Assembly: GCA_965205015.1 (NCBI GenBank) | Contig: OZ242029.1 | Location: 4,704,001 to 4,768,000, forward strand | From: Candidatus Poribacteria bacterium | GTDB taxonomy: Bacteria; Poribacteria; WGA-4E; WGA-3G | Direction of reading: 5' to 3' | DNA length: 64,000 bases | Shown: piece after piece, positions 1 through 64,000 of the stretch | How the letters are laid out: every line of letters starts with the position of its first letter | Numbering within the stretch: position 1 is the first letter of the stretch | Program-made: the position numbers and the translations under genes | Notes under the pieces: generated by a model | What the model was told of the DNA's origin: nothing | Databases searched by the model: none | The model's input: only the letters and a program-made list of their open reading frames with translations

Positions 1-1
1 A

Positions 2-424
2 TTGGGATTTGTCGTTGGCAATCCAACCGCTGTTGGCGCAGTCAAAGCAGTGAAAGACAATATCGATAACGGTTCACTCCGATCGCTTCAATTCGCTGGA
101 GCAAAAGCCCTCTCAATAGCAGACGAGGTTACACCCGCAATAAACGCAGTTTATCAAAAACGCAGAGATATGGTAGTGGATGCTCTCACAGATAGCGGAT
201 GGTCGATCGAGAAACCGAAAGCAACAATGTACGTTTGGGCACCGGTTCCTGAGCGTTTCAACGGTTCGAGTCGTGCCTTTGCAACGGCGCTGCTTGAGGA
301 GGCAGGTGTTGTGGTAACACCCGGTCTCGGATATGGACAGTGGAGCGAAGGCTACTTCAGAATCTCGCTTACGTATCCAGACGCAGTGATTGCGGAAGCA
401 ATTTCTCGGATTCGTGGTTTTTAA
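2..424 (+). CDS. Class I/II PLP aminotransferase, LL-diaminopimelate aminotransferase-like (C-terminal part; truncated by window start)
   Basis: PKATMYVWAPVP, GVVVTPGLGYG and EGYFRISL motifs typical of DapL-like class I/II aminotransferases. Confidence 0.75.
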   Translation: MGFVVGNPTAVGAVKAVKDNIDNGSLRSLQFAGAKALSIADEVTPAINAVYQKRRDMVVDALTDSGWSIEKPKATMYVWAPVPERFNGSSRAFATALLEEAGVVVTPGLGYGQWSEGYFRISLTYPDAVIAEAISRIRGF

Positions 425-433
425 ATGGTTATT

Positions 434-3400
434 ATGAAAAACGCCATTTTAATCTTTAGCATTATCTTTTTTTCGCTCCTTGTCTGTATTGAGACGGAGT
501 CTGAACAAATCCTTACCTACACTGTTGCCGATGGCTTGATAGGTCCCGTTGTCCCCGTTATTTTTCAGGACAGTCGGGGGAATCTGTGGTTCGGTTCCGA
601 TCGGGGTGGGGTGAGTCAATTTGATGGGACCCGGTTTGAATCCTACATTGGATCTCCGGACACTTCTGAGCACGCGCCCACATCCAATGTGGGGCCCGGT
701 GCTCTCCTCGGACAGACGCGACAAATCGTTGAAGATAAATGGGGACATATTTGGTTCCTCACTCAGTTCCCTTCCGAAAATTCAGGGAAGGTCAGTCGGT
801 TTGATGGGTCTTCGATTGATCTTATCGGCACAGGTAATTCGCTACTCGCTGACAAGCATGGTGATATATGGGTCGGTGAGAATCAGCAACTCACGAAGTA
901 CACCACTCCCGGCGTCCAACGGCTGCCCCAAGCACATCCAAACGAAATTATAGGTGAAGGTCTGCTCCGCTCAACGGATTTCACAATAAACGTTATCTTC
1001 GAAAGCGAAGACGGAACGATTTGGATCGGTGGGAGCGAAGGTGAAGAACAGCAGGGTGTCATACTCAGTTTCCGAGAGAATCGCTGGGTCCAGGATCCCT
1101 TAAGAGTCGAGGAGAGTGATGCCCCACGCGAGAAAACGGACGATGGAACACAGCGGATTCATCCAAATATTGGATTTACACGTTATGACTTATCAACTCT
1201 TAACGCTGTGAATGGCATCGAAGCCATCGGTGAAGATATCTCTGGAAACCTCTGGTTCGGTGGCTACAATCTTCTCTTACGTTTTGATGGAAAAGTGTTT
1301 GAGCCAATACTGCCTTTAACCCGGGGACACAGTGGATCCATAGGTAGCAGGCCCGCATCAATACAGAGGCTGGCATCAATCCGGAATGATACGCAAAATC
1401 GAGTCTGGTTCAGCGATGGACGCACTACAAGATGGTGGGACGGCTCCCAGCACGGAAACCTCCCCGGGTTTCTTGAACTTGAGGATGCCTGGGGACATCT
1501 ATGGTTTACCGACGCGATCGGCGCGCATGAGTATGATACCGACCTCACGCAAATGCCTGATCGTATCAATAGTGGACTCGGCATTGAGGGAATTCATACG
1601 ATTTATGAAGCCATAGACGGTAAACTGTGGTTTGGCCACGATAATGGGGTCACAGCCTTCGATCCAACACCTGCCATCAGCACACACGCGGGACTCGGCA
1701 CCAATAGGGTACGGATGATATTTGAGGACAGTCGAGGTTACCTCTGGCTGAGTGTGCCAGGAGGTGTTGCCCGTTATGATGCAGAATCCGAAGAGCTGAC
1801 GACACATATTTTCAGAGTCAGTTCAGTTCGCAATGATCCATCGTCCGGTTCCCAAATTGACGCCAGAACTATAGAACGCGTCCGGCCCTCTCGAACTGAA
1901 ATCGAAAAAATATTTGAAGTTGGGGGGCACGTCTGGTTTATTGACGAACCAGGGATAACCAGCAATTCCACGCGATTACGATATACATTCTTTCGGTACG
2001 CAAATGGAAAGTTCAGTCAAGTCTCTATTCCCATCCAAACCATAATTGGTCCTGGCGGGGAACGGTCAGATAGCGACACGAACGTTCTCATTCGCGAAGG
2101 AGAATATACATGGATGGCTTTTGGCGGACACATCTTCAAAGCGGACGCAGCAGGGTTATTACGGCTTACAAACACCGGCTTTCAGAGGATACTTTTTCAA
2201 GAAATCGGTCCGAGTACTATCCCGACTCCAATAGCTCCAATAGAGTTCGGGACAGCCCCCGTTACTGACTTGTACAGAGATCCAAACGACAGATTATGGG
2301 TGCATTTCGATAATGGAAAGGTCCTGCGCTATCCGAAAGAAATTAACACCACAATAACTCGCCTGAGTCAACCTGAAATCTTGCCTCTTAAAGCGACACA
2401 GTTATTAAAAACCGCATCAGGCAGCAAATGGTTCTTTAACGCGGTAACTGGAAAATTGACACTTTGGAGTGACACTGAACTCGGTAGCCCGCTTTCGCTT
2501 GACGGGGAGTCCAGTTCTGCCCCGATCGCTGTTTGGAAAGATGCGAGCCAGCAAAATAACCGAGTAACTTTCCTCTTCTCAGATGCTCTTAAGACATATC
2601 ACGGCACATCACTCATTTCTCTTGAGGACATTGAAATCGCTGAAGTACAAGACTCTTTGACCACCCAAGAAGGCGTCCTCTGGTTAGCAACATCTCGCGG
2701 GGCAGTCCACTATGACGGAAAAAGAGCCAGAATCTACACAACAAAAGAGGAGGGATTTCTCGTTGACAATGTGAAAGATGTCATGGAAGATAGCCGTGGA
2801 AATATATGGTTCGCGACCTGGGGCGGCGGTACTGTCCGATATGACGGTGAAACCTTTTATAACCTCACCACAAAAGATGGTCTCACCCATAACAATATCT
2901 CGAGAATTCATGAATCTGCTAATAAAGATATTTGGTTTACAACCGAAGGCGGCGTCACACAATATACACCCACACGCGGTGGGTTGCCAGAATGTCGACT
3001 GACCTCCCTTGAATCTGATAAAATTTACACCGATCTTTCCTCCAGTTTAACGCTACCGTCGCGTGGAACGAAGATATTAAATATCCAAGGTATCAGTCCA
3101 CTCCGAGAAGGGCTTTCCTATCGCTTTAAATTAATTGGGCTGGACACCCCCACATGGATGAATGTTTCGGCAGAAGAGTTCTCGCTTCTGGCAACAGGTT
3201 CCGCGGGACCCTCCGACGAATGGACCCCTCATACTGCCTCCGTATCGACAACGCAACATCCCATGCGCGACAGTGGCGTTGTCCAAGAGCTCCAAAATCG
3301 AAACGGGATTCTGCGTATCCAATATACAGGGCTTAAAGCGGGCAATTACAGCTTCCTCGTCACGGCATTCCGTAAAGACTGGCCCTATACACACACACCG

Positions 3401-4300
3401 GCAGTGGTGGATTTTAGCATATCACCACCGCTCTGGACGCGTTGGCGAACATATCTTCCGACACTCATCTTTATGACCGTCGTTCTAACCCTCATTGGTC
3501 GGCTGGTCGTAAATCGCCGCCACACCTTACAACTGCGGAATGAAGTGCGTCAAAGGGAAGAAGCGGAGATGCAGCGTATCCGTGCCGAACTGAGTGAAGC
3601 GCAAAATATTCAGATGGGACTCCTGCCTACGGAAGCCCCTGACACGAAGGGGTTTGATGTCGCAGGAATGTCGGTCCCTGCTACACAAGTCGGTGGCGAC
3701 TTCTACGATTACCTTACCGTAGCGAACGGACAGACCGCCATCGCGGTCGCAGACGCCGCCGGAAAGGGGTTAAGAGGCGCAATGAACGCCGTGCTAACGA
3801 ATGGAATGCTATATGAAGTCTCGCGTTTTAAGTCCGAAGCGGACATCATCCTTACCGACCTCAATTCAGGGTTAGCACCCCGCATGTACGGACCGAGTTT
3901 CATCGCTCTCAATCTCGCTGTCCTTGATGAAAATGAGAAACGGGTTAACTATGCGAATGGTGGACAACCCTATCCTGTTCTTAAGCGGGGGGCAGAGATC
4001 ATTGAAATTGAGAATAGCGATCTTCCACTTGGCAGTATGAAAAAGGTAGAATATGAGTCGGTTACCTTCGATTTAAATGAGGGGGACATCCTAATTTTTC
4101 ATAGCGATGGACTTATTGAGGCACTCAATACAGACGAGGAAATGTATGGAACGGAACGTTTAAAGGAATCAGTTTCAAAAATTCCGGATAGTTTCACAGC
4201 AACAGAAGTCATTGAAAGTCTCGTTGAAGATGTTCGCAACTTCGTCGGCGAAGCGGAGCAATACGACGATATGACGATCGTTGTTATCAAAATCCCTTAA
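434..4300 (+). CDS. Membrane sensor phosphatase: signal peptide, two-component-regulator beta-propeller repeats, Y_Y_Y-like domain, TM helix, coiled coil, SpoIIE/PP2C domain
   Basis: Repeated DSRGNLWF/EDSRGNIWF blades; YTGLKAGNYSF; TM LIFMTVVLTLIG; PP2C motifs GGDFYD, DAAGKG, HSDGL, QYDDMT. Start 425 or 434. Confidence 0.85.
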   Translation: MKNAILIFSIIFFSLLVCIETESEQILTYTVADGLIGPVVPVIFQDSRGNLWFGSDRGGVSQFDGTRFESYIGSPDTSEHAPTSNVGPGALLGQTRQIVEDKWGHIWFLTQFPSENSGKVSRFDGSSIDLIGTGNSLLADKHGDIWVGENQQLTKYTTPGVQRLPQAHPNEIIGEGLLRSTDFTINVIFESEDGTIWIGGSEGEEQQGVILSFRENRWVQDPLRVEESDAPREKTDDGTQRIHPNIGFTRYDLSTLNAVNGIEAIGEDISGNLWFGGYNLLLRFDGKVFEPILPLTRGHSGSIGSRPASIQRLASIRNDTQNRVWFSDGRTTRWWDGSQHGNLPGFLELEDAWGHLWFTDAIGAHEYDTDLTQMPDRINSGLGIEGIHTIYEAIDGKLWFGHDNGVTAFDPTPAISTHAGLGTNRVRMIFEDSRGYLWLSVPGGVARYDAESEELTTHIFRVSSVRNDPSSGSQIDARTIERVRPSRTEIEKIFEVGGHVWFIDEPGITSNSTRLRYTFFRYANGKFSQVSIPIQTIIGPGGERSDSDTNVLIREGEYTWMAFGGHIFKADAAGLLRLTNTGFQRILFQEIGPSTIPTPIAPIEFGTAPVTDLYRDPNDRLWVHFDNGKVLRYPKEINTTITRLSQPEILPLKATQLLKTASGSKWFFNAVTGKLTLWSDTELGSPLSLDGESSSAPIAVWKDASQQNNRVTFLFSDALKTYHGTSLISLEDIEIAEVQDSLTTQEGVLWLATSRGAVHYDGKRARIYTTKEEGFLVDNVKDVMEDSRGNIWFATWGGGTVRYDGETFYNLTTKDGLTHNNISRIHESANKDIWFTTEGGVTQYTPTRGGLPECRLTSLESDKIYTDLSSSLTLPSRGTKILNIQGISPLREGLSYRFKLIGLDTPTWMNVSAEEFSLLATGSAGPSDEWTPHTASVSTTQHPMRDSGVVQELQNRNGILRIQYTGLKAGNYSFLVTAFRKDWPYTHTPAVVDFSISPPLWTRWRTYLPTLIFMTVVLTLIGRLVVNRRHTLQLRNEVRQREEAEMQRIRAELSEAQNIQMGLLPTEAPDTKGFDVAGMSVPATQVGGDFYDYLTVANGQTAIAVADAAGKGLRGAMNAVLTNGMLYEVSRFKSEADIILTDLNSGLAPRMYGPSFIALNLAVLDENEKRVNYANGGQPYPVLKRGAEIIEIENSDLPLGSMKKVEYESVTFDLNEGDILIFHSDGLIEALNTDEEMYGTERLKESVSKIPDSFTATEVIESLVEDVRNFVGEAEQYDDMTIVVIKIP

Positions 4301-4302
4301 TA

Positions 4303-4340
4303 GTTGTCAGTTATCGGTTATCAGTCTTCAGTTAAAGAGG
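4303..4340. repeat. Heptamer-arm intergenic repeat (GTTRTCR)n-GTTAAAGAGG, left arm
   Basis: gttgtca gttatcg gttatca gtcttca gttaaagagg; related copies at 13747, 43089, 44224 and 51452. Confidence 0.7.
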
Positions 4341-4380
4341 GAACTGAAAGTCTGCGTAGCATGCAAACTGACAAGCATTC

Positions 4381-6300
4381 CTAAGCCCCCATGAACTCAA
4401 TAACTGTTTGCCGATACTCTTCAGGGAGCCCAATGTCAAACCGTCGTCCTTTGACGATATATCCAGAAAATCCGTCCGCCTTTCGTAATTCGTCTAAACA
4501 GGATGTCAGTTGAAATTCGCCGCGCTCCCGGAGATTATGGGTGATATTTCGTTCCAGAAACTCGAAAATCTGAGGTTGTAGCACATAAATACCGAACACC
4601 GTCAAGAACTGGTCCATATCCATCCCATCTACGTGCAAATGTTCCATGGCATACTCAGGATCGGGTTTCTCATAAATCTCCGTTAGCGAAAGTAGGGAAT
4701 TTTCCTCTCTCCATGTGCCAGTGACACAACCGAAGTTCGACAACTGCTCGATCGGTGTCACTTTCAGCCCGACGACGCTATGCCCTACCTGCTCATAAGC
4801 CTCTACGACCTGTCGTGCACAACATCTCTCCTCATCCGAACCGTAGAGATGGTCTCCGAGCATGAGCAGAAACGGCTCGTTCGCGACCCATTCTTTTGCA
4901 CAATAGACGGCATGCCCGAACCCCTCTTGAACGTCCTGTGTGACGAACGTCACTCGACTCCCTAATTCCAGCAGTGCGTCGCAATACGCCTGGTTCTCCT
5001 TGCTGAGCTTATTATAGTGTTCAATCCGCGGGGGTGTCTTGAAAAATGATTCAAAAAGCTCGGTATCTCCGGGTTGGACGACAAGACAGATCTCCTCAAT
5101 GCCAGCGTTGATCGCTTCCTCAACGATTGCCATGATTGCTGGTTTGGCACGTCCAGACTTATCAATCACAGGAAAGAGTTCCTTCTTCATCGCCTTTGAG
5201 GCTGGAAAGAGTCGCGTTCCGAAGCCAGCGGCAGGAATAACGGCTTTTCGGACATGTCTCCCCGCCTCAATAACCAGTTTCAGGCACGACATCTGCAAAT
5301 CCCGTTCGATAATCTCAATGACCCGCTGTTGACTCTCCTCATCTTTTACAATGAATTGTGCCGAACCGTCGCCCTGCGAACCGACACCTTTACCACCCCA
5401 GATATACGGTTGAATCGGTTCATAATTGAGGACTTTATGGAGAACAGGCGCCGTCAATTGTGATGGACATGCGGGTATCAAGTGTTTATCGAATTCCGTT
5501 TGTGCGCGCGTCATGAGTTTACCGACTGCCTCTGCATCGCCATCGCGAAGGGCTTGGTACGCCTGCTGCGTAATTTCTGCGCTCAACGGACCGAGATAGT
5601 GTTGCACATTCTTTTCTAATTCATTTTCTGCAAATGGATAACAGTGATTTAATTGGCTCAATATCAGACGTGTATCTTTACTGGCACCGAGATCGACGAT
5701 TACCAGGTACATGTCGTGAGGCACACTGAAGTCTTTTACATCAATATGATCCCCATCAAACGTCATGAGAATAGGGCGTTGGTATGCACACCCTTGGTCC
5801 ATCCGTCCACAACGTGAAGGCGTTGTGGTCTCTCCTCGGTACGCATACTCCATTTCCCCGCGCGTTGTTAATTTCAGATCATAGGTACGATTGAAGGCGC
5901 GCGCCACCAGAACACTGATAGCCGCACTCGAAGACAACCCTTTTCTCACCGGTAAATCAGTGAGATAGTTGTCGATTTCCAATCCTTGCACGCGGTAGTT
6001 CGTTAGAATCTCATAGGCGACCCCAGCCGCATAACTAAAAAACTCACCTTTTTCAGCCTCAGCGAGAAGCGCACTTCGCTCCATGGGTAGGCTATAGGGA
6101 CCGTGGCGGGTACCATCGCTGAGGGTCGTTTTTAAAATCAGACGGTTCGGATGCGGTTTAACCTCGGCGTATACACCTTGGTTTGTGCTGGTTATTAACG
6201 TATAGCCCCTTTCGAGCTCCGCGTTACTTCGCCGGTGCCCGCCTGCCCAATCGCTGTGTTCGCCGAATAGGCAAATCCTTCCCGGCACAAAAAGTTTCAT
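4381..6300 (-). CDS. Bifunctional GHMP sugar kinase / GalU-like sugar-1-phosphate nucleotidyltransferase
   Basis: N-terminal GRICLFGEHSD, PVRKGLSSSAA, GRMDQ; C-terminal KAVIPAAGFGTRLFPASKAMKKELFP, QEGFGHAV, YEKP. Confidence 0.85.
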   Translation of the reverse strand: MKLFVPGRICLFGEHSDWAGGHRRSNAELERGYTLITSTNQGVYAEVKPHPNRLILKTTLSDGTRHGPYSLPMERSALLAEAEKGEFFSYAAGVAYEILTNYRVQGLEIDNYLTDLPVRKGLSSSAAISVLVARAFNRTYDLKLTTRGEMEYAYRGETTTPSRCGRMDQGCAYQRPILMTFDGDHIDVKDFSVPHDMYLVIVDLGASKDTRLILSQLNHCYPFAENELEKNVQHYLGPLSAEITQQAYQALRDGDAEAVGKLMTRAQTEFDKHLIPACPSQLTAPVLHKVLNYEPIQPYIWGGKGVGSQGDGSAQFIVKDEESQQRVIEIIERDLQMSCLKLVIEAGRHVRKAVIPAAGFGTRLFPASKAMKKELFPVIDKSGRAKPAIMAIVEEAINAGIEEICLVVQPGDTELFESFFKTPPRIEHYNKLSKENQAYCDALLELGSRVTFVTQDVQEGFGHAVYCAKEWVANEPFLLMLGDHLYGSDEERCCARQVVEAYEQVGHSVVGLKVTPIEQLSNFGCVTGTWREENSLLSLTEIYEKPDPEYAMEHLHVDGMDMDQFLTVFGIYVLQPQIFEFLERNITHNLRERGEFQLTSCLDELRKADGFSGYIVKGRRFDIGLPEEYRQTVIEFMGA

Positions 6301-6450
6301 CTTTTTAACTGTGGCCTCCTATTAACCCTCAACTCGCGCTTTGAATTGTCATTATCATTAGTTGTATTATATTCTGAAGTTCACCAATAAGTCAACAAAG
6401 CTTCTCATCAATACACGTCGCAAGAACGGAGATAGAGACACCCATAAAGT

Positions 6451-8868
6451 TCACGGCATGCGGTTTCGTGCCCACTGACATCTCTGTTTCCACTCTTTCG
6501 CCTTTAGGGTGGTCCCGAGGGGCAGTGTTCCATCTTCTGCTATCACAGAGAACGCCGCTGTCGCATTCACATAATCTCTCTGATGATACCCATTGATGCC
6601 CATCGTCCGCCATGCATCTAACACAAGACTTTGGTGTTGTTGGGGTGTCAATTGCGCTAACGATGATGCTTCGTGGAACCCCTTATCCGAGATCCGTGCT
6701 TCCTCTTGCAAGCGTGCGACCGCCCGGCGTAAGTACTGATTACTACTTTGCCACGCGCCTTCTCTATGCAGCAATTCACCCGCTAAGAGATACGCCAACC
6801 ACATATCAGGTTCCGTTTGCATACACATCGTTAGATACGCCATTTTCTCCCCAGAATCTTTAGACTCAACTAACACCCCACGGAGTAACTCGCGCAGAGA
6901 CCTATTTTCTTGCGTTGTTCCGTTCAACTCGGTATCCCATCCCACTGGAACGCCATCGGGATAAGACAATGCTGCAATCCGTTTGATACGCCTCCGCTCA
7001 ATTGTCCCATACTCTGTTTCAATCGCCGCATAAGTATTTATCGCCTGTTCATAGTCACCTCTCAGCCAATAAATGTCGCCCTTCAATAGCATCGCCTCTG
7101 GGCTGAACCGCGTGTCTTCCTTGCCGGCAATATGGGTCGCTAAGGATATCGCTTTATCATAATCCTGCCTTCGATATGCGGTGTACATTAAGCCCCGCAG
7201 TGTGCTCAAATTGTCGGGTTCCTCGGACAGCATTGTCTCAAAAGTTTGCACAGCAGTGGCAAAGTCCTTGCGGTAATATGCCTGCCAAGCGGTATCTCGC
7301 AATGCTGCCATTTCATGGGCACAGCCCTGTTCAAAAACACTTCTGCGTTTTAAACGGTATGCTGCGTAGGCGACATCATCATCTCGCAATGGAACCGTTC
7401 CCAAAAATTCAATCCACTCCGCTTCCAAGGCAGGTAAGTCTTTCGCGTAGGACTTTACAAAATTACCGGTCGGAAAAACGCCCTTAAATTTTTCTATGCC
7501 GTAGGTATCAACAAGAAACCGAACGAAGGAGCCTGCCAACAGATAACTCCGGGAACCGGCATGTCCCCAAAACCCAATCCCCATGATCCCTGACAAGGGA
7601 GGTGCGACCTCCATCTCCCGCATTGCTTTCGCCCATTGATGTCCTGTGAGTCTGCCTTCATCCCAATCCGCGGCGACTGCGATCCCTTCGTGGAGCCCTA
7701 TTTTCAGGCTCACCTTCAACGGTGACCACGGCACAGTAAAGACATGCGCCAACTCATGCTTCAGGACGGAATGTGGAAACCCCTGGTCATGAATGTGAAA
7801 CCCGTGTCCGAACGGGTCTTCGACGGATGTGCCGCGTGCCCCAATCAACCGCTTTTTCTGTTCAGGAGAGGCATAGATATACGCGCGGACCTTTCGAGAG
7901 TGCATCGTGCTTCCAGGATTGAGATAATCAGACAATTGGGCGTACTGAAATTCGCAATCTTCAGCGATCCGTTCAATTTCCGACTCCAGTTCACGTGCAT
8001 AGAAAATTTCAAAGTGTGCCGTTTCACGTAAGCCTCCGAGTTCGCGGGCGATATCGTCGCGCGTAGGTCGTATTCCCAACGCCCCTGCATAGAACTGGAG
8101 ACCGAGTAAACCAATGACTAACAGATATAACCACACACATCTGGCCGCCAGCGGACTGAAAAGCTTACGCCACCTCAACCGCGGCATCAATCCTGTCCCT
8201 CTGCTCACTTCACATAAACTGACGGTAACACCCAAAAATAGCAGTGCCCACAATAGGGTCTCCGCCCGTGCGATCAGCAGTGTATTTGTTATCGGAATGA
8301 CGAAATCGTAAATCGGTCCTGGGAAATACCCGAATGTCGCGTGATACGCAAACACCGGTGGATGAAATATTAGATTGATAACCACCGGAATACAAGAAAC
8401 CAAAAGATGACCAAGATAGGCGAGATATGCCAACCATCGTTTTTCAATCCAGAACCCAAAAAACACGCCTGCTGCGGTTGCATACACGCAACTTATTACG
8501 GACAAAAGTAAAAAAAAGAGGAATCCCTCACCGAAGTTACAGTTTTCGACGCGAAACGCATTCAACAGAATAATACCGAGCGATACCCCCAATAAACCTG
8601 CGTTAAATATCAGTGCTTCACAAAAACACCGCATGACGACCTGCCCGGGCGTACCGGTAATGGCACTCGGATGCCGTTTCATTTGCCGCAACACTGTCAG
8701 TGTTACGTGTGCACCGACGAAAGAGATACTCAGTGCCATGACGGCGCAAAACTCAAAGGCAAGGAGGTTAAACAACGGAATACTGGCAAGCACCAATGCG
8801 AATACGCCGAATGCAATGAACCACAACCAATATGAAAATGTCCTGTGAACCGTAAGTATTATGGGCAT
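6451..8868 (-). CDS. Multi-pass membrane protein with gluzincin-like (HExxH) peptidase domain and C-terminal TPRs
   Basis: About 7 hydrophobic N-terminal segments; LKHELAHV followed by LHEGIA; TPR-like helices AWQAYYRKDFATAVQTF and KGDIYWLRGDYEQA. Confidence 0.7.
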   Translation of the reverse strand: MPIILTVHRTFSYWLWFIAFGVFALVLASIPLFNLLAFEFCAVMALSISFVGAHVTLTVLRQMKRHPSAITGTPGQVVMRCFCEALIFNAGLLGVSLGIILLNAFRVENCNFGEGFLFFLLLSVISCVYATAAGVFFGFWIEKRWLAYLAYLGHLLVSCIPVVINLIFHPPVFAYHATFGYFPGPIYDFVIPITNTLLIARAETLLWALLFLGVTVSLCEVSRGTGLMPRLRWRKLFSPLAARCVWLYLLVIGLLGLQFYAGALGIRPTRDDIARELGGLRETAHFEIFYARELESEIERIAEDCEFQYAQLSDYLNPGSTMHSRKVRAYIYASPEQKKRLIGARGTSVEDPFGHGFHIHDQGFPHSVLKHELAHVFTVPWSPLKVSLKIGLHEGIAVAADWDEGRLTGHQWAKAMREMEVAPPLSGIMGIGFWGHAGSRSYLLAGSFVRFLVDTYGIEKFKGVFPTGNFVKSYAKDLPALEAEWIEFLGTVPLRDDDVAYAAYRLKRRSVFEQGCAHEMAALRDTAWQAYYRKDFATAVQTFETMLSEEPDNLSTLRGLMYTAYRRQDYDKAISLATHIAGKEDTRFSPEAMLLKGDIYWLRGDYEQAINTYAAIETEYGTIERRRIKRIAALSYPDGVPVGWDTELNGTTQENRSLRELLRGVLVESKDSGEKMAYLTMCMQTEPDMWLAYLLAGELLHREGAWQSSNQYLRRAVARLQEEARISDKGFHEASSLAQLTPQQHQSLVLDAWRTMGINGYHQRDYVNATAAFSVIAEDGTLPLGTTLKAKEWKQRCQWARNRMP

Positions 8869-8903
8869 CTTTTAAAAATTGACGATCGTGTTTAGTAATA
8901 TGC

Positions 8904-8949
8904 GGGCAGGCACAAGACCTGGGGAAACACCCAAGCAAAAACCCCCTAC
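8904..8949. repeat. REP-like palindrome (GGGCAGGCACAAGACCTG...CCCCTAC) interrupted by a 21-bp insert
   Basis: CTAC/GTAG end with imperfect palindrome; insert matches the reverse complement of 24391-24409. Confidence 0.55.
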
Positions 8950-9107
8950 AATGTCTTTTTTATAAACCTCGCCAGCGGCGTGTGGGTCGTCGGTCTTCCA
9001 TAGAAATTGCGTAAGTCCTATCTATTTTACTGAGATATCTCCACTATGTCAAGCAGAATTCCATCGACGGCTGATCACGGATCGCTGACTGCGATTACAA
9101 AATTTTC

Positions 9108-9136
9108 TTGCAGTTTTTGATAAAATGTGTTAAAAT
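9108..9136 (+). promoter_or_regulatory. Sigma70-like promoter upstream of pspA-like gene
   Basis: TTGCAG, 17 nt spacer, TAAAAT with extended TG. Confidence 0.5.
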
Positions 9137-9252
9137 ACGGTAATATGGGTATCTGGACGCGGTGTAAAGCCGCCAAGGGACCCCTGCATAACTCGCAAAT
9201 CCACTATAGGAAGACCGCGCTTCTCATGCGCACGCTCAACAGGAGAAATAAC

Positions 9253-10089
9253 ATGGCAAATGGATTCACACGATTTTTTAAGGCTATTTGGTACACACTG
9301 ACAGGAAAGGCACACGAATCCGCGGATAGAATGATGGAAAACCCCGAAGCCGTCAGAGGGGCTTACGAGGACATCATCAACGACAAAAAGGGGAATATCC
9401 AACGCTACAAGCAAGCGATCGGGCAACTTATCGCACTCGTTGAACAGAAGAGATCTACGGTTAAAAGCCTTACCGACGAAGTCGAGCGGTTGGAAGAACT
9501 AAAATCAGGAGCCATCGCCAAGGCACAGCAGACTGCTGCCCAATTACAAGGTGAAGGACTCTCACAGGAAGAAATCAAGGTGCACGGTGAATATACGCGA
9601 TGCGTCACTGCTTATCAAGACTTCAATTCCAACTTGGTGGAGAAAACCGGTCGGATCACGGAACTCGAAAACGAGATTGAAAGTGCGCAAGCTGATATTG
9701 AGTCGCACAAACTTCAGATTACCAGTCTCCATCGCGATTTAGATAAGATTAAGTCCGAACAGTCTGAGGCAGTGGCGGATCTGATTACTGCACGGGAGCA
9801 AGAGGAAATCGCCGATATGCTCTCCGGTATCAGCATGGACGGCACTTCCGCTGAATTGACCCGCATGCGCGAAATACGTGAGAAAGCCAAAGCGCGTTCA
9901 ACGGTTGCACAGGAGTTGGCTGGAACCGACTCAAAAAGCGAAGAGGAAGAATTCCTCACTGCAGCGCGTTCCTCTGCCACCAGTGACGAATTTGATGCCT
10001 TAATCTTCGGCGCACAGCAGACTGACGCAAAGATAGAGACGGAAACTCCTAAAAAGACAACAGATTCCGATTCTGAACTGCCAGTTTAA
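9253..10089 (+). CDS. PspA/IM30 (ESCRT-III superfamily)-like coiled-coil protein
   Basis: AGGAG RBS before ATG 9253; N-terminal amphipathic helix GFTRFFKAIWYTL, ENPE hinge, long coiled coils, RMREIREKAKARSTVAQEL region, acidic tail. Confidence 0.65.
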   Translation: MANGFTRFFKAIWYTLTGKAHESADRMMENPEAVRGAYEDIINDKKGNIQRYKQAIGQLIALVEQKRSTVKSLTDEVERLEELKSGAIAKAQQTAAQLQGEGLSQEEIKVHGEYTRCVTAYQDFNSNLVEKTGRITELENEIESAQADIESHKLQITSLHRDLDKIKSEQSEAVADLITAREQEEIADMLSGISMDGTSAELTRMREIREKAKARSTVAQELAGTDSKSEEEEFLTAARSSATSDEFDALIFGAQQTDAKIETETPKKTTDSDSELPV

Positions 10090-10105
10090 ACTGAGAGGTT
10101 TGTTT

Positions 10106-10157
10106 GTAGTGGCGCAATTCATTGCGCCTGGAGAGCGGCGATGAATCGCCTCACTAC
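10106..10157. repeat. Inverted REP doublet (GTAG...CTAC)
   Basis: GTAGTGGCGCAATTCATTGCGCC followed by GGCGATGAATCGCCTCACTAC. Confidence 0.7.
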
Positions 10158-12095
10158 GAACGATTTTTCCTACAATTTAAGGGTGGACAGCCCAATAGAT
10201 ACGTCACCTCAAACAGAAGGGGGCAACGAGCCATAGCTGTTAAGAGTCCAACCTATACATTCCTGAAAGAAGCCGGACTGCTCATCAATTCGGGAACTTC
10301 TCGTAGCCTCGTCCTATCTGGAAATATCCACGATCTCTTCTTCGTTCGCGACGGAGATGACCCGGATTATATTCCACTCGTCCCCTTTTTGACGCGCAGC
10401 TGGGACATTCCAGGGTTCATCCTAATCGTTTATGAACTCAATGGACCTATTCGGTTTGCTAAGGAAGCTGAACGCGAAAAAGTTAAGCATGCGTTCAATC
10501 TATGGCGAGGTGCAACTGAGTCAAATCTTGACATAAATGCCAGTACTGGTGCCGCTGATCCAATACAGGCAGTTGTTGAACGCGCGACACCTACCGAAGC
10601 CGACGCATTCGCAGACGCCTCTTTTACACAGTACATGAACGACGCAATCGGCAGTCCGACGTTGGCACTGGAACTTCTACGGCAGTTCTGTCTGCTCTCC
10701 CGCACCACGAACGCGCAAGGTGAAAAACGACTACAGGAAAAATTGATAATCCTGATTGAAGCAACGGACATGTTGCTACCGGAAGGTGAGATTCGGAGTT
10801 TGTCGTTACCGGACAGACACCGCGTCAGCATCGTTCAAGATTGGATCTCGGACTCCAGTTTCATGGAGGGTAACGACACCGTCATCTTTATCACAGAATC
10901 AGCGAGTCTCGTGAACTCTCGGATCACAAGACTGCCCCAGGTCCTCAGCGTCGAAATACCAGCACCGGGAATGGAGGCGCGTCAACATTTCATTTCATGG
11001 TTTAACAACACACCGAAACTGGTGGAAAAACCGTTGAACCTTTGGGGTACACAAACCCAACTCGCGATGCTCACGGCAGGTTTATCCCTCCAAGCCCTGC
11101 GACAGATGCTCCTTTCCGCGCGTTACTCCGGTGAGAGATTACAACCTGCGGCTGTTATCAATAAAGTGTCTGAATTCATCCAAGGTCAGTTAGGTGAAGA
11201 TGTCGTAGAGTTCAAAAAGCCTGCGCACAGTCTCAAGGACATCGTTGGCAACCAAAAATTGGTGGATTTTCTGAAGACGCAATTAATTCCGCGCATCACC
11301 TCAACCGGTCCCGATGCGATCCCTGGAATGAGCGTCTGCGGTCCTATCGGTAGCGGAAAAACGTTCATTTTCGAGGGGCTCGCCGGTGAACTCGACATCC
11401 CTGTACTCGTCCTGAAGAACATCCGGAGCATGTGGTTCGGACAGACAGACATCATCTTTGAACGCCTCCGGCGATTGCTGATGGCTCTTGTGAAGGTGCT
11501 GATCTTCGTTGATGAAGCGGACACCCAATTCGGCGATGTTGGAAGAGACGCACACAGTACAGAACGGCGTTTGACAGGAAAGATACAGGCGATGATGTCG
11601 GATCCGCAACTCCGCGGCAACATCACGTGGCTTCTGATGACCGCTCGGATTTATCACCTTTCTCCCGACCTACGGCGAGAGGGCAGAGTCGGGGATATGG
11701 TCATCCCGGTGCTCGATCCGACAGGTGAAGACCGCGAGGCGTTTCTTCGATGGACGCTTGCCAAAGTCATTCCCGGTCCTCTGCCTGAAGATGCAGTCGA
11801 ACGACTTGTGAAACTGACCGAAGATTATTCTGCGGCGAGTTTCGCATCGCTACGTTCCGATTTGGAAGCCGCCAGTCTCATCAAGAAAGATAAACTGACG
11901 CTTGATGAAATCATCGCTGTTGCGGAAGACCGCATCCTACCGAACATCGGTCCGATTCGACGCTATCAAACCTTACAAGCACTCGTCAATTGCACGCGTA
12001 AATCGCTGCTGCCGGGGAAATATTCTCCAGAAATCCGAGAGTCATGGGTCAAACAAATTGCTCAACTTGAAGCGATAGGTGTTAGAGATCGATAA
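10122..12095 (+). CDS. AAA+ ATPase with degenerate N-terminal AAA-like module; true start uncertain (possibly ATA 10233)
   Basis: Walker A GPIGSGKT, pore loop SMWFGQT, Walker B LIFVDEAD, SRH DLRREGR; N-terminal LVLSGNIHD and LIILIEATD degenerate motifs. Confidence 0.85.
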   Translation: MRLESGDESPHYERFFLQFKGGQPNRYVTSNRRGQRAIAVKSPTYTFLKEAGLLINSGTSRSLVLSGNIHDLFFVRDGDDPDYIPLVPFLTRSWDIPGFILIVYELNGPIRFAKEAEREKVKHAFNLWRGATESNLDINASTGAADPIQAVVERATPTEADAFADASFTQYMNDAIGSPTLALELLRQFCLLSRTTNAQGEKRLQEKLIILIEATDMLLPEGEIRSLSLPDRHRVSIVQDWISDSSFMEGNDTVIFITESASLVNSRITRLPQVLSVEIPAPGMEARQHFISWFNNTPKLVEKPLNLWGTQTQLAMLTAGLSLQALRQMLLSARYSGERLQPAAVINKVSEFIQGQLGEDVVEFKKPAHSLKDIVGNQKLVDFLKTQLIPRITSTGPDAIPGMSVCGPIGSGKTFIFEGLAGELDIPVLVLKNIRSMWFGQTDIIFERLRRLLMALVKVLIFVDEADTQFGDVGRDAHSTERRLTGKIQAMMSDPQLRGNITWLLMTARIYHLSPDLRREGRVGDMVIPVLDPTGEDREAFLRWTLAKVIPGPLPEDAVERLVKLTEDYSAASFASLRSDLEAASLIKKDKLTLDEIIAVAEDRILPNIGPIRRYQTLQALVNCTRKSLLPGKYSPEIRESWVKQIAQLEAIGVRDR

Positions 12096-13227
12096 CCTCT
12101 CCGGTCGCCGCCGAACGATACCCTGCACAGATAATTTCCACGGAGTGTGCTGCAAATTCGGCGTTCATTTCGCTCTCTACACCGTTTTCAATACAATCGA
12201 CAAACGCACCGAATTCACGGGCACTATCGTCATCACTCCCGACATCTATCCACTGCTGCTTCGGGGGCATCTTAATCTCTGCTTGCGTGCTACTCCACAT
12301 CCCCATCGGATCGAGCGGATGCGGTGAAGGTGGTTCAAACGCCGGTTCAGCCGCGAAAACCTCCAAACGGTTCGCTGACGCATCAAAGGTCAGACTCCCT
12401 TCGGTACCGACGAGCTGCACCTTTCGGACACCCCCTTGGGCATGACTCTGCCACCCATAGCGTCCCCCAGCAATCGTCGCTGTAATTCCATCCTCCAACG
12501 TCAGGACCAAAGCACCGAAGTCCTCAACATCGCAGCCGAGATGTTCCTTAAAGAAATAGTTCGCCGTTCCACCGAACACACGCTGCACCCGTTTCTGGGT
12601 CAACCAATTCACCATGGATACCGCATAAACGCCGACATCGAACATTTCAGGTTTCGCTTCCACAAAACTGTAGCGTTCGCGATCGGATTTTTCGATCCTT
12701 TTTTGCCCAACAGGGGCGCTACCCGGATGTCCCTTGGAGAACAGGACATCACAATGGACTGCCCGAAGTTCGCCGATGCTCCCACTTGTCAACGCTTGCT
12801 GGACAGTGCGTGCCCATGCGCTGTGAATGTTGCTGAACATCTGGCTCCGCACCCCACTTTTGGCAACTGCTGCAACGATCTGTTCCGCATCTTCCGGAGT
12901 GAATGCCATCGGCTTATCAAGATAGACGTGTTTTCCGGCTTCCGCACATTTCGCGCCGATACGCCCGCGCCGTTCCACGTCTGTACAGAGACTCACGATA
13001 TGCACATCCTCGCGTGCCAGTGCCGTGTCAAGGTCAGGAATGAACGGCAAATCCAAAGACTCAGCAAGCGAACGTCCCAACGTAATCCGCTCTGGGGGTG
13101 CGTCCGGTTCATCAGCGAACGCTACCAACCGACAGCGTGCATCCTGCGCAAAACTCGATGCGTAATTCTCTTGATGTGTGCGATTCCCACCGAGTAGGAG
13201 AACCCCATATTTTCCATTCTGCTGCAT
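12082..13227 (-). CDS. Gfo/Idh/MocA family oxidoreductase
   Basis: AGKHVYLDKPMA, GSIGELRAV, MFDVGVYAV. Confidence 0.85.
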   Translation of the reverse strand: MQQNGKYGVLLLGGNRTHQENYASSFAQDARCRLVAFADEPDAPPERITLGRSLAESLDLPFIPDLDTALAREDVHIVSLCTDVERRGRIGAKCAEAGKHVYLDKPMAFTPEDAEQIVAAVAKSGVRSQMFSNIHSAWARTVQQALTSGSIGELRAVHCDVLFSKGHPGSAPVGQKRIEKSDRERYSFVEAKPEMFDVGVYAVSMVNWLTQKRVQRVFGGTANYFFKEHLGCDVEDFGALVLTLEDGITATIAGGRYGWQSHAQGGVRKVQLVGTEGSLTFDASANRLEVFAAEPAFEPPSPHPLDPMGMWSSTQAEIKMPPKQQWIDVGSDDDSAREFGAFVDCIENGVESEMNAEFAAHSVEIICAGYRSAATGEVIDL

Positions 13228-13229
13228 GT

Positions 13230-13673
13230 TTAAGCCTCCAACGTAATAGGTTGACCGCTCTCAAGCGATTGCGCGATAGCCTCTGTCAATTCACCTGTGG
13301 CACCTAATTGCGGCGATGTCGCGTTCAGGTAGTGCCTGCCGACCGGCGTTTCATGATAGATAACACCTTTGTTGCCAACCAACATGATGTCAATCGCCGT
13401 CTCAACTTCGACCCGATTGACACTCAACAGTGCCATCTGTCCTCCCACATAGTGAACCATTACCGTAACCTGTGTTGCGCCTGCATCTCCTTGCGCATAG
13501 ACGCACGCTGGCGATGCGGGCATCCATCCGTTCGCGAGTGCTGCCATCTCTGACACCGGTGATAGCAAATTCGAGGCATCACCCGCCACATGCAAGACGC
13601 ACCGCAGGAACACTGGACGCCCAATCCGTTCCTTCTCAAGCACAGACTGAACCGATTGTTTTAACAATTCCAT
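13230..13673 (-). CDS. Hypothetical protein resembling an isolated Gfo/Idh/MocA C-terminal domain
   Basis: ERIGRPVFLR, PACVYAQG, MLVGNKGVIY, AIAQSLESGQPITL; AGAAAGGAG RBS; no Rossmann fold. Confidence 0.6.
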   Translation of the reverse strand: MELLKQSVQSVLEKERIGRPVFLRCVLHVAGDASNLLSPVSEMAALANGWMPASPACVYAQGDAGATQVTVMVHYVGGQMALLSVNRVEVETAIDIMLVGNKGVIYHETPVGRHYLNATSPQLGATGELTEAIAQSLESGQPITLEA

Positions 13674-13709
13674 ATCTTCTCCTTTCTAAATAAGGTAAGC
13701 TAAAAATTA

Positions 13710-13739
13710 TTGACGAATCCGCGGACATTATGCTATAGT
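13710..13739 (+). promoter_or_regulatory. Sigma70-like promoter
   Basis: TTGACG, 18 nt spacer, TATAGT with extended TG. Confidence 0.5.
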
Positions 13740-13746
13740 GTGTATG

Positions 13747-13797
13747 ATTATCGGTTATCAGTTACAAGAGGATTCTGTTAGACGCAAACCTCTTAAC
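13747..13797. repeat. Heptamer-arm hairpin repeat
   Basis: attatcg gttatca gttacaagagg ... aacctcttaac. Confidence 0.65.
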
Positions 13798-13894
13798 TCT
13801 ACACAAGCCTATAGAGGTTTGCGGGACAATGCGAGGCAAACCGACAGGGTCTTCGTAGAAAACCCGAAGCGACACCTATAAATGGAGGAAAACA

Positions 13895-14260
13895 ATGCCC
13901 CTGAAAACCCTTGAACAACTCGTTGCCGAAGCGAAAGCAAACGTTGGACACATTTCACCCACCGAACTTACAGAAACTACGGAGTCAATCATCCTCTTAG
14001 ATGTCCGAGACGAACCCGACTACGATAAAGAACATCTACCGGAAGCGGTTTCTCTACCACGCGGCTATCTTGAACTCGATATTGATGAGATCGCCCCTGA
14101 CGCAGACACACACATCGTCACGTATTGCGGCGGCGGCACCCGTGCAACGCTCTCCGCACATACCCTAAAAAACATGGGCTATGAAAATGTCTCTGTGCTA
14201 ACGGGCGGTTTCCGCGGTTGGAAAACCGAAGGACTCCCAACCGAAGAATCCGATGAATAA
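13895..14260 (+). CDS. Rhodanese-like sulfurtransferase
   Basis: LLDVRDEPDY, active-site loop YCGGGTRA, LTGGFRGW. Confidence 0.9.
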   Translation: MPLKTLEQLVAEAKANVGHISPTELTETTESIILLDVRDEPDYDKEHLPEAVSLPRGYLELDIDEIAPDADTHIVTYCGGGTRATLSAHTLKNMGYENVSVLTGGFRGWKTEGLPTEESDE

Positions 14261-14324
14261 GCCCATCTATGCACATAGATTAACATAGATAACAGACCTT
14301 GTCAACATCTCGGTATGGAGCAAA

Positions 14325-14410
14325 TTTTTAATTATACCTTGCGAGGGAACAACATTGGTTCAGAGTTTGGCGTGTTTTTTTAAGAGTCGCTTTCCACTTC
14401 GTTCCAGGCT
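14325..14410 (+). repeat. Dispersed TTTTTAATTwTACCTTGCG...CAGGCT element (diverged copy)
   Basis: Same ends as the copies at 24318 and 32340. Confidence 0.55.
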
Positions 14411-14441
14411 TGGTTTTTGATGTTACACTGTATAGATCCCA

Positions 14442-15482
14442 ATGGAGAAAAATATGCGTAACAGATACATCCTCTTAGTACTGATACTCCTCGCGCTCTT
14501 CATCGGCGATAGCGATGGACAGAAGAAACAACTCAACGTCTTTACATGGGCGGGTTACGTCAGTGATGACATCCGCGAGGGATTTGAAAAGGAATATGGG
14601 GTGAATGTCCTCATTGATACATACGCCAGCAACGAGGATCTCCTTGCGAAGTTGTTAGCAGGCGCGACAGGCTACGACATCATCATGCCGTCCGACTATA
14701 TGGTGTCAATCTTAATCAAACAGAACCTGTTAGCTGAACTGAATCGCGACAACATCCCCAACTTCCAGAATATCAGTCCACTGTTCCTCGGCAAATACTT
14801 CGATGCCGAAAACCGATACTCTATCCCCTACACATTCGGCACTGCAGGTATCGCCTACGATTCGTCCGTCGTTACGCCAGCTCCCGACAGTTGGACAGTG
14901 CTTTGGGACGCGCAATATAAGAACCAATTCAGCATGTTAGACGACCAACGCGAGACCATCGGTGCGGCACTTAAACTGCTCGGATACAGCCTCAACACCA
15001 CCGATCCAAATGAAATTAAAGCGGCGAAAGAGAAGTTAATTGCGCAAAAACCGCTCGTGAAGCAATATAAAAGCGAGGCGGAAGAACTCCTTATCGCTGG
15101 GGATGTCGTCATGGCGCACTGCTGGAGTGGCGATGCGTTCCGAGCAACTGAGACCCGTCCAACAATTCGGTACGTTATACCCAAAGAAGGATCCAGCCAG
15201 TTTATAGATGCCGTCTGCATTCCGAAATCGGCACCACATAAGGCACTCGCTGCACAATTTATCAATTACCTGCTTCGTCCTGAAGTCAATGCCAAGATTA
15301 CGGCTTTCACAAAATACGGCACCTGTGTGCCGACAGCGAAAGAATACTTACCGGAACATCTGCGAGAACACAAATTTATCTATCCGCCGGCAGAGATTTT
15401 GGAATCCCTTGAGTGGCTGAAAGATCCGGGGGATTTCACGAGGCACTACAACCGCGCATGGGAAGAAATTAAGGCAAAATAA
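14442..15482 (+). CDS. potD: Spermidine/putrescine ABC transporter substrate-binding protein
   Basis: FTWAGY, YASNEDL, YDIIMPSDY, WSGDA, PKEG, FINYLLRPE. Confidence 0.85.
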   Translation: MEKNMRNRYILLVLILLALFIGDSDGQKKQLNVFTWAGYVSDDIREGFEKEYGVNVLIDTYASNEDLLAKLLAGATGYDIIMPSDYMVSILIKQNLLAELNRDNIPNFQNISPLFLGKYFDAENRYSIPYTFGTAGIAYDSSVVTPAPDSWTVLWDAQYKNQFSMLDDQRETIGAALKLLGYSLNTTDPNEIKAAKEKLIAQKPLVKQYKSEAEELLIAGDVVMAHCWSGDAFRATETRPTIRYVIPKEGSSQFIDAVCIPKSAPHKALAAQFINYLLRPEVNAKITAFTKYGTCVPTAKEYLPEHLREHKFIYPPAEILESLEWLKDPGDFTRHYNRAWEEIKAK

Positions 15483-15549
15483 AGTCGCATCTCTTTCTCT
15501 TCCCGCACACGACTCACACCCTATTTGTGTTGACCAGGAGGAAATAACG

Positions 15550-16629
15550 ATGTTCAAAACGCTTCAACACCTACGATGGATTATTGTTGGTTTAACTGCT
15601 GTTGTTCTATTCCATGTAACTATAGAAAACAGTGTTGCAAAAAAATGGGAGGTCGTCTCTCAACTTCCAACAGGGAGATCGGCATTCTCGACCGCAGTTG
15701 TTGACGGTAAAATCTATCTCATCGGCGGTACCCTCCTTGAAAACGAGAGCAGTGGTCCTTTTGGGCTTTCAACAGTAGAAGTCTACAACCCGCACAACAA
15801 GAGTTGGAAAAAAGTTGCCGATATGCCAACGCCTCGATCCAATGCAGAAGCAGCAGTCGTGGACGGAAAAATCTATGTCGTCGGTGGACTCGCTGCAACA
15901 GACAGACGCATGGAAAGCACTAAGATTCTGAAAGTCGTTGAAGTCTACGACCCCCAAACCGACACATGGGAAAGAAAACAGGATATGTCCCAGCCGCGTC
16001 TTTCGTTTGGTATAGGTGTGGTTGGAAGGAAAATATATGTCATGGGTGGAGCGAATTTCTTTGAGAATCAGTGGCGACTTGATCATGTGGAAGTCTATGA
16101 TCCCGATGCTGATGTCTGGCACAACCGTCCAAGTTTACTCACGCGGCGCGATGGTTTTGAGACAGCAGTCGTTGAAGATAGTATTTATGTTATTGGCGGG
16201 CGCGGATGGCCATCAATCGCCCAAAACGGCCCGTATCTTGCGACCATTGATGTCTATGAACCCGGAAATAGGTGGCGGAAGAAAACCGATCTGCCAAGCC
16301 TTAGATACGGCTTTTCGTCAGTTGTCGTTGCGGACGAAATCTATCTCATCGGCGGGCTCGAAGGTGCGGCTTTCGATCAACATGTGAAGACGGTAGAATC
16401 CTACCATGCCAAAGCTGGGATATGGAGGATAAGGAAGCCAATGCCAATCGGAAATACCCCGTTTGGGGTAGCGACAGTCAACCAGAAAATTTATATCCTT
16501 GGTAGTGAAAGAGAAGGCGGAGAATTTTCTCTGGATGTTGAGGTATTTAAAGTTGTTGGCGTCAGAGCAACCGACAAATTGCCGGTGCGTTGGGGTGAAC
16601 TTAAAGCACAAGATGTATCGCGACCTTAA
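15550..16629 (+). CDS. Secreted Kelch-repeat protein with C-terminal KLxxxWGxLK tag
   Basis: Six GKIYxxGG...VEVYDP...W repeats; signal peptide; ends DKLPVRWGELK. Confidence 0.9.
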   Translation: MFKTLQHLRWIIVGLTAVVLFHVTIENSVAKKWEVVSQLPTGRSAFSTAVVDGKIYLIGGTLLENESSGPFGLSTVEVYNPHNKSWKKVADMPTPRSNAEAAVVDGKIYVVGGLAATDRRMESTKILKVVEVYDPQTDTWERKQDMSQPRLSFGIGVVGRKIYVMGGANFFENQWRLDHVEVYDPDADVWHNRPSLLTRRDGFETAVVEDSIYVIGGRGWPSIAQNGPYLATIDVYEPGNRWRKKTDLPSLRYGFSSVVVADEIYLIGGLEGAAFDQHVKTVESYHAKAGIWRIRKPMPIGNTPFGVATVNQKIYILGSEREGGEFSLDVEVFKVVGVRATDKLPVRWGELKAQDVSRP

Positions 16630-16650
16630 CGTTATATTTTTCAAAGATTT

Positions 16651-16672
16651 GTAGTCGTGCGATTCATCGCGT
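16651..16672. repeat. REP-like palindrome
   Basis: GTAGTCGTGCGATTCATCGCGT, similar to the 10106 element. Confidence 0.55.
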
Positions 16673-16729
16673 GTCTGGCTGAGGACATCAAGAACCCATT
16701 ATATAAATCCGAAAAGGAGGAAAAATTAA

Positions 16730-18127
16730 TTGAGCAGACCTAATATCCTATTCATCATGTCCGACGACCACGCTTCGCACGCTATCAGCAGTTACGGGAG
16801 TCGGATCAACCAAACCCCGAACCTTGATCGTATCGCAGACGGCGGCATGATTCTCCAGAACTGTTTCTGTGTCAACTCTATATGCACACCGAGTCGTGCG
16901 AACATTTTGACCGGCAAACACAGCCATCTCAACGGTGTCAAGACGCTATCAGACCCCCTTGACGGTAGGATGCCGAACGTCGCAAAGATGCTCCAAGCGG
17001 ACGGCTATCAGACGGCAATGGTCGGCAAATGGCATCTCGGTCACGGCGGTAACGCAGATCCGACAGGTTTCGACTACTGGAACGTCTTACCCGGACAAGG
17101 ACTCTATCACGATCCTGTAATGCTCGAACCCGATGGTGAGAAAACCCATAAAGGCTATACCACCGACATCATCACCGATTTCTCATTGGAATGGCTACAG
17201 AATCGGGACACGGAGAGACCGTTCTTTATGATGTGTCACCATAAGGCACCCCACCGTCCGTGGGACTCCGATGAAAAACATGCACACATGTTCGAGGATG
17301 AAGATGTCCCGATGCCGGACAATTTTTTCGACGATTATGCGAACCGTTCAAACGCCGCAAAGGAAGCGAAAATGCGTGTCTTCGGTCACATGAGCGAAAG
17401 AGACCTCAAGATTGACACACTCGGTCCGCCACCAGAGGGATTGTCGGAGAAGGAGTTGGCAAACTGGCAGTACCAACGCTATATTAAGGAATATCTCCGC
17501 TGCGTCGCCTCAATCGACGATAATGTCGGACGGATGCTCGACTATCTCGATGAAGAAGGCATTGCAGAGGACACGCTCGTCATCTATACCTCCGATCAAG
17601 GTTTCTTCCTCGGCGACCACGGCTGGTATGACAAGCGGTTCATGTACGAAGAATCCTTGCGGATGCCGTTTCTCGTCCGCTACCCGCGCGAGATCCAACC
17701 CGGCAGTTCCTGCGACGCTATGGCACTGAATATAGATTTCGCAGAGACCTGGCTCGACTATGCAGGATTGCCAATTCCAGAGGATATGCAGGGAACGAGT
17801 ATGCGACCCCTTCTCAATGGCGAAACACCCGACGATTGGCGGACTTCAATGTACTATCGTTACTGGATGCACCTCACACACCACTATGTCCCGGCACACT
17901 ACGGCATCCGAACGCATCGTTATAAACTCATCTATTACTACGGTGAAGCACTCGGCACGACGGGTTCGATTGATGAACCGAAAGAACCCGAATGGGAACT
18001 CTTCGATCTTGAGAAAGATCCAGATGAGATGTGCAGCGTCTACGACGATCCGGCGTATGCCAACATCGTCACTGAATTGACTGCCGAATTGCATCGACTC
18101 AAAGCAGAAGCAGGAGACGAAGAATAG
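16730..18127 (+). CDS. Cys-type (S1) sulfatase
   Basis: PNILFIMSDDH, CTPSRA, GKWHLG, SDQG, DKRFMYE; TTG start with AGGAGG RBS. Confidence 0.95.
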   Translation: MSRPNILFIMSDDHASHAISSYGSRINQTPNLDRIADGGMILQNCFCVNSICTPSRANILTGKHSHLNGVKTLSDPLDGRMPNVAKMLQADGYQTAMVGKWHLGHGGNADPTGFDYWNVLPGQGLYHDPVMLEPDGEKTHKGYTTDIITDFSLEWLQNRDTERPFFMMCHHKAPHRPWDSDEKHAHMFEDEDVPMPDNFFDDYANRSNAAKEAKMRVFGHMSERDLKIDTLGPPPEGLSEKELANWQYQRYIKEYLRCVASIDDNVGRMLDYLDEEGIAEDTLVIYTSDQGFFLGDHGWYDKRFMYEESLRMPFLVRYPREIQPGSSCDAMALNIDFAETWLDYAGLPIPEDMQGTSMRPLLNGETPDDWRTSMYYRYWMHLTHHYVPAHYGIRTHRYKLIYYYGEALGTTGSIDEPKEPEWELFDLEKDPDEMCSVYDDPAYANIVTELTAELHRLKAEAGDEE

Positions 18128-18242
18128 CAGTCTACTGTCGGTTACACGTTGTGGCGGTTGCGAAAGTTCTGTCTGCTACAAAGAGATATTGACTGACCGC
18201 TGACTGCCGATGGCTGATTGCCACAAAAAATGGAGGCAGAAA

Positions 18243-19262
18243 ATGGCAACTCAAACCCCCTTAAGCAAAATTGAACCCGGCATGAAAGTTACGGCACAGA
18301 TGTCGCCGGAACCGAGCGCAGCAGATTTGCAGCTTGCCAAGCAGATGGACGTCGAATATGTCGTCCTCTGGACAAACGGGGAAAATGCAAATTACGACTA
18401 TTTTATGAGCCGTCGCGAGATCTTCGAGAACGCAGGACTCAAAATCTACGGGTTCGGCAACAGCGATGTCCACAATCAGGACGGGATTGTGCTGAACTTA
18501 GAGAACCGCGACGCGAAGATCGAACAGTATAAAAGGTACATCCGCGATCTCGGTAGAGCAGGGATTCCGTATACAACCTATGCGCACATGGGCAACGGTA
18601 TCTGGAGCACCGAACGTGAGACGACCCGTGGTGGTTCAAGCGCACGGGCATTTAACCTCGATGCCGCACAGGAAGGACATTGGGGCGGCAAACTGTACCC
18701 AATGCCGCTCTCTCATGGACGCGAATTCAGTGAAGATGAACTCTGGGACAATTATACCTATTTCATTAAACAAGCCGCACCCGTAGCGGAGGAAGCAGGC
18801 GTGATGATCGGTATCCACCCCGACGACCCACCCGCGGTGCATCTTGCTGGAATCCCGAGATGTATCTTCAGCAGTTTTGAAGGCTATAAACGTGCCCTTG
18901 AAATCGCCGATAGCCCGAATGTCGGTATGTGTTTCTGCGTGGGATGCTGGCTGGAGGGCGGCGAATTAATGGGCAAAGATGTCATTGAATCCATCCGCTA
19001 CTTCGGCGAACGGAACAAAATCTTCAAAGTCCATTTCCGCAATGTCGATCAACCGCTTCCGCATTTCGTTGAGACCTTCGTTGACAACGGCTATCAGGAT
19101 ATGTACCAGGTCGCAAAAGTTCTCCGAGAGGTCAACTTCAACGGTGTGCTGATCCCCGATCATATTCCACAAATGGGCGATGACGGTCGCGTCGGCACAG
19201 CATATACGATCGCCTACATGAATGCACTCGTGAAACGAGCGAATGAGGAGGTCGCCGCGTGA
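18243..19262 (+). CDS. Mannonate dehydratase (UxuA) family protein
   Basis: LWDNYTYFIK, IHPDDPP, VHFRNV, IPDHIP; GGAGG RBS before ATG 18243. Confidence 0.8.
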   Translation: MATQTPLSKIEPGMKVTAQMSPEPSAADLQLAKQMDVEYVVLWTNGENANYDYFMSRREIFENAGLKIYGFGNSDVHNQDGIVLNLENRDAKIEQYKRYIRDLGRAGIPYTTYAHMGNGIWSTERETTRGGSSARAFNLDAAQEGHWGGKLYPMPLSHGREFSEDELWDNYTYFIKQAAPVAEEAGVMIGIHPDDPPAVHLAGIPRCIFSSFEGYKRALEIADSPNVGMCFCVGCWLEGGELMGKDVIESIRYFGERNKIFKVHFRNVDQPLPHFVETFVDNGYQDMYQVAKVLREVNFNGVLIPDHIPQMGDDGRVGTAYTIAYMNALVKRANEEVAA

Positions 19263-20581
19263 GGACATCGGCGCGAGTCTTATTATTATTCCTAAGCCTG
19301 CCGCTAACCGTGTTGGCGGATTGGAGCGATTTTCTCGGTCCAGCACGAAACGGCAAATCGCAAGAGAAGATAGAGATCGCGCCATGGAGAAACACAGGTC
19401 CGCCGGTCGTCTGGCACAAGAAGATCGGTACCAGCTACGGGGCACCCACCATTGCAGCCGGACGTTTGTTTATCTTCGCGCGTCACGGCGATATGGCGCG
19501 TCTCACCTGTATGGAAAGCGATACCGGTACGGAGCTTTGGCGATTTGAATATCCGACAGACTACGAAGATATGTACGGATACAACAATGGACCGCGGTCC
19601 TCCCCTGTCGCTGATGGAGAACGGGTCTATATCTTCGGGGTTCAGGGAAAGTTGCACTGTCTGAACGTTTCGGACGGAACCCTGTTATGGAAGGTGGATA
19701 CGGCAGCCCGTTACAATGTCGTTCAAAACTTCTTCGGAACGGCTTCAACACCGATTGTTGAAGGGGATCTACTCATCGCGCAAATTGGCGGTTCCCCACC
19801 GGGCACCCCGAAAAATATCTGGGCATCAAACGGTAACCCGCCATCAAACGGCACTGGTATCGTCGGATTCAACAAACACACAGGAGAAGTGGTTTACGAA
19901 ATCAGTGACGAATTAGCGAGTTACGCCAGCCCCATCACGGCAACAATTGATGGACGCCGTTGGGGATTCATGTTCGCTCGCGGTGGACTCGTCGGTTTTG
20001 AACCGACAACCGGCACGCTCGACTTCTACTACCCGTGGCGTTGCCCGAAGATTGAATCCGTTAATGCCTCAAGTCCAGTTGTTGCAGACGATCTCGTCTT
20101 CATCAGTGAATCCTACGAGGTCGGCAGTTCCGTCCTCCGAGTGTATCCCGGCGGCTACAAGGTTGTTTGGAAAGATTCACCACGCCGCCGAGACCAATCC
20201 CTGCGGCTGCACTGGAATACCGCCATCCACCACGAGGGGTATCTCTACGCCTGTAGCAACAGGCACGCCAGCGGTGCGGAACTTCGGTGTGTAGAACTCA
20301 AAACAGGTAAAGTCGTGTGGGGACAACGCGTTGATGAACGTGCATCTTTACTTTGGGTGAATGACTATTTCATCTTTCTCGGTGAATACGGACGGTTGAT
20401 GCTCCTCAAATGCACTCCTGAAAAGATGGAGATCATTTCTGAAGCAGCTCCGAGAGACGAAAACGGAAGACAATTTATAGAATATCCGGCATGGTCGGCA
20501 CCTGCCTTGTCAAATGGACTGTTATACGTTCGAGGCAAAGACAGGTTAGTCTGTTTTGCACTCACCGTCCCAAAAGATTAA
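19259..20581 (+). CDS. PQQ-binding-like beta-propeller repeat protein, secreted
   Basis: DWSDFLGPARNG, GPRSSP, ASYASP, WSAPALSNGLLYVR. Confidence 0.85.
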   Translation: MRTSARVLLLFLSLPLTVLADWSDFLGPARNGKSQEKIEIAPWRNTGPPVVWHKKIGTSYGAPTIAAGRLFIFARHGDMARLTCMESDTGTELWRFEYPTDYEDMYGYNNGPRSSPVADGERVYIFGVQGKLHCLNVSDGTLLWKVDTAARYNVVQNFFGTASTPIVEGDLLIAQIGGSPPGTPKNIWASNGNPPSNGTGIVGFNKHTGEVVYEISDELASYASPITATIDGRRWGFMFARGGLVGFEPTTGTLDFYYPWRCPKIESVNASSPVVADDLVFISESYEVGSSVLRVYPGGYKVVWKDSPRRRDQSLRLHWNTAIHHEGYLYACSNRHASGAELRCVELKTGKVVWGQRVDERASLLWVNDYFIFLGEYGRLMLLKCTPEKMEIISEAAPRDENGRQFIEYPAWSAPALSNGLLYVRGKDRLVCFALTVPKD

Positions 20582-20597
20582 GAACCTTGTCCTTTTA

Positions 20598-21686
20598 CTA
20601 AGGTTTCCACAATGTTGCCTCAATGAACCGCTCACCGTCGGGTTCCTCATCAAAATAGTAGGCGGTCACTATAGTTCCATCAGGACGTTGAATCGTGCGG
20701 GGATACCCGATATCGTGATCCCCACCGTTATCGCGCAAAACGATCTCTTCACCCCACGTCTCACCCGCATCACTGCTCAGCTTCGCACATATCCGATGCG
20801 GAGCATCCCGGTACCCGTAAATGAGGCAGAGTCGTCCGTCGTGAAGATGGGTTAGCGTTGGTGGGTTTCCACCGCGTCCTGTATTCTCTACAGGTCGGTT
20901 CATGTAATTCCAAGTGTGTCCGTTATCATCTGAGGCGTAGAGGTCAATCCAGTTCTGCCGTTCTTCCCAGTCAGAATTCGTATTACCACTGCCGCCGCGG
21001 CACCGAACCGCCACCAAAATCTTTGAATCCGATAGCCGAACACTCGCCGGCATAATTGCGAACCCTTCTGGCTCCGGTCCGATCTGAGACAGCAATGAAA
21101 AGGATTCACCCCCATCGGTTGTCTGTGCACAGAATATTAAGCCCTCCTCACCATCTGACTTCGATGCGGTAAGGAACAGCAGGCACTCGTCTGGACTTGA
21201 GACCAGATAATCTGTCCGAGCCGCGATACCGGTGTAGTCAAACATCGGAAGCCGAAACGGTCCCTTCCAACGCTGGCATCGGTCGCAAGAGGTGTAAAAC
21301 CACGAGTAGGCTCCCGCTCTCAACCCAGACCTGCTGCACATCATCGCAAAATCAGGATGTGTAAAATCCACACGCGGCGGCGTCTCAAAAGCAGCCTCAA
21401 CTGTCAGCCGATGCCGTTCTTCCACGTGTTCATCCGCAGAGAGTGTGCCTCTTGCGGGTAAACGGCACGGCGTTTCCGAGACGTTCCATGTCTCACCCCC
21501 ATCAAAACTTCGTGCCTGCATTCCCAGAAACGGCTTATCCCGGTCGCGGCGATGGAATCCCGCATCCGATTTGTGATACCCAACCGTAAATCCGACAACG
21601 ATCTCGTTGTCCCATGCCCAAATACCGTAATTCGCCGGCCAACCTGCGTATCGCCCCGGCTCTCGATAGATTGTAACCTGTCGCAT
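20598..21686 (-). CDS. Sialidase-fold / BNR (Asp-box) repeat protein
   Basis: Asp boxes SFDGGETW, TTDGGESF, SDDNGHTW, SSDAGETW; DIGYP. Confidence 0.8.
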   Translation of the reverse strand: MRQVTIYREPGRYAGWPANYGIWAWDNEIVVGFTVGYHKSDAGFHRRDRDKPFLGMQARSFDGGETWNVSETPCRLPARGTLSADEHVEERHRLTVEAAFETPPRVDFTHPDFAMMCSRSGLRAGAYSWFYTSCDRCQRWKGPFRLPMFDYTGIAARTDYLVSSPDECLLFLTASKSDGEEGLIFCAQTTDGGESFSLLSQIGPEPEGFAIMPASVRLSDSKILVAVRCRGGSGNTNSDWEERQNWIDLYASDDNGHTWNYMNRPVENTGRGGNPPTLTHLHDGRLCLIYGYRDAPHRICAKLSSDAGETWGEEIVLRDNGGDHDIGYPRTIQRPDGTIVTAYYFDEEPDGERFIEATLWKP

Positions 21687-21878
21687 CGTGCCTCAATTCC
21701 CCCATCTTCCTAATATAGATTTGAAAAATATCTGTCAAAGAATTCATAGACAAGTATAGCACCGATACGTCTTTTTCTGTATGGAAAATTTGACTTTTTT
21801 CCGCACTTCTGCTAAAATATTTCCCGAGTGACAAACTGGGAATTTTAAAACAGCGAGCGGCAGTTGAGAGGGAAATCT

Positions 21879-22316
21879 ATGGAAAATCAGGAAGCTCGGT
21901 CTGCCCTATTCACTGTCCGAGATGCTGAAGATGCTTTGGTTCGGTTCACCCTTACCTTGTTCGCAATACTGGTTGGAATTTTTCTGCACGAGATTCTGAT
22001 AGAGAGTCAAGCGTGGAACGATGCAGTGTATAAGATGTTAAGGAGTAAACCGCATGTGTTGGCATGGGCAACAGGTTTAACGATATCCTTGGAGGGAGGT
22101 GTTATTATGTTTTCACGTCTTCAAGATTATAGAGATAGGCGGAAAAGACGGTTCGATGCGGCGAAAGCCGAAGGCAAAGCTGAAGGCAAAGCCGAGATTT
22201 ACCAAGAAATAGCCGAATGGAACAATCGCCGCCTTGCCGCAGAGGCACGGAATGAACCCTTCACTGAACCGTTCCCGTCTCCCCCAGAACCCCCAACAAA
22301 CGCCCAGATGGATTAG
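21879..22316 (+). CDS. Small membrane protein with KAEG repeats and proline-rich tail
   Basis: One or two hydrophobic helices, then AKAEGKAEGKAE and EPFTEPFPSPP; GAGGG RBS before ATG 21879. Confidence 0.7.
   Translation: MENQEARSALFTVRDAEDALVRFTLTLFAILVGIFLHEILIESQAWNDAVYKMLRSKPHVLAWATGLTISLEGGVIMFSRLQDYRDRRKRRFDAAKAEGKAEGKAEIYQEIAEWNNRRLAAEARNEPFTEPFPSPPEPPTNAQMD
22107..22316 (+). CDS. Putative nested in-frame 69-aa small protein from an internal start
   Basis: GGAGGT at 22095-22100, 6-nt spacer, in-frame ATG 22107. Confidence 0.5.
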   Translation: MFSRLQDYRDRRKRRFDAAKAEGKAEGKAEIYQEIAEWNNRRLAAEARNEPFTEPFPSPPEPPTNAQMD

Positions 22317-22325
22317 GGATGTCCA

Positions 22326-23492
22326 ATGCGAAACTATTTGACAATTGTAATTATTCTCTATCTCTGTTCGTCATTGTCTGGAATCGCTGACGAGACCCCT
22401 GGGGACCACAGCACCTACGTCCAACACGTAGAACAAGCCTTCATCCTCATGTTTCAAGGCGATAATCTCCGAGCTATCTCCGAGTTTGAAGCGGCGCTCG
22501 CCATTGAACCCAATCATCCTGAAGTGCTGCACTACCTTGGCATGGCACATGCCCAAGAGGAATTCTGGAACAAAGCCGCCGAAAGTTGTCAAGGCTCCTT
22601 AGCACTGATGCCCGACAACATCGAAGCCCTCTACTCACTCGGTGTTGCCTACTTCAGACTTGATCGATGGGAAGACGCAGGGTCAACACTCCAACGGGTT
22701 ATAGAACTTTCACCGCAACACGCGCGCGGGTATGAAATGCTTGGTAAATCACTCGTAAAACTCCGTCGGTACGCCGAAGCCGTTCCGATCTTGAGGAAGG
22801 CACTTACACTGACACCACACGCCGCAGGTCTCTATTATGAACTCGGCACAGCACACCTCAATCTAAAAGCATACCCTGAAGCGATAGAGAATTTCAAACT
22901 GGCGATAACGCACGGTCCAACGGGTTATGCTGAGCCACACCACGGGCTCGGCACGGCGTATTTTCGATCAGGCGATCGGGAGAAAAGCAGAGCAGAAATG
23001 CAAATCTATCAGCACCTACAAAAGGAATTCGCTGAATACGAACGTCTCACCCGTCTCACGCGAGCGGAGCCGAATAACCTTGAGGCATGGACGGAATTAG
23101 CCACACTCCTCATGAATCAAAAAAACTTTGCCAAGGCAATCTCCGTCTTTCAGAAATGCATTGAACTTGCCCCCAATAACGCCAACTTTTACCATGGACT
23201 GAGCCGTGCCTTCATGAGTCTCAACTATCCGAAGCACGCCGCGGAAGCCGCCAGAAAAGCCGTGCAACTCATGCCGAACCAAGCGATACTCTACAACACC
23301 CTCGGTAGCACCTACGCGATGCAAGGCGAATCGCAAAAGGCACTGCGTGCGTTCCGAAAAGCGATCGAACTCGACGGCGACGAACCCTACTACCACCTCA
23401 ATCTTTCAAGACTCTATCAGGGCATCGGCAACCAAAAACTCGCGCAGGAGCATTATCGCGTCTATGAATATCTTTTGTCCAAACAGAAATAA
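22326..23492 (+). CDS. Tetratricopeptide repeat protein (signal peptide)
   Basis: Many 34-aa TPR units such as ALYSLGVAYFRLDRWEDA and LYNTLGSTYAMQGESQKA. Confidence 0.9.
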   Translation: MRNYLTIVIILYLCSSLSGIADETPGDHSTYVQHVEQAFILMFQGDNLRAISEFEAALAIEPNHPEVLHYLGMAHAQEEFWNKAAESCQGSLALMPDNIEALYSLGVAYFRLDRWEDAGSTLQRVIELSPQHARGYEMLGKSLVKLRRYAEAVPILRKALTLTPHAAGLYYELGTAHLNLKAYPEAIENFKLAITHGPTGYAEPHHGLGTAYFRSGDREKSRAEMQIYQHLQKEFAEYERLTRLTRAEPNNLEAWTELATLLMNQKNFAKAISVFQKCIELAPNNANFYHGLSRAFMSLNYPKHAAEAARKAVQLMPNQAILYNTLGSTYAMQGESQKALRAFRKAIELDGDEPYYHLNLSRLYQGIGNQKLAQEHYRVYEYLLSKQK

Positions 23493-24324
23493 CCATTTCC
23501 GCATCGTTGCAGAAGGTCTGTTTCTCGTGCTCCTCAGCGTTGGTCTGAATTTCGGGGCATCCGCACAAGACACCGAGCATCTCATATTGATCTCTGCAGG
23601 CACCTTTACAATGGGAAGCGACACTCGCGCCGCCGATGAAAAACCGATGCACAAAGTCTATCTCGATGCCTATTACATCAGCAAATATGAGGTAACGAAT
23701 GCCGAGTACTATGAATTTTGGAAACAGCAATTAGAGACGGCGTCTCCAGGCAAAACACCCCGACACACCCCAGAAAACTTCACACATCTCCCGCAGATCG
23801 GCGATTGGCCTGCACGGGCGAAACAGTTCCCGAATCATCCGGTCGTCGGTGTGTCGTGGCACGATGCCACTGCTTACGCAGCGTGGAAAGGCATGCGACT
23901 TCCGACAGAGGCGGAATGGGAGAAAGCGGCGCGTGGCTACACCAACAGAACATGGCCCTGGGGCAATGCACTCGAACCCTACGCGAACACCGCTGCGAAC
24001 GATGATGGTTATGAGAACCGCCTCGCGCCTGTCGGCAGTTTCCCGAAAGGCAAAAGCTACTACGGCGCAATGGATATGGCGGGCAACGTCTGGGAATGGA
24101 CAGCGGATTGGTACAGCGATGTCTACTATTGGTACACTTCACAAGCCGCTACAAAACGTCCGAAGCAAAATCCAACGGGACCGGCGGTGGGTAGTTGGCG
24201 GGTCATCCGTGGGGGTTCATGGATGGATACCATCGCCCGATGCAGCACGACCTTTCGGTTTTATCTCTATCCGAATCTAAAAACCTCTTTTGTCGGTTTC
24301 CGATTGGCAAAAACCGCTTTTTAA
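23464..24324 (+). CDS. Formylglycine-generating-enzyme (SUMF1/FGE-sulfatase) domain protein
   Basis: FTMGS, YEVTN, HPVVGVSW, RLPTEAEWEKAARG, DMAGNVWEW, RGGSW, GFR; start chosen at ATG before a signal-like segment. Confidence 0.85.
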   Translation: MNIFCPNRNNHFRIVAEGLFLVLLSVGLNFGASAQDTEHLILISAGTFTMGSDTRAADEKPMHKVYLDAYYISKYEVTNAEYYEFWKQQLETASPGKTPRHTPENFTHLPQIGDWPARAKQFPNHPVVGVSWHDATAYAAWKGMRLPTEAEWEKAARGYTNRTWPWGNALEPYANTAANDDGYENRLAPVGSFPKGKSYYGAMDMAGNVWEWTADWYSDVYYWYTSQAATKRPKQNPTGPAVGSWRVIRGGSWMDTIARCSTTFRFYLYPNLKTSFVGFRLAKTAF

Positions 24325-24427
24325 TTTTACCTTGCGGCGGAACGACGCGGTTTGGAACTTTGACGGGCTTTTCTCTGGCGTCGCCTGCGTGTTTTTGCTT
24401 GGGTGTTTCTGCGTATTGTTGCAGGCT
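24318..24427 (+). repeat. Dispersed 110-bp intergenic element
   Basis: TTTTTAATTTTACCTTGCGGCG...CGCCTGCGTGTTTTTG...TTTCTGCGTATTGTTGCAGGCT shared with 32340-32448. Confidence 0.8.
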
Positions 24428-24454
24428 GCTGACTGCTGATTACTGACGAATGCA

Positions 24455-26131
24455 ATGCCAAAATCTACTATAATGTCCCTCTCACAGCCCCATCGCCATT
24501 TAAAATCGTTATTACACGTCCTCCTATTCCTTCTGCTAACCGCAGGCAACACTGCTTCACAATCCCCTATTTTCACGGATGTCACCGAAGAAGCAGGCAT
24601 CCACTTCAAACATAACAAGGGGACAACCGAACACAAGCATATCATTGAGACAATGGGTTCCGGGACAGTCTTCTTCGATTACGACACCGATGGTGATCCC
24701 GATCTGTATTTCGTTAACAGTGGGAGCGTTCCTCAAGAGACCCCACAAACGCTTGGGAATGTCCTATATCGAAACGAAGGCGATGGACGTTTCACGGATG
24801 TCACCGAAATCTCAGGAATAGGGGACACAGGATACGGAATGGCGGCATCTGCGGGGGATATCGACAATGACGGCGATCCCGACCTCTATGTCGCCAACTT
24901 CGGGCAAGATAAACTCTACCGAAACAACGGCGACGGCACCTTTACCGACATCACCGAAGTCGCCGGTATTGATAATACGCTCTGGAGTATCGCCGCTGTT
25001 TACTTCGATTTCGACGTGGATGGCGACCTGGACATCTTCGTCGTCAACTATCTGGTGTACGAATTGTCAATGCCGATATCCACCTACAAAGGCATTGTCG
25101 GTTACGGGCACCCGCGTAGCTACAAAGGCACACCCGATGTGCTCTACCGAAACAATGGGGACGGCACCTTCACAAACATTGCCGAGAAGGCAGGCGTGAC
25201 AAATCCGGTCGAAGGACGAGGTATGGCAGCGGTTGCTTGGGACTACGACCAAGACGGATTTCCGGATATCTACGTCGCCAACGACACCAACAGAAATTTT
25301 CTATACCATAACAACGGCGACGGCACCTTCACGGATGAAAGCATCTTCATCGGTGTCGGTTACGATGACAGAGGTGTCGCTGAAGGGTCTATGGGGATAG
25401 ATTGTGCAGACTACAACGGTGATGGATGGTTCGATCTGATCGTCGCGAATTCCGAGAAGGCGACCCTCTATAAGAACGAGGAGGGACTCTTCTTCACAGA
25501 TACCACCGCAGACAGTGGATTGGAACAACCGACACTCCCGTTTGTTGGCTTCAGTCCGCTCTTTCTGGATTACGATCACGACGGACACCTCGACATGTTC
25601 TGTGCAAACGGACACCCACAAGACATAATTGAGATATTAGCGGACAATGAAACCTATGCCCAACGCGACCAGCTCTTTCAAAACAACGGCGACGGCACTT
25701 ATACCGATGTCTCTGCATCCGCCGGCGCTTACTTTTCCGAACCACTTGTTGGTAGAGCCGCCGCGACCGCCGACTACGACAACGACGGGGATCCCGATAT
25801 TGTCATCATGAATTCCAATCAGCGCGCAGTGCTGCTTCGGAACGATGGTGGGAACTTGAAAAATTGGCTGAGCCTTAAACTGGTCGGGACGCACAGCAAT
25901 CGCGACGGGATCGGTGCGAAGGTCACGGTCGCGGCAGGAGACCTGACGCAGATACGGGAAGTGAAGAGCGGTTCAAGCTACGCCTCAGGCAGCGATACAC
26001 GCCTGCTGTTCGGTTTGGGAGAAAATCAAGATGTTGAGAAAGTAAGCATCGTCTGGCAAAGCGGGACCCCACAAGAATTGCGAGATGTCTCCATCAACCA
26101 GATTCTAACAATCGTAGAATCGGAAAGATAG
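24455..26131 (+). CDS. CRTAC1-family FG-GAP repeat protein with C-terminal ASPIC/UnbV domain
   Basis: Repeated DYDxDGDxDL and LYRNNGDGTFTD; SNRDGIGAKV, GSSYAS, LLFGLG. Confidence 0.9.
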   Translation: MPKSTIMSLSQPHRHLKSLLHVLLFLLLTAGNTASQSPIFTDVTEEAGIHFKHNKGTTEHKHIIETMGSGTVFFDYDTDGDPDLYFVNSGSVPQETPQTLGNVLYRNEGDGRFTDVTEISGIGDTGYGMAASAGDIDNDGDPDLYVANFGQDKLYRNNGDGTFTDITEVAGIDNTLWSIAAVYFDFDVDGDLDIFVVNYLVYELSMPISTYKGIVGYGHPRSYKGTPDVLYRNNGDGTFTNIAEKAGVTNPVEGRGMAAVAWDYDQDGFPDIYVANDTNRNFLYHNNGDGTFTDESIFIGVGYDDRGVAEGSMGIDCADYNGDGWFDLIVANSEKATLYKNEEGLFFTDTTADSGLEQPTLPFVGFSPLFLDYDHDGHLDMFCANGHPQDIIEILADNETYAQRDQLFQNNGDGTYTDVSASAGAYFSEPLVGRAAATADYDNDGDPDIVIMNSNQRAVLLRNDGGNLKNWLSLKLVGTHSNRDGIGAKVTVAAGDLTQIREVKSGSSYASGSDTRLLFGLGENQDVEKVSIVWQSGTPQELRDVSINQILTIVESER

Positions 26132-26158
26132 AACAATTTCAAACCCACATTAGACAAC

Positions 26159-26193
26159 AAAAAACCCGCATCCATATTCGGATACGGGTTTTT
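26159..26193. terminator. Bidirectional rho-independent terminator
   Basis: AAAAAACCCGCATCC-loop-GGATACGGGTTTTT between convergent genes. Confidence 0.8.
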
Positions 26194-26209
26194 CGTTAAG
26201 AATAAAAAA

Positions 26210-26989
26210 TTACTGACGCTTGAGAGCTGCCCACTGCGTCGCCAACTTGCCCTGCGGTTCGACTGACGTCAGCACATCCAAGAAGAGGTTATCCGTCGTG
26301 GGTGCGATCAGCAGGTCTCTATCGTTCCCTGTAAATCGGAGGTTGACGTAATCTGCGCCACCCGATTCACCACATTTGAAGTGCAAGAAGTTCTCGCCTT
26401 TCTGGAATTGAATCTCGGTTGGCGTATGGACTTCGCGAACACCGCCCGTCCACCTGGAATTGTCATAGACTTGTTCGCCGTTAAGCCAAATTTGGGCGTA
26501 ATCATCGTGTGCGGGGTGCATTGTCGTCGTTCGGGTATCCGGTGAAATAACCACGATCAGACCGTGCCATGTAATGTTATCAGGCCCATTTCCAGCTTCT
26601 CCGCCAGCAGGAACACCATGGCTTGTGGTCATGTTAAACTGATCCTCGGTACCGATGTCAACAATCGACCAAGCCAACGCACCGCCATTATCTGGAAGAT
26701 TCACGATGGTCTTCGCGGTGTTTCCAGCACCGTCGCGTGTGGAAACGGATGCGTTTGAAATGAAACCGCCACTGCCTTCAGCGAGATAGTCAATTGTTGC
26801 GGAATTACCAAAACCGCCCGTATTGGTGACGAGATCCAGTCCCCACCATTTTGCAATCCAAGCTCCTTCCCAAACGACGGCGTCCCCTATTCTAACTTGT
26901 TTTGCCGCTGGTTGCCAATTCTGCGCGAATGCCATCGGCGAAATCATGACAACGCAAACAAGTGTGATAAAGATTGTGATTTTTTTCAT
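26210..26989 (-). CDS. Secreted beta-sandwich protein with C-terminal KLATQW tag
   Basis: Signal peptide MKKITIF...AFA; HDDYAQIWLNGEQV (PA14/jelly-roll-like); ends VEPQGKLATQWAALKRQ. Confidence 0.7.
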   Translation of the reverse strand: MKKITIFITLVCVVMISPMAFAQNWQPAAKQVRIGDAVVWEGAWIAKWWGLDLVTNTGGFGNSATIDYLAEGSGGFISNASVSTRDGAGNTAKTIVNLPDNGGALAWSIVDIGTEDQFNMTTSHGVPAGGEAGNGPDNITWHGLIVVISPDTRTTTMHPAHDDYAQIWLNGEQVYDNSRWTGGVREVHTPTEIQFQKGENFLHFKCGESGGADYVNLRFTGNDRDLLIAPTTDNLFLDVLTSVEPQGKLATQWAALKRQ

Positions 26990-27451
26990 AGCTATGAAAT
27001 CTCCTTCTTCAATATACACAAGGTTCAGAGCTCTTGGGCAAGAAGCGCGCTTCCCAAAACCTCATCACCTCATTCAGATTTTACTATTGGTGATAGCAGT
27101 ACTGCGTGCAAATCATGCTTTTTAAGGCTGACGTTCCACCGGTAAACCGATGTCGGTTTTTGCCAGCAGTGCGATTCTTCTTTTGATCTCCCGCGAGGTA
27201 GTATACGTCACCCCGAGAAGTTGAAAGAATACACAAAGTTAATTATAGCACTTTTCAAATATGAATTGCAAGAAAAAAAGTGCAAAACAATCAAATTTCT
27301 ATAATTTTAGCAAAATGCATCAATTTTGTCAACTTTAATTTGATTGACTCCGTTTTACATGATATAATAACCTGAATTCCGGAAGGCACCGATTATCCCT
27401 CTCCTTACATATACTTATGAAAACGCATTTTGATTCTTTGAGTTACGTCTT

Positions 27452-28480
27452 ATGAAAACGACAGGATTGTTAGTTTTTGCCATGTCTGTTCTTTTCCTGC
27501 TGAATGCAAGCATTCCACCGCTTTTCGCGGAAGCACCGACAACACCTAAAATCTTGTTCACTTCCGCACGCGATGGCAATCGTGAAGTCTACATCATGAA
27601 TCCGGATGGCAGCGAACAGGTAAATCTAACAAAACATCCCGCAGGTGATCTGCAAGCCGTCTGGTCCCCGACGGGTGAAAAGATTCTTTTCGTCTCCGAT
27701 CGCGGCGGGGAGCGAGATCTGTATCTGATGAACCCGGATGGATCCAACGTCCGACGCGTCTTTAAAAGAAAAATAGAAGCATGGAGAACAGCCCCGACGT
27801 GGTCCCCCGATGGTAAACAGATCGCTTACGACCAATGGGACAGGAGTGGCGGCGGCACAAGCGGTATGTACATGTTGACCTTAAGCGAACAAGACCCTGA
27901 ATTCATCGGGAAGTTTTCTTCGCCGGCATGGTCGCCGGATGGAACAGAAATTGCCTGCAGTGCAGCGAACCCGGCAATCCGTTGGATTCTATTAATGAAC
28001 GCCCGGACACGAAAGCATGAACGTCTCTTACCCAAGAAGGCACTCCCTTGGCAAGGAGATCCGTCTTGGTCGGCGACCGGCGATAAAATCGCCTTTGTTG
28101 GGAACAAGGATCCGATACCCGTCCTCTTGGATAGGGACCTACACAACGCATGGGCGGCTAAAGACACCATCTTCATCGTCAATCGCGACGGCACAGGGCT
28201 CAAACAACTGGTGCCTGAAGCCGGTCAGGCGGCACGGTCTCCGGCGGTATCGCCAAATGGAGAGGAAGTCCTTTATACACAGCAAATTAATGGACGCAGA
28301 GGTCGGTTTCAAGTCTTCAAAGTCAACGTGAATAGTGGCATTCGGACCCAATTGACGCATATTGGCAACATTCTTCAAGCAAATATTGGAGGAGATTGGT
28401 TTGACCCAGCGTATACGTTACCGGTTTCTCCACACCCCCAACTGCTAACTACGACTTGGGGAGCGGTCAAAAAGGAGTAG
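27452..28480 (+). CDS. TolB-like (PD40/WD40-like) beta-propeller, secreted; paralog 1
   Basis: FTSARDGNREVYIMNPDGS, repeated PxWSPDG; ends LLTTTWGAVKKE. Confidence 0.85.
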   Translation: MKTTGLLVFAMSVLFLLNASIPPLFAEAPTTPKILFTSARDGNREVYIMNPDGSEQVNLTKHPAGDLQAVWSPTGEKILFVSDRGGERDLYLMNPDGSNVRRVFKRKIEAWRTAPTWSPDGKQIAYDQWDRSGGGTSGMYMLTLSEQDPEFIGKFSSPAWSPDGTEIACSAANPAIRWILLMNARTRKHERLLPKKALPWQGDPSWSATGDKIAFVGNKDPIPVLLDRDLHNAWAAKDTIFIVNRDGTGLKQLVPEAGQAARSPAVSPNGEEVLYTQQINGRRGRFQVFKVNVNSGIRTQLTHIGNILQANIGGDWFDPAYTLPVSPHPQLLTTTWGAVKKE

Positions 28481-28519
28481 TCGTTTGAAACGGACGCGGT
28501 TGTTTATCAGGAATCTAAT

Positions 28520-29560
28520 ATGAAAACGATGCGATTGTTAGTCCTTGCCATATCGATTCTGTGGGCGTTGAATGCCAGCATCTGCTCACTTTTCGCACAG
28601 GCACCGACATCTCCGAAAATCCTGTTTACATCGTTGCGCGATGGCAACAGCGAAATCTACATCATGAATCCGGATGGCAGCGAACAGGTAAATCTAACAA
28701 AACATCCTGCAGGTGATCTGCAAGCCGTCTGGTCCCCGACGGGTGAAAAGATTCTTTTCGTCTCCGATCGCGGCGGGGAGCGAGACCTGTATCTGATGAA
28801 TCCGGATGGATCCAACGTCCGACGCGTCTTTAAAAGAAAAATAGAAGCGTGGAGAACAGCCCCGACGTGGTCCCCTGATGGCAAACAGATCGCTTACTAT
28901 CAATGGGACAGGAGCGGCGGCGGCACAAGCGGTATGTATATTGTAACATTAGGTGAACAGGCCGCGGAATACATCGAAACATTCTCTTCTCCAGCATGGT
29001 CGCCGGATGGAACAGAAATTGCCTGTGGGGAAGCAAGTCCAGGATTAACTTGGATTATACTATTCAACGTCCGGACACAAAAGCACGAACGACTCCTCCC
29101 CAAGAAGGCACTCCCTTGGCAACGAGATCCGTCTTGGTCGGCAACTGGGGATAAACTCGCTTTTTCTGGGAACAATAATCCGTTGCCGGTCATCTTAGAT
29201 AAGGCACTGCACAACGCATGGCGGGATAAACAGACGATCTTCATTGTGAACCGTGATGGCACTGGACTTCAGCAGCTCGTTGAGGAAGCCGGTTCCTATG
29301 CAGAGTACCCAGCGGTATCACCAAATGGCGCAGAGGTACTTTATACAAAGGAAATCAATGGAAGGTTTCAAGTCTTCAAAATTGACGTGAATAGCGGTAT
29401 TCGGACGCAGTTGACGCATATTGTAGGCATGGCACCCTGGAAATATGGGAGTTCTGGCGGGGATTGGTTTGACCCAGCGTATGCACTGTCCGTTTCACCA
29501 CAACCGCACTTGCTAACCACAACGTGGGGAAAATTGAAAATTAAACAGAATACCCAATAG
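28520..29560 (+). CDS. TolB-like (PD40/WD40-like) beta-propeller, secreted; paralog 2
   Basis: Tandem duplicate of the previous gene; ends LLTTTWGKLK. Confidence 0.85.
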   Translation: MKTMRLLVLAISILWALNASICSLFAQAPTSPKILFTSLRDGNSEIYIMNPDGSEQVNLTKHPAGDLQAVWSPTGEKILFVSDRGGERDLYLMNPDGSNVRRVFKRKIEAWRTAPTWSPDGKQIAYYQWDRSGGGTSGMYIVTLGEQAAEYIETFSSPAWSPDGTEIACGEASPGLTWIILFNVRTQKHERLLPKKALPWQRDPSWSATGDKLAFSGNNNPLPVILDKALHNAWRDKQTIFIVNRDGTGLQQLVEEAGSYAEYPAVSPNGAEVLYTKEINGRFQVFKIDVNSGIRTQLTHIVGMAPWKYGSSGGDWFDPAYALSVSPQPHLLTTTWGKLKIKQNTQ

Positions 29561-29585
29561 TACTGATCGGATTGAGGAAAATATC

Positions 29586-31796
29586 ATGAACCGTTCCTAC
29601 AGGCGACACCGTTCTATGCGTGCCCTGCTCTTTGCAGGCATCTTACATCTTTGTCTCGCCATCACTTTTATGTTCTCCTTCTACACACCGAGGCAGAACC
29701 GGGGTGAAGACGCGCTGGCGGTCGAACTCATCAAGCCGGAAGCCTTTCGGGAACAACGGCGTACCCTCAAACCACCGCCTCCCAAAAAATTACGAACGCC
29801 ACAGCACACAGATCCGTCTACCGATACAAACCAACGGCATCTCGACCTCATGGCTTCCGCGAATTTAATCGACGAAACCGTGCGACAATCGGAAGAGGCA
29901 CTCCTACACAGTGCAACGCGATCCGTGTCTGACATGGAAACGAAACTTCCCGATGTGACCACGGACGCAAAAAGGATCAATAGCCGAGAAACACCGATCT
30001 CAGAAGAGGTCGCAAGTCCCTTTCAGACCACCGCAGGGGCAGGTGTAGACAGTCTTCGACAACGCGTCAAAGGGGACGGCGGCGGCGGATTCCACAGACT
30101 CCAATCCACGGGTGCCTCCGAAATTGGAACTATTGGAGACGGTGATGGAGATAACGAAGGTGAAGGCACCGGCAAAGGAAATAGCAACCCGTTCGCGGAA
30201 GCCCTCAAACGTATCGCCGACCACATCATCGGAACACGAGAGTTGGATAAGGTGAACGTCGTTTTCGTCCTCGACACGAGCGCAAGCATGCGCGATAACA
30301 TCCAAGAAGTCGCCGCAAACCTGTTTGCCATGACCGATGAATTCGATCTCGTCAATCTGGAGTACCACCTCGGCATGTCAGAATTCAGCGTCAGGTACGA
30401 AGGTCAAAAACTGGAGATTCGCACACTGTTGCCCGATGTCGGTATGCTCCGTAGACGGATGCAAAAAGCTACACTCAGTGGCGACGAACACGCCCTTGAT
30501 GCACTCATGGATACCCCCTACCGTATCGACTTCCATGCGGATGCGGACCAATACATCATCCTTGTAACCGACGAACCCGCAACGACCACTTTTAAAAAGG
30601 ACGGTGCCTACGAAACGATGCGGGAAAAGGTTATCAAAGAATATCAACTTCAAGGTATCCGGGTCAACGTCCTCGGGGTTCCAGAACCGTTTCAACAAAC
30701 GTTAGCAGAAACAACAGGTGGACTCTGGCAGCCCATTCCCGGAGGTTTCGGTAAGGCAACCACACTCCCAAGTGATCGTGTTGCGAATGAAGCGTTCCTC
30801 AAGGTATTTCGGGACATTGTTAAAGACATTCGCCAAAATGGGGGTCGACTGCTCTTCAGCATGGAGGCCCAATTCGAGGTGCTACTTGAAGATGGCGATG
30901 TCCCGATGAAAAAGTTGCAACGCGAATTTAAGAAGAACGGTGTCTCTATAGCGGGTGCTGACAACCTGTTTGGGAGTTCCATGGTCTGGGAGAAACAGAA
31001 GGGGGATTTGTGGGTAATTACCGATTATACAAACGGTCGTATCTACACCATCCGCAAACAGGGCGATAAATTAAACGTTTTCGCAGGTATCTATCCTGAA
31101 AGTTGGAACCTCTCCAACAGCCTCACTGCGATGACACAAAAGCGCGGCAACAGATGGCTCATAAACGATCCAACCCGGCGTCGCATGTACACCATCCGAA
31201 GTGAGAGGAACCGACTGAACATCTACGACGGGGCAGCGCTCAACGCATCCCCTGACAGTGCAGTGAGGGGATTTGAACCCGTTGTGGACATTGTGGTGAT
31301 GCTCGATTACAGTCGGAGTATGGGCGGCAAATCCGAAGCGATTATGCTCGGTTTAAGCACACTTATCGGTAGGTTAGACATCCTGCCCATTAAATATCGG
31401 ATTGGGCTGATCCGTTTCGCCGAGGCGAAAGATGCCATTAAAGTTATCAACGGCGCGGTCGTGACGCAGATGCCGCTTAACGAATCCATGCTCGAAAGCT
31501 CCATGGAGGCACCGTTTGGCGGAGACGAACACCTCATTGATGCCATTGTGGAAGGCGTGCCGAAAGTCAAATTCAGTCCGTATGCAAGTCGATTCCTGCT
31601 CATTCTGACAGACGAACCGACAACCGGAAAATATCCGCCCGAACGCGCACTCCGTCTCTGTCAGTCGTTAGGCATTCGTGCATACATTATCGGGCATCCG
31701 GGTCCCACAGATTTCCAGAAACAACTCGCAGAACAGACGGGTGGACGCTTCTTTACAATGCCGAAACATCTCAACAGAACCTACCCGAACCAATAA
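29586..31796 (+). CDS. Membrane-anchored protein with two vWA domains
   Basis: N-terminal TM with ILHL, Pro/Gly-rich linker; MIDAS motifs LDTSASM and LDYSRSM, each followed by GDEH and TDEP. Confidence 0.8.
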   Translation: MNRSYRRHRSMRALLFAGILHLCLAITFMFSFYTPRQNRGEDALAVELIKPEAFREQRRTLKPPPPKKLRTPQHTDPSTDTNQRHLDLMASANLIDETVRQSEEALLHSATRSVSDMETKLPDVTTDAKRINSRETPISEEVASPFQTTAGAGVDSLRQRVKGDGGGGFHRLQSTGASEIGTIGDGDGDNEGEGTGKGNSNPFAEALKRIADHIIGTRELDKVNVVFVLDTSASMRDNIQEVAANLFAMTDEFDLVNLEYHLGMSEFSVRYEGQKLEIRTLLPDVGMLRRRMQKATLSGDEHALDALMDTPYRIDFHADADQYIILVTDEPATTTFKKDGAYETMREKVIKEYQLQGIRVNVLGVPEPFQQTLAETTGGLWQPIPGGFGKATTLPSDRVANEAFLKVFRDIVKDIRQNGGRLLFSMEAQFEVLLEDGDVPMKKLQREFKKNGVSIAGADNLFGSSMVWEKQKGDLWVITDYTNGRIYTIRKQGDKLNVFAGIYPESWNLSNSLTAMTQKRGNRWLINDPTRRRMYTIRSERNRLNIYDGAALNASPDSAVRGFEPVVDIVVMLDYSRSMGGKSEAIMLGLSTLIGRLDILPIKYRIGLIRFAEAKDAIKVINGAVVTQMPLNESMLESSMEAPFGGDEHLIDAIVEGVPKVKFSPYASRFLLILTDEPTTGKYPPERALRLCQSLGIRAYIIGHPGPTDFQKQLAEQTGGRFFTMPKHLNRTYPNQ

Positions 31797-31817
31797 TTAA
31801 AAGGAGAGAACACTATA

Positions 31818-32339
31818 ATGTCAACAACCTCTACAAGTACACAACAACATCGAGAAATGGCAACCGAAGAGGGACCCGTCGCCGTCGCGATCGTCACCGT
31901 GAGCGACACGCGCACCCCTGAAACAGACAAAAACGCCGTATTTCTACGCGAACAACTCGCAGCGGAAGGAAATAGCGTCGTCGCATACCAAATCATAAAA
32001 GACGAACCCGATCAAGTTGCCGCAGTATTAGATGAAATGGCGGAGAGCGAGGCCCAAGTTATTCTTTTTAACGGAGGCACGGGTATCGCTCCGCGAGATA
32101 CCACTTTTGACATTCTCGATCGCAAACTGGAAAAGACTCTGCCCGGATTCGGAGAACTCTTTCGGATGTTTAGCTACGATCAGGTCGGCGCCGCGGCGAT
32201 GCTCTCACGAGCAACAGCGGGTGTCTACCGCGGAAAAGTCGTCATCTCCACGCCGGGTTCGACGGCTGCTGTGCAATTGGCGTGGGAAAAACTGATTGGA
32301 CCGGAATTACAACATCTGGCATGGGAAGTCGGACGCTGA
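31818..32339 (+). CDS. moaB: Molybdenum cofactor biosynthesis protein B (MoaB/Mog)
   Basis: [39 protein letters not shown]. Confidence 0.9.
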
Positions 32340-32448
32340 TTTTTAATTTTACCTTGCGGCGTAATAGCGTAGGTTTCATGTTTAGTGAACCTTCCATTTA
32401 TCCGCCTGCGTGTTTTTGATAGGGTATTTCTGCGTATTGTTGCAGGCT
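32340..32448 (+). repeat. Dispersed 109-bp intergenic element
   Basis: Near-identical ends to 24318-24427, different centre. Confidence 0.8.
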
Positions 32449-32560
32449 CCATTTCTGGTAGCAAGTTGTACAGTGTTCTAAAATCTGTAAAGTCGCACGT
32501 GCGTTTCTTTAAACTTGCCAACTTTAGCATACTTCAAAACTTGGAAACTGCAAGGTAAAA

Positions 32561-33418
32561 TTAAAGGACCTCGCGAGTGAACGTATACGCATGCCGCAAC
32601 CATGAGGCGTAATAGATACCGTTCGCATAAAAGAAATAGAGCAGCTTCAACCCAACAACACCGAGCAAACAGACAAACAACACGGCGAGCAAACTATAAT
32701 CCCATGCGCCCATCTTCAAAGATCGCAGCGACGTCCGCTGGGTCGCCATCTCCGGCGAGAACCCGCGACTTTCAACGGATTCGCCGAGGTGCGTCGCATG
32801 CCGAATGTTACCCGCCAAAATCGGACGAAAACTGTTGATAACGCCACGGCAGGTCGCCAATAGATTGAGACGGAGATATCGGAACCCCCTTAGTCTTTGC
32901 GATCGGAACACAGTCGATGCCTCATTCGCAATCACAGGAATGAAATGCAACGCCGTCGTCACCATAAAAGCGAGGGGCGCGGGCACCCGCAATTGCGCCA
33001 GTGCGAGGAGCAGATCACGGGGTTGCGTCGTCCAGACGATAAAGCATCCGATGATGAGTGTCGTGTTGAAACGGAGGGATTGGACAATTCCGTGGAACAG
33101 TCCTTCTCGATAGACACGGATGCCGCCTGTCATCCTTCCAATGAGGGGCAGGTCGGCAGGCACAAGCGTGAATAGCACAGTGCGTGGAAACTCGTTATAG
33201 AAGATCGCTTGACTGTAAACCAAACCCCACGTCGTAAAGAACAAGAACGCGCAGAGCAACCCGATCTGCCGCCACGTCGGGACGGACAGTGCCACCAACG
33301 CGAGGCTCCCAGCAAAACAGACGAGCAGTGCCGTTGGACTGTCCAGCAAAATAACAAGACATCCGCTGATGAGCATTATTAGGATTTTTGTACGGGGTTC
33401 AAATATGGTATGACGCAT
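32561..33418 (-). CDS. Energy-coupling factor transporter transmembrane component T
   Basis: EPRTK, TTQPRDLLLAL, HFIP, QRLRG and ESRGF (XRG motifs). Confidence 0.85.
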   Translation of the reverse strand: MRHTIFEPRTKILIMLISGCLVILLDSPTALLVCFAGSLALVALSVPTWRQIGLLCAFLFFTTWGLVYSQAIFYNEFPRTVLFTLVPADLPLIGRMTGGIRVYREGLFHGIVQSLRFNTTLIIGCFIVWTTQPRDLLLALAQLRVPAPLAFMVTTALHFIPVIANEASTVFRSQRLRGFRYLRLNLLATCRGVINSFRPILAGNIRHATHLGESVESRGFSPEMATQRTSLRSLKMGAWDYSLLAVLFVCLLGVVGLKLLYFFYANGIYYASWLRHAYTFTREVL

Positions 33419-33568
33419 TGTGTGATTTTCCGTTTGCACCTCTGAGATAAGTATAACAGGTTCGGAGTCCATTTTCCAATGAAAATGCTCCACTGGACGC
33501 GGTTTCTAAACTCGTCTTTTCTTTTTCTTCTGGAAAACCGCACCCCCTGGACCTGAGATGCAAACCAT

Positions 33569-36256
33569 TTAGTGGACTAACGTCACCTTAACGGAATCCT
33601 GCCCCTCTGCGTAAGGGACCTCCCATTCAACCTGCTGCTCAGAGATCTCAACGCGTCCTGTGCTACCCCGATACGAACCCGACGACAATCCACGAACCGA
33701 GATATGCGCACATTCCGCATGCGTAGACGGCTTCGACAAAACGAGTTCCAACCGCCGTAAATCTTTCGTGAGTGTCGCCTTCTCAATGCGAGCCTTTACC
33801 GTCTCCACCGTCACACCCAGGGGCACAAAGAACGCCCTGACCCCCAATCCATCCTGCGGAATGAGCGTGTAATCGTCCGAGGTTTCAGAGACAGCGCACC
33901 CGTAACCGACAAGCCCGAAATCCGGATCCTGAACGAGGTAAGATTTTAGCATACTCAAGTTGCCGTAAAGCCCCATGCCGACCTCGCCAGAAAAGCAGCC
34001 GTTCCGATAATAGTTGTATTCTGGAGACCCCTTCTCGGGTGGGTTGAACCGCCACTCCCTACCGTTGTAGCCCTTCCCAGATGGATCGACACAACTCCAG
34101 ACTGCCAATGTCGCCCCGTAAGCCTTCTGCAGAAAGTGCTGATCCCCCGTCTGCTCATATCTATCAAAGAGCGGACGCGCCAGCAGCGGCGTTGGGTAGC
34201 ATCCGATGTATCGCATATTCGTGCAGTAGGAGAACCACATCGGCGTGGCATCGCGGCTTGCAAGGATCGTCTGCACAGTGCGCTGCTTCAACGACTCGTC
34301 GTCGGCGACCTGTGCCAAGTAATATAACGCCGCTTTCGAAGCGTGATCGAAACAATACTCCGATGCGAACGGGTACTCCTCCTCAAGGAAAAATGGGAGA
34401 CAGCTCTCAATAGCCTCTCGGAGCGTCCGATATTCAGCAACCATACCTTCCATCTTCAGCGATCCCAACAGATGCACCAGAATCGGTGAGCCCATCGGAG
34501 CATGCGTCTTAGACATGTTACCGCGATGGTAATCGATGTAATTCTTCGTCTCATAGACGCTTTCATAGGTGGAATCAAGATAAGAAGCGAGGGCAGTGTT
34601 ATAGGCGAGATCGAGATACCATAAAGGCTGGCGACTCGTTTTTATCCCGTGCAACGTGGTAATCCGATACATCTGATAGTAGATGTTGTAGACGTGCGGA
34701 TAGTTATAGATCCGCCAGACATAATCCCATCGGCGCCACGAACCCGGTCGGAGCCCGATGAGTGAGTTTAGCACCTGATAGTTGTCTCTGTTCTGTAGCT
34801 TCCCGTAGAGAAACTTCTCAATGAATTCGTCGAGGGCGTGGATCTCCTTTTCGTCGGGGTAATAGGCATTTTTTCCAGCGAGAAAGACGGGAGGTGCAAA
34901 GCATCGGTCATCACTGCCCCCCATATCAATCGAGCCGCACGGTGCCTCCTCCTCCACGATAAGTCTCTCCTCCTCGTTATTCCAGATACGAAAACTGTAG
35001 TGACAGAGATCGTCAGGATCTTCGACACGCTGATTCTCTACGATGAATTTGGCGCGCGCTTTCATCAAGCTCTCGATCCCCGCGATACCCTTGAACAATA
35101 GATGTGTCCACTCATCGTCACCGTAGCGGATTGTCACCTTCTGTTCACCCATAGAAGTCAGACGGACGGTATAGGTGTGACGGTCCCCCATCGCTGCCAT
35201 GGGTTCAACTTCAATGCCATTGGCAGTCTCAATCGCTGTGATCGGCTTCTTGCATCGGAGCAGCAGATGTGCCGTCGTGCCGACGGGTAGCACCATCCCC
35301 GGCACAATCTTCACGGCGACGTTCCCGTTCTCATACAATTTCTCACCGATTTCGGCAGAGTCCTTGACCCGACAGAGTGTGAAACTGAAAGTCCGTTTTT
35401 CATCGGGTGCCAAAGTGAGCGAACGGTGCCCATTGTACCAGGGTTCCTCCGCAGCAGCTTCGGAAAACAGATAAAACATGGAACCGGCACCCGTCATCAT
35501 CTCGGTATTGGGAAAAAGTCCATACCCCGAAATCGCCTCCAGTGCCGTATCGCTTTGTGGAACAATCAGTAACTGGTCCCCTTTCCCACTCGCACGCGTC
35601 GCCAGGATATAGGACGAATGTCCCGAGACAAACGAACTCTCAATCACACGTTGCTCAAAGACATATTTCGTAGACTCAATCGACCGATGATTGAAGCCCT
35701 GTTTTTCATCACCGATGTTGTAGTTCGTATTCAGTGTGATCGGGAGTCCGAGTTCCCCGATTTCGACAGGCTCCTGCGAAGTGTTATGAAGCGTGATCGT
35801 CCATAGAATCGCATCGCCGCTCTGCGGGTTTCCTCGAAACGCATAACGTTGCTCAATATTGAGATGCTGGAGTCCACCCTGATTGACAGAATTGCCCTCA
35901 TAACGGGTGGTTATGGAATCATCGTCGTACGTCACTGTCCGGACATCGTCGCTGAGGAAGGTGTGCATCGCGTGCCACCCCGTTTCACCCGAAAGACGCG
36001 CTTTCAGCACAACGTCGCCAGTCCAGCAGTGCATCGGAATGCGTTGCGCCTTTTCAGGGACATGCCGTTGCTTCCACCAGATGTTGAGACGCATGTTCTG
36101 CTCATTCCCGAAGAAGTTCGTGCCTTGTGCGTCCTCTGTCAGGTATAAACCCTTGATAACACCGCTGCGTCTATCCACATCGAGGATATACTGTTCATTC
36201 GTCAAACGGAGGTATGCATCGTGGGGGGTATAGCGTGCGTATCGGACTTGTAGCAT
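33569..36256 (-). CDS. DUF5695-like putative glycoside hydrolase
   Basis: VEIGELGLP, WRIYNYPHVYNIYY, YPFASE, SGEVGMGLYG, DPDFGLVGYG; recognised by eye. Confidence 0.65.
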   Translation of the reverse strand: MLQVRYARYTPHDAYLRLTNEQYILDVDRRSGVIKGLYLTEDAQGTNFFGNEQNMRLNIWWKQRHVPEKAQRIPMHCWTGDVVLKARLSGETGWHAMHTFLSDDVRTVTYDDDSITTRYEGNSVNQGGLQHLNIEQRYAFRGNPQSGDAILWTITLHNTSQEPVEIGELGLPITLNTNYNIGDEKQGFNHRSIESTKYVFEQRVIESSFVSGHSSYILATRASGKGDQLLIVPQSDTALEAISGYGLFPNTEMMTGAGSMFYLFSEAAAEEPWYNGHRSLTLAPDEKRTFSFTLCRVKDSAEIGEKLYENGNVAVKIVPGMVLPVGTTAHLLLRCKKPITAIETANGIEVEPMAAMGDRHTYTVRLTSMGEQKVTIRYGDDEWTHLLFKGIAGIESLMKARAKFIVENQRVEDPDDLCHYSFRIWNNEEERLIVEEEAPCGSIDMGGSDDRCFAPPVFLAGKNAYYPDEKEIHALDEFIEKFLYGKLQNRDNYQVLNSLIGLRPGSWRRWDYVWRIYNYPHVYNIYYQMYRITTLHGIKTSRQPLWYLDLAYNTALASYLDSTYESVYETKNYIDYHRGNMSKTHAPMGSPILVHLLGSLKMEGMVAEYRTLREAIESCLPFFLEEEYPFASEYCFDHASKAALYYLAQVADDESLKQRTVQTILASRDATPMWFSYCTNMRYIGCYPTPLLARPLFDRYEQTGDQHFLQKAYGATLAVWSCVDPSGKGYNGREWRFNPPEKGSPEYNYYRNGCFSGEVGMGLYGNLSMLKSYLVQDPDFGLVGYGCAVSETSDDYTLIPQDGLGVRAFFVPLGVTVETVKARIEKATLTKDLRRLELVLSKPSTHAECAHISVRGLSSGSYRGSTGRVEISEQQVEWEVPYAEGQDSVKVTLVH

Positions 36257-36356
36257 AATCGTTGCTCGCTTTCACGGGGTAACGGAGAGTTTTTCTTGAG
36301 AATACCCGTTTTGGGGAAATCTGTCAAGAAAAAATAGTCACATCGAAATCTTCCTG

Positions 36357-36385
36357 TTGACAAACATCTCAACCTATGATAAACT
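36357..36385 (+). promoter_or_regulatory. Sigma70-like promoter
   Basis: TTGACA, 17 nt spacer, TAAACT with extended TG. Confidence 0.55.
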
Positions 36386-36438
36386 TCGGTTCATGTGAAC
36401 CACTATCACAGAAAATTTTATAACCAAGGAGAAGCTCA

Positions 36439-37386
36439 ATGGCGAACATCAAAGTTTTGATTGCCAGTGGAATTAGCCAAGAAGTTGCGGATATGCTGAA
36501 GGATGCCCCCCCGGAAATGGACATCAGCTTCCTACCGGAGGGTGAAGCACTGAAAGACCACATCTCAGACGCTGAAATCCTTTACGGCGTCGTGTCAGAG
36601 GAGGCCCTCCCCCAAGCGACATCGCTACAGTGGGTGATGCAGCCCTTCGTAGGCGTGGAAAGGTCCATGTACCCGGCCTTCAAAGAGAGCCCCATCACCC
36701 TGATAAACAGTAAACGTTTATATGGACCCCAACTCGCCGAACACGCCTTCGCGTTGCTGCTGTCCCTGACACGGGGGATCAACACACAGCTCGATTTGAT
36801 GCGTGATAAGGAATGGAAGTGGACACAGTGCGTCGAGGTATCGGGAATGACGATGGGTGTTCTCGGACTTGGAGGTATCGGCAGAGCGGTCGCGCAACGT
36901 GCCAAAGCCTTCGACTTCCACGTGATTGCTGTCGATCCCGAACCGATGGAAAAGCCAGACACCGTCGACGAATTGGGGCAACTCGACTGGCTACCGGAGT
37001 TCCTGTCTCGGTCCGATGTTTTGACGGTCTGCTGCCCAATCACACCGCAAACCCATAAACTGCTATCCCATGCAGAATTCGATGCCTTGCCAGAGGGTTG
37101 CTTCTTCATCAACGTCAGTCGCGGTAAAGTTGTGGACGAGGATGCCCTGATTGCTGCGTTGAAAAGCGGGAAACTGGCGGGTGCGGGGTTGGATGTGACC
37201 TATACGGAACCGTGTCCAGAAGACAACCCTTTATGGACACTTCCGAACGTGATCCTAACGTCCCATACCGCGGGCGCGTCGCAAAATATCGCCAAACGCG
37301 CAATGGAACTTTTCATCGACAACATGCACAAATACGTGAACGGTGAACCGCTCACCAATGTCGTAGATAAGGAAAAAGGGTATTAA
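36439..37386 (+). CDS. D-2-hydroxyacid dehydrogenase
   Basis: GLGGIG, NVSRGKVVDE, GAGLDV, EP, TSHTAG. Confidence 0.9.
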   Translation: MANIKVLIASGISQEVADMLKDAPPEMDISFLPEGEALKDHISDAEILYGVVSEEALPQATSLQWVMQPFVGVERSMYPAFKESPITLINSKRLYGPQLAEHAFALLLSLTRGINTQLDLMRDKEWKWTQCVEVSGMTMGVLGLGGIGRAVAQRAKAFDFHVIAVDPEPMEKPDTVDELGQLDWLPEFLSRSDVLTVCCPITPQTHKLLSHAEFDALPEGCFFINVSRGKVVDEDALIAALKSGKLAGAGLDVTYTEPCPEDNPLWTLPNVILTSHTAGASQNIAKRAMELFIDNMHKYVNGEPLTNVVDKEKGY

Positions 37387-38525
37387 CCCTCTATTACAAA
37401 GGCTTCCAACGCCTCTGTATCTATCACAATACCGAGTCCGGGCATATCATCAATGACGAAAGCCCCATCTTCGACGATCGGTTTTCGCGTGGTGATTTGC
37501 CCTTTCGACGCATACGCTTCAGGCGAATGCTCCATAATCAGGAAGTTGGGGATTGTCGCTGAGAATTGCACCGTTGCGGCGATCGAGAGGATCCCCCCGC
37601 CACCGATGTGCGGCGTTACCGGAATGTTATAGGTATCGGCGAGGCTTGCGATGCGTTTTCCCTCTGTGAGCCCCGTGCGGGCAATATCGGGCATAGTGAT
37701 GTCGCAGGCGCGACGTTCAAATACCTCCCGTAACTCATAACGGGTCCGTGTCCACTCACCGATAGCGACCGACATATCCAGTGCCTGTGCCAATGCCGCC
37801 TGTCCGGGAATGTCCTCCGGTGCCGTCGGCGACTCTAACCACATCACGTCCAATTCCTCAAGCCCGCGTCCGAGCCGTGTTGCTTCTGGGACGCTGTATT
37901 GGGTATGGAGGTCCACCATCAATTTGATCTCTGGACCGACCTGTTCACGCACCGCCGCGACGATTTCCAAAATCTCGGCGCGCCCGTGCGTCGAGTGAAT
38001 TTTTAACCCGCCGTACCCCTGTGAGACATGCTTAGCCGCCTGTACCGCCGCCGCTTCCGGCGTGCTGCCGCCAACACCGGCGTATAAGGGAATCCGATCC
38101 CGATAGCGTCCACCCAGCACCTTGTGAACGGGTTTCGCCGTCGCTTTCCCGATGATGTCCCACAGTGCGATGTCACACCCCGCGAGTGCATCAATAAAGA
38201 AGCCGGTATAGTGTCCACGCTCCCGCATCGCCGTAAACATCCGTTGCCAAAGATATTCTACGTCAAACGGGTCCTTTCCCATCAGTATCGGACGACACAG
38301 ATCCTCAACGATTGTTTTGGAGGTGCGCGGTGAAACGGGACTTTGTCCTTCGCCATACCCGACGATACCCTCTGACGTCGTAATCCGTACAACCATCGTC
38401 TCATGGTGGCGCGAGTAGATGGGGCGCCATCCTTCAGCGGGTAAGTAATAGCTGTCCGTGTGTTCTTCCGATGATTTCTCGGTTTGGTATCGGAGCGCGA
38501 ACGCTTCAATCTGTGTAATTTTCAT
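37383..38525 (-). CDS. Mandelate racemase / muconate lactonizing enzyme family (likely acid-sugar dehydratase)
   Basis: DIALWDIIGKA, LKIH, LMVD, WLESP, IGE, PD, TPH, PGLG. Confidence 0.9.
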   Translation of the reverse strand: MKITQIEAFALRYQTEKSSEEHTDSYYLPAEGWRPIYSRHHETMVVRITTSEGIVGYGEGQSPVSPRTSKTIVEDLCRPILMGKDPFDVEYLWQRMFTAMRERGHYTGFFIDALAGCDIALWDIIGKATAKPVHKVLGGRYRDRIPLYAGVGGSTPEAAAVQAAKHVSQGYGGLKIHSTHGRAEILEIVAAVREQVGPEIKLMVDLHTQYSVPEATRLGRGLEELDVMWLESPTAPEDIPGQAALAQALDMSVAIGEWTRTRYELREVFERRACDITMPDIARTGLTEGKRIASLADTYNIPVTPHIGGGGILSIAATVQFSATIPNFLIMEHSPEAYASKGQITTRKPIVEDGAFVIDDMPGLGIVIDTEALEAFVIEG

Positions 38526-38671
38526 GGTTAAATACCCTCTTTGACATCAATACCTCGTGACAGATTTTCTTGAACTTTTACCCGAATAAACGTAAAATAT
38601 GAGGAGACGGTTCACTTTTCTATGACGACACACCACGACTTTTCACCGATCGCCCAGCTATTCAAATCCTC

Positions 38672-40615
38672 ATGATGCCTTCACCACGTTCACCTATAGA
38701 TACACCAAATCATGAAAAAATCACTCTCCGCACCATCCTCATATCCCTGCTACTCCTGCCCTTCATCTACAAATGGCATATTGCGTGTGAAGCCCTCCGA
38801 TACACCTTTCCAACATTGATGGCACCGTTTTATAGCGTCGTGTTTACGCTCTTAGTCATCTCAGTGTTCAACATCGTTGTAAAGAAATACGCCGCAAAAC
38901 ATGCCCTAACAGGCGGCGAACTGATTAGCCTTTATGTTCTGATGTCCATAACACTGCTGTTCATGTCTTATGATATGTTCCTACCCCTCGTCTCAATTAT
39001 CGTTCACGCTTTCTATTTCGGCACTCCTGAAAACGAATGGCGCGAGTTGTTTTGGCGTTATCTACCGGAGTGGTTAACAATCAATGATCCGCGTGTGCTC
39101 CGCGCATTCTATCTCGGCGATGCCCCGTTTTTTGAAACGCACTCTGTGAAGAAATGGGTGATACCGACGTTCTGGTGGTGCACCTTCACTTTTGCGCTGA
39201 TCTTCGTGATGCAGTGTATCAATGTCATCATCCGAAAACAGTGGACAGAGCAGGAACGTCTCGTGTATCCGATTGTTGAACTTCCGTATCAACTCGCGTA
39301 CAATACAAACCAATTCCTTCGAAACCGGGCGATGTGGTGGGGATTCGGCATTGCGTCACTCATCAGTCTTGCCAACGGGCTTAACATCTTTTTTCCTTCA
39401 ATTCCTGCTTTCCCAAACAAGCACATACCTCTCAACGCATTATTCACTGAAAAGCCGTGGACGGCCTTTCTTCGCGGTGGGAATGCGATTATTGTCTATC
39501 CCTTCGCAGTCGGACTTGGTTTTCTGATGCCGCTTGACTTGCTTATATCATGCCTGCTCTTTTTCTTTCTTTACAAAGTGCAATATTTTATCGCTATCCT
39601 CACCGGACTCGAAAACGTCCCTGGCTTTCCGTATCCGTACGAACAGAATACCGGGGCATACATCGGTATCTGCATAGTCGCGCTTTGGAGTACACGACGG
39701 CAGATTTGGCGGGCGTTCCGTACAGCATTTGGACGCAGCCAAGCAACGGACGAAGCAGAACCGATGCGCTATCGAACCGCGCTTTTGGGGATTATTTTCG
39801 GTGGAATATTCATCATTGGATTCGCGATGCGCGGCGGAATGGCGATGTGGATCGCGATTCTATTCTTTGCCGCACATTTTGCAACGATCGCGATTCCACT
39901 GACACGCATTCGAGCGCAAATAGGGTTCCCGATTCACTCAACAACCTTTATCGGTCCGCACCATAGCCTTATCAGTATACTTGGCACGCGGCGCATCGGT
40001 GCCCGAAACCTAACATGGTTTGCCCTCTTTTTCTGGTTCAATCGAGACAATCGAAGCCACCCAATGCCGCATCAACTTGAAGCGTTTAAACTTGCCGAAC
40101 GCGGCAACATCGATGTAAAAGGCCTGTCCCGTCTGATGATTCTCCTGACACTCCTCGCGATGCCGCTATGCATTTTCATGCTCGTAGATACATTCTTTGA
40201 ACTTGGGGTTAATACCGGCAAAGTGGGGGGACAGATTAACAGTTTCGGTGGACGTGCGTATCGTTTCCTTGAGGGATGGCTCACGTCGCCACAAGACCCA
40301 AACAGGGGTCATATCGCTGCGATAATATTCGGTTTCTCTCTCACAACCTTGCTTTCAGCGGTGCGGAGTCGACTGTTCTGGTGGCCCATCCATCCGCTCG
40401 GTTACGGGGTATCCTTCCACCTACACCTTTTCTGGGCGGCGTTTGCCATCAGTGCGCTCGTCAAATGGAGTGTCTTAAAATATGGCGGACTCGGGCTCTA
40501 TCGAAAAACAGTGCCCCTCTTCCTCGGATTAGCACTCGGAGATTTTGTCATGGGGAGTTTCTGGAATATCTTAAGCATTCTCCTTGACAGACCGACGTAC
40601 ACATTTTATTATTAA
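38672..40615 (+). CDS. Large polytopic membrane protein, DUF6785/DUF6784-like putative transporter
   Basis: Many TM helices; TPENEW, RKQWTEQERLVYP, WWPIHPLGY, LKYGGLGLYRK, PLFLGLALGDF. Confidence 0.65.
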   Translation: MMPSPRSPIDTPNHEKITLRTILISLLLLPFIYKWHIACEALRYTFPTLMAPFYSVVFTLLVISVFNIVVKKYAAKHALTGGELISLYVLMSITLLFMSYDMFLPLVSIIVHAFYFGTPENEWRELFWRYLPEWLTINDPRVLRAFYLGDAPFFETHSVKKWVIPTFWWCTFTFALIFVMQCINVIIRKQWTEQERLVYPIVELPYQLAYNTNQFLRNRAMWWGFGIASLISLANGLNIFFPSIPAFPNKHIPLNALFTEKPWTAFLRGGNAIIVYPFAVGLGFLMPLDLLISCLLFFFLYKVQYFIAILTGLENVPGFPYPYEQNTGAYIGICIVALWSTRRQIWRAFRTAFGRSQATDEAEPMRYRTALLGIIFGGIFIIGFAMRGGMAMWIAILFFAAHFATIAIPLTRIRAQIGFPIHSTTFIGPHHSLISILGTRRIGARNLTWFALFFWFNRDNRSHPMPHQLEAFKLAERGNIDVKGLSRLMILLTLLAMPLCIFMLVDTFFELGVNTGKVGGQINSFGGRAYRFLEGWLTSPQDPNRGHIAAIIFGFSLTTLLSAVRSRLFWWPIHPLGYGVSFHLHLFWAAFAISALVKWSVLKYGGLGLYRKTVPLFLGLALGDFVMGSFWNILSILLDRPTYTFYY

Positions 40616-40654
40616 ACTGGAACCGACAGACTTTGAGCATCGCCTGAACAAATG

Positions 40655-41386
40655 TTACAATCGCTGCTTGATTTTCCCCCAAGTGGTCGCGAGTTTGTCT
40701 GAAGCGGAAACCGCTTGCGGTTTGCCAGCCGTTTCACCCTCACCGTCTCCCATTTCAATGTCATCAATATAAGCATTCAGAGCATCAGGATGGTCCCAAC
40801 CGAAGAAGATCCAACTGAGACTCGGATTCACGCCGCCTTTGCCCCCTTCGCCTCTAAAACCGAAATCATCGACGATCTGTTCGTCATCGACGTAAAAGTC
40901 ATACGTTTTCTTTTTAAAGTCAAGCACGATGCGGAAATGGTGCCATTCCCCCAGTTTTAGCTCCCCCACCTGTTGTCCTGCATTGCCGTCGAGCGCATGG
41001 ATAGAGGTATCCCCCCGGGTATTAAACACGGCAGCTCCTCCCCACTTGATGGCATCTCCACCGATATAAAACAGCATTATGCCTGCGCCCTTATCCCGTT
41101 GCGTGAATAACGAAACATACTGAGTTCCATCATGTGTGCCTTCGAAACTTCTGAGGACCATTGTGTTTTCTGTGATTAGAATGCTTTTGCCTGTGTCCCC
41201 GCGTTTCACCTCGCTGCTAATTTGGCAAGTTTTTTGGTTCATGGCGGTTTTCCAGTCATCTTGCCCAGCGATGTCCCCATCTTTGAAGTTGTCAAAATTC
41301 TCACTGTACCACACGTTACAAAACGCATTGACTCCGAAAAATAGGAGTCCGAAACTGAATGCCAAACTTCGCTTTAACACCCTCAT
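40655..41386 (-). CDS. Secreted concanavalin/LamG-like beta-sandwich protein with C-terminal KLATTW tag
   Basis: Signal peptide; ENFD...GEWHHFRIVLD...YDFYVDD...YIDDI; ends VSASDKLATTWGKIKQRL. Confidence 0.7.
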   Translation of the reverse strand: MRVLKRSLAFSFGLLFFGVNAFCNVWYSENFDNFKDGDIAGQDDWKTAMNQKTCQISSEVKRGDTGKSILITENTMVLRSFEGTHDGTQYVSLFTQRDKGAGIMLFYIGGDAIKWGGAAVFNTRGDTSIHALDGNAGQQVGELKLGEWHHFRIVLDFKKKTYDFYVDDEQIVDDFGFRGEGGKGGVNPSLSWIFFGWDHPDALNAYIDDIEMGDGEGETAGKPQAVSASDKLATTWGKIKQRL

Positions 41387-41637
41387 AATAAGCCTCCTGA
41401 CAGTTTTGTTATGCTACCGTATCATGCCACCAATTACAGATACGCCTATCATACCAGAATTTCTGACCAAAATCAAACGTTTTTTAAAGTGTACGGGACC
41501 ATTTAAACAGTTCTGACGAAATGTCAATCAACTCTTCCCTTTTTTCTCAGAACATGCTATGATCTCACCAATTGCGGAAACACACAGCTAAAAAAGATTT
41601 CGGGTCTACCTTCACACGTCCACTATCAGAAAAAACC

Positions 41638-43062
41638 ATGAAACGATTCGCTTGTTCCCTCCTTATCCCCTTATTTATATCCTCTTCTGCCCTCGCAGAG
41701 CCAAGGCACCAGTTTTTGGGTAGCAATCAGACGTCTGCTGTCACCAGTCTGCACCATCTTGCCAACATTTTAGGCATTGAGGTCTCACGGGATCACGTCA
41801 GAAATGTTCTCAAACAGAAATCCAACGGACATCGAACCCCCAATTCCATAATACTTATTAACACCGCCAGGGAGTTCGGACTTGAATTGCTGGAACAGAA
41901 CCTCAACTACACACACCTACAATTACTGGAAACACCGGCTATCGTTCCCTTGAAACAAGCGTTTGACGAGGAAAACCCAAGTGCCAACGGTATTATATTA
42001 GGGTATTTCATTGTCGTTGAAGAGGCTACCGAGAAATGGGTGCGTATCTTCGGAACTCCCCAAAACGCTACATACGGAGCAGCAACTGTCATTCCGCGCG
42101 ACCGTTTTCTGGAACTTTGGAACGGACAGATCCTAAAGCCATTGTACGTACTTCCTACGGAAGCGAGACAACTGCTCGCAGATATAATGACCGGGACAGA
42201 AGCCTACAAAGCGAAACTCAAAAGCGGTGTGATTGAATTCTCCATCACGCTGAGCCAAGCAACGGATAAACCCATACCCGCAGATGCGGTGACGTACACA
42301 GAAAACGGACACCAATACGAAGAGACGGGATACTGGCACATCACCTACAAATTTGACGGAGAACGTCGCTTCTACGACCTCAAGGCACGTCATAAGATGA
42401 CATTCCACGGACAATCGCTCGACGGCTGGCAAGAGACGCATCGTCAATATCGGTTACTGCGCAGCATATTGCATGTCTGGGAAAAGGTCGGGACCGAGTG
42501 GAAAAAGCACCCACCACAGAAGGCGTCCCCGCGCTTCTTGAAACCACACTTCAACCCACATTGGTGGAGCTGGCCCCTTTGGAATCTCAGACTCATAGAC
42601 CTGTTTCGTTTCTTTAAACCCGTCGATGTCCAACAGGTCAACATGGACAATTCCGCTCACTATCTCCTCACTGGCCGCAGAAGCGGACCTGTCGACAGTG
42701 ATATTGAAATTTGGTTGGATCCACAAAAAGCCTATCGTCCCACGCGTGTGCTAACGCACAGCAGAAGTATACTGGGAACAGCACCGGTGGAAGTCCCTGG
42801 CGAACGTCCCAAACCCATACCGCTTGAAACAGAGTACACCCTTACCCGCTATATATATCAAATCGAGAAGTTTGCGCCAGACATCTGGTTCCCAAAAACC
42901 GTTACGAGAGAAGTATCATTTAGCACGACCGATGAGAACCAACATCCGCCACCGACACTGAGAAAAACAGTTATGCAGGTCCATCGCGCCGTATTTAATA
43001 TCCCCATTGCGGAAGAAGATCTGGGTAGGGTTTCAGATATGGCAAGACCGAAAAATAAGTAG
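41638..43062 (+). CDS. Secreted protein with N-terminal peptidase C39-like domain (catalytic residues apparently substituted)
   Basis: Signal peptide; LINTAREFGL, LETPAIV, GYFIVV, FLELWNG pattern of C39; C-terminal IWFPK beta-rich domain. Confidence 0.55.
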   Translation: MKRFACSLLIPLFISSSALAEPRHQFLGSNQTSAVTSLHHLANILGIEVSRDHVRNVLKQKSNGHRTPNSIILINTAREFGLELLEQNLNYTHLQLLETPAIVPLKQAFDEENPSANGIILGYFIVVEEATEKWVRIFGTPQNATYGAATVIPRDRFLELWNGQILKPLYVLPTEARQLLADIMTGTEAYKAKLKSGVIEFSITLSQATDKPIPADAVTYTENGHQYEETGYWHITYKFDGERRFYDLKARHKMTFHGQSLDGWQETHRQYRLLRSILHVWEKVGTEWKKHPPQKASPRFLKPHFNPHWWSWPLWNLRLIDLFRFFKPVDVQQVNMDNSAHYLLTGRRSGPVDSDIEIWLDPQKAYRPTRVLTHSRSILGTAPVEVPGERPKPIPLETEYTLTRYIYQIEKFAPDIWFPKTVTREVSFSTTDENQHPPPTLRKTVMQVHRAVFNIPIAEEDLGRVSDMARPKNK

Positions 43063-43183
43063 AACCTACTTAATTTTCTTAGACGATTACCTCTTAACTG
43101 AAAACTAATTGACTTCACAAAACGGATATGCTAATCTATTCTTTGGAAATCAACATCCTATATCTCCGCGAAAGGTAAAGTTA

Positions 43184-44221
43184 ATGGAACAATGGATCAC
43201 AGAACTTATTAGCGGGTTACCCAGCCTGGCTCTCTTTCTGATAATTGCGGTAACCCTTTACACCCTCGGCAAAGGTGCAGATTGGCTCGTCGATGAAGCC
43301 GTCATCCTCTCGACCCGATGGGGTTTAGGAAAAGCCGTCATCGGCGCAACGATCGTGAGCATCGGCACCACAACCCCAGAGGCGGCGGTCTCTGTTTTGT
43401 CGGCACTCCAAGGAGAACCGGGGCTTGCACTCGGCAACGCAGTCGGTTCAATCATTTGCGACACGGGACTCATTCTCGGATTGGCATCCCTCATCGCGCC
43501 ACTCCCCCTCAACCGCCAATTGGCTTCACGGCTGTCAAACGTTCAGGTAGGTGCCGGTATCCTGCTCGTGCTCGGCTGTTTTCCGTGGACCTCCCCAGCG
43601 AAAGTCTTCACACAAGGCGGCACTTTACTACAACCTATAGGTTGGGTCTTCGTGGCACTCCTGGGGTTATACATCTATCAGTCCATCCGGTGGGCAAGTG
43701 CCTTAGGCGCGAATGCTGATAATGATGAAGAAGTGGAGGCAGAGGGAACAGGTGCTTTCGGAACACTCCTTAAACTCATCGGGGCAATCGCTATCGTGGT
43801 CCTTTCTGCACAGATTCTAATTCCGACTGTGATCGAGATAGCAGACAGAATACAAGTCCCGGAACACATCATCTCGGCGACCCTCGTTGCGTTTGGGACA
43901 TCGCTCCCAGAATTGGTAACGGCAATAACGGCAGTCAGACGCGGACACGGCGAATTGGCAGTCGGTAACATCATCGGCGCCGATATTCTCAACGTCCTCT
44001 TTGTCGCCGGTGTCTCCGCTTCGGCAACGCAAGGAGGTCTACAGGCAGATGGTCAGTTCTTCCAGTTCCTGTTCCCAGCGATGCTGTTTATCCTGATTGT
44101 GTTTAGGTGTGGGATCTTCGTATCGGGCGATCAGTTGAAACGTCCGTTTGGGGTCGTGCTGGTCGCCACATGGCTCTTGGTGACAATTCTGAGTTATGTC
44201 CTCTCAATTGAAATGCATTAA
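43184..44221 (+). CDS. Calcium/sodium antiporter (CaCA, YrbG-like)
   Basis: Alpha repeats GTTTPE...GNAVGS and GTSLPE...GNIIGA. Confidence 0.9.
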   Translation: MEQWITELISGLPSLALFLIIAVTLYTLGKGADWLVDEAVILSTRWGLGKAVIGATIVSIGTTTPEAAVSVLSALQGEPGLALGNAVGSIICDTGLILGLASLIAPLPLNRQLASRLSNVQVGAGILLVLGCFPWTSPAKVFTQGGTLLQPIGWVFVALLGLYIYQSIRWASALGANADNDEEVEAEGTGAFGTLLKLIGAIAIVVLSAQILIPTVIEIADRIQVPEHIISATLVAFGTSLPELVTAITAVRRGHGELAVGNIIGADILNVLFVAGVSASATQGGLQADGQFFQFLFPAMLFILIVFRCGIFVSGDQLKRPFGVVLVATWLLVTILSYVLSIEMH

Positions 44222-44223
44222 TA

Positions 44224-44317
44224 GTTGTCGGTTGTCAGTTGTCAACCGTCGGTTAAAAGAGGTTTTTGTTAGATGATAACCTCTTTAACTGAAAACCGAT
44301 AACCGATAACTGAAAAC
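44224..44317. repeat. Complete heptamer-arm hairpin element
   Basis: (gttgtcR)3...gttaaaagaggtt, loop, aacctctttaac(tgaaaac/cgataac)4. Confidence 0.8.
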
Positions 44318-44417
44318 CAAAATGAAATATCGTACTTCTTGACAAATTTGTGAAAGCGTGTCACAATCAACGCCAAATTTAGACCACTTTTCCGCAACGC
44401 TCAAAGGAGGCATTACA

Positions 44418-45590
44418 ATGAGCAACGATCAATCACCGAAGCAAGAGGTCTACCGTGCCCAGGCTTTTGCTGATTTCAAACCGGAACTCTCGGCACCCGG
44501 AGCCACACCGGAAAGATTGGCGCATTTAAGGGAACACGGTTTCGTGATTATCAACGACTTCGTTGACAATCCGTGGATCCCAATCCTCCGAGAGGCAGGC
44601 AGACGGGTTACACAAGCGTGCGCCCCAGAGAACGGCTACGATGTTATCGACTGCTCAAAGGGATACGTGCACCGCGCAGGTGAAAATGAACCCTGGGCAA
44701 TCCGAGGCATACTCCATCCGGCATTTAAAGAACCCGTTTTCGCTGAATTTTATGGATCCCCAGATTTCACAGGCTTCGTCAAGGCGTGGTGTGACGTTGA
44801 TCCCGAAGACCTCGTCATGACGAACATACTCCTCTGGTGCAATCCCCGTAGAAAAGAGAACAGACTCGGATGGCACAGAGACACGACATGGTGGGGCACT
44901 GGAGAGAGTTACTTCTCACAAGAAGATCAGCAAGAAGGTCCCGCAGCCTATTCCGAGGAGGTCGAGCGGATCCGCTGGAAAGAAATTCAGGAAGAAAATG
45001 AGAAGCGACTTACCGAACGGAACAGTGTCGGTATGTTCTTGGCACTCGCAGACGACGAATGTCATGAACTCGTCCAAGGTAGCCACAGTCGATGGCGCAC
45101 CCCGCTTGAACACGATGTGCTACTCCCAAAATCCATGAAGGACCAGGGTGTCCCGTATACACCGAGTTGGAACGGCACAGACCCACTTCCGGGGCAGGTT
45201 GCGATTCGGCTCAAACCGGGAGAGGCACTTATCCGTAACGGCACGACGATCCATACCGGACAAACCGTGCCTGAACGTGAGCGCAACACGCTGTCAATCG
45301 GTTGGTCGAAATGGAGCGGTCCCTCCGACGAGGAACCAAAGGTTATCGATGCACGATTCGCATGGCAACTCGACCCTGCTGTGCGTGAGGCACTCCCGCA
45401 CGAATGGATGAAAACGGCATGGGACCGCTGGGCGGCAAATCATAAACTCGGTGATCGGCTCGAAGACCGCTACGCAGGCTTTGACATCGAACGCATCAAA
45501 GCGGGTGAAGTGGTTGGGTGGCGAACCGAACTGGAACGTCAAGCCGCTGCCGCAGGCGAAGCGTGGGAACGCTACCAAACCGTATCCTAG
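44418..45590 (+). CDS. Phytanoyl-CoA dioxygenase (PhyH) family Fe/2-oxoglutarate enzyme
   Basis: GFVII, WHRD (HxD), GSH, LKPGE, IHTG, RNT; AAGGAGG RBS before ATG 44418. Confidence 0.75.
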   Translation: MSNDQSPKQEVYRAQAFADFKPELSAPGATPERLAHLREHGFVIINDFVDNPWIPILREAGRRVTQACAPENGYDVIDCSKGYVHRAGENEPWAIRGILHPAFKEPVFAEFYGSPDFTGFVKAWCDVDPEDLVMTNILLWCNPRRKENRLGWHRDTTWWGTGESYFSQEDQQEGPAAYSEEVERIRWKEIQEENEKRLTERNSVGMFLALADDECHELVQGSHSRWRTPLEHDVLLPKSMKDQGVPYTPSWNGTDPLPGQVAIRLKPGEALIRNGTTIHTGQTVPERERNTLSIGWSKWSGPSDEEPKVIDARFAWQLDPAVREALPHEWMKTAWDRWAANHKLGDRLEDRYAGFDIERIKAGEVVGWRTELERQAAAAGEAWERYQTVS

Positions 45591-45760
45591 TCAAGGCACC
45601 CAAACCTAAAGGATTGGGCTTGTGCTTCGTAGCAGTTCGCCTTCCGAGGAAGGACTTACATCTGCTCCACAGAGGGACCCAAGGCAGCCCTCAAGATGTT
45701 TATCGCAGCGTTTACGTCCCTGTCGCGGTGTGACCCACAGTCGGGGCATGTCCACTGCCG
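45590..45760 (-). ncRNA. Putative TnpB omega/reRNA scaffold (5-prime boundary approximate)
   Basis: Established location overlapping the tnpB 3-prime end and right end; hairpins CCTTCC-TC-GGAAGG and the right-end stem. Confidence 0.5.
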
Positions 45761-46870
45761 ATCTGAAAGAGAAAGGGTTTCGTTGTGATGCCCGCAATCT
45801 GAGCACGGTTTCGTTGTGGGAGTCCATTGCCCGACTTGAGAAAACTCACGATTATGTTTGAAACATTTGAACTTCAATATCTCAACAAACTGGTAAAAGG
45901 CGAGGTCAGAGACTTTGCGTCCCCAGAGGCGTTTCATCCCATCAAGGTTCAGCGTCTCGGTGACAACGTGGTCAAACCGCCGACACAGGTCAGTGGCGCG
46001 TTTGTAGTGCCAATCTCTGCGCTGGTTGGCGATCTTGCGATAAAGTCGTGCAAGTTGACGAACAGCACGCCACCAATTGCCAGATCCTTTCTGCTTACGG
46101 GAGACAGTTTTGTTGAGTTTTCGGAGTTGGTTCAAGGACTGTTTCAGAGGTTGTGGATGCTGAATCTTCTCACCCGTGCTGAGTGTCAGATAGGTGTCCA
46201 TACCGAAGTCTATCCCTACGCTCTTACCTGTAGCGGACATCACTTCTTTGGATATATCATCTGTCACGACGTAGAGCCACAATGTTCCAACGGCATCCCG
46301 ACCGATCTGAATATAACGGACGTTCCCCTCCCAATCGCGATGGGGGTGATACAAGATATTTCTACGGACAAACACAAACTTCTGTTTGGCTTCACTCCAT
46401 TGCTTGAAGGAGATACGGACAGTGCCTTTGGGAACTTTGGAAGGTTTTCCGTCTTCGCATTCTTGAAAAATCGCATACCCTGTTTGGAACTTCGCAGAGC
46501 GGTATTTGCTACGTTTTTTGAACTTCGGGGGACCGACGCGCCTGCCACGTCTACCGTTTTCAATCCAATCAAAGAACCGTTCATACCCGATATGGATACG
46601 GATAATCACGGCGTCAAGGGTATCACGGGGTATCCATGCCCAATGCTTATGGGTGCGTTCGAGCAACTTCGTCAGATGCGGTTGCAGGCGATACCGACCG
46701 GCGTATTTCCCATAGATGCGGTAATATCGCTTCTCCAGAGCAAGGAAGTGGTTATGGACATCGCCAAGTTCATCAAGCATGTTGCCGACGCGCATGTTTT
46801 GCGAGTGTTCGCGTATTTGGTACTTGTAGGTGCGACGCACACGCTTTTGTTTGCGCTTTCGCTTTTTCAT
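45656..46870 (-). CDS. tnpB: RNA-guided endonuclease TnpB
   Basis: RuvC-I GIDFG, RuvC-II VTETL, zinc finger CSDC/CPDC, RuvC-III DRDVNAAINI; PKFKKR. Confidence 0.95.
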   Translation of the reverse strand: MKKRKRKQKRVRRTYKYQIREHSQNMRVGNMLDELGDVHNHFLALEKRYYRIYGKYAGRYRLQPHLTKLLERTHKHWAWIPRDTLDAVIIRIHIGYERFFDWIENGRRGRRVGPPKFKKRSKYRSAKFQTGYAIFQECEDGKPSKVPKGTVRISFKQWSEAKQKFVFVRRNILYHPHRDWEGNVRYIQIGRDAVGTLWLYVVTDDISKEVMSATGKSVGIDFGMDTYLTLSTGEKIQHPQPLKQSLNQLRKLNKTVSRKQKGSGNWWRAVRQLARLYRKIANQRRDWHYKRATDLCRRFDHVVTETLNLDGMKRLWGRKVSDLAFYQFVEILKFKCFKHNREFSQVGQWTPTTKPCSDCGHHNETLSLSDRQWTCPDCGSHRDRDVNAAINILRAALGPSVEQM

Positions 46871-47434
46871 AGCGGTTCACAGTCTCACAGCATTAACCCC
46901 TTATCAGTGGGTAGGCAGACACGCCACCAAGTGGTGACGCTGATAATGTCTGCCACTGTGATATATCTATTAAACCACAATTTAATGAGAATGTCAAGTG
47001 TTTTTTCAAAAAAAAACGCCATGGCCTAATACACGAGGGCGGATTTTCCTCCCCACCCTAAAGGATGGGGAGGAAAATCCGTAAACTTTGATGAGAATTC
47101 GTGAAACCAGTCGACTATCTCTTATCCAAGATAACATTGTTCATCCTCCTCCAAATGACACACCAACAAGGGCCGGATTATGTAAATTTATGATTATTTT
47201 TTATCTAAAGTGAATTTACTACCCAATCCATTTATACCTCTACTAAGCTGGAACAGTGATAGAAACGAAGAAAGTCCCAATCTTAGCAGTGCCACCTAAA
47301 ACCGGTTAATAACAGTATATCATAAGAAAAGCGGAATTGCAAATTCTCCAATCTACGCCTACACCTATGCATTTTCCTAACGGATTAACAGGACTAGCAT
47401 CATCAAATAAGGGGTCTTTTGCTCACCAAAGCGA

Positions 47435-47460
47435 AGGGCACCCACAACGGGTGCCCCTAC
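47435..47460. repeat. REP-like palindrome
   Basis: AGGGCACCCACAACGGGTGCCCCTAC with CTAC end. Confidence 0.65.
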
Positions 47461-47539
47461 AATTGTCCATGCATTTTGAGATTTTACCATAACTTGGCAC
47501 CTATCGAACGTTAAAAACCCCATCTACCTTGGTTGGAGA

Positions 47540-48526
47540 CTATGCTGGTGGTGCGATGAGACGCACAAACGAACTCGACACCTCGTCCAATTCCTCCCGA
47601 ACCGCTGGATCCAACTCCCAACCAACACCGCCGAGCGTATCATCAAGCTGCTCAATCGTGTCGCTCCCACTAATTGCGACGGTGACCTCTGGATGCGATA
47701 ACACCCACGCCACAGCGAGTTGTGCCGGCGTTTTCCCTAACTCCGCCGCCAGTCGCTTGAGGGTTACGATCACCCGTCCGGTCTCACCACTCATCCGTTG
47801 CGCGAATTCTTCTCGTAAGCGGGTCCCCCACAACGTGCCAGCCGGCGGTGGCTCATCGGGTGAATAGACACCACTCAACAGACCGACTGCCAACGGACTA
47901 TAACACATAACGCCTAACCCTTCCTCACGGACCAAACCGAACAGCTCGGTTTCCATATCCCGGTTCAGCAGGTTATACATATTCTGAATACACATATAGG
48001 GCGTTGCGTTAATCCGATCGGCGATCCAGAGTGCCTTACACGCTTGCCATGCTTGATGATTACAACAGCCGATATAGCGGACTTTGCCTGAACGCACGAG
48101 ATCGTCCATTGCGCGGACCGTCTCCTCCTGCGGGGTCGTTTCATCAGGCGCGTGGATGAGGTAGACATCAATATGATCGGTATTGAGCCGCTTCAAGGAA
48201 CGCTCGATCTCCCGCATGATATGGTATCTCGACAACCCCTGATCGTTCGGACCTGGCCCGATCTGGCTGAAAACCTTCGACGTAATCACCACATCGTCAC
48301 GTTTTCCCTGAATCGCTTTACCGAGCACCTCCTCAGAACGACCGATGTTGGCGCGATCGTCCATCAGTCCATAGATGTTGGCACAATCGATAAGATTGAT
48401 GCCAGAATCGATGGCGTGTTCAATGAGCCTTTGGGCATCCTTCGCGTCGCCTTGTCCCCTGAGTCCTAACCCCAACGCGAGTGGACTCACCTTAACGCCT
48501 GCTTTTCCAAAATTGACATACTCCAT
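47540..48526 (-). CDS. Aldo/keto reductase
   Basis: IDCANIYG, SEEVLG, ITSKV, SLKRLNTDHIDVYLIH, GKVRYIG, YSPLAVG. Confidence 0.95.
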   Translation of the reverse strand: MEYVNFGKAGVKVSPLALGLGLRGQGDAKDAQRLIEHAIDSGINLIDCANIYGLMDDRANIGRSEEVLGKAIQGKRDDVVITSKVFSQIGPGPNDQGLSRYHIMREIERSLKRLNTDHIDVYLIHAPDETTPQEETVRAMDDLVRSGKVRYIGCCNHQAWQACKALWIADRINATPYMCIQNMYNLLNRDMETELFGLVREEGLGVMCYSPLAVGLLSGVYSPDEPPPAGTLWGTRLREEFAQRMSGETGRVIVTLKRLAAELGKTPAQLAVAWVLSHPEVTVAISGSDTIEQLDDTLGGVGWELDPAVREELDEVSSSFVRLIAPPA

Positions 48527-48548
48527 AAACGAATTTCCTTTTCTACAA

Positions 48549-48872
48549 CTACTTTAACAAAGCGAACAAAGCGATTATAGCGGAGACAATCGCTGTGCCG
48601 ACTGCTACACGGCTCCACAAAGTCGCGCCCGCCTCTACCTTTCCCTCTATCTTCCCTCGAATCCAGCTGACACCTTGCTCTAAACTTCCCAAACGGGTTT
48701 CCACAGCGTCAAACTTTTTCTCAAACTTCTGATCCAGAGCGTCAAACTTCTGTTCAAACTTCTGATCCAGAGCGTCAAACTTTTTCTCAAACTTCTGATC
48801 CAACCGCTCATATTTCTGCTCTAACCGTTCAAGGGCAGATAATACACGTTCTCGAAAATCTTGATCTGACAT
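48549..48872 (-). CDS. Small tail-anchored coiled-coil protein with 11-residue repeats
   Basis: (LDQKFEKKFDA)x3; C-terminal TM VAVGTAIVSAIIALFALLK; AAGGAGGT RBS. Confidence 0.75.
   Translation of the reverse strand: MSDQDFRERVLSALERLEQKYERLDQKFEKKFDALDQKFEQKFDALDQKFEKKFDAVETRLGSLEQGVSWIRGKIEGKVEAGATLWSRVAVGTAIVSAIIALFALLK
48705..48802. repeat. 33-bp tandem repeat, 3 copies, intragenic
   Basis: AGCGTCAAACTTTTTCTCAAACTTCTGATCCAG repeated. Confidence 0.9.
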
Positions 48873-48984
48873 GAAAGACCTCCTTTTCTATCTGTTAATA
48901 TAACACATATAGCAAGAATAAGGCAAGTCCTGTCCATTTTTACGATTGGATTTTCCTTCGGATATGGCGTTCTTCATTCACAAA

Positions 48985-49989
48985 TTACCAGACTGCACTA
49001 CTATCAAGTGGAAACTCATGTACCGCTTTTTCCCTTAATGTCTCAAGGAGCCTCTGCATATCCGTGGGCATCTCCGCTGAAAACGTCAAGTGTTCCCCCG
49101 TTGCCGGATGCTCAAATCCGAGCACGCAGGCATGCAACGCTTGACGTTTCAGTTGCGCGAGCCTCTGTTTTAACTCTGGCGTATCGGCATCGTTCAAAGC
49201 GCGTTGCTCACCTCCATAAACCGCGTCACCGACCACCGGATGCCCAATATGTTGCAGATGCACGCGAATCTGATGGAGTCGTCCGGTTTCCAACGTCAGT
49301 TGAACAAGCGCGAATTGCGAATACCCCTCTAAAACCGCATAGTGGGTGGCAGCGTGTCGTCCGCTCGTTTCAACCGTCGTCATCCGTCGTCGGTCCCGTC
49401 TGCTCCGCGCAATACGGGTATCAATCGTACCCGCGGTTTCTGTCGGCACACCGCATACCACAGCGACGTATCGGCGCGTGATACTATGCCGTTCAAACTG
49501 AACCGAGAGTCCGCGATGCACCACATCCGTTTTCGCAACAACGAGCACCCCTGATGTCCCCTTGTCCAATCTGTGAACGATCCCCGGTCGCTCCACACCT
49601 CCGATACCCGAAAGGTCTGTGCAATGCGCCAACAATGCATTCACAAGTGTGCCAACATTCATCCCATTCGCAGGATGAACGAGCATACCGGCGGGTTTAT
49701 TCAGAACGATTAAGTGGCTATCCTCGTAAAGAATGTCGAGCGAAATTCGCTCAGGTTGGACGGTGTCCAAAGGACGCGGCGGCGGAAGCGTCAAGCACAC
49801 CCGGTCTCCGTCCCGCAGCGTATAACTCGGCTGTTTACCGACCTCGCCATTGACGATGACCTCCCCATCGCGAATCAACCGTTGGAGATAGGTACGAGAT
49901 ACCCCTTCCGTTGCGTTGATAAGAAAGCGATCCAGGCGTGTCCCGCACTGATTTTCTTGGATGTCATAGACCTGCGTTTCGTTTTTCAT
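48985..49989 (-). CDS. rluD: RluA-family pseudouridine synthase, RluD-like
   Basis: S4 domain RLDRFL, NKPAGMLVHP, GIVHRLDKGTSG, LETGRLHQIRVH, RQALHA. Confidence 0.85.
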   Translation of the reverse strand: MKNETQVYDIQENQCGTRLDRFLINATEGVSRTYLQRLIRDGEVIVNGEVGKQPSYTLRDGDRVCLTLPPPRPLDTVQPERISLDILYEDSHLIVLNKPAGMLVHPANGMNVGTLVNALLAHCTDLSGIGGVERPGIVHRLDKGTSGVLVVAKTDVVHRGLSVQFERHSITRRYVAVVCGVPTETAGTIDTRIARSRRDRRRMTTVETSGRHAATHYAVLEGYSQFALVQLTLETGRLHQIRVHLQHIGHPVVGDAVYGGEQRALNDADTPELKQRLAQLKRQALHACVLGFEHPATGEHLTFSAEMPTDMQRLLETLREKAVHEFPLDSSAVW

Positions 49990-50060
49990 CTGACTCCGCG
50001 GATTTCAAATAATGCCGAATGTCGGATTTCGCAAAACACATTAGGCACCTCAAGCAAACT

Positions 50061-50393
50061 TTATTCAACCGCGTATCCTGTGTGCGGGCGAATATCCGAA
50101 GAATAGAACCCCAAGACAATATGCTCTTTGGGGACCCCATATCGCTCTAATTCGGGCGCAACGCCTTCGGTATTATCCTGTTGGATCCACAACTTGCCAT
50201 CAATAATATCAATTCGGACAATACAAGCATGGATGCGTTTATGTTTCTGATAGCCTCGGGTCATCCACAGATAGCGGTCGGCTTCCCGGTCAACAATGAT
50301 TTCGTCTATCATTTCCCCGCAAGTAGGTGGTACTTCTGTCCACTCATTCAACACCTGCAGTACAATACCCCGATATTTTTCTATCCGTTCCAT
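50061..50393 (-). CDS. xisI: XisI family protein
   Basis: DREADRY, RIHACIVRIDIIDGKLWIQQDNTE, GVPKEHIVLGF, RPHTGYAV. Confidence 0.85.
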   Translation of the reverse strand: MERIEKYRGIVLQVLNEWTEVPPTCGEMIDEIIVDREADRYLWMTRGYQKHKRIHACIVRIDIIDGKLWIQQDNTEGVAPELERYGVPKEHIVLGFYSSDIRPHTGYAVE

Positions 50394-50449
50394 TTGACAA
50401 TTACTTCCTCGGTTCTATTAAAGATAATATTGAGAGCGAGATAACTCAT
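50381..50449 (-). pseudogene. Remnant of xisH C-terminus
   Basis: Translates MSYLALNIIFNRTEEVIVKWNG*, with the Trp codon overlapping the xisI ATG as in xisH-xisI pairs. Confidence 0.55.
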
Positions 50450-50607
50450 GTTTTGTATAGGATACCATATAAGCAATCAAAAGGCAAGTTCTTAACCATG
50501 AAGGATTTAATCTGCCAAACCGCACTTCACAATTGATTTGACACTTAATACAGGAATATGATACCCTTTATCTATGAGATATCTATACCCTATAACAGGG
50601 CGATACA

Positions 50608-51405
50608 ATGCGAAACATTAAACTCGTGCTTGAATACGACGGCACGAATTATCACGGTTGGCAGACACAACCGAACGTGCCAACAGTTCAAGACGCCATC
50701 GAGGAGGCACTGGTAAAACTCACCAAAACCCCGGTACAGATTATCGGGGCAGGGCGAACCGATACCGGCGTCCACGCGGAGGGACAGGTCGCTAACTTCC
50801 ATACGGACGCACAGATACCCGTCGTCGCATTTCAGAAAGGACTCAACGCTATGCTGCCTCGGGATATCGTCGTCTGCTCCGCAACAGAGGTGTCCCCTGA
50901 GTTTCACGCCCGTTTCAGTGCGACACGTCGGCGGTACCGGTACACGATTCTGAATCGGGAATATCCGAGCGCACTTCTGCGGCAAACAAGTTACTGCTTC
51001 TGGATAGAAATCGATGTCTCACGAATGAACGATCTTTGCCAAATGCTGGTCGGCACACACGATTTCACCTCCTTCCAAAAAGTAGGGAGTGATCGGATAA
51101 ACCCTGTCTGTGAGATTTACGAGGCATACTGGTGGAAAAAAGAACCTTACGTTTATTTCGAGATTGAAGCGGATGCGTTCCTGCGAGGTATGGTGCGCGC
51201 CATCACCGGCACCGTCTTAGCTTTTAATAGCAAGCTTCGGAAACTTACAAGCTGCGCCAAAAATATGAAATGCCGCGATGCCGAGATGGAATTTCGCCGT
51301 ATTTTAGAGGCCAAAGACCGAGCCGTAGCAGGAATGTCAGTCCCTGCACACGGATTATCGCTCATTGAAGTCAAATATAACGCTAAAACTGTTCTCGTAG
51401 CATAG
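50608..51405 (+). CDS. truA: tRNA pseudouridine(38-40) synthase
   Basis: YDGTNYHGWQ, AGRTDTGVHA, FHARFSA, GTHDFTSF, FLRGMVR. Confidence 0.95.
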   Translation: MRNIKLVLEYDGTNYHGWQTQPNVPTVQDAIEEALVKLTKTPVQIIGAGRTDTGVHAEGQVANFHTDAQIPVVAFQKGLNAMLPRDIVVCSATEVSPEFHARFSATRRRYRYTILNREYPSALLRQTSYCFWIEIDVSRMNDLCQMLVGTHDFTSFQKVGSDRINPVCEIYEAYWWKKEPYVYFEIEADAFLRGMVRAITGTVLAFNSKLRKLTSCAKNMKCRDAEMEFRRILEAKDRAVAGMSVPAHGLSLIEVKYNAKTVLVA

Positions 51406-51559
51406 CCTGTTAGGCTGTGCATACCCCAGAAAGCACTATGGTTTACAAAAAAACCCTCTTCGCTGACAATCGATAACTGAAGACCTTAACCATCAACTCG
51501 TCTTCTACATCTTCCAAAGGCGCGAGTTGATGGTTAAAACGACTCAAAAGGAGTTTTCT

Positions 51560-52573
51560 ATGAACTATGCCCAAGTCTTGAATGAATTGGAAACTTTAGT
51601 TAACGAAACCTTCGCACTCTGGGAACACAACCGCGTAGGCTTCCAGTGGCGACACTATACATGGAACCACACCATGCGTGTCCGTGCACTAAGCATGGAA
51701 CTCGGTAAGCGGGAAGGTGGGGATGTGAAGCTGCTCGAAGTCGCTGGCACCCTGCACGACATCACCAAACGATATGACGGTGTTATCTTAACGGACGACA
51801 ACGGACAACGGATCCTCGACCACAACGGCTTCTGGTTAAATGAGACGCTCACCCCCGCTGGCCAGAATATCATTACCGACCTCTACGACAAGCACAACCT
51901 CCAGGGCAAGGTCCATCACGAATCCGGGGCAGTCATTACCGAGAACATCTTGGCGATGTATGATTTTGATCAAGATTTCGTTCAAGCCGCGACAGCCGTT
52001 GTCCTCGCGCACCTGAAACCGATGAACCTCACAGCCGAGAACTTTAAACTGCTCTACAACAGGATCGAAAACCAGATTCTCTACGATGCTGATACAATGG
52101 ACCCAAACGTCGGCTATACCGCTTTCTTCCGAAACATTCACATCCACTCCCATTTCGCGCTCCAACGCGGGAATTTTGACCTTGAAGATTACGTCCGGAA
52201 CCTACCGCGTTGGATTAACTCCAAGCAGGAATTCGTCGACAAACTCCTCACAGAGTCATCTCGCGAAGTCGCCCAAGCCCGACAAGACAGAAACCAGCAT
52301 CTTTTCTTGCAAATGGTAGATGAATTAGACGATATGGAGGTAAATCGTAAATACGGATTGCTGGGTGTGATTGAGTATTTCGTCAGTGAAACCGAGGATC
52401 CTCACTTCCTGAACCAACTTGATCATCTGACAAATGAGTGGCTCCCACACCGCCGACAATGGCTCGCTGAAGAGGCGCAGGACGCATCGGCACGCGACCG
52501 TGCCCAAGCCGCAATCGATCGGGTCGACGATTTTCTGACGCTTATGACCCGCGAAAGTAACGGCGAAATTTAA
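51560..52573 (+). CDS. HD-domain metal-dependent phosphohydrolase
   Basis: NHTMRV, LHDITK, HHESG, YDADTMD; AAGGAG RBS before ATG 51560. Confidence 0.8.
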   Translation: MNYAQVLNELETLVNETFALWEHNRVGFQWRHYTWNHTMRVRALSMELGKREGGDVKLLEVAGTLHDITKRYDGVILTDDNGQRILDHNGFWLNETLTPAGQNIITDLYDKHNLQGKVHHESGAVITENILAMYDFDQDFVQAATAVVLAHLKPMNLTAENFKLLYNRIENQILYDADTMDPNVGYTAFFRNIHIHSHFALQRGNFDLEDYVRNLPRWINSKQEFVDKLLTESSREVAQARQDRNQHLFLQMVDELDDMEVNRKYGLLGVIEYFVSETEDPHFLNQLDHLTNEWLPHRRQWLAEEAQDASARDRAQAAIDRVDDFLTLMTRESNGEI

Positions 52574-52595
52574 GACGCGATAAAAGGAGTTTTAC

Positions 52596-53459
52596 ATGAA
52601 CACCCCAACGACAAGCGAACAGGTAGACATTCCCCAAATCCCATACCCACTCGACCTGTATCGATTCGACACGGCTGCCGAGGGGATTTCTGGTGGGTTT
52701 CCAGCCGTAACCGATGCAGACATCGAATACTTCCATCAAAACGGCTATCTCGTCATCAACGATGCCTTCAGTGCTACCGAAGTCGAGGACGCATTGGCAG
52801 GTATGATCCATCTGATGGACGGGAAGTGCCCTGATTTCCGAGCGATCCAATTTGAACCGAAACTCGTCAAGCGGAAGGATGAGCTGGAAGGGCAGGAACG
52901 CCGCGACGCCATCAGGAAAATCTTCAATTTCGTAGACTATGAGCCGCGTCTGAACGCCATGGCAGCCCATTCGGGACTTCTCGGTGTGCTTGAACAAATG
53001 ATAGGGGACACGCCTGAACTGTTCCAAGATATGGCACTCGTCAAACCGCCGCGTTACGGATCAGAAAAGCCGTGGCATCAGGATTGCGCCTACTTTAACC
53101 TACCGGAGGGAACAACGGTTGTCGGTGTATGGATCGCTTTGGATGAAGCCACCCCTGAAAATGGATGCCTACACATCATTCCCGGTTCAAACAATGAGGG
53201 ACCGATGATCCATTTCAAACGTCGAGATTGGCAGATTTGCGATACGGATGTACCCGTAGGGCGCGATACGATGGTACCGCTCAAACCGGGTGGTTGTCTC
53301 TTCTGGCACGGATTGACGCATCACGGAAGTCCTGTCAACCAATCGGGACAACGGCGGCGTGCGCTACAGTTCCATTACACACCGGCGAGTGCTGGAGAGA
53401 TTACGACACAGGAACGGATGGATGTTTACGGGAGCGAAGGGAAAGACGTAGATTGCTAA
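52596..53459 (+). CDS. Phytanoyl-CoA dioxygenase (PhyH) family protein
   Basis: NGYLV, KPWHQD, VWIALD, ENGCL, PGS, HHGS, RRA. Confidence 0.9.
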   Translation: MNTPTTSEQVDIPQIPYPLDLYRFDTAAEGISGGFPAVTDADIEYFHQNGYLVINDAFSATEVEDALAGMIHLMDGKCPDFRAIQFEPKLVKRKDELEGQERRDAIRKIFNFVDYEPRLNAMAAHSGLLGVLEQMIGDTPELFQDMALVKPPRYGSEKPWHQDCAYFNLPEGTTVVGVWIALDEATPENGCLHIIPGSNNEGPMIHFKRRDWQICDTDVPVGRDTMVPLKPGGCLFWHGLTHHGSPVNQSGQRRRALQFHYTPASAGEITTQERMDVYGSEGKDVDC

Positions 53460-53568
53460 CGTCAACGGAGAGAAAAAGATACCAGCGAACCGAACGCAAT
53501 CCACGCATCAACGATAGCTGGGAAGCGAATAAACATCAGTATCCCAGCTATCCTATGGTCATTTGATA

Positions 53569-56091
53569 CTATTTTCGTATCAGCAGCTTCCGCGTAGAAC
53601 TGAACTCCCCAGCCGTGAGCGTGTAGAAATAGGTGCCGCTCGCAACAGGTTCACCCACTTCATTTTTTCCATCCCAATACGCCGCAAGGCTACGACTCTG
53701 ATAAATGCCTGCCGCCTGATACCCCAATACCAACGTCCGAATCAAGTTTCCGTCCATCGCGTAGATACGTATTGTCACATCCGCAGGGACTGCCAACTGA
53801 TACGGTATCCAGGTCTCCGGATTGAACGGGTTCGGATAGTTGGCAAGCAGTGCTGTTTCTTGTGGTGTTAGCGAGGCGAGGAGCGCCTCCAAAAAGCGGA
53901 TGCCCCTTTGCGATGTACTTTCTGTGCGGTTAAGTTGTTGCGCTTGTGCGAGCCACTGTGCGACCTCCATCCTTATCAGCGGGAACTCCAGATCGCGATT
54001 CCACGTTGAGGGTGCTGCGGCAGCGTCGCCAATTACTATTGCTACCAACACCAGATCCTGGATGTCCACGACACCATTCTGATTAACATCCGCAATGTTT
54101 TTGCCAGTCTGCCCAAAATTCGCTGACACCAACACTAAATCTAATATGTTAACCTCGCCATCCGCATTGGCATCTTCAGGCTGTGGTGAGGGTTCGTCCC
54201 CGTTCCCGTTCATATCTTCAGGTTTAGGGGGATCGGTTGAGTCAAACGGTGCCACGCGTTCGAGATCCCATAGCAGCACTGTTCCATCGTCGCTCCCACT
54301 TGCCAACGTCTTGCTATCCGAACTGAACACGACCTTAAAGACACTATCCTGATGTCTGGGGAGTACACGAGGTATACTCTGAATATCTCCCCCCGAGTTT
54401 ATCGCCCACAATTGAACGGCACCGTCCACACCGCCCGCTGCCAACAGCTCCCCATCTGGACTGAATGCCACGCTCGTGACAGCTTCCCAATGCCTGTCTA
54501 ACTGGAGCCAAGTTTCGTCCTCGTAGACAACCCCCAGCGGCTCTCCGACCCGATGCCCCCCATCCCATTCCAACACATCAATCGAGTTCAGCGACACTGA
54601 ATTCGCCCATCTTCCAACCGCCAGTTTCCGTCCATCTGGACTGAACGCTACACTCGTGCGAGGCAAGTCATCAGAGGAAAAGCCATGCTTTATCTCGGCA
54701 GGGGTATCCGTCTGTAAACTCCACACTTGAAGGGTACCGTCCGTACTTGCAGTCGCCAGTATCGGTAAATTCGGATGGAACGCCACACTTGTGACAGGTC
54801 CTGTATGCCCTTTGAGCTTCAATTGCCCAATCCGGCTGTCGGATGGGGAGATAATGATAGTCCCGTCCCATTGTCCAACCGCCATCCGCTTCCCATCCGG
54901 ACTGAATGCCAGGTTTGAGAGACGAAGTATATGGCTATTGAACTGATCCACTTCATGCCCCTCTCGCGGATTCCATACACGGATGGTACCGTCAACACTG
55001 GCACTTCCCACCCAGTCTCCATCCTCACTGTACGCGACATTCCAGATACATCCTGTATGCCCTATGAACGTATACTTGAGTTCATCAGCAGTTATGCCAT
55101 CGTAACTTATATCCTCATACAGGCTCATAGTATTGGCAGGATGTTCCCAATGGTCCAGCCGCAAGGCATAATCGTCCGGGAGACCGTGGGGATATTTGAA
55201 GTTGTCTCTCAAAGTCACCACCACCTCTATGCGAGGAACAGGATCAGGGAAATTAGGATTAGAATTGTGCGTCCTATAATAGTGTCCAGTTGCCTCAACC
55301 CTCTCATCTCCACTTACCTCTTGATACTCCACGAATCTCTGCCTGTAGGAGGGGCGGCCCGGTAGATCATAGGGCCCCAGTAGATTATATCTGTAGATGA
55401 TACCGTCCGTACTTGCACTCGCCATACGAGAACCATGGAACCCTAGGTTCATGACGCGTGGAACGGTGCGTCTGTTCTTCTGTTCATGCTCATGAACCTG
55501 AGCCATCTGTCTGAAAATCCCTTTTCGATTAGACCCGTAGATGACGGAAGAAAGCGATCCCGACTCGTTCCACTTCTCTACCACCGTCGCCACGTACTCA
55601 GCGGCCGGCTGAATCCATGCGATAGGGACATAAGTTGGAGGTGTCCCCCACCCACCAGACGTATGAACCAGTGTCTTCTGATCCGTTGCCATATCATACT
55701 TTATATGATAGATAGCACCAGATAAGTTGCCTAATGCTATGGTCTCTCCATCAGAAGTGATCACAACCCGACGGGCATCCCAAAAATCCCACCAAGGAAT
55801 ATGGGGCAACTTTTGGGCGGTGTCGGCATTGTAGATCCCAACACCTGAAGAAGTTATCAATATTAAACGTCTGCTATCTGGAAAATAGTCGAAATCCCAG
55901 AGGTAATTAACGATATGTCCATCTGACTCCCCCTCATCTACCCGTCCTTGGAGGTGAGGGCAACGAAACGTCAGCCCCAGCCGCGCCCTGGCACCCTCGG
56001 GTAAAAATAAATCTTGGGCAAAGGCAGGTAGCAGATAGAATGTTGCAATCAGAACGAGCATAGCGTAGATAAAAAACTTTTTCGTTTTCAT
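53569..56091 (-). CDS. Secreted WD40 protein with dockerin-like domain and FlgD-Ig/T9SS-like C-terminal domain
   Basis: GHTG...AFSPDG...DGTVLLWD repeats; DANADGEVNILDLVLV and DVNQNGVVDIQDLVLV; NYPNPFNPETWIPYQL...WDGKN...SGTYFY...RKLLIRK. Confidence 0.9.
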   Translation of the reverse strand: MKTKKFFIYAMLVLIATFYLLPAFAQDLFLPEGARARLGLTFRCPHLQGRVDEGESDGHIVNYLWDFDYFPDSRRLILITSSGVGIYNADTAQKLPHIPWWDFWDARRVVITSDGETIALGNLSGAIYHIKYDMATDQKTLVHTSGGWGTPPTYVPIAWIQPAAEYVATVVEKWNESGSLSSVIYGSNRKGIFRQMAQVHEHEQKNRRTVPRVMNLGFHGSRMASASTDGIIYRYNLLGPYDLPGRPSYRQRFVEYQEVSGDERVEATGHYYRTHNSNPNFPDPVPRIEVVVTLRDNFKYPHGLPDDYALRLDHWEHPANTMSLYEDISYDGITADELKYTFIGHTGCIWNVAYSEDGDWVGSASVDGTIRVWNPREGHEVDQFNSHILRLSNLAFSPDGKRMAVGQWDGTIIISPSDSRIGQLKLKGHTGPVTSVAFHPNLPILATASTDGTLQVWSLQTDTPAEIKHGFSSDDLPRTSVAFSPDGRKLAVGRWANSVSLNSIDVLEWDGGHRVGEPLGVVYEDETWLQLDRHWEAVTSVAFSPDGELLAAGGVDGAVQLWAINSGGDIQSIPRVLPRHQDSVFKVVFSSDSKTLASGSDDGTVLLWDLERVAPFDSTDPPKPEDMNGNGDEPSPQPEDANADGEVNILDLVLVSANFGQTGKNIADVNQNGVVDIQDLVLVAIVIGDAAAAPSTWNRDLEFPLIRMEVAQWLAQAQQLNRTESTSQRGIRFLEALLASLTPQETALLANYPNPFNPETWIPYQLAVPADVTIRIYAMDGNLIRTLVLGYQAAGIYQSRSLAAYWDGKNEVGEPVASGTYFYTLTAGEFSSTRKLLIRK

Positions 56092-56170
56092 TGAACATCT
56101 CTCCCTTTCTCGCTATACAGATATGAACCTAATACGCCCCGACCGCTCCGCATGTCAGACTCGCGTTCAT

Positions 56171-57223
56171 CTACTGCTTCTCTTCAGGGAACGGCGCACG
56201 GATATCGTAACGTCCCTCAACAAATACGGGTAACTTTCCACCTTCAACCAACAGGTCAAGCGGGTTCGGGCGCGTTTTTAAGGGGAATGTAACAACATCC
56301 TGGAGGCGCAACGATTCATAAATCGCCATCAGGATTTCTATCGTGCAAAGTCCATGTCTGCCGGCATTGCGGTGTTCATCAACACTCCCTTCAATCCAGT
56401 CTAACATCTCATCAAATTGATTCGGTTCCCCTTGACGCGGTTCAATCACCTGCCAGCCTGCGGCTTTGCTGTTGAGCAATTCAATTGCTCCGTTGTCACC
56501 CCGACGGAGCTGCCCATCGTCGCCATAGACGACATCGCCTCGGAGGACGGGTTCCGGTAAATCGCTTTCGTAGATGCCGCGGATCCCGTTTTCAAAGCAG
56601 ATTTCCGCCATACACAGGTCTTCCGTTCTGACACGGCGTTCCCAGCGATCGGTTTTGCGTGCGACCTGACCGATGAGCCATAACGGATCCGGATCCCCGA
56701 GGATGTAGCGCATCTCGTCGATTTCATGGGTGCCACGGTTCAACAACCCGTGTCCGTCGCGACGGAGCATCGCCTGGGGTTGACCGATCGCGCCCTCTTG
56801 AATCAGGCGGCGTGCCTCGCAATTTTGGGGACTGAAACGCCGTTGGTGCCCAACGACCAATTTCACATTGTGCTTGTCACAGGCATCCATCATGTCCTGT
56901 GCGTCGCCAACCGAAGCCGCCATCGGTTTTTCGGTAATAACGCCGAGGACACCGCTCTCCGCAGCAGCGATCGTCGGTTCGGCACGGACGCTCTGCCACG
57001 TTGTAATACTGACGATGTCCAAGTCCTCTTTCTCGCACATTTCACCGAAATCGGTATAGTGGGTTGGGAGTGCGAACTCGTCTGCGAATTTCGCCGCGGA
57101 TTCTGCGCTAATGTCTGAAGCCGTGACAACTTCGACACGCCCGGTACTTGCCCAATTATTCGCATGGGAACGTCCCATGCCACCGCATCCAATAATGCCA
57201 ACACGATATGTTTTGTCTGCCAT
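56171..57223 (-). CDS. Gfo/Idh/MocA family oxidoreductase
   Basis: GIIGCGGMG, EKPMA, GHQRRF, GTHEID; start set at MADKTY. Confidence 0.9.
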   Translation of the reverse strand: MADKTYRVGIIGCGGMGRSHANNWASTGRVEVVTASDISAESAAKFADEFALPTHYTDFGEMCEKEDLDIVSITTWQSVRAEPTIAAAESGVLGVITEKPMAASVGDAQDMMDACDKHNVKLVVGHQRRFSPQNCEARRLIQEGAIGQPQAMLRRDGHGLLNRGTHEIDEMRYILGDPDPLWLIGQVARKTDRWERRVRTEDLCMAEICFENGIRGIYESDLPEPVLRGDVVYGDDGQLRRGDNGAIELLNSKAAGWQVIEPRQGEPNQFDEMLDWIEGSVDEHRNAGRHGLCTIEILMAIYESLRLQDVVTFPLKTRPNPLDLLVEGGKLPVFVEGRYDIRAPFPEEKQ

Positions 57224-57356
57224 CTGTCTCACCTTGTCCTCGCTTTTAAATTTACAGTAACTCCCTCGCCAGTAAAAGCAAGAGTTGTAGAAACACATTT
57301 TAGCAAAAGCCGCGTATCAAGGCAAGCAAATTGTAAGAAAAGATTCAGAAAGACGA

Positions 57357-57385
57357 TTGACAAAATTGTGCTGTTGGTATAGAAT
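57357..57385 (+). promoter_or_regulatory. Sigma70 promoter for the uORF/LRR gene
   Basis: TTGACA, 17 nt spacer, TAGAAT. Confidence 0.7.
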
Positions 57386-57456
57386 GTTTCCTGAGACGGG
57401 TTCCGGTTCCGAAGAGATATCCATGATACATCTTTTTTGATGAGAAAGGAGTCAAA

Positions 57457-57600
57457 ATGTCCGACATACGAAACGAGCACGCCAATATTGAAAGTGTCCA
57501 GTACTTCTATCGGTCCTCTAACATTTTATCCATGACACAGGTTGAGAACGAAGCTTTAGCACCCCACTCTGTCTGCCCCCCCCCACTTTACACCCGTTAA
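57457..57600 (+). CDS. 47-aa upstream ORF containing a C9 tract; probable out-of-frame 5-prime portion of the LRR gene
   Basis: AGAAAGGAG RBS, ATG 57457, MSDIRNEH...VCPPPLYTR*; too short for the ORF track. Confidence 0.55.
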   Translation: MSDIRNEHANIESVQYFYRSSNILSMTQVENEALAPHSVCPPPLYTR

Positions 57601-57625
57601 GCACATTTCACATAAGACTTCATCC

Positions 57626-57660
57626 AACTCGGACAGCGGTTGCTGCTGCCCGAGTTTTTT
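57626..57660 (+). terminator. Terminator/attenuator-like hairpin between the uORF stop and the LRR coding region
   Basis: AACTCGG-ACAGC...GCTGC-CCGAGTT followed by TTTT. Confidence 0.5.
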
Positions 57661-57661
57661 C

Positions 57662-60600
57662 ATGCCTAAACGCATTTTAGGGGTGTGCAGGCTATTTTTT
57701 TATCGCATGAAAACGACACAATTTCTCCTCACTTTTTTCATTGGGCTCCTTTTTCTAGCACCGCTGCACCCGGCGCGCCCGCACACCGTAAATGGTAACG
57801 CGAATCACAACGTGGACATTCCGGATACAGTTCTCCGTGGTGTTATCGAAGCCCGACTCAACAAGTCTTCTGGAGCAGACATCACCGCCACCGAGATGGC
57901 AACCTTGGATGAAGTCGTCAAAGCCGACCAAAACATTCATGATCTAACGGGTTTGGAGCATGCAACCGCTTTACAAAAGGTGCGCATCGGGCGCAATCGC
58001 ATACGATTTCCGCCCAGCGGAAGAACGCCACAAAACACCATTTCGGATTTGAGCCCCCTTACGAACCTAACAACGTTGATCGATCTGGACTTTACCACAC
58101 ATCGGATTACAGACATCTCGCCCCTTGCGACTTTAACAGCGTTGACAGACTTAACGCTTTCATACAATTCCGAGCTCACAGATATTTCGCACCTGCGGGG
58201 GTTAACAAGCGTGAAAAATCTTTTCCTTAACGCCTGTAACATCACGGACATAACAGCGATCGGAACGCTAACAAACTTGCGAGTGCTTGAGCTTGGGCGA
58301 AATTGGAACCTCCGGGATATCTCACCCTTGACGAATTTAAGGGATTTGAGAGTTTTGAAGCTTAATAGTACCGCCATCACCCCTGAAGGTCTATCCGCCG
58401 TGCTCCCGGCGTTAGAAGGTGCGAAGCGGCAAGGATCCGGACCAACGTATTGGGCGGGTTTAGACATTACGAACACTGACATCTCGGATCTCTCTGTGTT
58501 AGACAGGATACCCGACGGCGTGGTCCTGCACAACCTGTACCTGCAATACATGGGCACCAGCGCCAGTGAGACTCGCTTTTTTCTACTGAAGGATCTCACC
58601 CCCTTGGTGGATCTCATGAACAAGGGAAAGGTCATCGGTTCAGACACCAATATTCAATTGCGGTGGAACTTCAGACTGGACTATCCGTCCCTTTACGAAG
58701 ACATACCCGCCCTCTTAGCCAGTGTTCGTGGTGTCAGCTATCTTTCGTCTACGCCCGGGCTTGAGAGGGAATCTCCGACAGATGAACCTTACAGAGGCCA
58801 TCCCAGAATACGCCACACGTTTGTCGTGCGTGCCATTAATGACACCCCTTTTGGAAGCTATCCAATTGAGATAACTCGGAACCCTACATTCAACGGGGTG
58901 CCTGTTACGTGGAAGGTTACCGCGCCCGATGACACCCTAACGGAGACGAATGTCGTTACAGGTGACGATGGATTGGCAAGCGTCACCATTACCCTCGGAG
59001 ATGATGGGGAAACGCATACCGTGGAAGCCGTTGTCCCTGCGAACGAACGCGCAGCCACGGAGGGGCCTTCACACCCTGAACTCAAAGTGACCTTCACCGC
59101 CATAGCAGATCAGACAGTCGAACCGCCGCCGAGACCTACCCCACCACAGCCGCCCCGACTCCCCCGACTGACGGTGACGTTCGAGGACTACCCCGAAGAG
59201 AAGCCAGTTGATGAATTGACGCTCACGATCAGGTTTTCCGAACCCGCCATCGGTTTCGAGACGGAGGACATTACCGTAGAAACAGAACTCACCAGTGGGA
59301 AAGGGGATGCCACCTTGACGGACCTGACCCCCGAAACACCAATACACCCCGATAGACCCGAGCCTGACCCCATACAGACCTACACTGCAACCGTGGCACT
59401 CCCCGACCGCGCAAGAGGCACCGTGACACTCATCGTCCGAGAAAATGCCGCAATCACCCCGGCAACTGCCCCTGTGGAGAAGAGGGGTCCCGCTTCAAAT
59501 ACCGCCTCCGACCCCATCGAGTTCGGACGCAGACGTGTGATCGTCTGTCCACCATCTGTCGTGCCTATGGAGACAGTCATCTTCAATGAGTTCCGCAACG
59601 CTGAAAACGATACACACGACTGGATCGAACTCAAGAACATCTCCGATGAAGACGTGTCTCTCGCCGAATGGGAGATCAGTCTTGTCGTCCCGCACGCCAT
59701 CAGTCCGGCGGCACCGCAACAGGAAATCTTCGCAATGGATCGGGATATCGTCGCCTTTGGAGACTACACACTCCCCGCAGGAGGCATCCTGCTGATCGCC
59801 AATACCCACCCCAGTGAGACGGATCTGATACGCGGGCAGGACATCGAAAATCCCAACTATAATCCCGATCTCCTCCCCCACTATCTCATCGCACCGGAGA
59901 TGAAGTTGCCGAGTTCATTTTTGCTCATCCTCCGGAGTGTGCGCGATAAGAACGGTCAACACGAAGGCTTTGAAGACCTCGCAGGCGATTACCACAAAGA
60001 CGATGTCAACTACGCTACCAACATCTGGCCCCTGCTCTGTACCCCTGTCTATACCGGCACGGAGGCACGGTTCACCGTAGGCGACATCTATCAGCGGGTC
60101 ATGGTGCCAAAGGTTTCGTCGAGGACCCTGAACACCACGCCACAGCCCGAGAAACGCGGCTACCTTGAGGGCGCCTGGATGTTAAGTGTCTATCACAGTG
60201 GATTAGGCTATGACCCCGAGGCACCCCCTGAAACGAGTCTCGGCACGCCGGGGTATCCGCTGCCGGGACAACCGACTGAAAAGGGATGGGGAAACATCAG
60301 TTTTTCTGAGGTGATGTATGCGACGAACGATAACGGAGGACTCTCGCAGTGGATAGAACTCTACAACAACACCTCCGAGATCGTGGACCTCACGGATTGG
60401 GAGCTCATGATTGAGGCACGCGACAGCAAAACCGTCCGACGCTGGACATCGCTTCGGTTCAAATCGCTACACATCAGACCGAACGCAACCGTGCTACTGG
60501 TGGGGCGGAACGCCCGAACCTCAGGGAACATCCCTTCCGATCGGATTTACGATCTCTACCGTCGCAACATTGCGGCGTTTCGGCGACTCGGCGAGGGTGC

Positions 60601-61264
60601 GAACCGATTCCTCGGATGGGAGGGGTTTGCGCTGCGGTTGTTCTCCCCCGACGGCACTTTGGTGGATGTCGCGGGGAACCTTGATGGACGGCAAACGCAC
60701 GATAAACCGAAGTGGGAGTTGCCCGATGGCTGGACGAAAACCGGGACGCGTACCTCGTTGATCCGGGGGTATGATGCGCGTGTGCCACGGTTAGGGACGC
60801 TGTCGGGCAGTTTCGTACGGGCGGCGGATACAGCGTTGCTCAAGGGCTATTCGTATTGGGGACTTCCGACCGATAATGGGACCCCGGGGTATCGGCGGGG
60901 GAGTCCACTGCCTGTAACGCTGTCGAGTGTGCGTGCGGATCGTGCCGAGGGCGGGGTCGTAGTGAACTGGACGACGCAATCGGAGATGGAGAACGCCGGG
61001 TTCTATGTGCTGCGAAGTCAGAACAGCAAAACGGGATTCGTGAAAGTGAGCCCGACGCTGATTCCTGGAGCAGGCACGACTGCCGAACGAAGCACGTATA
61101 CCTACCGAGATACCACGGTGCAACCGAATGTGCCGTATTATTATCGGCTCGAAGAGGTCTCGTTATCGGGGGAACGTCGGGTAATGGCGACTGTGCGGCT
61201 ACGGGGACATCTCTTCGCTGCGGGAAAGACGCTTTGGAAGTGGGCGGATGTGAAACGGGAATAG
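57662..61264 (+). CDS. Large secreted protein: internalin-like LRRs, Ig-like domains, two lamin-tail-like domains, C-terminal tag
   Basis: ISDLSPLTNLTTL-type repeats; VIFNEF...DWIELKN and ISFSEVMY...QWIELYN; GTPGY; PLPVTLS...WTTQSEMENAGF; ends GKTLWKWADVKRE. Confidence 0.85.
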   Translation: MPKRILGVCRLFFYRMKTTQFLLTFFIGLLFLAPLHPARPHTVNGNANHNVDIPDTVLRGVIEARLNKSSGADITATEMATLDEVVKADQNIHDLTGLEHATALQKVRIGRNRIRFPPSGRTPQNTISDLSPLTNLTTLIDLDFTTHRITDISPLATLTALTDLTLSYNSELTDISHLRGLTSVKNLFLNACNITDITAIGTLTNLRVLELGRNWNLRDISPLTNLRDLRVLKLNSTAITPEGLSAVLPALEGAKRQGSGPTYWAGLDITNTDISDLSVLDRIPDGVVLHNLYLQYMGTSASETRFFLLKDLTPLVDLMNKGKVIGSDTNIQLRWNFRLDYPSLYEDIPALLASVRGVSYLSSTPGLERESPTDEPYRGHPRIRHTFVVRAINDTPFGSYPIEITRNPTFNGVPVTWKVTAPDDTLTETNVVTGDDGLASVTITLGDDGETHTVEAVVPANERAATEGPSHPELKVTFTAIADQTVEPPPRPTPPQPPRLPRLTVTFEDYPEEKPVDELTLTIRFSEPAIGFETEDITVETELTSGKGDATLTDLTPETPIHPDRPEPDPIQTYTATVALPDRARGTVTLIVRENAAITPATAPVEKRGPASNTASDPIEFGRRRVIVCPPSVVPMETVIFNEFRNAENDTHDWIELKNISDEDVSLAEWEISLVVPHAISPAAPQQEIFAMDRDIVAFGDYTLPAGGILLIANTHPSETDLIRGQDIENPNYNPDLLPHYLIAPEMKLPSSFLLILRSVRDKNGQHEGFEDLAGDYHKDDVNYATNIWPLLCTPVYTGTEARFTVGDIYQRVMVPKVSSRTLNTTPQPEKRGYLEGAWMLSVYHSGLGYDPEAPPETSLGTPGYPLPGQPTEKGWGNISFSEVMYATNDNGGLSQWIELYNNTSEIVDLTDWELMIEARDSKTVRRWTSLRFKSLHIRPNATVLLVGRNARTSGNIPSDRIYDLYRRNIAAFRRLGEGANRFLGWEGFALRLFSPDGTLVDVAGNLDGRQTHDKPKWELPDGWTKTGTRTSLIRGYDARVPRLGTLSGSFVRAADTALLKGYSYWGLPTDNGTPGYRRGSPLPVTLSSVRADRAEGGVVVNWTTQSEMENAGFYVLRSQNSKTGFVKVSPTLIPGAGTTAERSTYTYRDTTVQPNVPYYYRLEEVSLSGERRVMATVRLRGHLFAAGKTLWKWADVKRE

Positions 61265-61461
61265 GGAGCGGCAATAAAAGGACCTTAGGGTAGCAAGAAG
61301 CATGCGAAATTACTAACATGTGTCTTTTTTGACACAACCCTTGAAGTCAAAAAGTCTTATATTATCAGAGTTTGTAACAAGTAACCGATTGGCATCGTTT
61401 ATGCAGGTAGGGTTAGCACAACCCACTACATTCGGCGACGAAAATTTGTAAGGAGAAGGAA

Positions 61462-62742
61462 ATGGAAAAATTAATCGTCAAAGGTGGCACTCGACTGCAA
61501 GGAACGATCCCTGTCAGCGGTTGCAAAAACGCAGTTCTGCCTATCGCCGTTGCCGCTGCAATCCTCGGCGATGGGACAAGCGTCCTTCACAACGTACCGA
61601 ACCTAACAGACGTCAAAACCCTCAATGCTGTGTTGGAAGGACTGGGTGCGACAACAAAAATAAAAGACACCTCGCTCTATATTGAGCCAATAAACCACTT
61701 AGAGTACGAAGCACCTTACGAACTTGTACGAAAAATGCGTGCATCTATCTATGTCCTCGGTCCACTCGTAGCGAAATTAGGGAAGGCAAAAGTGTCGTTC
61801 CCCGGCGGATGTGCGATTGGACCCCGCCCGATCGACTTGCATATCCGAGGCTTAGAACATCTGGGGGCGGACGTCACAGTGGAACGCGGATACATCTACG
61901 CGCAAGCCGAACGCCTCGTTGGTACAGAGATGTATCTCATGGGACAGCACGGTCCCAGCGTCGGTGCGACTGCGAATGTTATGATGGCTGCTACCCTGGC
62001 TGAAGGTACAACGGTGATCCGAGGCGCAGCACGTGAACCCCACGTCTCTGATCTCGCCCGTTTCCTGAATGCAATGGGAGCAGATATAGAAGGCATCGGC
62101 ACCTCTGTGCTGACGATTCACGGCGTTAAACAACTGCGCGGCACCGAACACACCGTTATATCCGACGATATTGAGGCTGGCACCTTCATGGTCGCAGGCG
62201 CTATCACCAGAGGCGATGTTTATGTCAAAGGCATCACCCCCCAACAAATTCCCGCCATCTCAGAAAAACTCACTGAAGCAGGCGTCGAATTAAATTGGGA
62301 TGACGAGGGTGTCCGCGTTACAACACCGCGTGAGATTCAAGGGATTGATGTCACAACAGAACCTTTCCCCGGCTTCCCGACAGATATGCAAGCACAAATT
62401 ATGGGATTGCTCTGCCTCGCCTCCGGGACCAGCATTATCACGGAAAATGTACACACAGATCGCTATATCCATGCCGCGGAACTCAACCGGATGGGGGCGG
62501 ACATCATGCTCGATGGTGGCAAGGCAGTGATTAACGGCGTCCGAGAACTCAGCGGTGCCCCCGTGATGGCTTCCGATCTACGCGCAGGTGCTGTCCTTGT
62601 GGCAGTCGGAATGGCAGCCATCGGTGAAACCGTCGTATCACGGGTCTATCACATCGATCGTGGGTATGAATCCATCGAGGAAAAACTGAACAACATCGGC
62701 GCAAACATTAAAAGAGTCAACGACACCGACGCAGAAGTTTAG
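61462..62742 (+). CDS. murA: UDP-N-acetylglucosamine 1-carboxyvinyltransferase
   Basis: KNAVLP, RKMRAS, PGGCAIGPRPIDLH, SVGAT, FPTDMQAQ, DLRAG, HIDRGY. Confidence 0.97.
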   Translation: MEKLIVKGGTRLQGTIPVSGCKNAVLPIAVAAAILGDGTSVLHNVPNLTDVKTLNAVLEGLGATTKIKDTSLYIEPINHLEYEAPYELVRKMRASIYVLGPLVAKLGKAKVSFPGGCAIGPRPIDLHIRGLEHLGADVTVERGYIYAQAERLVGTEMYLMGQHGPSVGATANVMMAATLAEGTTVIRGAAREPHVSDLARFLNAMGADIEGIGTSVLTIHGVKQLRGTEHTVISDDIEAGTFMVAGAITRGDVYVKGITPQQIPAISEKLTEAGVELNWDDEGVRVTTPREIQGIDVTTEPFPGFPTDMQAQIMGLLCLASGTSIITENVHTDRYIHAAELNRMGADIMLDGGKAVINGVRELSGAPVMASDLRAGAVLVAVGMAAIGETVVSRVYHIDRGYESIEEKLNNIGANIKRVNDTDAEV

Positions 62743-62800
62743 ATGTCTAATGCGCTAAAGTCCAGCGGGGCGACATCTGTGTAGGAAGGATCACTGCAGC

Positions 62801-64000
62801 ATGTTACAAATTGTCGAGACAGGTACCCGAGAAGCTGAAGATTTTCTCTCAAAATTGAAGGCGCGCGGCAAACTCACAGATGAAAGTATCTTAAAGACAG
62901 TCCGGCGCACTTTGAATGATGTGCAAGCCGAAGGGGATAAGGCAGTTGTCCGCTATACGCGCAAACTCGACGCACCCCGTATCTCGGCAAAAGAACTAAA
63001 GGTATCACGAGAGGAATTTGGGGAAGCCTATTTAGAGGTCCCCTCTGATTTTATAGACGCGATTACGCACGCCAGAACAAACATCGAAAAATTCCACCAG
63101 AAACAGTTACGGACGTCATGGATGTCAACAGAACCCAACGGTGTCCTGCTCGGACATCTGATTCGTCCGCTAAAGCGTGTCGGTGTTCACGTCCCAGCCA
63201 TCAGCCAACTCCTCGTCTCTTCATTGCTGATGAACGTCATCCCAGCGACTGTTGCGGGTGTTGAAGAAATCGCCGTCTGTATCCCTCCGATGCGGAATCG
63301 GGAGATAAACCCGTATATGCTGGTTGCCGCCGCAGAATGCGGGATCCAAGAAGTCTACAAGTGTGGCGGCGCACAAGCCGTCGCCGCGATGGCGTACGGT
63401 ACCAAGACCATCCCATCTGTCGATAAAATTGTTGGACCGGGAAACCTCTATGTCCAATTTGCTAAGAAAGAGGTTTATGGACACGTTGATATAGACAAAT
63501 TAGCGGGTCCCAGTGAAATCCTTGTCATCGCTGACAGCACAGCCGACCCAGATTACGTCGCTGCAGATCTCATTTCACAAGCAGAACACAAAGGGGACTC
63601 CGCCGCAATCCTCATCACCCCTTCACTTGGATTCGCCGAACAGGTCAAATCCGCGATCGAGGTTCAGGGTGAATCCTTACCTCGCCGAGATGAACTGACA
63701 GAGGCATTTGCAAACTTCGGTGCCGCGTTTATCACCGCAGATCTATCCGAGGCATTCATCCTCGCCAACGAAATTGCCCCGGAACACCTTGAACTTCACA
63801 TCGAAAATCCCTATGATCGGCTCGGAGATGTCCATAATGCCGGTGCTATCCTCATCGGTCCCTATTCGCCAGAAGCCGTCGGAGATTACATTGCAGGACC
63901 CAACCATACCTTGCCCACAGGGACAGCCGCCCGTTACGCCTCACCACTCGGTGTTGACGATTTCCTAAAAAAGTCAAGTCTCATCTCATACACCAAAGCG
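62801..64000 (+). CDS. hisD: Histidinol dehydrogenase (truncated by window end; absent from the ORF track)
   Basis: Manual translation from ATG 62801: GGAQAVAAMAYGT, VDKIVGPGN, AGPSEI, SQAEH, APEHLE, GDYIAGPNHTLPT. Confidence 0.93.
   Translation, partial: MLQIVETGTREAEDFLSKLKARGKLTDESILKTVRRTLNDVQAEGDKAVVRYTRKLDAPRISAKELKVSREEFGEAYLEVPSDFIDAITHARTNIEKFHQKQLRTSWMSTEPNGVLLGHLIRPLKRVGVHVPAISQLLVSSLLMNVIPATVAGVEEIAVCIPPMRNREINPYMLVAAAECGIQEVYKCGGAQAVAAMAYGTKTIPSVDKIVGPGNLYVQFAKKEVYGHVDIDKLAGPSEILVIADSTADPDYVAADLISQAEHKGDSAAILITPSLGFAEQVKSAIEVQGESLPRRDELTEAFANFGAAFITADLSEAFILANEIAPEHLELHIENPYDRLGDVHNAGAILIGPYSPEAVGDYIAGPNHTLPTGTAARYASPLGVDDFLKKSSLISYTKA

Follow-up and report, generated by a model that had tools for sequence, protein, structure and literature searches.

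A PspA-family gene paired with a tandem AAA+ ATPase gene in Poribacteria: a candidate bacterial ESCRT-III-type remodelling module

A gene for a PspA-like protein belonging to the ESCRT-III superfamily and a gene for a tandem AAA+ ATPase lie next to each other in a 64-kb stretch of a Poribacteria genome (the whole stretch of DNA analysed, referred to here as the window). We hold with moderate confidence that the two genes constitute one functional module, in which a PspA/ESCRT-III-type polymer would be served by its own AAA+ motor and its subunits extracted, guided by their tails, by the second AAA domain (D2). The pairing bears on how bacterial ESCRT-III-type polymers such as PspA and Vipp1 are taken apart or recycled; a Vps4-like ATPase appears to be absent from bacteria according to the portions available of a 2025 review, and in the available parts of Makarova et al. 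2024 the systems with both ESCRT-III and Vps4 genes are limited to archaea and eukaryotes. A conserved pair of a PspA paralog and a dedicated threading-type AAA+ motor would provide a two-protein system for testing ATP-driven remodelling, and the invariant tail ending and intact D2 motifs lend themselves to precise mutants. The idea has already been published, as a prediction from gene context (Ravi et al. 2024, in the parts available), and the locus described here is a clean, minimal example with added detail.

Organization of the locus

The PspA-like gene (9253–10089) encodes 278 aa from an ATG, and the ATPase gene (10233–12095) encodes a type II classic-clade AAA+ protein of ~620 aa. Both are on the forward strand and the flanking genes (6451–8868 and 12082–13227) are on the reverse strand, in agreement with the original prediction of two co-oriented genes between opposite-strand neighbours. 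Psp and Lia domains (including PspB and PspC) are absent from the six neighbours between 4381 and 15482, as expected from the earlier statement that no pspF, pspB, pspC or liaRS is nearby. The window contains no second PspA-like ORF, and within its 64 kb there is neither the transmembrane (TM) protein nor the 600-aa protein nor any of the ABC genes that belong to a longer operon in relatives (see below). The source organism is a member of the Poribacteria and a sponge symbiont.

A weak promoter-like site (5′-TTGATA—18 nt—TAATAT; 9/12 matches) is situated upstream of the PspA-like gene at 9117–9146 on the forward strand. Five promoter-like sites are found in the region and 3.5 are expected in shuffled sequence, which is not above chance, and the promoter and terminator scans of the region return nothing exceeding chance; the proposal that a single promoter serves both genes is not established. 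Contigs from three RNA libraries of two studies cover both genes, and one of 412 nt spans the junction between them (9865–10276), although this is weak support for transcription, as it consists of contigs only and carry-over of DNA is possible.

The two genes are separated by a 143-nt spacer containing a long hairpin followed by a U run, GAUUUUUCC (10100–10172, forward strand). The hairpin is unique within the window and has a minimum free energy of −51.7 kcal/mol (z −3.36), with none of 200 shuffles as low. It is absent from relatives with short spacers and is a lineage-specific insertion, possibly acting as a leaky terminator; RNA-library contigs of relatives skip ~122 nt at this position.

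The ATPase reading frame was called mechanically from TTG 10122, but comparison of Poribacteria sequences indicates that translation most likely begins at an ATA codon (10233–10235) behind the Shine–Dalgarno-like AGAAGGGGG (10215–10223), both on the forward strand. The corresponding codon is ATA, ATC or ATT in 72 of 75 Poribacteria sequences and ATG in the other three (3/75), and in 58 of the 72 there is no canonical start between the upstream in-frame stop and the ATA-type codon. Homologues in other phyla start 10–17 residues before a conserved 'INSG'. A probable AUA/AUC start codon for the Poribacteria ATPase is an addition of the present analysis.

The PspA-like protein and the AAA+ ATPase

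The PspA-like protein matches Pfam PF04012 in one stretch (E 2e-7; profile positions 3–206 of 220) with a score of 31.3 bits, under the curated cut-off of 33.9. Twelve of 32 subfamily members match the profile at E-values up to 1e-3 (best 4.1e-9), and PF04012 is listed for the window protein and its relatives in the protein database. The predicted model contains helices at residues 4–16, 31–100, 112–196 and 198–223, the second and third of these mostly with pLDDT above 90, and has the long α1–α2/3 helical hairpin and further helices seen in solved PspA and Vipp1 structures. Vipp1/PspA entries occupy ranks 1–6 of a Foldseek search of the PDB (TM 0.40–0.48 by query length) at E-values of 2.6e-4 to 5.9e-3. 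Such values are modest where the protein is a coiled coil, and from rank 7 on the list continues with generic coiled coils. A profile search of the PDB likewise places Vipp1/PspA in the top four positions (E 1.5e-3). By these profile and model comparisons the protein is a divergent member of the PspA/IM30 family, within the ESCRT-III superfamily, as had been proposed from its PspA/ESCRT-III-like appearance. Canonical PspA paralogs encoded elsewhere in the same genomes score 54–205 bits in a whole-genome PF04012 search versus 25.9 bits for the linked copy, and because they score better the linked copy is taken to be a specialised paralog.

An N-terminal amphipathic helix is predicted at residues 3–16 (NGFTRFFKAIWYTL; 9259–9300, forward strand), with a helical hydrophobic moment of 0.63 that ranks first of 264 windows along the protein. 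The model includes this helix (residues 4–16) with low pLDDT, and conservation in the subfamily alignment is at least 90% at R7, Y14 and T17 and complete at G18. It is likely to be a membrane anchor.

The C-terminal tail (residues 225–278; 9925–10086, forward strand) is acidic, with a net charge of −9, and mostly disordered, with pLDDT under 50 across residues 252–278. The length of the protein, its amphipathic N-terminus and its acidic tail are thus as first described. The tail carries the motifs EFLxxA, EFDxLI[FG] and, at the carboxy terminus, LP[EVLI], represented in the window protein by LPV (10078–10086). Among 32 sequences with identities down to 28%, residues E231, A238, F247 and P277 do not vary and L276 is kept in at least 90%; these conserved residues surround a variable linker. 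An ending of LP[EVLI] type is absent from five other PspA paralogs of Poribacteria; judged from these alignments, the motif set with its LP[EVLI] terminus is specific to the subfamily and is newly described here.

The ATPase is modelled with high confidence over the whole chain (pLDDT 90.1, pTM 0.85) and has two AAA modules. The first (D1; residues 1–319, 10236–11192, forward strand) is degenerate by alignment and model superposition, with 'LSGNIHDLF' at the place of Walker A and 'LIILIEATD' at that of Walker B. Neither GK[ST] nor an hhhhDE Walker B is present in the N-terminal half of any of 28 aligned family members, in which G29 is the sole invariant residue of that half, and Pfam matches the AAA domain only on the C-terminal half, with no match to the N-terminal half. 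The original prediction of a degenerate AAA-like module at this position is upheld, in that the module lacks GK[ST] and DE yet superposes, from residue 4 onward, on the D1 domains of Drg1, p97 and Rix7.

The second module (D2; residues 320–589, 11193–12002, forward strand) is an intact classic-clade AAA domain (Pfam AAA, E 6.3e-14). All four motifs originally named were located, on the forward strand: Walker A GPIGSGKT (11340–11363), the aromatic pore loop SMWFG with W400 and F401 (11427–11441), Walker B DEAD with E427 (11511–11522) and the Arg-finger region RREGR (11673–11687); each is conserved in the close ATPase family. In sequence, D2 matches Cdc48, VAT and p97 D2 in the PDB at E 1e-16. 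Structurally it aligns on Vps4 (3eih; VIA-align Z 21.4, rmsd 3.6 over 264 aa, model residues 320–589) and also matches spastin and FIGNL1. The C-terminal end (residues 590–619; 12003–12092, forward strand) contains a helix at 598–613 that follows another at 572–585, and a family motif, RxYQxLQAxxNCTxxxLLP, lies just before and across the 590 boundary, with Q578 (about 11967) and P593 (about 12012) invariant in 28 sequences.

Over both domains, Foldseek and VIA-align return p97, Cdc48, Drg1/AFG2, NVL, Rix7 and Pex1/6. The alignment with Drg1 (7nku) places model residues 4–589 on chain positions 248–780 (Z 21.9, 472 residues), and results are similar for NVL, Rix7, 55LCC, p97, VAT, Cdc48 and Pex1/6. 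Pfam finds no MIT domain in the ATPase, and neither Pfam nor the model reveals a Cdc48-type N domain; D1 begins at about residue 4 of 619, and since the model aligns from that residue onto a type II D1 there is no room for one. The comparisons identify the protein as a Cdc48/AFG2/Rix7-like tandem AAA without N or MIT domain. A Vps4-like architecture was considered and rejected on the basis of the two AAA modules, the missing MIT domain and an NCBIfam CdvC score of 28.7 bits against a cut-off of 650. With neither an MIT nor a Cdc48-type N domain, the docking site for PspA is not evident from the architecture.

Conservation of the pairing and its interpretation

A PspA gene lies upstream of the ATPase gene on the same strand at 75 of 80 Poribacteria loci. 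Counting only loci whose upstream flank reaches 4 kb or more, the figure is 70 of 71, the exception being one locus (L053) with no PspA beside the ATPase. Among the 34 metagenome loci whose flank reaches 4 kb or more, 26 show the same arrangement, with ATPases 44–66% identical to the query (P0257); at the other eight, two of which are one sequence present twice, there is no PspA gene within 6 kb. The named relatives are metagenome-assembled genomes of Hydrogenedentes, Sumerlaeia, Verrucomicrobia, Planctomycetota, Deltaproteobacteria and Acidobacteriota (six further phylum-level labels), and the pairing, whose conservation the original prediction had left to be checked, is kept in several phyla and well beyond close relatives. 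The ATPases linked to PspA group in a single clade (support 100/99); inside it the order of the genes has changed several times with PspA retained. More distant members of the wider inactive-D1 family are found in unrelated contexts on Paenibacillaceae megaplasmids; Firmicutes plasmid relatives (26–29% identity over residues 164–603) are not next to PspA, and a second Poribacteria paralog of this family adjoins Laminin_G_3 genes.

Some relatives (e.g. L071, L073, L075, L098, L100 and L145), though not the window, have a longer operon of six genes comprising a TM coiled-coil protein, PspA, an ABC importer (binding protein, permease and ABC ATPase) situated between PspA and the AAA gene, and the AAA+ ATPase. 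On the tree it is present in basal Poribacteria and most metagenome clades. PspA and ATPase are ~3 kb apart at 19 of the 32 metagenome loci with PspA, and the ORFs in the gap correspond in size to a binding protein, a permease and an ABC ATPase; Pfam confirms BPD_transp_1 and ABC_tran in L071 and gives a weak NMT1 match in L145. A relationship of the TM protein to Snf7 is not confirmed (hhalign probability 2% against the PspA profile). Plain dyads occupy 50 of 80 Poribacteria and 13 of 32 metagenome loci, and the dyad, which looks like a reduced form of the six-gene operon, outlasts the loss of every other operon gene, with at least eight label changes on the tree.

In the mechanism that we propose, the PspA paralog would use its amphipathic N-terminal helix to attach to the cytoplasmic membrane on the inner side, and would polymerise as PspA and Vipp1 do. 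The ATPase would assemble as a hexamer, its degenerate D1 ring providing a scaffold or docking platform and its D2 ring the ATP hydrolysis. It would recognise the PspA tail, which is disordered and acidic and ends in LP[EVLI], by the motifs conserved there, and threading of the tail through the D2 pore, with its aromatic Trp-Phe pore loop, would pull subunits from the polymer. The outcome would be ATP-driven turnover or remodelling of a PspA coat, following the principle by which Vps4 acts on ESCRT-III but with a motor of Cdc48/AFG2-like ancestry. The probable AUA start, together with the intergenic hairpin in this strain, would keep the amount of ATPase far below that of PspA. The earlier suggestion that the ATPase may remodel a PspA-like polymer is partly supported, by the fold and the conserved pairing; in architecture the motor is not Vps4-like. 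The frequent ABC importer in the operon suggests a role with transporters or solutes, and a pure disassembly model leaves the importer unexplained.

The main rival reverses the direction of action, with PspA as a membrane adaptor or regulator that holds the motor at the membrane, or inactive until membrane stress, rather than as its substrate; the clients would then be damaged or misassembled membrane proteins, or the ABC importer components and the TM coiled-coil protein. We consider this the less probable course, if a serious one: in E. coli, PspA binds the AAA+ protein PspF and silences it (2025 review, in the portions available), the closest structural relatives of the ATPase (Cdc48, AFG2, Pex1/6 and Msm0858) are general extractors and unfoldases, the ancestral-looking operon holds a TM coiled-coil protein, binding protein, permease and ABC ATPase, and the ATPase is also found without a neighbouring PspA. 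The dyad nevertheless survives the loss of all other operon genes, as in the window, and the conserved tail, disordered and acidic and with its carboxy terminus fixed, resembles a threading handle. The importer-sized ORFs at the 19 metagenome loci, the domain matches in L071 and L145 and a link to solute transport made in the available parts of Ravi et al. 2024 would also suit a system for solute uptake or envelope homeostasis, in which PspA and ATPase assemble or recycle the ABC importer and the window keeps remnants, possibly with a transporter encoded elsewhere. The importer cassette has been lost repeatedly while PspA and ATPase remain together, and with plain dyads so frequent at both sets of loci this reading is unlikely.

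Adjacency without functional meaning, a general Cdc48-like unfoldase that happens to stand beside a PspA paralog, agrees with the solitary members of the family and with promoter and terminator scans that yield nothing above chance. It is strongly disfavoured by same-strand linkage maintained at 44–66% ATPase identity in several phyla and through several rearrangements, and by a linked PspA that forms its own subfamily with its own tail. With the module reading preferred, a broader and more tentative proposal is that the dyad represents a bacterial ESCRT-III/AAA+ remodelling machine with an origin separate from that of Vps4, in which an LP[EVLI] tail code replaces MIM–MIT recognition and a dead-D1 tandem AAA strips subunits. 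It would occur across Poribacteria, PVC-group phyla, Hydrogenedentes, Sumerlaeia, Acidobacteriota and further groups, and would at first have been tied to an ABC importer and to a coiled-coil protein anchored in the membrane. If this is true, ATP-driven ESCRT-III turnover is not an archaeal invention alone.

Comparison with known systems

The guess that similar neighbourhoods were already noted in comparative studies proved right. The available parts of Ravi et al. 2024 (mSystems 9:e00847-23) describe PspA with an 'inactive classical AAA + classical AAA' dyad, with examples in Clostridium sp. BNL1100 (AEY64321.1/AEY64320.1), Mycolicibacterium (CKH37208.1) and Handelsmanbacteria (OGG56892.1), and a longer operon with a 'TM+Snf7' protein, binding protein, permease and ABC ATPase. 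From gene context they propose ATP-dependent membrane remodelling (main text and Text S2.2), and they also tie the dyad system to solute transport. As in the window, the N-terminal AAA of that dyad is inactive, the C-terminal one active and PspA adjacent; the longer operon is shared with the window's relatives and not with the window itself, and identity of the families rests on architecture and gene context, not on direct alignment. Poribacteria are not named in those parts of the paper. The present analysis contributes the tail motifs, the start codon and the structural models in addition.

The PspA/PspF pair of Proteobacteria, as described in the accessible literature, similarly couples a PspA-family protein genetically to an AAA+ protein, but PspF belongs to the NtrC-type enhancer-binding proteins, carries an HTH domain, is divergently encoded and is regulated by PspA. 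The window ATPase, a tandem AAA of the classic clade, has no DNA-binding domain and is encoded on the same strand as PspA. The 'Halo_adaptin' loci of haloarchaea, compared by their description in the available parts of Makarova et al. 2024, have a weakly PspA-like gene upstream of an MIT-less Vps4-like ATPase; that ATPase is archaeal, combines a VAT-type N domain with one AAA module and occurs with winged-helix proteins.

The tandem D1–D2 fold is shared with type II AAA+ proteins (Cdc48/p97/VAT, Drg1/AFG2, Rix7/NVL, Pex1/Pex6 and mycobacterial Msm0858), with alignments of 453–485 residues at Z 20–22 and Foldseek E-values down to 2e-17. The window chain differs from these in beginning with D1, with no double-psi-barrel or other N domain, in a D1 without Walker A and Walker B, and in the C-terminal motif RxYQxLQAxxNCT, which is specific to its family. 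Degenerate ATPase modules are also present in Pex1/Pex6.

With the ESCRT-III/Vps4 system of eukaryotes and CdvB/CdvC of archaea, the locus has in common an ESCRT-III-superfamily gene directly upstream of a classic-clade AAA+ gene, a polymer subunit with a disordered acidic C-terminal tail carrying short conserved motifs, and a D2 that superposes on Vps4 and has the aromatic pore loop 1, both Walker motifs (A and B) and the arginine fingers. Unlike Vps4 and CdvC, the window ATPase lacks an MIT domain and carries two AAA modules where they have one, its best whole-chain matches are Drg1/AFG2, NVL, Rix7 and p97, and the tail of its putative substrate differs from that of ESCRT-III in ending in LP[EVLI]. 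Because the ATPase is a Cdc48/AFG2/Rix7-like tandem and not of Vps4 architecture, the likeness to ESCRT-III/Vps4 is one of working principle and not of family membership.

The gene pair and its products

The PspA paralog (9253–10089, + strand; 278 aa from its ATG) is followed on the same strand by the ATPase open reading frame (10122–12095), and the two are flanked by reverse-strand genes: an 805-aa divergent neighbour (6451–8868) that is a multi-pass membrane protein with C-terminal TPR repeats, and a GFO/IDH/MocA oxidoreductase (12082–13227). Close homologues of both proteins carry the label Candidatus Poribacteria, and the public sequencing runs containing this stretch are mostly sponge metagenomes. 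The 805-aa protein has many predicted membrane spans and a HELAH stretch spotted by eye in its translation, and its position is kept in many close Poribacteria relatives; it may or may not be related to the TPR-plus-6TM proteins that adjoin bacterial Vps4-like genes in the available text of Ravi et al. 2024. PADLOC gave only weak matches to coiled-coil (LmuB, JetC) and P-loop (IetA) proteins, and thus no defence family is indicated. Elsewhere in the window, a 60-nt unit is present in three overlapping copies (48700–48825; spacing 33 nt, identity 83–100%), and more internal repeats lie inside coding regions at 24764–25725 and 15676–16355.

The PspA paralog matches Pfam family PspA_IM30 in a single stretch (profile positions 3–206 of 220) with an E-value of 2e-7 and a score of 31.3 bits, just below the curated 33.9, and 12 of the 32 aligned subfamily members match the same family at E ≤ 1e-3. 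The model built from the subfamily alignment (pLDDT 75.4) begins with a short helix, continues with two very long ones (31–100 and 112–196; pLDDT mostly >90) and more helices as far as residue 252, and is disordered at its C-terminal end. Vipp1 and PspA occupy ranks 1–6 of a Foldseek search of the PDB (best E 2.6e-4), with generic coiled coils close behind, and are the first four matches of a profile search of PDB sequences (E 1.5e-3). We read this as a divergent PspA/IM30 member, hence one of the ESCRT-III superfamily, in agreement with the original prediction of a PspA/ESCRT-III-like protein. The N-terminal amphipathic helix and acidic tail proposed for it are also recovered, with the highest hydrophobic moment at residues 3–16 and a net charge of −9 across residues 225–278. 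Other PspA paralogs in three Poribacteria genomes score 54–205 bits in a search that gives the ATPase-linked copy ~25 bits, and the latter is therefore a specialised paralog. A close Poribacteria genome (G001) carries three tandem PspA-family paralogs of 364–389 aa with a membrane-like N-terminal extension at ~2.19 Mb (L167, L169 and L171), whose Pfam scores of 65–75 bits are far above that of the ATPase-linked copy.

The ATPase contains one Pfam AAA domain, in its C-terminal half (E 6.3e-14), and PDB sequence searches recover the D2 modules of Cdc48, VAT and p97 at ~1e-16. All four motifs ascribed to this intact module (GPIGSGKT, SMWFG, DEAD and RREGR) are found and are conserved within the family. 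The N-terminal half has no Pfam match, and the Walker A lysine and Walker B acid pair are absent from all 28 aligned relatives; this half was predicted to be a degenerate AAA-like module, which is upheld by that absence and by alignment of the model on D1. The model is confident (pLDDT 90.1, pTM 0.85), and its residues 4–589 align with both modules of Drg1/AFG2, NVL, Rix7, 55LCC, p97, VAT, Cdc48 and Pex1/6 (Z 20–22 over 453–485 residues; Foldseek E down to 2e-17). With D2 alone, Vps4, FIGNL1, spastin, proteasomal Rpt subunits and FtsH are tied at Z ~20–21 with rmsd ~3. From the motif, Pfam and model results, the ATPase is a type II classic-clade AAA+ protein with a dead D1 and without an N or MIT domain. 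The wider family has 249 cluster representatives in the whole library at E ≤ 1e-30.

Conservation of the pairing and organization of the locus

The broad 28-sequence alignment of the ATPase family is too variable throughout for a locus scan, and a closer subset of the family served instead as seed for a scan of one genome per species. The 80 loci kept are all from Poribacteria, with ATPase identities of 60–93%, and 75 of them have a same-strand PspA paralog upstream; the gap between the two genes is <400 nt in 50, 0.9–2.6 kb in 22 and >2.7 kb in three. Among the 71 loci whose upstream flank reaches 4 kb or more, PspA is present in 70, the exception being L053. A metagenome scan seeded with an intermediate clade kept 80 loci with 44–66% identity to the query ATPase (P0257), although near-copies among them (L086/L087; L145/L146) make the independent number somewhat lower. 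An HMM of Poribacteria PspA has strong same-strand upstream matches in 32 of these (151–296 bits where complete), distributed by upstream flank as 26/34 (at least 4 kb), 3/19 (1–4 kb) and 3/27 (<1 kb). The pairing is thus conserved; neighbours are unrelated at the eight well-flanked metagenome loci that lack PspA. Named sources among the best 120 profile matches are metagenome-assembled genomes of Hydrogenedentes, Sumerlaeia, Verrucomicrobia, Planctomycetota, Deltaproteobacteria and Acidobacteriota. Pfam identifies no PspA-like gene next to the relatives carried on an Arthrobacter plasmid and on megaplasmids of Paenibacillus, Brevibacillus and Aneurinibacillus, and linkage to PspA is therefore not universal in the wider ATPase family. 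Poribacteria genomes also encode a second, distant ATPase paralog with an inactive D1 (L173:5447–7354), whose neighbours on its two sides are Laminin_G_3 proteins rather than PspA.

There are two main layouts, a plain dyad as in the window and a six-gene operon with the order transmembrane coiled-coil protein, PspA, binding protein, ABC permease, ABC ATPase and AAA ATPase. The transmembrane protein (250–330 aa, two transmembrane segments) lies upstream of PspA at L071:1051–1866, L073:86–871, L145:1216–2046 and other loci. Its conserved motif DGDxRTExxLxDLR locally resembles DGTxxELxRMRxLR of the PspA partner, but taken as a whole it shows no significant similarity to the PspA profile (hhalign probability 2%), and a Snf7 or PspA relationship is not confirmed for it here. 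Some Poribacteria have a conserved 557–607-aa protein between PspA and the ATPase (L042:4132–5955, L054:4180–5955 and L079:4318–5991), for which ESM Atlas gave no usable match and Pfam no family; in L042 a further PspA-like gene, shorter than the first, lies upstream at 2366–3055. An IS605-type TnpB-like open reading frame in the window (45659–46831, − strand), named by eye from sequence features, has a 72% identical copy at L012:4745–5902, where it lies between PspA and the ATPase of a Poribacteria locus.

Maximum-likelihood analysis of 58 ATPases, with the tree rooted at its midpoint only, places the PspA-linked ATPases in one clade (support 100/99), which a long branch separates from four more distant groups. 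The window's ATPase falls within a clade of six, all of them dyads (100/100). Because basal Poribacteria as well as most metagenome clades have the ABC layout, and the dyad label needs eight changes on the tree, the window's dyad is probably a reduced form.

The intergenic spacer and the ATPase start

The 143-nt spacer in the window contains a ~25-bp hairpin with a U run after it (10100–10172; z −3.36), which may act as a leaky terminator. It is a lineage-specific, non-conserved insertion of ~122 nt, and relatives with short spacers do not have it; among seven stretches folded from six relatives, one (L067) reaches z −3, the 3′ part of the L003 spacer has −1.75, and the rest are weaker. Relatives of both genes are present in contigs of three RNA libraries from two studies, and a 412-nt contig crosses the PspA–ATPase junction (9865–10276). 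These are assembled contigs in which DNA carry-over is possible, and they give only a hint of co-transcription. Summed contig depth is greater for PspA than for the ATPase in two RNA runs, although contig depth cannot rank genes.

Gene callers place the starts of ATPase homologues variously. The codon preceding the conserved AVKSPTYTF is ATG in only three of 75 Poribacteria sequences, and is ATA (56), ATC (15) or ATT (1) in the other 72, including the window; this count leaves aside six loci (L008, L029, L035, L037, L038 and L080) in which the match began after residue 1. A GGAGG-like Shine-Dalgarno-like element is positioned 7–10 nt 5′ of this codon, also in sequences whose flanks have diverged; in the window the element and the codon together span 10215–10235. 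Upstream, the first in-frame stop is often just 2–8 codons away, and 58 of the 72 sequences lack any ATG, GTG or TTG in the interval between that stop and the codon. An ATG lies 15 codons further downstream in many sequences, but no ATG occurs within 100 codons in the window and in seven loci. The N-terminal helix of the ATPase is kept in other phyla and is modelled confidently. Initiation at AUA or AUC is our best reading of these alignments, and would be expected to lower ATPase output. With such a non-canonical start, automatic gene calls begin either too far upstream or 15 codons late.

Proposed mechanism and relation to known systems

A comparison of 32 PspA partners, with identities down to 28%, reveals short motifs kept past the last long helix: AGTD, EFLxxA (E231 and A238 invariant) and EFDxLI[FG] (F247 invariant). 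Following a linker variable in length and composition, the proteins end in LP[EVLI], where P277 is invariant and L276 is conserved to at least 90%; this ending is not shared by five other PspA paralogs from those genomes. A disordered acidic tail with a conserved ending that only the ATPase-linked subfamily has is what one would expect of a handle for docking or threading, and we infer that the tail binds the ATPase. Complex predictions of the ATPase (619 aa) with PspA residues 195–278 gave discordant runs (0.00, 0.58 and 0.00, with the mark at 0.32), which speak neither for nor against an interaction.

As an observation on two genes, the original prediction is confirmed in its layout, motifs, fold and pairing, and its interpretation as an ESCRT-III/ATPase module is reasonable and agrees with the published prediction of Ravi et al. 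2024. The ATPase is predicted from its model to work as threading unfoldases do, and its D2 ring would pull PspA subunits out, guided by the PspA tail. Tail-guided extraction is the likeliest mechanism, and we give it about an even chance. The main rival, to which we attach distinctly less weight, is that the motor acts on other clients, with PspA serving as its membrane adaptor or its regulator.

The suggestion that the gene neighbourhood might already appear in comparative studies was correct, as the available text of Ravi et al. 2024 describes both the dyad and the operon. The longer operons are reported there to contain a transmembrane Snf7-like protein, an ABC ATPase, a permease and a binding protein, and ATP-dependent membrane remodelling is proposed and likened to Snf7/Vps4. 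In the available text of a 2025 review and of Makarova et al. 2024 an ATPase of this kind is regarded as absent from bacteria, and that of Popp et al. 2022 contains no AAA partner that we could find. Our literature searches found no experimental study following up the dyad of PspA and a tandem AAA protein, and nothing combining Poribacteria with PspA. The dyad type is already in print, and the locus adds some new detail to it. The likeness to Vps4 holds in part: the ATPase has no MIT domain and lies outside the Vps4 family, although its classic-clade D2 superposes on Vps4.

Follow-up and report, generated by a model that had tools for sequence, protein, structure and literature searches.

Genes that encode a second, shorter protein within themselves are known from the rpn family, where translation from an internal ribosome-binding site and start codon yields a small C-terminal product (Zhong et al., 2023; PMC10400941). 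This small protein, RpnS, dimerises through a long helix, with four-residue repeats that start 8-20 residues after the methionine; the number of repeats varies within species, and a mismatch in number abolishes neutralisation. The paper describes RpnS as hypervariable, reports that small homologues (RpnSs) are encoded downstream of some rpn genes, and proposes that many more genes-within-genes await discovery. A literature search, in which subscription journals were thinly covered, retrieved no paper extending this arrangement to a membrane protein.

Two further systems offer points of comparison. In known holins only a few codons separate the two starts, and each of the products is a membrane protein; in phage lambda S105/S107 the two starts are reportedly two codons apart, again with two membrane proteins as products, one of which restrains the other. 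In FliH/YscL, helices built of GxxxG/AxxxG repeats take part in dimerisation.

The gene analysed here lies in the window, by which we mean the whole 64,000-nucleotide stretch of DNA under study, which comes from a bacterial symbiont of sponges. Its parts are as follows:

21879..22316, + strand: gene of the long isoform, 145 aa (P0001), with ATG at 21879 and TAG at 22314-22316
22107..22316, + strand: nested ORF of a putative short soluble isoform, 69 aa (P0002), from Met77 to the common stop
22091..22100, + strand: internal Shine-Dalgarno (SD)-like element GGAGGGAGGT, within the L-E-G-G codons
22164..22195, + strand: 12-bp tandem repeat encoding KAEGKAEGKAE, 2.7 copies with 90% matches (Tandem Repeats Finder)
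22200..22295, + strand: best conserved segment of the family, YQEIAEWNNRRLAAEARNEPFTEPFPSPPEPP, from the invariant columns of an alignment of 49 sequences
21790..21818, + strand: candidate promoter-like site, TTGACT, a 17-nt spacer and TAAAAT, with TG before the second hexamer

An earlier, sequence-only reading of this DNA had drawn attention to an SD-like element 6 nt ahead of an in-frame ATG, and this was borne out: GGAGGGAGGT at 22091-22100 is followed by a spacer of 6 nt, GTTATT, and then by the ATG at 22107-22109 (codon 77). The residues preceding Met77 are LEGGVI, the nested product begins MFSRLQDYRDRRKRRFDAAKAEGKAEGKAE, and the SD sequence ahead of Met77 is also given as GGAGGGAGG. The 69-aa product with a 12-bp repeat that had been read from the letters was recovered as well, as the ORF at 22107..22316 and as a repeat of period 12 at 22164-22195. 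Homologues begin at the same MENQ/MENT as the window gene. The candidate promoter lies 60 nt upstream of the gene start and has 10/12 matches; it is the one promoter-like site in the 900-nt region, for which 0.9 would be expected from shuffled sequences. A simple promoter scan detected no promoter-like site within the gene, and Rfam gave no match across 21000-23000.

From its N-terminus, the long isoform consists of an FTVRD motif, two hydrophobic helices (around residues 22-41 and 59-78) and a basic juxtamembrane stretch, followed by a repeat helix, a conserved motif and a proline-rich tail. By the positive-inside rule, applied to the RDRRKRR that follows helix 2, both ends would lie inside the cell (N-in/C-in). 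An AF2 model built from the 49-member alignment is a helical hairpin (H13-55 and H57-123) with a mean pLDDT of 75.7, rising to around 91-92 for residues 111-130. The N-terminal half had been read as hydrophobic and free of any nuclease domain, which agrees with the two long modelled helices and with the outcome of the Pfam and NCBIfam searches; in the same model the helix runs to residue 123 and then gives way to an extended tail.

Neither the full protein nor the nested product had a match above threshold in Pfam, NCBIfam, PADLOC or PHROGs, the best Pfam hit being sub-threshold at an E-value of 0.14. Searches of the PDB gave no meaningful match by sequence and none by fold (Foldseek with the AF2 model), neighbours in the ESM Atlas were unnamed clusters, and tblastn against phage and plasmid records, covering 50,697 phage records, returned no match. 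The blank results in PADLOC, PHROGs and the phage and plasmid records speak against a toxin-antitoxin or defence function. A search for longer proteins (255-2000 aa) bearing the C-terminal half found none, a search that counts as weak evidence.

Relatives numbered 59 proteins in a word-indexed search and 237 clusters at E <= 0.001 in an exhaustive one. We located 78 loci in species-representative genomes, with up to 6 loci per genome: 54 in Candidatus or uncultured Poribacteria, 17 in Dehalococcoidia or Tepidiformaceae and 7 in genomes named uncultured bacterium. The N-terminal domain is also joined to other tails (P0100, P0101, P0109 and L063 3163-3852). The window copy has housekeeping-type neighbours (PQQ propeller, BNR, TPR, FGE-sulfatase and FG-GAP), which are kept in four syntenic orthologues (L001, L002, L003 and L005); this setting among housekeeping-type genes is a further observation that tells against a toxin-antitoxin or defence function. 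We thought of the TPR neighbour as a possible binding partner but discarded it: it has a signal-peptide-like N-terminus, whereas the C-terminal half is presumably cytoplasmic. Elsewhere the context varies by subfamily and consists mostly of metabolic genes. Genes of one subfamily precede a DNA methylase by 16-65 nt, and methylases of this family occur within 3 kb of 10 loci; another subfamily adjoins arrays of Uma2 genes; and at locus L008 an array of family members is interleaved with a PD-(D/E)XK-like gene. Neighbours of a restriction-modification or mobile-element kind, with methylases, Uma2 genes, Rpn-like genes and transposases counted as such, were present within 3 kb in 26 of the 78 loci, a bare count made by hand with no baseline. 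The Pfam and PADLOC scans of neighbours covered representatives of the recurrent clusters among 446 neighbouring ORFs.

To score the internal start, pairing with the anti-SD was computed over the 20 nt ahead of a start codon, against a generic anti-SD, ACCUCCUUU, which may differ from the 16S rRNA tail of this genome. The site ahead of Met77 scored -13.3 kcal/mol and the gene's own start -6.3 kcal/mol, so the earlier remark that the internal ribosome-binding site is the better of the two was correct. None of the 39 first-ATG gene starts and none of the 340 internal ATGs in the window matched this value, the lowest among the internal ATGs being -9.8. A threshold of -7.5 was met by 31% of first-ATG gene starts and by 3.5% of internal ATGs, from which it follows that SD-led initiation is in use in this genome. 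The window contains the pattern GGAGG-N3-9-ATG 16 times, where 13.55 occurrences would be expected, and a count of 16 was reached in 25 of 100 shuffles. A single internal SD/ATG site in the window is within chance and alone proves nothing; the weight for the internal start therefore rests on comparative evidence.

We compared relatives at their boundary ATG, defined as the junction between helix 2 and the charged region, again scoring the 20 nt upstream; an automatic placement of the boundary by hydrophobicity was kept out of the counts, helix 2 being only weakly hydrophobic. SD-like pairing of -9 kcal/mol or lower was found at the Met77-aligned ATG in 36 of 52 full-length relatives with a valid pick, and in 65% of 43 unique upstream 20-mers, compared with 2.6% of 2260 internal in-frame ATGs in neighbouring ORFs that served as a control; since the family members are related, these conservation counts do not represent independent events. 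The figure of 36/52 leaves out L011 and L075, and the pick for L037 was also wrong. Read by hand, pairing was -11.5 in L011, -6.4 in L075 and -11.5 in L037, and the count including these three and five GTG sites is 42/59. Where a full-length Chloroflexota-type gene has valine at the boundary, its codon is GTG in every case (5/5), and GGGAG(G/A) or GGGAGGAG stands 3-6 nt upstream.

The pairing also exceeds what the encoded residues would supply. Synonymous resampling of the seven upstream codons gave a mean of -6.82 against -9.28 observed, and not one of 300 resampled sets was as low. Across the family GGAGG is encoded by LEGG, IEEG, FEEA, (V/I)GGI, EIGR, WEV, MEA, AEGGD and VEGVV, and the element is found in all three codon phases, for example as TTG GAG GGA GGT (LEGG), ATT GAG GAG GGG (IEEG), GGA GGC (GG), GGG AGG (GR), TGG GAG GTA (WEV) and ATG GAG GCA (MEA). 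In six orthologues GGAGGGAGGT is unchanged and neighbouring synonymous sites vary. The expectation that SD and ATG would be conserved at the nucleotide level in homologues held for the 36 of 52, set against 2.6% of controls; pairing was weaker than -9 in 16 of 52 full-length relatives, some of them without an SD (for example L051 at -4.0 and the second copy of L056 at -5.7), and in two large subfamilies the distance from GGAGG to ATG is 11-14 nt, which exceeds the usual optimum. Taken over the relatives, the comparison points to an internal ribosome-binding site and start that would give a small C-terminal protein.

Just beyond this start, around 19-20 residues after Met77, begins a tract of four-residue repeats. 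Its units in the family include AEGK, AEGR, AEGI, GEAR and LEQG, and its length is very variable, with approximately 1 to more than 20 copies. The six orthologues differ in length only through 12- or 36-bp insertions or deletions within the tract, and the distances from start to Trp within arrays differ by multiples of 4 aa (57/41/45 aa in L008, 52/52/68 in L036, 77/65 in L009 and 44/40 in L057). Conservation within the protein is highest in the C-terminal motif that follows. This motif has the pattern W-x2-RR-x2-A-x2-R-x-E-x-FTEP-x-P and is followed by the proline-rich tail; W114, R117, A121, F128, E130 and P133 are invariant over the 49 aligned members.

Two copies of residues 77-145 were co-folded and gave a score of 0.49, the best of three controls scoring 0.00. 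A score of 0.49 was reached by 20 of 30 solved one-chain pairs and by 1 of 23 solved single chains, counts that hold only roughly here because the dimer runs were made with our own 49-member alignment. Contact agreement between runs was at least 87% and partner pLDDT at least 77. In the predicted dimer the interface comprises residues 95-115, parallel and in register, with the repeat tract supplying residues 95-108, and residue 115 contacts residues 132-138 of the other chain. The C-terminal half is thus predicted to form a parallel dimer through its repeats.

By local phmmer, 204 public family proteins were sorted according to the halves that they carry; matching the C-terminal motif with a strict regular expression had missed many members. 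Both halves were present in 87 of them, the C-terminal half only in 61 and the N-terminal half only in 14; a further 24 carry the C-terminal half after a diverged N-terminal part, and 18 were of other kinds. The 14 proteins consisting of the N-terminal half only are another feature that speaks against a toxin-antitoxin or defence function. P0184 (2259 aa, 26 matched stretches) proved to be an unrelated repetitive protein and was left out of the counts. Most of the proteins with the C-terminal half only (52/61) are no longer than 100 aa, and many start at the boundary Met, their first residues being MFSR, MFQR, MFTR, MLLSD or MVLA.

Several loci show the short unit on its own. Downstream of a nitroreductase gene, the full gene is found in five species (L011, L013, L014, L017 and L018) and the short ORF only in four (L029, L031, L033 and L034), with deletion end points that differ and lie 0-21 nt upstream of the ATG. 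In L023, L043 and L045 a TGA takes the place of a Gly codon four codons before the boundary Met. In another case the two halves are split between two proteins, P0045 and P0050, probably encoded on one contig, as both entries list a longest contig of 22,497 nt. Tandem arrays, in which a full gene is followed by 1-4 short copies, were detected at L008, L036, L070, L061, L054, L057 and L009, several of them in chromosome-scale assemblies; the window itself has no stand-alone short homologue downstream of the gene. Stand-alone copies keep GGAGG in L029, L030, L036 (twice), L046, L053 and L059, and the second copy of L009 has AAGGAGGT 6 nt ahead of its Met; the short ORFs of L033, L034, L045, L064 and L065 are without any SD.

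These short ORFs appear to be under constraint. For the nitroreductase set their dN/dS spanned 0.06-0.22, for the MLLSD set 0.05-0.20, and for a third set it was mostly 0.07-0.17, values as low, at dS up to approximately 1, as those of the C-terminal half of full genes (0.05-0.15, compared with 0.19-0.33 for the N-terminal half), although some of the divergence behind the short-ORF values may predate the deletions. Four L049 pairs gave 0.33-0.60. Judged by these substitution patterns, the stand-alone short genes are under purifying selection and not decaying.

We propose that the locus is a gene within a gene, giving a membrane-bound long isoform and a soluble short one. The long isoform would be a small inner-membrane protein of two helices with both ends in the cytoplasm, its helix 2 running on into a cytoplasmic helix of AEGK-type repeats, variable in number and capped by the conserved motif and proline-rich tail. 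The SD and ATG in the last codons of helix 2 would drive separate translation of the cytoplasmic half. The repeat helix is common to the two isoforms and is predicted to dimerise, so the short form could pair with the long one, and which partners match would depend on the number of repeats. Most likely, if RpnL/RpnS is a guide, the short isoform would restrain or tune the membrane isoform as a dominant-negative, antitoxin-like partner. We put the probability of this explanation as a whole at roughly one half. Its parts differ in strength: the comparative evidence makes two products from this gene probable, and for mixed short/long dimers that regulate the long form the odds seem even. The core of the sequence-only reading, a nested start yielding a C-terminal piece with Rpn-like repeats just after it, is well supported by the conserved SD with ATG or GTG and by split and stand-alone ORFs under selection, and it gains further backing from the tandem short copies, the length variation in steps of 12 bp and the predicted repeat dimer.

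Other explanations have to be weighed against this one. The gene could be an ordinary membrane protein with one product, its GGAGG being a by-product of the Glu and Gly of helix 2 or a pause site that aids membrane insertion, and the short ORFs being decaying gene fragments. The window indeed shows no enrichment of GGAGG-N3-9-ATG (16 sites, with 13.55 expected), Glu and Gly are conserved where helix 2 ends, and 16/52 relatives have a weak SD or none, while two subfamilies have it widely spaced and some short ORFs lack it. What makes this quite unlikely is that the pairing exceeds what the residues require (0/300 resampled sets), that the motif persists across different residues and all three codon phases, and that valine at the boundary is always GTG (5/5). 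The short ORFs, moreover, are intact, under purifying selection at dS up to approximately 1 and present in chromosome-scale assemblies, and they start at the same codon despite different deletions. A holin/antiholin-type gene with two products, controlling lysis by a prophage, would account for two candidate starts in one frame and for the small size, the two membrane helices and the highly charged C-terminal tail, features by which holins are generally described. We regard it as very improbable: the gene is not set in a phage context and no endolysin lies near it, its neighbours being BNR, TPR, FGE-sulfatase and PQQ genes; neither PHROGs nor the 50,697 phage records gave a match for the window protein; genomes carry several paralogous loci among metabolic genes; and the starts are 76 codons apart, so that the short product is without both hydrophobic helices.

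Two isoforms could also exist with no toxin-antitoxin relation between them. In a housekeeping regulator of this kind the C-terminal motif would bind a conserved cytoplasmic partner, which the long isoform would tether to the membrane and for which the soluble isoform would compete or set the stoichiometry, extra short copies adjusting the dosage. Such a role would suit the C-terminal motif as the best conserved part across two phyla, a level of conservation that suggests a conserved cellular partner and not an arms race, as well as the lower dN/dS of the C-terminal half relative to the N-terminal half, the stable housekeeping-type neighbourhood of the window copy and its four syntenic orthologues, the absence of matches to defence families, and the occurrence of the N-terminal domain with other tails. 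Yet neighbours differ between subfamilies, which leaves no conserved operon partner, and several features fit a selfish or conflict-driven module better, namely up to 6 loci per genome, hypervariable repeat number, the repeated loss of the membrane half with the short ORF kept, and adjacency to methylase, Uma2, Rpn-like or transposase genes at around one-third of loci (hand tally). We consider a housekeeping regulator possible, if somewhat doubtful.

With regard to the proposed gene within a gene, antitoxin-type neutralisation or an antiphage module, as the sequence-only reading had envisaged, would be an analogy with Rpn, if an attractive one; a toxin-antitoxin or abortive-infection function seems unlikely. 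That the isoforms interact in the cell, that the long form is harmful and that there is any role in phage defence we only infer. In its most far-reaching form, which we think marginally less likely still, the family would be the first known member of a new, second class of systems in which a single gene encodes a toxin and an intragenic antitoxin, with a membrane-damaging or abortive-infection long form, spread between Poribacteria and Chloroflexota. The long isoform would then be a dimer-dependent effector held off by the soluble short isoform, the repeat number a specificity code, and the orphan and tandem short genes a means of immunity against paralogous or incoming long forms. If this were true, the Rpn layout would be a general, portable design and not a peculiarity of one nuclease family. 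The family also supplies a concrete hypothesis for at least 237 clusters of unannotated small proteins, together with a testable search rule for such modules: an SD and start conserved across codon phases, plus stand-alone downstream halves.

A second family bears on the comparison with known systems, as it adjoins the L008 array and is also found in L038. This unnamed PD-(D/E)XK-like family, absent from the window, has 843 public relatives and a similar repeat tract (IEQG/LQQG) with length classes approximately 4 aa apart; at L008 a truncated C-terminal copy of its gene lies downstream, and P0144 joins the short form of the membrane-gene family to its C-terminal domain. It is a separate family, with a nuclease-like N-terminal domain in which D48, E65 and Q67 are invariant and which has weak Foldseek matches to restriction-endonuclease-like folds (best E 0.024). 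NCBIfam FliH models weakly match the repeat tract of the Rpn-like neighbour. A profile comparison of the membrane-gene family with an Rpn-like family aligned the repeats only, with a probability of 8.5%.

Like lambda S105/S107, the window gene is a single gene for a small membrane protein with two in-frame starts, the second of them putative here; unlike it, the short product would lack both membrane helices and the context is not that of a phage. It shares with FliH/YscL a long helix of four-residue repeats with Gly or Ala at every fourth position, although there is no homology outside the repeats and the cellular system is a different one. The likeness to RpnL/RpnS goes further. Both have an internal ribosome-binding site and start for a C-terminal protein, which here comes from sequence comparison; both have repeats within 20 residues of the internal Met, variable in number and lying in a dimerising helix, which here is predicted; and both have stand-alone small copies downstream of some full genes and occur in multiple copies. 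The N-terminal part, in contrast, is a two-helix membrane hairpin here and a PD-(D/E)XK nuclease (TIGR01784/YhgA-like) in Rpn. Where RpnS is a variable three-helix bundle, the part after the repeats here would be one helix and a proline-rich tail whose motif is almost invariant, and conservation peaks in the C-terminal motif, as opposed to the hypervariability ascribed to RpnS. In layout the gene resembles RpnL/RpnS, yet it does not belong to the Rpn family, because the nuclease domain and the three-helix S fold are absent. Control of a long product by a short one has so far been shown for Rpn nucleases; with the shared hallmarks of an internal start, a hypervariable four-residue repeat helix predicted to dimerise and extra short copies, the present family would add a second clear case, this time with an effector of a very different kind, namely a membrane hairpin.

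A gene for a TPR protein starts 10 nt past the stop codon of the membrane protein gene under study. With so short a gap the two genes probably share a transcript, and no terminator-like site turned up in the interval. The surrounding gene order is kept in four of the family loci collected from species-representative genomes (L001, L002, L003 and L005).

Window 22326-23492: TPR protein of 388 aa with a signal-peptide-like N-terminus
Window 18210-26131: PQQ-like beta-propeller, BNR/sialidase-like, TPR, FGE-sulfatase and FG-GAP/ASPIC proteins

TPR genes also recur downstream, within about 1 kb, in other subfamilies, a recurrence that may simply reflect how common such genes are in these genomes.

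The N-terminal membrane domain also occurs with quite different C-terminal tails, including EEKEQF-type repeats and an unrelated 150-aa domain, and these proteins retain the ...EEG(I/L)xLMF... junction together with its Met. This stretch could thus serve generally as a point at which domains are swapped. Short copies, which consist of the repeat-bearing C-terminal half alone, stand beside a full gene and a transposase (Pfam DDE_Tnp_1_3, E 3.7e-14) at one locus, where repeat numbers differ between the members of the array. At two further loci, a protein opens with a short-form-like segment (MVLAERLED...) in which the motif is degenerate, and a DUF2283 domain follows (Pfam E 3.4e-11).

P0100, P0101, P0109 and L063 3163-3855: membrane domain with other tails
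L036 3953-7367: full gene and two short copies, then a DDE transposase
L060 4154-4558 and L076 4106-4510: 134-aa protein, short-form-like start followed by DUF2283
L055 3968-4849: 293-aa Uma2-family (PD-(D/E)XK) protein whose C-terminal end is the C-terminal motif of the window gene's family
L055 3968-4849, L039 4455-8269, L046 and L038: loci of the Uma2 observations

The gene for the 134-aa protein lies directly 3' of a full-length family gene. The 293-aa Uma2 protein has a short copy on one side and a full-length one on the other, both carrying the same tail as itself, and up to five Uma2 paralogues are arrayed downstream of the MLLSDWY subfamily.

Members of two other subfamilies, MFYRIRL and MFQRIRD, adjoin an N6/N4 DNA methylase in ten loci (L022, L023, L043, L045, L047, L050, L058, L063, L064 and L068), and in seven of these the family member lies 16-65 nt upstream of the methylase, which is matched by PADLOC Type II/III methyltransferase models. 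Several of these loci have an intact short ORF and a broken or missing membrane half.

The family is interleaved with other genes in a tandem array at one locus.

L008 3974-7868: tandem array of interleaved genes, period ~1.45-1.5 kb

It runs from a full gene through a 377-aa gene, a short copy, a 317-aa gene and a second short copy to a 119-aa piece, which corresponds to the C-terminal part of the 317-aa gene. The 317-aa product is a member of a large, unnamed family (843 matches). A public protein of 192 aa (P0144) joins a short form of the window gene's family to the C-terminal domain of this second family (BLASTP 2e-13 across 138 columns), and could be either a genuine fusion or read-through of adjacent genes. 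Members of the 317-aa family carry four-residue repeats (IEQG/LQQG), fall into length classes ~4 aa apart and share invariant D48, E65 and Q67. The AF2 model of the 317-aa protein is confident (pLDDT 87.7), and Foldseek matched it, weakly, to PD-(D/E)XK nucleases; the Rpn model TIGR01784 gave a sub-threshold E of 0.0099. The 317-aa family appears to be an Rpn-like one that has gone unrecognised and that has a small stand-alone copy of its own.

Follow-up and report, generated by a model that had tools for sequence, protein, structure and literature searches.

The window analysed here, a stretch of 64,000 nucleotides (64 kb) from the genome of a Candidatus Poribacteria bacterium, a sponge symbiont, carries on its forward (+) strand, at about 57344–61308, an inserted cassette composed of a leader and an LRR/LTD gene. 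Its borders were placed near 57343/57344 and 61308/61309 by junction alignment with 14 related genomes (L001–L014) that are without this insertion; these genomes align to window positions 56171–57234 and then resume at 61314, and in them the oxidoreductase gene adjoins murA. Neither a target-site duplication nor inverted repeats were seen in this alignment at the cassette borders.

The gene itself (57707–61264, + strand) was delimited from domain matches (LTD, 1.5e-18; LRR_4, 9e-13) and from the starts of its homologues, and encodes a secreted protein with LRR, Ig-like and two lamin-tail domains. The likely start is the methionine at 57707 (MKTTQFLLTFFIGLLFLAPL...); homologues beginning MKKFLFT.., MTKFFFT.. 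and MSKTFLT.. align with it at their starts, and the signal peptide of the window protein also begins there. The frame of the gene is open from 57560, directly after the TAG at 57557–59, and contains ATG codons at 57662 and 57707; on inspection no Shine-Dalgarno motif was seen before either of them, and a promoter scan gave no promoter-like site between 57386 and 57707.

Elements of the leader

The leader opens with a sigma-70-type promoter (57357–57385, +), made up of TTGACA (57357–62), 17 nt and TAGAAT (57380–85), which agrees with the consensus at 11 of 12 positions and is the top-scoring site within 56000–62000. By direct reading, the Shine-Dalgarno sequence AGAAAGGAG (57443–57451, +) stands 5 nt before ATG 57457, the first codon of a leader ORF of 47 codons (57457–57600, +) that ends as CPPPLYTR-stop, with TAA at 57598–57600. 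Within this ORF, 191 nt downstream of the -10 hexamer, lies an uninterrupted run of nine C residues (C9, 57576–57584, +), the proposed switch, which is the longest G/C homopolymer in the window. Contingency loci are recognised by a homopolymer of about 7–8 or more bases whose change in length alters a reading frame or a promoter, and the C9 in the leader ORF is such a homopolymer.

The tract is followed by the module ACTTTACA-N5-TAAG (57585–57601, +), conserved according to the family alignment and the sequence model R1, which carries the stop of the short frame, and by a TTCACA motif (57607–57612, +) that alignment reading indicates to be conserved across the family. Model R1 matches the window at 57553–57623 with an E value of 3.8e-11, the window copy being part of its training set. 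The gap from TTTACA to TTCACA measures about 17 nt in most copies and 14 nt in the window, and the region 3' of the tract struck us as rich in C and poor in G. The pair TTTACA-17-TTCACA was considered as a promoter adjoining a C-stretch, as in Bordetella fim, a promoter-spacing homopolymer switch whose tract separates promoter elements or activator sites; this candidate was rejected on account of its poor -10 match and of the position of the tract inside an ORF.

Between the leader ORF and the gene, a hairpin of the intrinsic-terminator type is predicted (hairpin 1, 57626–57656, with T6 at 57655–57660; feature 57626–57660, +), which has a dG of -18.6 kcal/mol and a z of -3.8, with only 1 of 200 shuffles folding equally well; its homologues occur in 12 copies of the family, with compensatory changes in 4 of 11 pairs. 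A weaker hairpin 2 (57664–57692, with T7 at 57695–57701; feature 57664–57701, +; dG -9.5, z -1.6), returned by the script detector and absent from the earlier sequence-only reading, ends its T run 6 nt before ATG 57707. Both would be expected to terminate transcription. In the MFE fold of the window, the poly-C region pairs with GGGG 57680–83 of hairpin 2, and the fold of the leader contains no evident hairpin directly 5' of the tract.

The three reading frames that pass through the tract end differently. With C9, translation would follow the short frame, frame c, to the TAA at 57598–57600. With C10 or C7 it would enter alternative frame a (57585–57680, +), which crosses hairpin 1 and ends within hairpin 2 at TAG 57678–57680, at an offset of +93 and 27 nt before ATG 57707. 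With C8 or C11 it would enter alternative frame b (57584–61264, +), in which the leader ORF is in frame and continuous with the LRR ORF. The sequence-only reading had described the promoter, the RBS, ATG 57457, the 47-codon uORF, the C9 tract and the hairpin with its T run, and all of them were found at the positions it gave. Inspection likewise bore out its account of an LRR frame open from 57560 whose own ATGs are without a Shine-Dalgarno motif, and reading of the frames agreed with it that C8 or C11 joins the uORF to the LRR frame without a stop.

A cassette family in Poribacteria

Poly-C followed by ACTTTACA-N5-TAAG recurs across Poribacteria. Of 175 Poribacteria genomes, 42 contain the pattern CCCCCACTTTACA, with 74 matches in all, whereas its reversed control gave 13; model R1 gave about 370 matches in 76 of 150 genomes, with at most 23 per genome; the groups of this family share ancestry, and neither these counts nor those that follow are independent. 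In one genome (G142), each of the 10 tracts that reach C10 or more belongs to the family. Before counting, 12 of the 75 pattern matches were dropped as being without the TAAG part (L100, L101, L102, L105–L108, L110, L130, L133, L159 and L160); three of these, L101, L102 and L110, may be genuine copies that have diverged. L275, for which the wrong tract had been picked, was left out, and nine copies that are embedded in coding sequence or doubtful were treated separately (L111, L116, L126, L155, L156, L157, L164, L168 and L171).

The sequence-only reading had asked whether paralogous LRR genes in this and related genomes share the arrangement of RBS, uORF, poly-C and hairpin. In related Poribacteria the layout, preceded by a promoter, is common to homologous LRR genes and to many other genes. 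A near-consensus promoter is located 75–123 nt before the start of the leader ORF in 22 of 39 group representatives versus 157 of 780 shuffles, and 11 of those 22 promoters are perfect, with 12 of 12 positions. A terminator-like hairpin at +20 to +260 was detected in 37 of 40 group representatives versus 55 of 200 shuffles; a search across the family for a conserved antiterminator structure found none.

Reading of the frames in 78 leader-type copies gave a uniform picture. Every copy has a frame that reaches the tract from upstream after at least 116 nt without a stop; past the tract, one frame closes after about 16 nt, and at least one other remains open for at least 100 nt (78/78). In all 37 representatives examined, at least one alternative frame crosses the first terminator stem without a stop, the corresponding figures for the controls being 17 of 37 (c-phase) and 23 of 111 (reverse-strand phases). 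The states found in the assemblies are c in 42 copies, a in 19 and b in 17, and in the subset of 24 copies derived from the model they are c in 10, a in 7 and b in 7.

In the leader ORFs, variable sites are distributed flatly over the codon positions (219/188/212), which indicates that the body of the peptide is not under selection at the protein level; this fits a leader ORF that is a mere carrier of the frame, and is not an independent proof of translation. The N-terminal part of the window leader peptide gave no significant match to a family profile built without the poly-Pro tail (E 1.1, rank 3 of 1543 frames).

A co-oriented gene follows shortly 3' of every copy with enough flanking sequence. 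These genes encode LRR, fn3, cadherin and LamG proteins, or defence or restriction-modification functions, kinds that are typical of contingency loci. The module also occurs inside ORFs of Eco57I-type methylases, whose orthologues are intact or truncated according to the C count. In several copies the long frame reaches the start of the downstream gene: in L129, L135 and L151 its stop meets the start codon in the form ATGA, and in all 13 copies of the DUF4007 group in the form TTGA or TTGnnTAA, the long frame there being a in eight copies and b in five. Taking downstream starts predicted by a crude rule, which were available for 36 groups, the long frame ends within 8 nt of the start in only 9, and in many groups it ends 50–180 nt before it. 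Three loci homologous to the LRR gene (L129, L135 and L162) have a gene frame that begins at its own ATG, which is accompanied by a Shine-Dalgarno sequence and a signal peptide; the long leader frame ends on or before this ATG. In two groups of fn3 proteins (L154 and L169), the long frame is continuous with the gene.

Tract length and the proposed switch

Tracts in the family range from C5 to C18 and mostly measure 9–13 nt. When pairs of copies with both flanks at least 90% identical were compared, the C count differed in 8 of 9, and one such pair (L120 and L137), with flanks 99% and 98% identical, has C9 and C10, respectively; homopolymers of 10–18 bases are error-prone in assemblies, and some of the out-of-frame counts and length differences may be technical. 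At the window locus, the contig from run X1 is identical to the window, C9 included, and the contig from X3, a second sample, also has C9, with 32 substitutions and no gaps over 56918–58400; the tract therefore has the same length in both samples, in contigs that hide minor variants. Loss of mismatch repair was considered as the cause of the instability and set aside, because all 5 genomes checked contain MutS and MutL, so that there is no general mutator background.

On balance, and with a probability that we place a little above even, positions 57357–57706 are a copy of a multi-copy attenuator leader cassette whose frame is switched by the poly-C tract. Such a cassette would comprise a near-consensus promoter, a Shine-Dalgarno sequence with a leader ORF of about 47 codons containing the hypervariable tract, a short decoder with an immediate stop in one frame, a single or double hairpin of the intrinsic-terminator type and the controlled gene. 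In the C9 state, translation of the leader would stop at 57600, 26–28 nt before hairpin 1, and the departure of the ribosomes would let 57626–57660 and 57664–57701 fold, so that most transcripts would end before the LRR gene. A change of one base in the tract would shift the ribosome to frame a (C10/C7) or frame b (C8/C11); it could arise by replication slippage, giving heritable phase variation, and possibly by slippage of the RNA polymerase too. In either new frame, ribosomes moving along the leader would stop the terminators from folding and pass translation on to the LRR gene, which would then be on. Ribosomes can prevent both the formation of terminator hairpins and the loading of Rho (PMC5021804). 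In the assembled state the LRR gene is probably off, because C9 corresponds to the short frame. The shared layout, the variation in length and the open alternative frame together fit a device in which the length of the tract chooses the frame and the frame decides termination; from them we infer termination at the hairpins, which frame would be ON, a switching that would be both heritable and frequent, and an effect on LRR expression.

The sequence-only reading had already coupled a frame switch to attenuation, and this core of it gains from the variation of tract length between close relatives and from the alternative frame that runs through the terminator in every copy. Two of its more specific proposals fared less well. 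It had presented the fusion of the uORF to the LRR protein as the product of the ON state, and it had offered +1 ribosomal frameshifting as one way to reach it. The latter is unlikely as a rule, because the sole long frame lies on either side of the tract frame: it is the add-a-base frame (a) in 35 copies and the remove-a-base frame (b) in 19. As for the fusion, it is very unlikely to be a functional ON product at C8 or C11, even though frame b has no stop between the tract and the end of the LRR ORF and the long frame likewise continues into the gene in the two fn3 groups. In the window it would bury the signal peptide that begins at M 57707 about 85 residues inside the protein, and at L129, L135 and L162, whose gene frames begin only at their own ATG, it is impossible, so that it fails as a general product; moreover, 49 open codons 5' of a start would be met by chance about 1 time in 10, by our estimate. 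On the frame-switch reading, the fusion is incidental.

The frame switch has also to be weighed against rival explanations. A fixed-frame polyproline attenuator would use only the short frame, P(n)-L-Y-x-x-stop, with EF-P- or prolyl-tRNA-dependent pausing that times the ribosome against the RNA polymerase, as proposed for Salmonella mgtP, and with length differences that are neutral or assembly noise. It accounts for a leader that ends in PPP and a conserved short tail, for the short frame being the commonest (42/78) and for changes in the 3' module that are partly synonymous in this frame (CCA/CCG, CTT/CTC), and leader ORFs with Pro codons and attenuators are known (PMC3641672, PMC5299641). 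Nevertheless, we regard it as unlikely. A polyproline leader, with three or more consecutive Pro codons acting at the peptide level, would allow synonymous codons to be interchanged; PPP is present here, but the tracts are pure C, although CCC makes up only 25.5% of the Pro codons in the long ORFs of the window. In addition, 36 of 78 copies are outside the short frame and the model-derived subset is nearly uniform (10/7/7), the module acts as an in-gene frame switch in the methylase genes, and an attenuator of this type has no need of frames that are open through the terminator (37/37) or that end on start codons. Non-heritable slippage, either of the RNA polymerase on the C run or of the ribosome on CCC-C, would provide every cell with a fixed fraction of long-frame products, the tract setting a level rather than an ON/OFF state. 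Transcriptional slippage has been described at runs of 9 or more, matching tracts that mostly measure 9–13 nt, and Shigella spa13/spa32 offers extensions that overlap the start of the next gene (PMC5009743); in the GTTAAC-rich variants that form part of the family, we also read a hairpin just 5' of the tract. However, such slippage is documented as efficient for A and T runs, and for C it is described only for T5C5 with a helper hairpin (PMC5009743), whereas the window tract is without an evident 5' hairpin. A directional +1 ribosomal shift would not produce long frames on both sides, and the difference in DNA tract length between near-identical loci means that the DNA itself changes. This explanation is accordingly judged distinctly unlikely.

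The remaining explanations separate the leader from the gene or dismiss the tract. Positions 57357–57660 could be a self-contained unit, encoding a 47-aa protein or an sRNA, with the LRR gene expressed separately; a strong promoter, a Shine-Dalgarno sequence, an ORF and a strong terminator would be a complete set for this purpose, and the unit is multi-copy. What makes it very improbable is that the interval from the terminator to ATG 57707 contains no promoter-like site, that a co-oriented gene stands shortly 3' of every copy with enough flank, and that the flat variation over codon positions reveals no selection on a protein. As to an RNA, an Rfam scan of 57200–57800 at E values up to 10 gave no family match, only a chance snoRNA match (E 3.9) on the opposite strand, and the whole leader folds no better than shuffles (z +1.24). 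Finally, C9 might be an assembly error in a plain 5' region with no regulatory role, homopolymers being error-prone; with C9 agreeing in two samples, and with the tract and its conserved flanks recurring in hundreds of independent assemblies, this is scarcely credible.

Relation to known switches

The proposed frame-switching cassette has its closest counterparts in the contingency loci of Neisseria, Haemophilus, Campylobacter and Helicobacter, whose homopolymer tracts are well described (PMC5084427, PMC8437040; C. jejuni Ribo-seq preprint). As in those loci, a G/C homopolymer of about 8 or more sets a frame, surface, host-contact and restriction-modification genes are concerned, and there are many loci per genome. 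Unlike in those bacteria, the Poribacteria tract is mostly placed in a separate upstream leader ORF and not in the regulated gene or its promoter, the cassette is conserved and has its own promoter, 3' module and terminators, the organism is an uncultivated sponge symbiont, and the switching is deduced from sequence. In Neisseria meningitidis siaD, a poly-C frameshift leads to an early stop of translation and the downstream transcript is lost. There the tract is in the structural gene and polarity acts within that gene, whereas in Poribacteria the tract is in a dedicated leader cassette.

Leader-peptide attenuation provides the second term of comparison. In Salmonella, the leader ORF mgtP of mgtCBR and mgtL of mgtA are likewise short ORFs with Pro codons, located in a long 5' leader, which decide between stem-loops and thereby downstream transcription (PMC3641672). 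Their Pro codons are a physiological sensor read in one fixed frame, unlike the run of Poribacteria, which is pure and length-variable, the other frames of which appear to be used, and for which no antiterminator was identified. In tnaC and speFL, too, the position of the ribosome on a uORF decides termination, and in the invertible fim and flgB switches with Rho a stochastic DNA switch is coupled to termination (PMC12360218). These systems depend on metabolite-induced stalls or on DNA inversions, whereas the Poribacteria switch would be a uORF frameshift acting on intrinsic-terminator-like hairpins. The Shigella spa13/spa32 pair resembles the cassette in that an upstream ORF, extended by slippage, runs over the start of the following gene and influences the expression of that gene (PMC5009743), but it involves A/T runs and RNA-level slippage, with neither a terminator cassette nor a multi-copy family. 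Subscription journals and supplements aside, no paper was found on phase variation, homopolymeric tracts, contingency loci, slipped-strand mispairing, simple sequence repeats or poly-C in connection with Poribacteria, and none on phase-variable genes in connection with sponge symbionts or eukaryote-like proteins; nor did any combine the terms phase-variable, upstream open reading frame, homopolymeric and terminator.

Eukaryote-like repeat proteins abound in sponge symbionts and are believed to govern contact with host cells. Single proteins of this kind let bacteria escape phagocytosis by the sponge, as reported in a 2026 paper (PMC13747020). A wider reading, which we advance tentatively and rate somewhat short of even, is that the cassette is a portable, self-contained phase-variable attenuator, consisting of promoter, frame-carrier ORF, hypermutable poly-C, three-frame decoder and terminators, that was placed before dozens of eukaryote-like surface genes and defence genes per genome, its core being also used inside restriction-modification genes. 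Lineages would then display random combinations of host-contact and anti-phage functions, and the 3' flank RCTYWAYA-N5-TAAGT would be a sequence-specific aid to slippage or decoding, beyond what shared ancestry explains. A multi-copy switch of this kind would amount to bet-hedging by the symbiont population over host contact and phage defence, comparable to that of mucosal pathogens, and would join two textbook devices, the contingency tract and leader-peptide attenuation, in one movable cassette.

The question can be tested with existing metagenome reads. A scan of metagenomes with the pattern returned 82 stretches, the window's own locus not being among them; two (L180 and L197) are long C runs in other contexts and the bulk are C5–C7 chance matches, while about seven were judged to be true members of the family (L178, L190, L196, L202, L217, L226 and perhaps L199).

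The leader of the LRR gene and its predicted switch

The gene for the LRR protein is preceded by a leader for which a sequence-only reading had proposed a poly-C frameshift and attenuator switch controlling an LRR surface protein, and all the features listed in that reading are present in the window at the sites assigned to them. On the + strand, a promoter (TTGACA-17-TAGAAT, 57357-57385) with matches at 11 of 12 positions, the top site of a 6-kb scan, is followed by a leader ORF of 47 codons, from ATG 57457 to 57600, with AGAAAGGAG 5 nt ahead of its ATG. The ORF contains a C9 tract (57576-57584), the longest G/C homopolymer of the window. Downstream lie hairpin 1 (57626-57656; dG -18.6 kcal/mol, z -3.8, with 1 of 200 shuffles folding equally well), then T6, and a weaker hairpin 2 (57664-57692) with a T7 run, the end of which is 6 nt 5' of ATG 57707 and which was absent from the earlier reading. 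No SD motif was seen by eye before 57662 or 57707. A promoter scan returned no further promoter-like site from the leader promoter to ATG 57707, so transcription of the LRR gene must cross both hairpins.

The assembled C9 state gives a leader peptide ending in ...SVCPPPLYTR, with the stop at 57600; leader translation ends there, so both hairpins would be free to form. With C10 or C7 (frame a), the frame crosses hairpin 1 and meets TAG 57678-57680 within hairpin 2, 27 nt before ATG 57707, and with C8 or C11 (frame b), it continues in frame into the LRR ORF. At these permissive lengths, the ribosome would block hairpin folding and hand translation to an LRR gene that has no SD of its own. Because the short frame (frame c) stops before the hairpins and the other two read into or through them, we infer that C9 is the attenuated state and that the two other length classes are permissive; likewise, we infer the ON state itself, termination at the hairpins, and whether the change in length is heritable or at the RNA level. 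The fusion of the leader ORF to the LRR protein, which the same reading had put forward as the product, does not hold at the homologous LRR loci, where it is impossible, and it is thus probably incidental in the window.

C9 is carried by contigs from two samples, one identical to the window (X1) and one with 32 substitutions and no gaps (X3). The MFE fold of 57560-57704 joins the tract and its 5' flank (57571-57581) to the G-rich arm on the 3' side of hairpin 2 (57680-57692), a pairing that could be a candidate antiterminator for this hairpin. The window holds a single copy of the family described below, and the family profile has no match (E 1.1) in the N-terminal part of its leader peptide.

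A leader family in Poribacteria

The recurrence of 57573-57605 was first noticed in loose contig ends from other sequencing runs, and BLAST and pattern searches then located further Poribacteria sequences in which ACTTTACA follows poly-C. This pattern had 74 matches in 42 of 175 genomes versus 13 for the reversed control, and C5-C16 followed by ACTTTACA-N3-7-[AT]AAG occurs in 63 of the 75 retrieved copies, the window counted. A family model built on sequence alone and trained on 54 copies matched about 370 sites, spread over 76 of 150 genomes with a maximum of 23 per genome; in the 24 matches inspected, the tract is C8-C18 and the flanks vary, with ACTCAACA, GCTTAACA, and ACTTTTCA among the forms. 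All 10 tracts of at least C10 in one genome (G142) are family members, and another of 4.6 Mb (G166; loci L305-L322) has 52 such tracts. Many of the latter fall into a second variant family, in which C12-C22 precedes AGATTCAAC...GTTAAC, and others are poly-C/poly-G palindromes with a REP-like look. Of 82 stretches that a metagenome scan of 241 million records returned, only about 7 belong to the family. Where assemblies are fragmented, many of the copies are only a few hundred bases away from the end of their contig (e.g., G121:C345, G127:C33, G135:C84, G145:C92, and G004:C30), and these breaks could come from the multi-copy leader or from population heterogeneity at the loci.

The layout of promoter, RBS, upstream ORF, poly-C, and hairpin recurs in the homologous LRR loci and in other Poribacteria copies. 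In all 78 leader-type copies used for the counts, exactly one long 5' frame (at least 116 nt open) enters the tract, and its start codon usually lies 110-160 nt 5' of the tract, often with an SD ahead. Among groups that share ancestry, so that the counts are not independent, a near-consensus promoter 75-123 nt before the leader start was found in 22 of 39 representatives versus 157 of 780 shuffles (11 of the 22 being a perfect TTGACA-17-TATAAT), and a terminator-like hairpin 3' of the tract in 37 of 40 groups versus 55 of 200 shuffles. Hairpins homologous to the window's hairpin 1 occur in 11 other copies, with compensatory changes in 4 of the 11 pairs. Past the tract, frame c reads P(n)-L-Y/N/F/H-x-x and in almost every copy reaches its stop after 10-13 nt. 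In the family alignment, the 3' flank is conserved at the nucleotide level as RCTYWAYA-N5-TAAGTA with TTCACAA about 17 nt on (window 57585-57612); this flank is kept in leader copies and coding-embedded copies alike, a conservation that no single reading frame explains.

Tract length, alternative frames, and downstream genes

The C count differs in eight of the nine copy pairs in which both flanks are at least 90% identical, for example C9 in L120 versus C10 in L137, with flanks 99% and 98% identical. Part of these differences may be homopolymer assembly errors. MutS and MutL were present in all five genomes checked. As assembled, the 78 copies are in frame c (42), a (19), or b (17), and a model-derived subset of 24 has 10, 7, and 7; the assembled frame stops within 40 nt in 55 of the 78 and is open for at least 100 nt in 21. 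CCC accounts for just 25.5% of the Pro codons in the window's long ORFs and the tracts are nonetheless pure C, which suggests that it is the homopolymer, and not polyproline, that is selected, or that the run expands by its own dynamics. The variable sites of the leader ORFs are evenly spread over the three codon positions (219/188/212), as would be expected of a frame carrier that stays open without conservation of its peptide body.

Every one of the 78 copies has frame a, frame b, or both open for at least 100 nt beyond the tract (both in 24, a only in 35, b only in 19), and in all 37 representatives at least one of the two is open across the first terminator stem; the controls gave 17 of 37 for the c phase past its stop and 23 of 111 for phases of the reverse strand. 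This long frame often terminates on the start codon of the next gene, with an ATGA overlap in L151 and in two LRR homologues of the window's gene (L129 and L135) and a gap of 0-5 nt in L290, L294, L301, and L304. In 13 of 13 copies that precede DUF4007 genes, TTGA, TTGnnTAA, or ATGnnTAA comes after a strong SD, the long frame being a in eight of these orthologues and b in five. With start codons predicted by a crude rule, the coupling judged by eye is tight in 9 of 36 groups, and in the remaining groups the long frame ends 15-180 nt earlier.

Among 41 downstream proteins scanned for families, nine have LRRs, two of them with LTD as in the window's protein; fn3 was found in three, and cadherin, LamG, and TonB_C in one each. 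Three are DUF4007 proteins, whose genes head a cluster with PAPS-reductase-like and ATPase genes, three are Eco57I-type methylases, one combines DUF499 and HEPN, three belong to other families, and 16 to none. In the model-derived set of 19, four have LRRs (two with cadherin), three are FGE-sulfatase-like, one each has NPCBM, LamG, patatin, LDL-receptor repeat, or DUF1156 plus methylase, and seven have no family. The module of poly-C and ACTTTACA-N5-TAAG also lies within long Eco57I-type restriction-modification/methylase ORFs of three groups (L116/L126/L156, L157/L171, and L164/L168). Because the C count decides between full-length and truncated orthologues (C8 intact in L164 and C10 broken in L168; C9 intact in L157 and C8 broken in L171), these loci resemble classical phase-variable R-M genes, and they have the nucleotide module in common with the leaders.

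The separate parts are already known, namely, contingency tracts, leader-peptide attenuators, terminator suppression by the ribosome, termination-coupled phase variation, and ORF extensions made by slippage. Published work describes Pro-codon leaders among the attenuators (PMC3641672), ribosome-dependent terminator suppression (PMC5021804), phase variation tied to termination via DNA inversion (PMC12360218), and extensions produced by slippage that reach over the start codon of the following gene (PMC5009743). A literature search outside supplements and subscription journals found no paper with the full combination, that is, a dedicated leader ORF that carries a hypervariable homopolymer, combined with terminators and a conserved decoder, in multiple copies before host-contact and defense genes of a sponge symbiont.

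Insertion context and other repeats

The protein downstream of the window's leader has LRRs and two lamin-tail domains, and its signal peptide starts at M 57707, where the N-termini of homologues align. Directly 3' of its gene is murA, with a product that shares 77-94% identity with the MurA proteins of 14 Candidatus Poribacteria genomes, in which the oxidoreductase gene (window 56171-57234) is the closest window-matching gene 5' of murA. The gap between the two is about 90-130 nt in L002, L004, and L008, and L001 and L012 have about 1.1-1.8 kb of other DNA there. Since none of the 14 genomes has the window's leader or LRR gene at this site, the block of about 57344-61308 is, as judged by this comparison, a lineage-specific insertion. 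An inverted repeat, ACATGTGTC-T6-GACACAAC (61309-61335), directly 5' of murA and kept in related genomes, marks where the inserted cassette ends on the right.

The gene for a WD40 repeat protein of 840 aa (53569-56091, - strand) is also a lineage-specific insertion; the window matches that flank it (53000-53459 and 56171 onward) are about 60-125 nt apart in L002, L004, and L008. Thus, one oxidoreductase gene has genes for eukaryote-like proteins (WD40 and LRR) inserted on both sides.

A 25-nt direct repeat, TTTTTAATTTTACCTTGCGGCGGAA, occurs at 14325, 24318, and 32340 with 88-100% identity, and 64 nt after two of the three copies a 46-nt repeat follows (24382 and 32403); these may be another upstream element shared by paralogous genes. 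A further repeat rich in GTTATCGGTTATCAGT-like units (4290-4336 and 44211-44257), units that are also found in loose contig ends of X3 and in intergenic DNA of L014, probably represents a short dispersed repeat of Poribacteria.
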